Positions 1 through 4,505 are shown, numbered from the stretch's first letter. The stretch is 4,505 nt of DNA from a virus (IMGVR_UViG_2740892439_000011), one strand, 5' to 3'. The notes: a model not told the origin generated them from the sequence alone. Translations and numbers: made by a program.

Positions 1-222
1 CCAAAAGTCCTTTTGAACATATAGGAATATATTAGAGCATGAATGTGTGCAATGCATAAAAGAAAAAGCTACCGCAAGGCGACTCCACCCACAGATAGCT
101 CTTAATTGATTGTTTGTAAAAAATAATACATTAATTATCTTCTGTGTAAAGAGGGAAACAGCCTTAGGGTAAGGGACACGAGTTGGGGGGATTGGTGAAA
201 TTTGCGTTGAGGATAAAACGAT

Positions 223-250
223 TTGCGGGAAAAGGATAGTTAAGTAGAAT
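223..250 (+). promoter_or_regulatory. Candidate sigma70 promoter for the hok/mok mRNA
   Basis: TTGCGG (223-228), 16-nt spacer, TAGAAT (245-250); predicted start near 257, just upstream of a hairpin at 262-282 (CTTGAGGC/GCCTCGGG). Consensus match only. Confidence 0.2.
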
Positions 251-368
251 TGCTGCGGGTGCTTGAGGCTGTCTGCCTCGGGCATGAACACCAAAGGCAG
301 ATAGAGAAAAGCCCCAGTTAACATTACGCGTCCGGCAAGACGCTTAACATTAATCTGAGGCCACATCT

Positions 369-617
369 ATGCTTTGCATACGTAGATTAGCCTCTTACCG
401 ACCAAAAGGTCAAGGAGAAGCAGGCTATGAAGCAGCAAAAGGCGATGTTAATCACCCTGATCGTCATCTGTTTAACCGTTATAGTGACGGTACTGGTAAC
501 GAGGAAAGACCTCTGCGAGGTACGAATCCGAACCGACCAGACGGAGGTCGCTGTCTTCACAGCTTACGAACTTGGGGAGTAAGAGGACCAGCGGGGAGAA
601 ATCCCCGCAACCTCTGA
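369..617 (+). CDS. mok: mok-like overlapping reading frame (modulator of killing) spanning hok in another frame
   Basis: 82-codon ORF starting at ATG 369 with GAGG 8 nt upstream (357-360); begins 58 nt upstream of hok and overlaps all of it in a different frame, as mok does in hok/sok loci. The protein sequence itself is uninformative; the call rests on arrangement. Confidence 0.35.
   Translation: MLCIRRLASYRPKGQGEAGYEAAKGDVNHPDRHLFNRYSDGTGNEERPLRGTNPNRPDGGRCLHSLRTWGVRGPAGRNPRNL
384..413 (-). promoter_or_regulatory. sok: Candidate antisense (sok-like) promoter
   Basis: On the minus strand: TTGACC (complement of 408-413), 18-nt spacer, TAATCT (complement of 384-389). A transcript from about 377 running leftward would be complementary to the mok SD and start codon (357-371). 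A palindromic hairpin GCGTC-CGGCAA-GACGC (328-343) lies downstream on that strand but has no U-tract. Confidence 0.2.
427..582 (+). CDS. hok: Hok-family type I toxin (host-killing small membrane protein), closest in my recollection to HokD/Gef
   Basis: ATG 427 to TAA 580-582, 51 aa, missed by the ORF track because of its size. Translation: MKQQKAMLITLIVICLTVIVTVLVTRKDLCEVRIRTDQTEVAVFTAYELGE. Hydrophobic N-terminal helix followed by the conserved Hok motif (TRKDLCEVRIR...EVAVF...AYE). AGGAG SD at 413-417, 9 nt upstream. Confidence 0.8.
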   Translation: MKQQKAMLITLIVICLTVIVTVLVTRKDLCEVRIRTDQTEVAVFTAYELGE

Positions 618-1045
618 TGTATTATGCATCCTCAACGCAGCCACAGTTAACCTGATTGGCGGGTTTATTTCATCTGTAAATATTTTTATAAAAATAATGC
701 CCACGCACAGCATAAAACAAAAAGTATTACAGATAAAAATGGAACGTAATGTGCAGATTTGTTGTTTTCCATATTTACTCACCTTAATATGATTAATCCT
801 GATAGGGTTGTTATTTCAGCGGTTTTCAAATGAGATATTATGGTGATCTGACAAATTTGCATAACATTAAAATTTAATTTGTTTAACCGCTTTTAATAAT
901 AAGCGTTGTTTGTATCCCAGCAATCTGTTGTTTGGTTTTTATTCCATTAAGGTGGGGGCTTTACACTGGAACCAGTTTATTTATACTTTATACGTCAGCC
1001 TGAACAACTGGCATCTGCTGCACTGCGCCATCGAGAGATTGAGAA

Positions 1046-1644
1046 ATGGCGCATATACAACTGGTCAAACAAACTTCTTCTGGTTTACTTCTCCCGGCGA
1101 CGCCGGAGAGTTGCGATTTTCTGCATCAAATCAAAATAGGTGAGTGGATACACGCAGACTTTAAGCGTGTGCGTAACTACGCATTCCACAAGCGTTTTTT
1201 CAAACTCCTGCAACTGGGATTCGATTACTGGACTCCGGTCGGTGGGGCGATCACGCCTCGCGAACGAGAACTGCTGTCTGGTTTCGTTGATTACCTGTGC
1301 GAATCAGTTGGTCGGGAACACACGCCAGCCTGAGTGATGCCGCAGAGCAATACCTTAACACCGTTGCGACTCGTAGAACCCGGGATACGGCGTTGCTAAA
1401 GTCGTTTGAGGCTTTCCGCGAGTGGGTAACCATTCAGGCCGGATTTTACACCGAGCATATTTATCCGGACGGTAGCCGTGGGCGTCGGGCAAAATCCATC
1501 GCTTTTGCGAATATGGACGAAGTCGAGTTTCAGCAGGTTTATAAATCTGTACTGAATGTGCTGTGGAACTGGATTCTGTTCCGTAAATTCTCCTCTCAGG
1601 AGGAAGTTGAAAATGTGGCCGCACAACTACTGGAGTTTGCGTAA
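1046..1644 (+). pseudogene. DUF1367-like prophage protein (recalled as YdfU-like), interrupted by a frameshift near 1310-1333
   Basis: Frame-2 ORF 1046..1333 (MAHIQLVKQTSSGLLLPATPESCDF...) stops at TGA 1331-1333. The continuation (…SLSDAAEQYLNTVATRRTRDTALLKSFEAFREW… to TAA 1642-1644) is open in frame 1 from 1297. Together they are the size of one gene, and the second half ends in a TAATG overlap with the next gene. No slippery heptamer at the junction. Confidence 0.5.
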
Positions 1645-1934
1645 TGGTGAATTTACGTAAAGCGGCTAAAGGCCAGATGTGCCAGATCAGAATCCCTGGC
1701 TACTACAATCACAATCCCGAAACCTCTGTGCTGGCGCATTACAGGCTGGCGGGGACGTGCGGAACAGCGACAAAACCACATGATATGCAGGCGGCGATAG
1801 CCTGTAGCTCATGCCACGATCTAATCGACGGGCGGGTAAAAACCAGCGATTACACCAAAGAAGAATTGCGCCTGATGCATGCTGAAGGGGTTTTTCGCAC
1901 ACAAGAAATCTGGAGAAAGAAAGGTCATTTATGA
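1644..1934 (+). CDS. Small Cys-rich prophage protein, YbcO/DUF1364-like putative zinc-binding nuclease
   Basis: 96 aa; ATG 1644 overlaps the upstream stop (TAATG); contains C13, C39, C54-S-S-C57-H58. Family recalled from memory of the DLP12 YbcO class, not verified. Confidence 0.65.
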   Translation: MVNLRKAAKGQMCQIRIPGYYNHNPETSVLAHYRLAGTCGTATKPHDMQAAIACSSCHDLIDGRVKTSDYTKEELRLMHAEGVFRTQEIWRKKGHL

Positions 1935-2473
1935 TTTACCCAACGAATACAGGAAAAAGCGGAGAACACCTTCGCCTCACCACGCTGGAAAGTGTCTGGA
2001 TTCAGGGAAAACTACGTATGTGGGGGCGCTGGTCGTATATTGGCGGTGGCAGGTCAGGGAATATGTTCAATCAGTTGTTGGCATCCAAAAAACTGACGAA
2101 AACAGCCATTAATGAAGCCCTGCGCAGAATGAAAAAAGCGGGAATAGAGAAAGCTGAGCTGGAAGCGTTTTTGCGAGAGATGATCAACGGCAAGCAAAAG
2201 AGCTGGCTGGCGCATTGTACTGATGCAGAGGCGTTATGTATTGATCGAGTCATAAGTGAGGTGCTGGCAGAGCATCCAGGATTGATTTGCATTCTCCGGC
2301 AACGCTATGAAGGGCGGGGGATGACTAAGCGCAAAATGGCTGAATTGCTAAATGATGCACACCCAGAGTGGTGTTTTAGCACATGCGAAAAACGGATTGC
2401 TAATTGGTTAGCTGTTGCTGAGTATGCCCTACATATTCCCATGCGTGAATCATTTGCTGAGAAAATGGCTTGA
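1931..2473 (+). CDS. Q: Late-gene antiterminator Q (non-lambda Q family)
   Basis: 180 aa; ATG 1931 overlaps the upstream stop (ATGA); followed by terminator, tRNA cluster and lysis cassette, the canonical Q position. The true start could be internal; the overlap favours 1931. Confidence 0.75.
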   Translation: MIYPTNTGKSGEHLRLTTLESVWIQGKLRMWGRWSYIGGGRSGNMFNQLLASKKLTKTAINEALRRMKKAGIEKAELEAFLREMINGKQKSWLAHCTDAEALCIDRVISEVLAEHPGLICILRQRYEGRGMTKRKMAELLNDAHPEWCFSTCEKRIANWLAVAEYALHIPMRESFAEKMA

Positions 2474-2556
2474 TTTCTTACGTATAAACTGCTTCAATTT
2501 TGCTATGCTTCGCAAAGCTGTATCGCGAGGCGAACCAAGCGCATGAACTTTACCAG

Positions 2557-2585
2557 AACCCGCCATTGAGCGGGTTTTGTTGTTT
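2557..2585 (+). terminator. Rho-independent terminator, probably tR'
   Basis: AACCCGC (2557-2563), loop CATTGA, GCGGGTT (2570-2576), continuing into TTTTGTTGTTT (to 2585). Lies 84 nt after the Q stop and before the tRNAs. Confidence 0.6.
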
Positions 2586-2619
2586 CTGGGGGGGCATTTC
2601 GTTAAATGAAGCTGTGTTG

Positions 2620-2667
2620 TGCGCAATTAGCTAATAACACGAATCGTGAATGTATATAATGCGCTTG
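2620..2667 (+). promoter_or_regulatory. Candidate promoter upstream of the tRNA cluster
   Basis: Perfect TATAAT at 2655-2660 followed by GCGC (2661-2664), 62 nt upstream of the first tRNA; AT-rich upstream region but no good -35 hexamer. Confidence 0.3.
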
Positions 2668-2728
2668 TTCCTTCGATGGTGTATTTGAATAACGGATTAC
2701 TGAATACAGCTATCCCATTAAGGGAACA

Positions 2729-2802
2729 CCGCCATCTGCTCATCGGGAAGAGCCGACCATCATTTAAGTGGTAGGTGTGAGGTTCGATACCTCGGTGGCG
2801 GT
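2729..2802 (+). tRNA. Aberrant tRNA-like element, possibly a pseudo- or chimeric tRNA; best fold gives anticodon UUU (Lys-like)
   Basis: Hand fold: acceptor CCGCCAT (2729-2735) pairs with GTGGCGG (2795-2801); canonical T-arm TGAGG-TTCGATA-CCTCG (2778-2794); anticodon stem ACCAT/GTGGT with loop CATTTAA (2761-2767). Non-canonical points: C at position 8, A at position 33, one extra nucleotide between the D and anticodon arms, no encoded CCA. Confidence 0.4.
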
Positions 2803-2807
2803 TCTGT

Positions 2808-2883
<76 letters not shown>

Positions 2884-2886
2884 TAT

Positions 2887-2961
<75 letters not shown>

Positions 2962-2970
2962 GCATTTGAA

Positions 2971-2982
2971 ATAAGTCTTATT
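2971..2982. repeat. Copy 1 of exact 12-mer ATAAGTCTTATT (inverted-repeat arms ATAAG/CTTAT)
   Basis: Exact match to 3484-3495, read directly from the sequence; sits immediately after the tRNA-Gly 3' end. Confidence 0.5.
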
Positions 2983-3236
2983 GTATTGCAGCACTGGCGT
3001 ATTTTTATTACGTGGGAGCAGGTTGTTTCGAAAAAGTATTCTGTTCTCTGGCTATGATTTGAGGCCAGGTGTAGCCTCAGTGCTGATTTTTTTACGGCAG
3101 CAGAATGGTGCATTATCGGTGGAGATTTTGTATTTCCTGGCAGGGCCGGTGATGTGCCATTCCGATGTTGTAAACATCGCTAAAAATGACATTGAGATTA
3201 ATCATATACTAAGCAAAACCTGGAAATACATCCTTT

Positions 3237-3262
3237 ACCGCCTCCACCGGGCGGTTTTTTTT
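3237..3262 (+). terminator. Strong rho-independent terminator
   Basis: CCGCC (3238-3242), loop TCCACCG, GGCGG (3250-3254), followed by eight T (3255-3262). Confidence 0.75.
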
Positions 3263-3483
3263 ATTCTGAACCCTAAAAAAAGAAACACGGACACTGATAA
3301 TGCCCGTGTGGCAATGCCATGTAAGTTAGCGATGAATATGGCGCAAAAAAAAGCGCGGCCGTCGGATTAACGCCGCGGGACAAAGTCCATGAAGACTCAT
3401 AAGTATTGGCCCCCTTCTGGGGACATGTTCATACTACTAAGCTTCAGAAGTGGTTTAAATCATCAAATTAACCTTAATTTTCG

Positions 3484-3495
3484 ATAAGTCTTATT
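3484..3495. repeat. Copy 2 of exact 12-mer ATAAGTCTTATT
   Basis: Exact match to 2971-2982; lies about 150 nt upstream of the holin start. Confidence 0.5.
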
Positions 3496-3587
3496 TCATT
3501 TCTTTGCGCCACATCTGGCGCGCATCAAATAACGCCACGCAAAGGGCATCTGCGGATGCCGGTGCTTTTGACGGGGTGTTTTTTACG

Positions 3588-3611
3588 GGCCGCTGGTGGC
3601 CATTTTTTGTT
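3588..3611 (+). terminator. Weak terminator-like hairpin just upstream of the holin
   Basis: GGCC (3588-3591), loop GCTGGT, GGCC (3598-3601), then A and TTTTTTGTTT (3603-3611). Short stem, so low confidence. Confidence 0.3.
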
Positions 3612-3648
3612 TCCATTACACAGCGCCCGCATCTGCGAGGTGGGGGTT

Positions 3649-3864
3649 ATGAAATCCATGGATAAGTTAACAACGGGTGTCGCCTATGGCACCTCCGCAG
3701 GCAGTGCTGGCTACTGGTTTTTACAGTTGCTCGATAGAGTAACTCCGTCACAGTGGGCTGCAATCGGTGTGCTGGGTAGTCTGGTTTTTGGCCTGCTGAC
3801 GTACCTGACAAACCTTTATTTCAAGATTAAAGAAGATAAGCGCAAGGCTGCGAGAGGTGAATAA
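3649..3864 (+). CDS. S: Class II pinholin/antiholin, S21-like, with dual start (71- and 68-residue forms)
   Basis: [74 protein letters not shown] at 3649 and second in-frame ATG at 3658 (Met-Lys-Ser-Met dual-start motif); GAGGTGGGGG SD at 3637-3646; two transmembrane segments, the first Gly/Ala-rich; charged C-terminus. Recalled as very close to phage 21 S. The track ORF from 3556 is an untranslated in-frame extension. Confidence 0.9.
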
Positions 3865-4361
3865 TGCCTCCATCATTACGAAAAGCCGTTGCTGCTGCTA
3901 TTGGTGGCGGAGCAATTGCTATAGCATCGGTGTTAATCACTGGCCCAAGTGGTAACGATGGTCTGGAAGGTGTCAGCTACATACCATACAAAGATATTGT
4001 TGGTGTATGGACTGTATGTCACGGGCATACAGGAAAAGACATCATGCTCGGTAAAACGTATACCAAAGCAGAATGCAAAGCACTCTTGAATAAAGACCTT
4101 GCCACTGTCGCCAGACAAATTAACCCGTACATCAAAGTCGATATACCGGAAACAACGCGCGGCGCTCTTTACTCATTCGTTTACAACGTGGGTGCTGGCA
4201 ATTTCAGAACATCGACGCTTCTTCGCAAAATAAACCAGGGCGATATCAAAGGCGCATGTGATCAGCTACGTCGCTGGACATATGCTGGCGGTAAGCAATG
4301 GAAAGGTCTCATGACTCGTCGTGAGATTGAGCGTGAAATCTGTTTGTGGGGTCAGCAATGA
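3864..4361 (+). CDS. R: SAR endolysin (T4-lysozyme-like muramidase, GH24) with N-terminal signal-anchor-release domain
   Basis: 165 aa. N-terminal weakly hydrophobic Gly/Ala-rich segment [20 protein letters not shown]; catalytic triad positions E35, D44, T50 present by my residue count; ATG 3864 overlaps the holin stop (TAATG). Recalled as near-identical to phage 21 R. Confidence 0.95.
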
Positions 4362-4505
4362 ACAGAGTAACCGCGATTATCTCCGCTCTGGTTATCTGCA
4401 TCATCGTCTGCCTGTCATGGGCTGTTAATCATTACCGTGATAACGCCATTACCTACAAAGCCCAGCGCGACAAAAATGCCAGAGAACTGAAGCTGGCGAA
4501 CGCGG
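4358..4505 (+). CDS. Rz: Rz-like i-spanin, N-terminal part (runs off the window end)
   Basis: ATG 4358 overlaps the endolysin stop (ATGA). Translation [48 protein letters not shown]: N-terminal transmembrane helix then a charged helical region; canonical position after R. Not in the ORF track because there is no stop in the window. Confidence 0.8.

Follow-up and report, generated by a model that had tools for sequence, protein, structure and literature searches.

Genetic context of the locus

In this study, a 4,505-nt stretch of viral DNA (IMGVR_UViG_2740892439_000011), hereafter the window, was analyzed. It represents the Q-to-lysis part of a lambdoid prophage, and the 687-bp segment 2962-3648 considered here is framed by the following features:

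257-582: hok/sok (Rfam sok, 105 bits)
between hok/sok and the Q-like gene: a DUF1367 gene, then a DUF1364 gene
1931-2473: Q-like DUF1133 gene
2554-2585: tR'-like terminator located 3' of the Q-like gene (terminator scan)
2808-2883: tRNA-Thr
2887-2961: tRNA-Gly
3649-3864: essD, followed by rrrD and rzpD

The tRNA ends and the essD start agree with those of an initial annotation made from the sequence alone. The segment shows 99.4-99.7% identity to loci flanked by ttcA and trkG, the value being 99.7% for strains such as RM10740 and ETEC1703, and because these near-identical loci sit between those two genes, the prophage was classified as Rac-type. When 5426 complete E. coli genomes were searched, 381 had near matches to 2962-3648, with a coverage of at least 80% of the segment in 66 of them.

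The comparison set comprised strain M15, strain Nord58, phage vB_EcoS-683R6, a SerU-LTIIb prophage, phiP27, and an Actinobacillus phage. A 20-mer of the pre-holin element, which is located before essD, was matched by at least 120 IMG/VR contigs, to which two more scans added about 100. In total, roughly 250 related loci were gathered, by exact-match anchors within the elements, whereby variation at the anchors is understated. An 18-mer scan of genome contigs gave mostly chance matches in unrelated phyla, the relevant ones being from Escherichia and Shigella only, and the plasmid collection held nothing beyond trivial or partial matches to the segment.

The palindrome ATAAGTCTTAT, found at 2971 and 3484, was considered as a trace of integration. 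This reading was dropped because the copy at 2971 is due to a window-specific SNP, the relatives carrying AAGCCTTAT.

Structure and coding capacity of the segment

Hairpins and terminators in the segment far exceed chance, in line with its earlier description as structured. Counting perfect hairpins (stem ≥ 6 bp) in 2962-3648 gave 15, including some overlapping T-run/A-run pairings, vs 2.9 ± 2.2 in 500 dinucleotide shuffles, none of which reached 15. The terminator scan called six terminator-like sites in 2400-3900 (1.7 ± 1.3 expected). Fold energies were lower than those of shuffled sequences for the plus strand of 2962-3265 (z = −4.06) and the minus strand of 3270-3426 (z = −3.11), and only marginally so for the plus strand of 3494-3648 (z = −1.69).

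All six hairpins quoted in the initial annotation are present, with GCGCCA-CATC-TGGCGC lying at 3506-3521 instead of 3505-3520. TGAGGC/GCCTCA (3060-3079) can be found in the sequence, but comparative folding keeps the overlapping helix 3050-3056/3070-3076 in its place. The hairpins 3285-3309 and 3354-3377, previously read as plus-strand structures, both have their T-runs on the minus strand and are therefore minus-strand terminators. Conservation across related prophages, proposed earlier as a check, was found in the form of covariation or compensatory changes in several elements, as detailed below.

The absence of a credible protein gene was likewise borne out. Among six ORFs compared with Pfam, none reached a curated cut-off and five had no match at E ≤ 1; the single match, of a 66-aa minus-strand ORF, is at chance level (E 0.12; 12.3 bits vs 24). 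PGAP nevertheless annotates two CDSs in RefSeq genomes that are 99.4-99.7% identical across the 687 bp, namely WP_001578250.1 (3080-3370, plus strand) and the 41-aa WP_001298832.1 (3491-3616, minus strand). That the segment encodes one or both of these small proteins is highly improbable. Neither ORF has a Pfam match, and variation in the long ORF is spread evenly over the codon positions (20, 17, and 20 variable alignment columns, of 35 each), with no third-position excess and with a frame extent that differs widely between relatives. Moreover, a conserved RNA hairpin lies within 3080-3370, and this frame reads across a strong terminator as well as two boundaries between modules, while the start codon of the 41-aa ORF is essD-specific sequence missing in most copies of the pre-holin element, and this ORF spans 5-nt and 6-nt indels in relatives. 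The 'hypothetical protein' CDSs in the segment are thus very probably spurious.

Mosaic architecture of the segment

The segment had been regarded as a single non-coding element. Comparison with other prophages instead revealed independently assorting blocks, corresponding to three modules: a plus-strand tRNA trailer (2962-3262), a minus-strand cassette (3267-3493), and the pre-holin terminators. Among 68 loci carrying the tRNA-Gly, the spacer between this tRNA and the pre-holin element falls into three size classes: 410-420 nt, in which about 31 nt stand in place of 3267-3493 and both flanks are retained; 600-619 nt, the type of the window; and 701-711 nt, with a longer middle part. Because 3267-3493 is swapped as a unit for the ~31 nt with its flanks retained, we regard it as a cassette. 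The Q-to-holin slot was rightly seen as a cargo site, since in phiP27 the interval from the tRNAs to this pre-holin element is occupied by stx2e.

The plus-strand tRNA trailer

The first module consists of the following features:

2989-3086, plus strand: trailer domain A1, a four-way junction (closing helix 2989-2996/3078-3085), then U7 at 3087-3093 (MFE fold and RNAalifold)
3091-3174, plus strand: trailer domain A2, a G.U-rich imperfect hairpin of 34 bp (fold and comparison of variants)
3175-3236, plus strand: AU-rich, mostly unpaired linker, the variable middle part before the terminator
3237-3262, plus strand: predicted intrinsic terminator ending the tRNA/trailer transcript (terminator scan)

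In the RNAalifold consensus of 15 variants, A1 has 42 pairs including many invariant G.U pairs, which are compatible with the plus strand only. Its closing helix GCACTG/CAGTGC survives even where the interior is replaced. For A2, a comparison of 20 distinct variants gave pairing in 97.4% of cells, vs 36-51% with slid partners, and 16 pairs change on one side only via G.U intermediates, which makes sense only for a plus-strand RNA. This 34-bp hairpin, the largest conserved structure, had been overlooked in the initial annotation. The linker has about 64 nt in the window vs ~150 nt in other prophages. At 3237-3262, recognized before as a strong terminator, all relatives, whichever of the three spacer architectures they have, keep the stem CCGCC/GGCGG and a T7-9 run almost unchanged, while the loop is free to vary. 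A CyaR (RF00112) match at 3192-3261 stayed below threshold, with 23.6 bits vs a gathering score of 47.

Because the trailer structure is conserved, a tRNA-trailer RNA with a function, as suggested earlier, is plausible. It is rather unlikely, by our estimate, that such a plus-strand sRNA ending at 3262 is the main product of the segment and that the other hairpins are parts of the same plus-strand element. The strongly structured and conserved trailer, its conserved terminator, and the AU-rich unpaired stretch just before it would fit this model. A precedent exists in 3'ETS-leuZ, the tRNA 3' external-transcribed-spacer RNA of the glyW-cysT-leuZ operon (about 50 nt), which similarly fills the space from the last tRNA to the terminator of its operon; the trailer here is larger, with ~300 nt and two large structured domains. 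However, the hairpins 3285-3309 and 3354-3377 are located beyond the 3262 terminator, have their T-runs on the opposite strand, and are parts of a cassette whose presence does not depend on that of the trailer. The trailer model fits the first of the three modules and leaves the second and third unaccounted for.

A predicted small RNA in the minus-strand cassette

The following features were assigned to the cassette:

3267-3493 (227 bp), minus strand: cassette, present or missing as a unit
3431-3459, minus strand: predicted sigma-70-type promoter, with −35 TTTAAA (3454-3459), a 17-bp spacer, and −10 TAGTAT (3431-3436)
about 3426 to 3345, minus strand: predicted small RNA of ~82 nt (covariation, RNAalifold, covariance model)
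3409-3424, minus strand: 5' hairpin of the predicted RNA, with an unpaired stretch after it
3378-3388, minus strand: hairpin GGAC-UUU-GUCC of the predicted RNA
3354-3377, minus strand: terminator hairpin of the predicted RNA with a conserved 10-nt loop, then U8 at 3345-3352
3274-3340, minus strand: second, degenerate unit with the small hairpin GGCAUUGCC, the terminator hairpin 3285-3309, and the U-rich run 3274-3284 (UUUCUUUUUUU)

The best small-RNA candidate of the segment is thus encoded on the strand opposite to the one proposed, and its terminator is what had been taken for a plus-strand hairpin. This terminator (3377-3345), whose loop measures 12 nt, was missed by the terminator scan and was read directly from the sequence. 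The length of ~82 nt is a prediction bounded by the conserved −10 on one side and the end of the U-tract on the other, the transcription start likewise being predicted.

In 25 distinct variants, 91.7% of cells in the three helices are paired, vs 40-54% with slid partners. Seven pairs change on both sides, and the covariation score was reached by 0 of 500 shuffles, although shuffle statistics, here as elsewhere in this study, overstate independence because many relatives are closely related prophages. RNAalifold recovers the same three helices, and a T-run of at least four follows the terminator hairpin in 23 of the 25 variants. A covariance model built here from this RNA (R1) scores 99 bits on the copy in the window. 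The promoter is conserved as well: among 39 unique variants, TTTAAAC is kept in 36, the other three having single substitutions, and the −10 has the form TAnnnT in all 39 (TAGTAT, TAATAT, TATGAT, TATACT). The G.U and A.C cells in the helices number 23 vs 19, partly from misaligned rows; the strand was called from three other features, namely the U-tract, the conserved promoter, and the 3' end mapped in K-12 (see below).

In the second unit, the terminator was called by the scan and is supported by the fold, and the stem 3285-3309 has compensatory variants (ACACGG/CCGTGT vs CACGAG/CTCGTG). Its weak match to R1 (13.4 bits, E 0.39) suggests that the 3' half of the minus-strand RNA may have been partly duplicated here.

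A paralog in the E. coli core genome

In 5353 of 5426 E. coli genomes, the interval from yodB to serU contains matches to the blocks 3347-3390 and 3452-3493. The predicted promoter of the K-12 copy reads TTTAAA-N17-TATGAT. In a sensitive search, the similarity to this paralog extends over 3345-3493, which is exactly the promoter plus the RNA, and R1 detects the K-12 paralog with 70 bits (E 3e-13). Before any comparison with Term-seq data, the K-12 copy was placed from sequence alone at MG1655 2,043,091-2,043,181 (+). Two lists in the Term-seq study of Adams et al. 2021 contain an RNA 3' end at 2,043,181 (+), with the flanking sequence ...GGCCGCGTTCCTTTTTT|GAC, that is classed as 'orphan' for want of an annotated gene to which it could be assigned (PMC7815308). 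This 3' end coincides exactly with the U-tract of the paralog at the position predicted beforehand. The paralog hairpin therefore terminates transcription in vivo, in the orientation that matches the minus strand of the window. The MG1655 RefSeq record has no annotation at the site, and a literature search for an sRNA between yodB and serU found none. The K-12 3' end could also derive from a long yodB 3' UTR and not from an independent gene.

All copies have in common the promoter, the GGAC-UUU-GUCC hairpin, and the terminator, in which the loop UUAAUCCGAC is conserved, and they diverge in the 5' hairpin and the unpaired stretch. Under the reading given next, the prophage copy could therefore compete with, mimic, or re-target a host regulator. 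A more far-reaching reading, which we put forward tentatively and hold to be possible without being probable, is that the minus-strand RNA represents an uncatalogued Escherichia family, with a core member downstream of yodB (in ~99% of E. coli and, judging by the orphan 3' end, transcribed in K-12) and copies at the Q-to-holin site of many lambdoid prophages, the pre-holin element and the 34-bp hairpin being more than terminators and serving as functional RNA elements to control the lysis genes.

Tandem terminators in front of the holin gene

The following features lie between the cassette and essD, the last two forming the third module:

3506-3521, plus strand: hairpin GCGCCA-CATC-TGGCGC, with compensatory GCGTC/GACGC and GCGCT/AGCGC in relatives
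3531-3584, plus strand: pre-holin terminator 1, with helix P1 (3531-3536/3575-3580) and U-run 3579-3584
3587-3608, plus strand: pre-holin terminator 2, GGGCC-loop-GGCC(C) plus T6 (terminator scan)

The widely conserved pre-holin core, AUAAC(R)CC...U6, is made up of helix P1, which encloses an extended hairpin around GGCAUC/GAUGCC (3545-3560), the U-run, and GGGCC-loop-GGCCC-U6; the hairpin 3506-3521 falls outside of it. In 35 variants of the core, 97.4% of cells are paired, vs 48-59% with slid partners. Changes on both sides were seen at four pairs, and one U.G pair, compatible with the plus strand only, is invariant. Terminator 2 occurs in more than 200 IMG/VR contigs with a conserved stem and a variable loop, always directly before the holin start. 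The core is located a few bases ahead of the ribosome-binding site of two unrelated holin families, the distance from terminator 2 to the SD being 8-10 nt in the other family and ~25 nt to the essD SD in the window. An Actinobacillus phage and phiP27 have it as well, the latter downstream of stx2e. Many contigs contain an upstream ORF that ends at the TAA within GAATAACACC, the start of the core, so that there the core constitutes the 3' UTR and tandem terminators of that cassette.

The CA-rich stretch 3515-3548 was also considered as a GcvB sponge or mimic and rejected, as its duplex energy was no better than that of shuffled sequences (0.76 and 0.32; AgvB control 0.033).

These findings bear on the possibility that the segment consists of terminators and recombination scars only, which insulate the lysis genes and mark cargo junctions, with the hairpins being terminators or leftovers of lost cargo, such as the 3' UTR of an earlier upstream gene, and any RNAs having no function of their own. 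We judge this to be unlikely. It would agree with the role of the pre-holin element as 3' UTR and terminators of an upstream gene in many contigs, with a mosaic region in which the cassette 3267-3493 is dispensable in many prophages, and with the five terminator-like signals on the plus strand. A bare terminator, however, needs neither a conserved promoter nor a 10-nt loop, a second hairpin, and a compensated 5' hairpin; a ~150-bp unit of promoter and RNA is retained in the core genome of nearly all E. coli; and the 34-bp hairpin and the four-way junction far exceed what termination requires.

Proposed organization of the cargo region

Starting from the structures, which are conserved and show covariation, the modular make-up, the conserved promoter, and the in vivo termination at the K-12 paralog, we consider it probable that the segment forms a compact, non-coding cargo region within a Rac-type lambdoid prophage and is assembled from the three modules. 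The tRNA-Thr/tRNA-Gly transcript would continue into the structured trailer with its four-way junction and 34-bp hairpin and stop at 3237-3262; once the tRNAs are excised, the trailer could last as a stable RNA or act as a processing site. The cassette, with its own predicted promoter, would give rise to the ~82-nt RNA with two stem-loops and a Rho-independent terminator, converging on the trailer, and minus-strand read-through would stop at the second terminator (3309-3274), giving a longer minor form. We infer expression of this RNA from the prophage; it would most likely be made in the lysogen and act by base pairing. Its targets may be host or phage mRNAs in trans or, as the RNA is fully complementary to it, the leader of the late transcript in cis.

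Two tandem terminators would then lie directly before the essD ribosome-binding site, bringing the predicted stop signals on the plus strand between the Q-like gene and essD to at least four, including the tR'-like terminator. With these signals, transcription from the tRNA or cargo promoters should therefore be unable to reach the lysis genes, and only Q-modified, terminator-resistant polymerase should do so. Antitermination by lambda-type Q proteins reads through tR' and the terminators downstream in the late operon, and lambda-type late operons similarly have several intrinsic terminators between the Q gene and the lysis genes. Unlike in lambda, the Q-like protein here is of the DUF1133 type, and antitermination at these sites is assumed by analogy. 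To our knowledge, lambda itself has no pair of terminators a few bases before the holin ribosome-binding site.

In pathogenic E. coli, host regulation is known to be rewired by prophage sRNAs from this slot, examples being AsxR, AgvB, and the Pas RNAs. The elements described here add further conserved RNA elements, none of them in Rfam, to the same slot in Rac-type and related prophages of commensal, livestock, and ETEC strains. Two features stand out, namely the paralog, which is unannotated in the core genome, and the conserved pair of terminators just before the holin genes. The former ties one element to an unannotated E. coli core-genome transcript and makes it a possible phage-borne variant of a host sRNA; the latter, a widespread design, bears on how lysis genes stay silent beside constitutive tRNA or toxin cargo.

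Comparison with known prophage RNAs

The general arrangement is known for such prophages, whereas these particular RNAs are uncatalogued. The term 'undescribed' used in the initial annotation accordingly holds for the sequences, which match no known RNA, but not for the layout, since convergent sRNA genes at this position have already been published (PMC4104026, PMC8550237). Tree et al. 2014 described convergent sRNA genes downstream of the Q-antiterminated PR', with EcOnc27 and AsxR located downstream of stx2B in Sakai Sp5 and a corresponding arrangement in seven other Sakai prophages (PMC4104026). We verified the convergent layout in the Sakai sequence.

The RNAs of EHEC O157 (EcOnc27 on the late strand; AsxR, AgvB, and EcOnc03 on the opposite strand) resemble those here in their location downstream of Q/PR' and, in Sp5, of phage tRNAs, and in that the terminator of the late-strand RNA is immediately faced by an opposite-strand sRNA with its own promoter and Rho-independent terminator. 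In contrast to AgvB, AsxR, and EcOnc03 (51-60 nt), the RNA predicted here has ~82 nt, and it possesses a 5' hairpin and a conserved terminator loop, whereas the AgvB family is characterized by a variable 5' end and a conserved 42-nt 3' end. Homology to known sRNAs, also proposed earlier as a check, was below threshold for AgvB, AsxR, EcOnc03, PasA-D, STnc100, Esr41, and CyaR by Rfam, BLAST, and R1. The Rfam models of AgvB and AsxR (RF02702, RF02703) matched neither the window (E ≤ 1) nor 2950-3660 (E ≤ 10), BLAST gave only chance matches to this family, and R1 did not match AsxR in Sakai Sp5. None of these known RNAs was found among the roughly 250 related loci, and the element sequences are absent from searchable paper text.

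In EPEC E2348/69, PasA (85 and 236 nt) and PasC (79 nt) are encoded on the strand opposite to the late genes beside the holin/lysozyme operon (PMC8550237), and tandem terminators give PasA a major form of 85 nt and a minor one of 236 nt (PMC8550237 table S6; preprint by Zhu, Shabalina and Storz 2026, 10.64898/2026.05.13.724894). Their layout corresponds to that of the predicted RNA, i.e. ~80 nt, opposite strand, directly upstream of the holin/lysozyme operon, and a Rho-independent terminator, and the tandem terminators of PasA resemble the two minus-strand terminators here. This likeness is confined to layout: homology was undetectable by BLAST and R1, and the promoter sequences are unlike. 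Furthermore, the Pas RNAs are enriched in pathogenic lineages, whereas the family here has a paralog in nearly all E. coli.

PasD is encoded on the late strand in EPEC (Pearl Mizrahi et al. 2021, PMC8550237). Together with EcOnc13, EcOnc27, and STnc100 (RF02076) it forms a group of late-strand RNAs of ~170-250 nt, which resemble the trailer in being structured and in having a terminator that faces an opposite-strand sRNA; unlike in this group, the plus-strand RNA here is fused to the trailer of a tRNA operon. STnc100 had no match in the window at E ≤ 10, the version there being without the CGGGAGGCACCCG part. The longer middle parts of related prophages have CGGGAGGCACCCG in common with EcOnc27 and a weak STnc100 match, which in one related prophage amounts to 21.7 bits vs a gathering score of 47. 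By eye only, CATGGCATTGCC looks like CATGCAATTGCC of AsxR.

Copies of the module and its minus-strand cassette in other records

The predicted small RNA at window 3345-3427 (-) has a paralog in the core genome of E. coli, located as follows:

MG1655 2,043,091-2,043,181, corresponding to 2092-2182 of the K-12 yodB-serU locus (L007), (+): promoter-plus-RNA unit

This unit sits 193 nt downstream of yodB and is unannotated in K-12 MG1655; of the 5426 E. coli genomes searched, 5353 have it downstream of yodB. Its U-tract coincides exactly with an 'orphan' 3′ end from published Term-seq data. We consider the unit a candidate for either an undescribed core-genome sRNA or a long 3′-UTR of yodB.

In the SerU-LTIIb prophage record, the module of tRNA, spacer, and holin is duplicated in tandem, the second copy being devoid of the minus-strand cassette:

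KU052038.1 (L008) 1122-2031 and 3028-3743: tandem tRNA-spacer-holin copies

A 90-kb Salmonella plasmid record (CP074597.1, 67972-68061) gives a 77% match with window 3305-3392, a stretch that runs from the second hairpin of the minus strand up to and including the first terminator; this sequence match hints that the cassette is also mobile beyond Escherichia.

Middle part of the tRNA trailer

The middle part, which links the 34-bp hairpin to the plus-strand terminator, is about 90 nt longer in related prophages than in the window:

L008 1471-1664 and 3389-3560; L005 3715-3975; L158 3952-4122 (related prophage loci): longer middle part

The longer form shares CGGGAGGCACCCG with EcOnc27 of Sakai, is similar to PasD, and shows a weak match to STnc100 (21.7 bits). 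The shorter form of the window looks like a deletion derivative. A sub-threshold CyaR-like match at window 3192-3261 (+) (23.6 bits; E 0.08 with the search restricted to 711 nt) spans the AU-rich linker and the terminator, and is probably driven by the latter.

The 11-bp palindrome ATAAGTCTTAT is present in two copies (window 2971-2981 and 3484-3494; 0.07 expected), whose extended arms, taken together, resemble attL/attR halves. This reading was rejected and the pair ascribed most likely to chance, because the first copy represents a SNP found in the window alone.

Features upstream of the segment

Window 257-582 (+): complete hok/sok-type type I toxin-antitoxin locus (Rfam sok, 105 bits), including a hokD-like ORF of 51 aa at 427-582
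Window 1046-1644 (+): DUF1367 gene, split into overlapping ORFs 1046-1333 and 1297-1644
Window 2554-2585 (+): tR′-like intrinsic terminator, about 80 nt past the Q-like gene
Window 2771-2791, within 2730-2807 (+): T-arm-like repeat, sharing 71% identity with the T-arm region of tRNA-Thr

A single intact DUF1367 CDS of 600 bp is annotated in a related Rac-type locus that shows 99.7% identity across 2962-3648, and the split gene of the window is a probable frameshift pseudogene or sequencing error. The T-arm-like repeat immediately precedes tRNA-Thr and is possibly the leftover of a third tRNA; neither ARAGORN nor Rfam called a tRNA at 2730-2807. By analogy with lambda 6S RNA or StxS, the tR′-like terminator could end a short PR′-to-tR′ RNA. 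By eye, its hairpin core AACCCGCC...GCGGGTTTT was also seen upstream of essD in K-12 DLP12.
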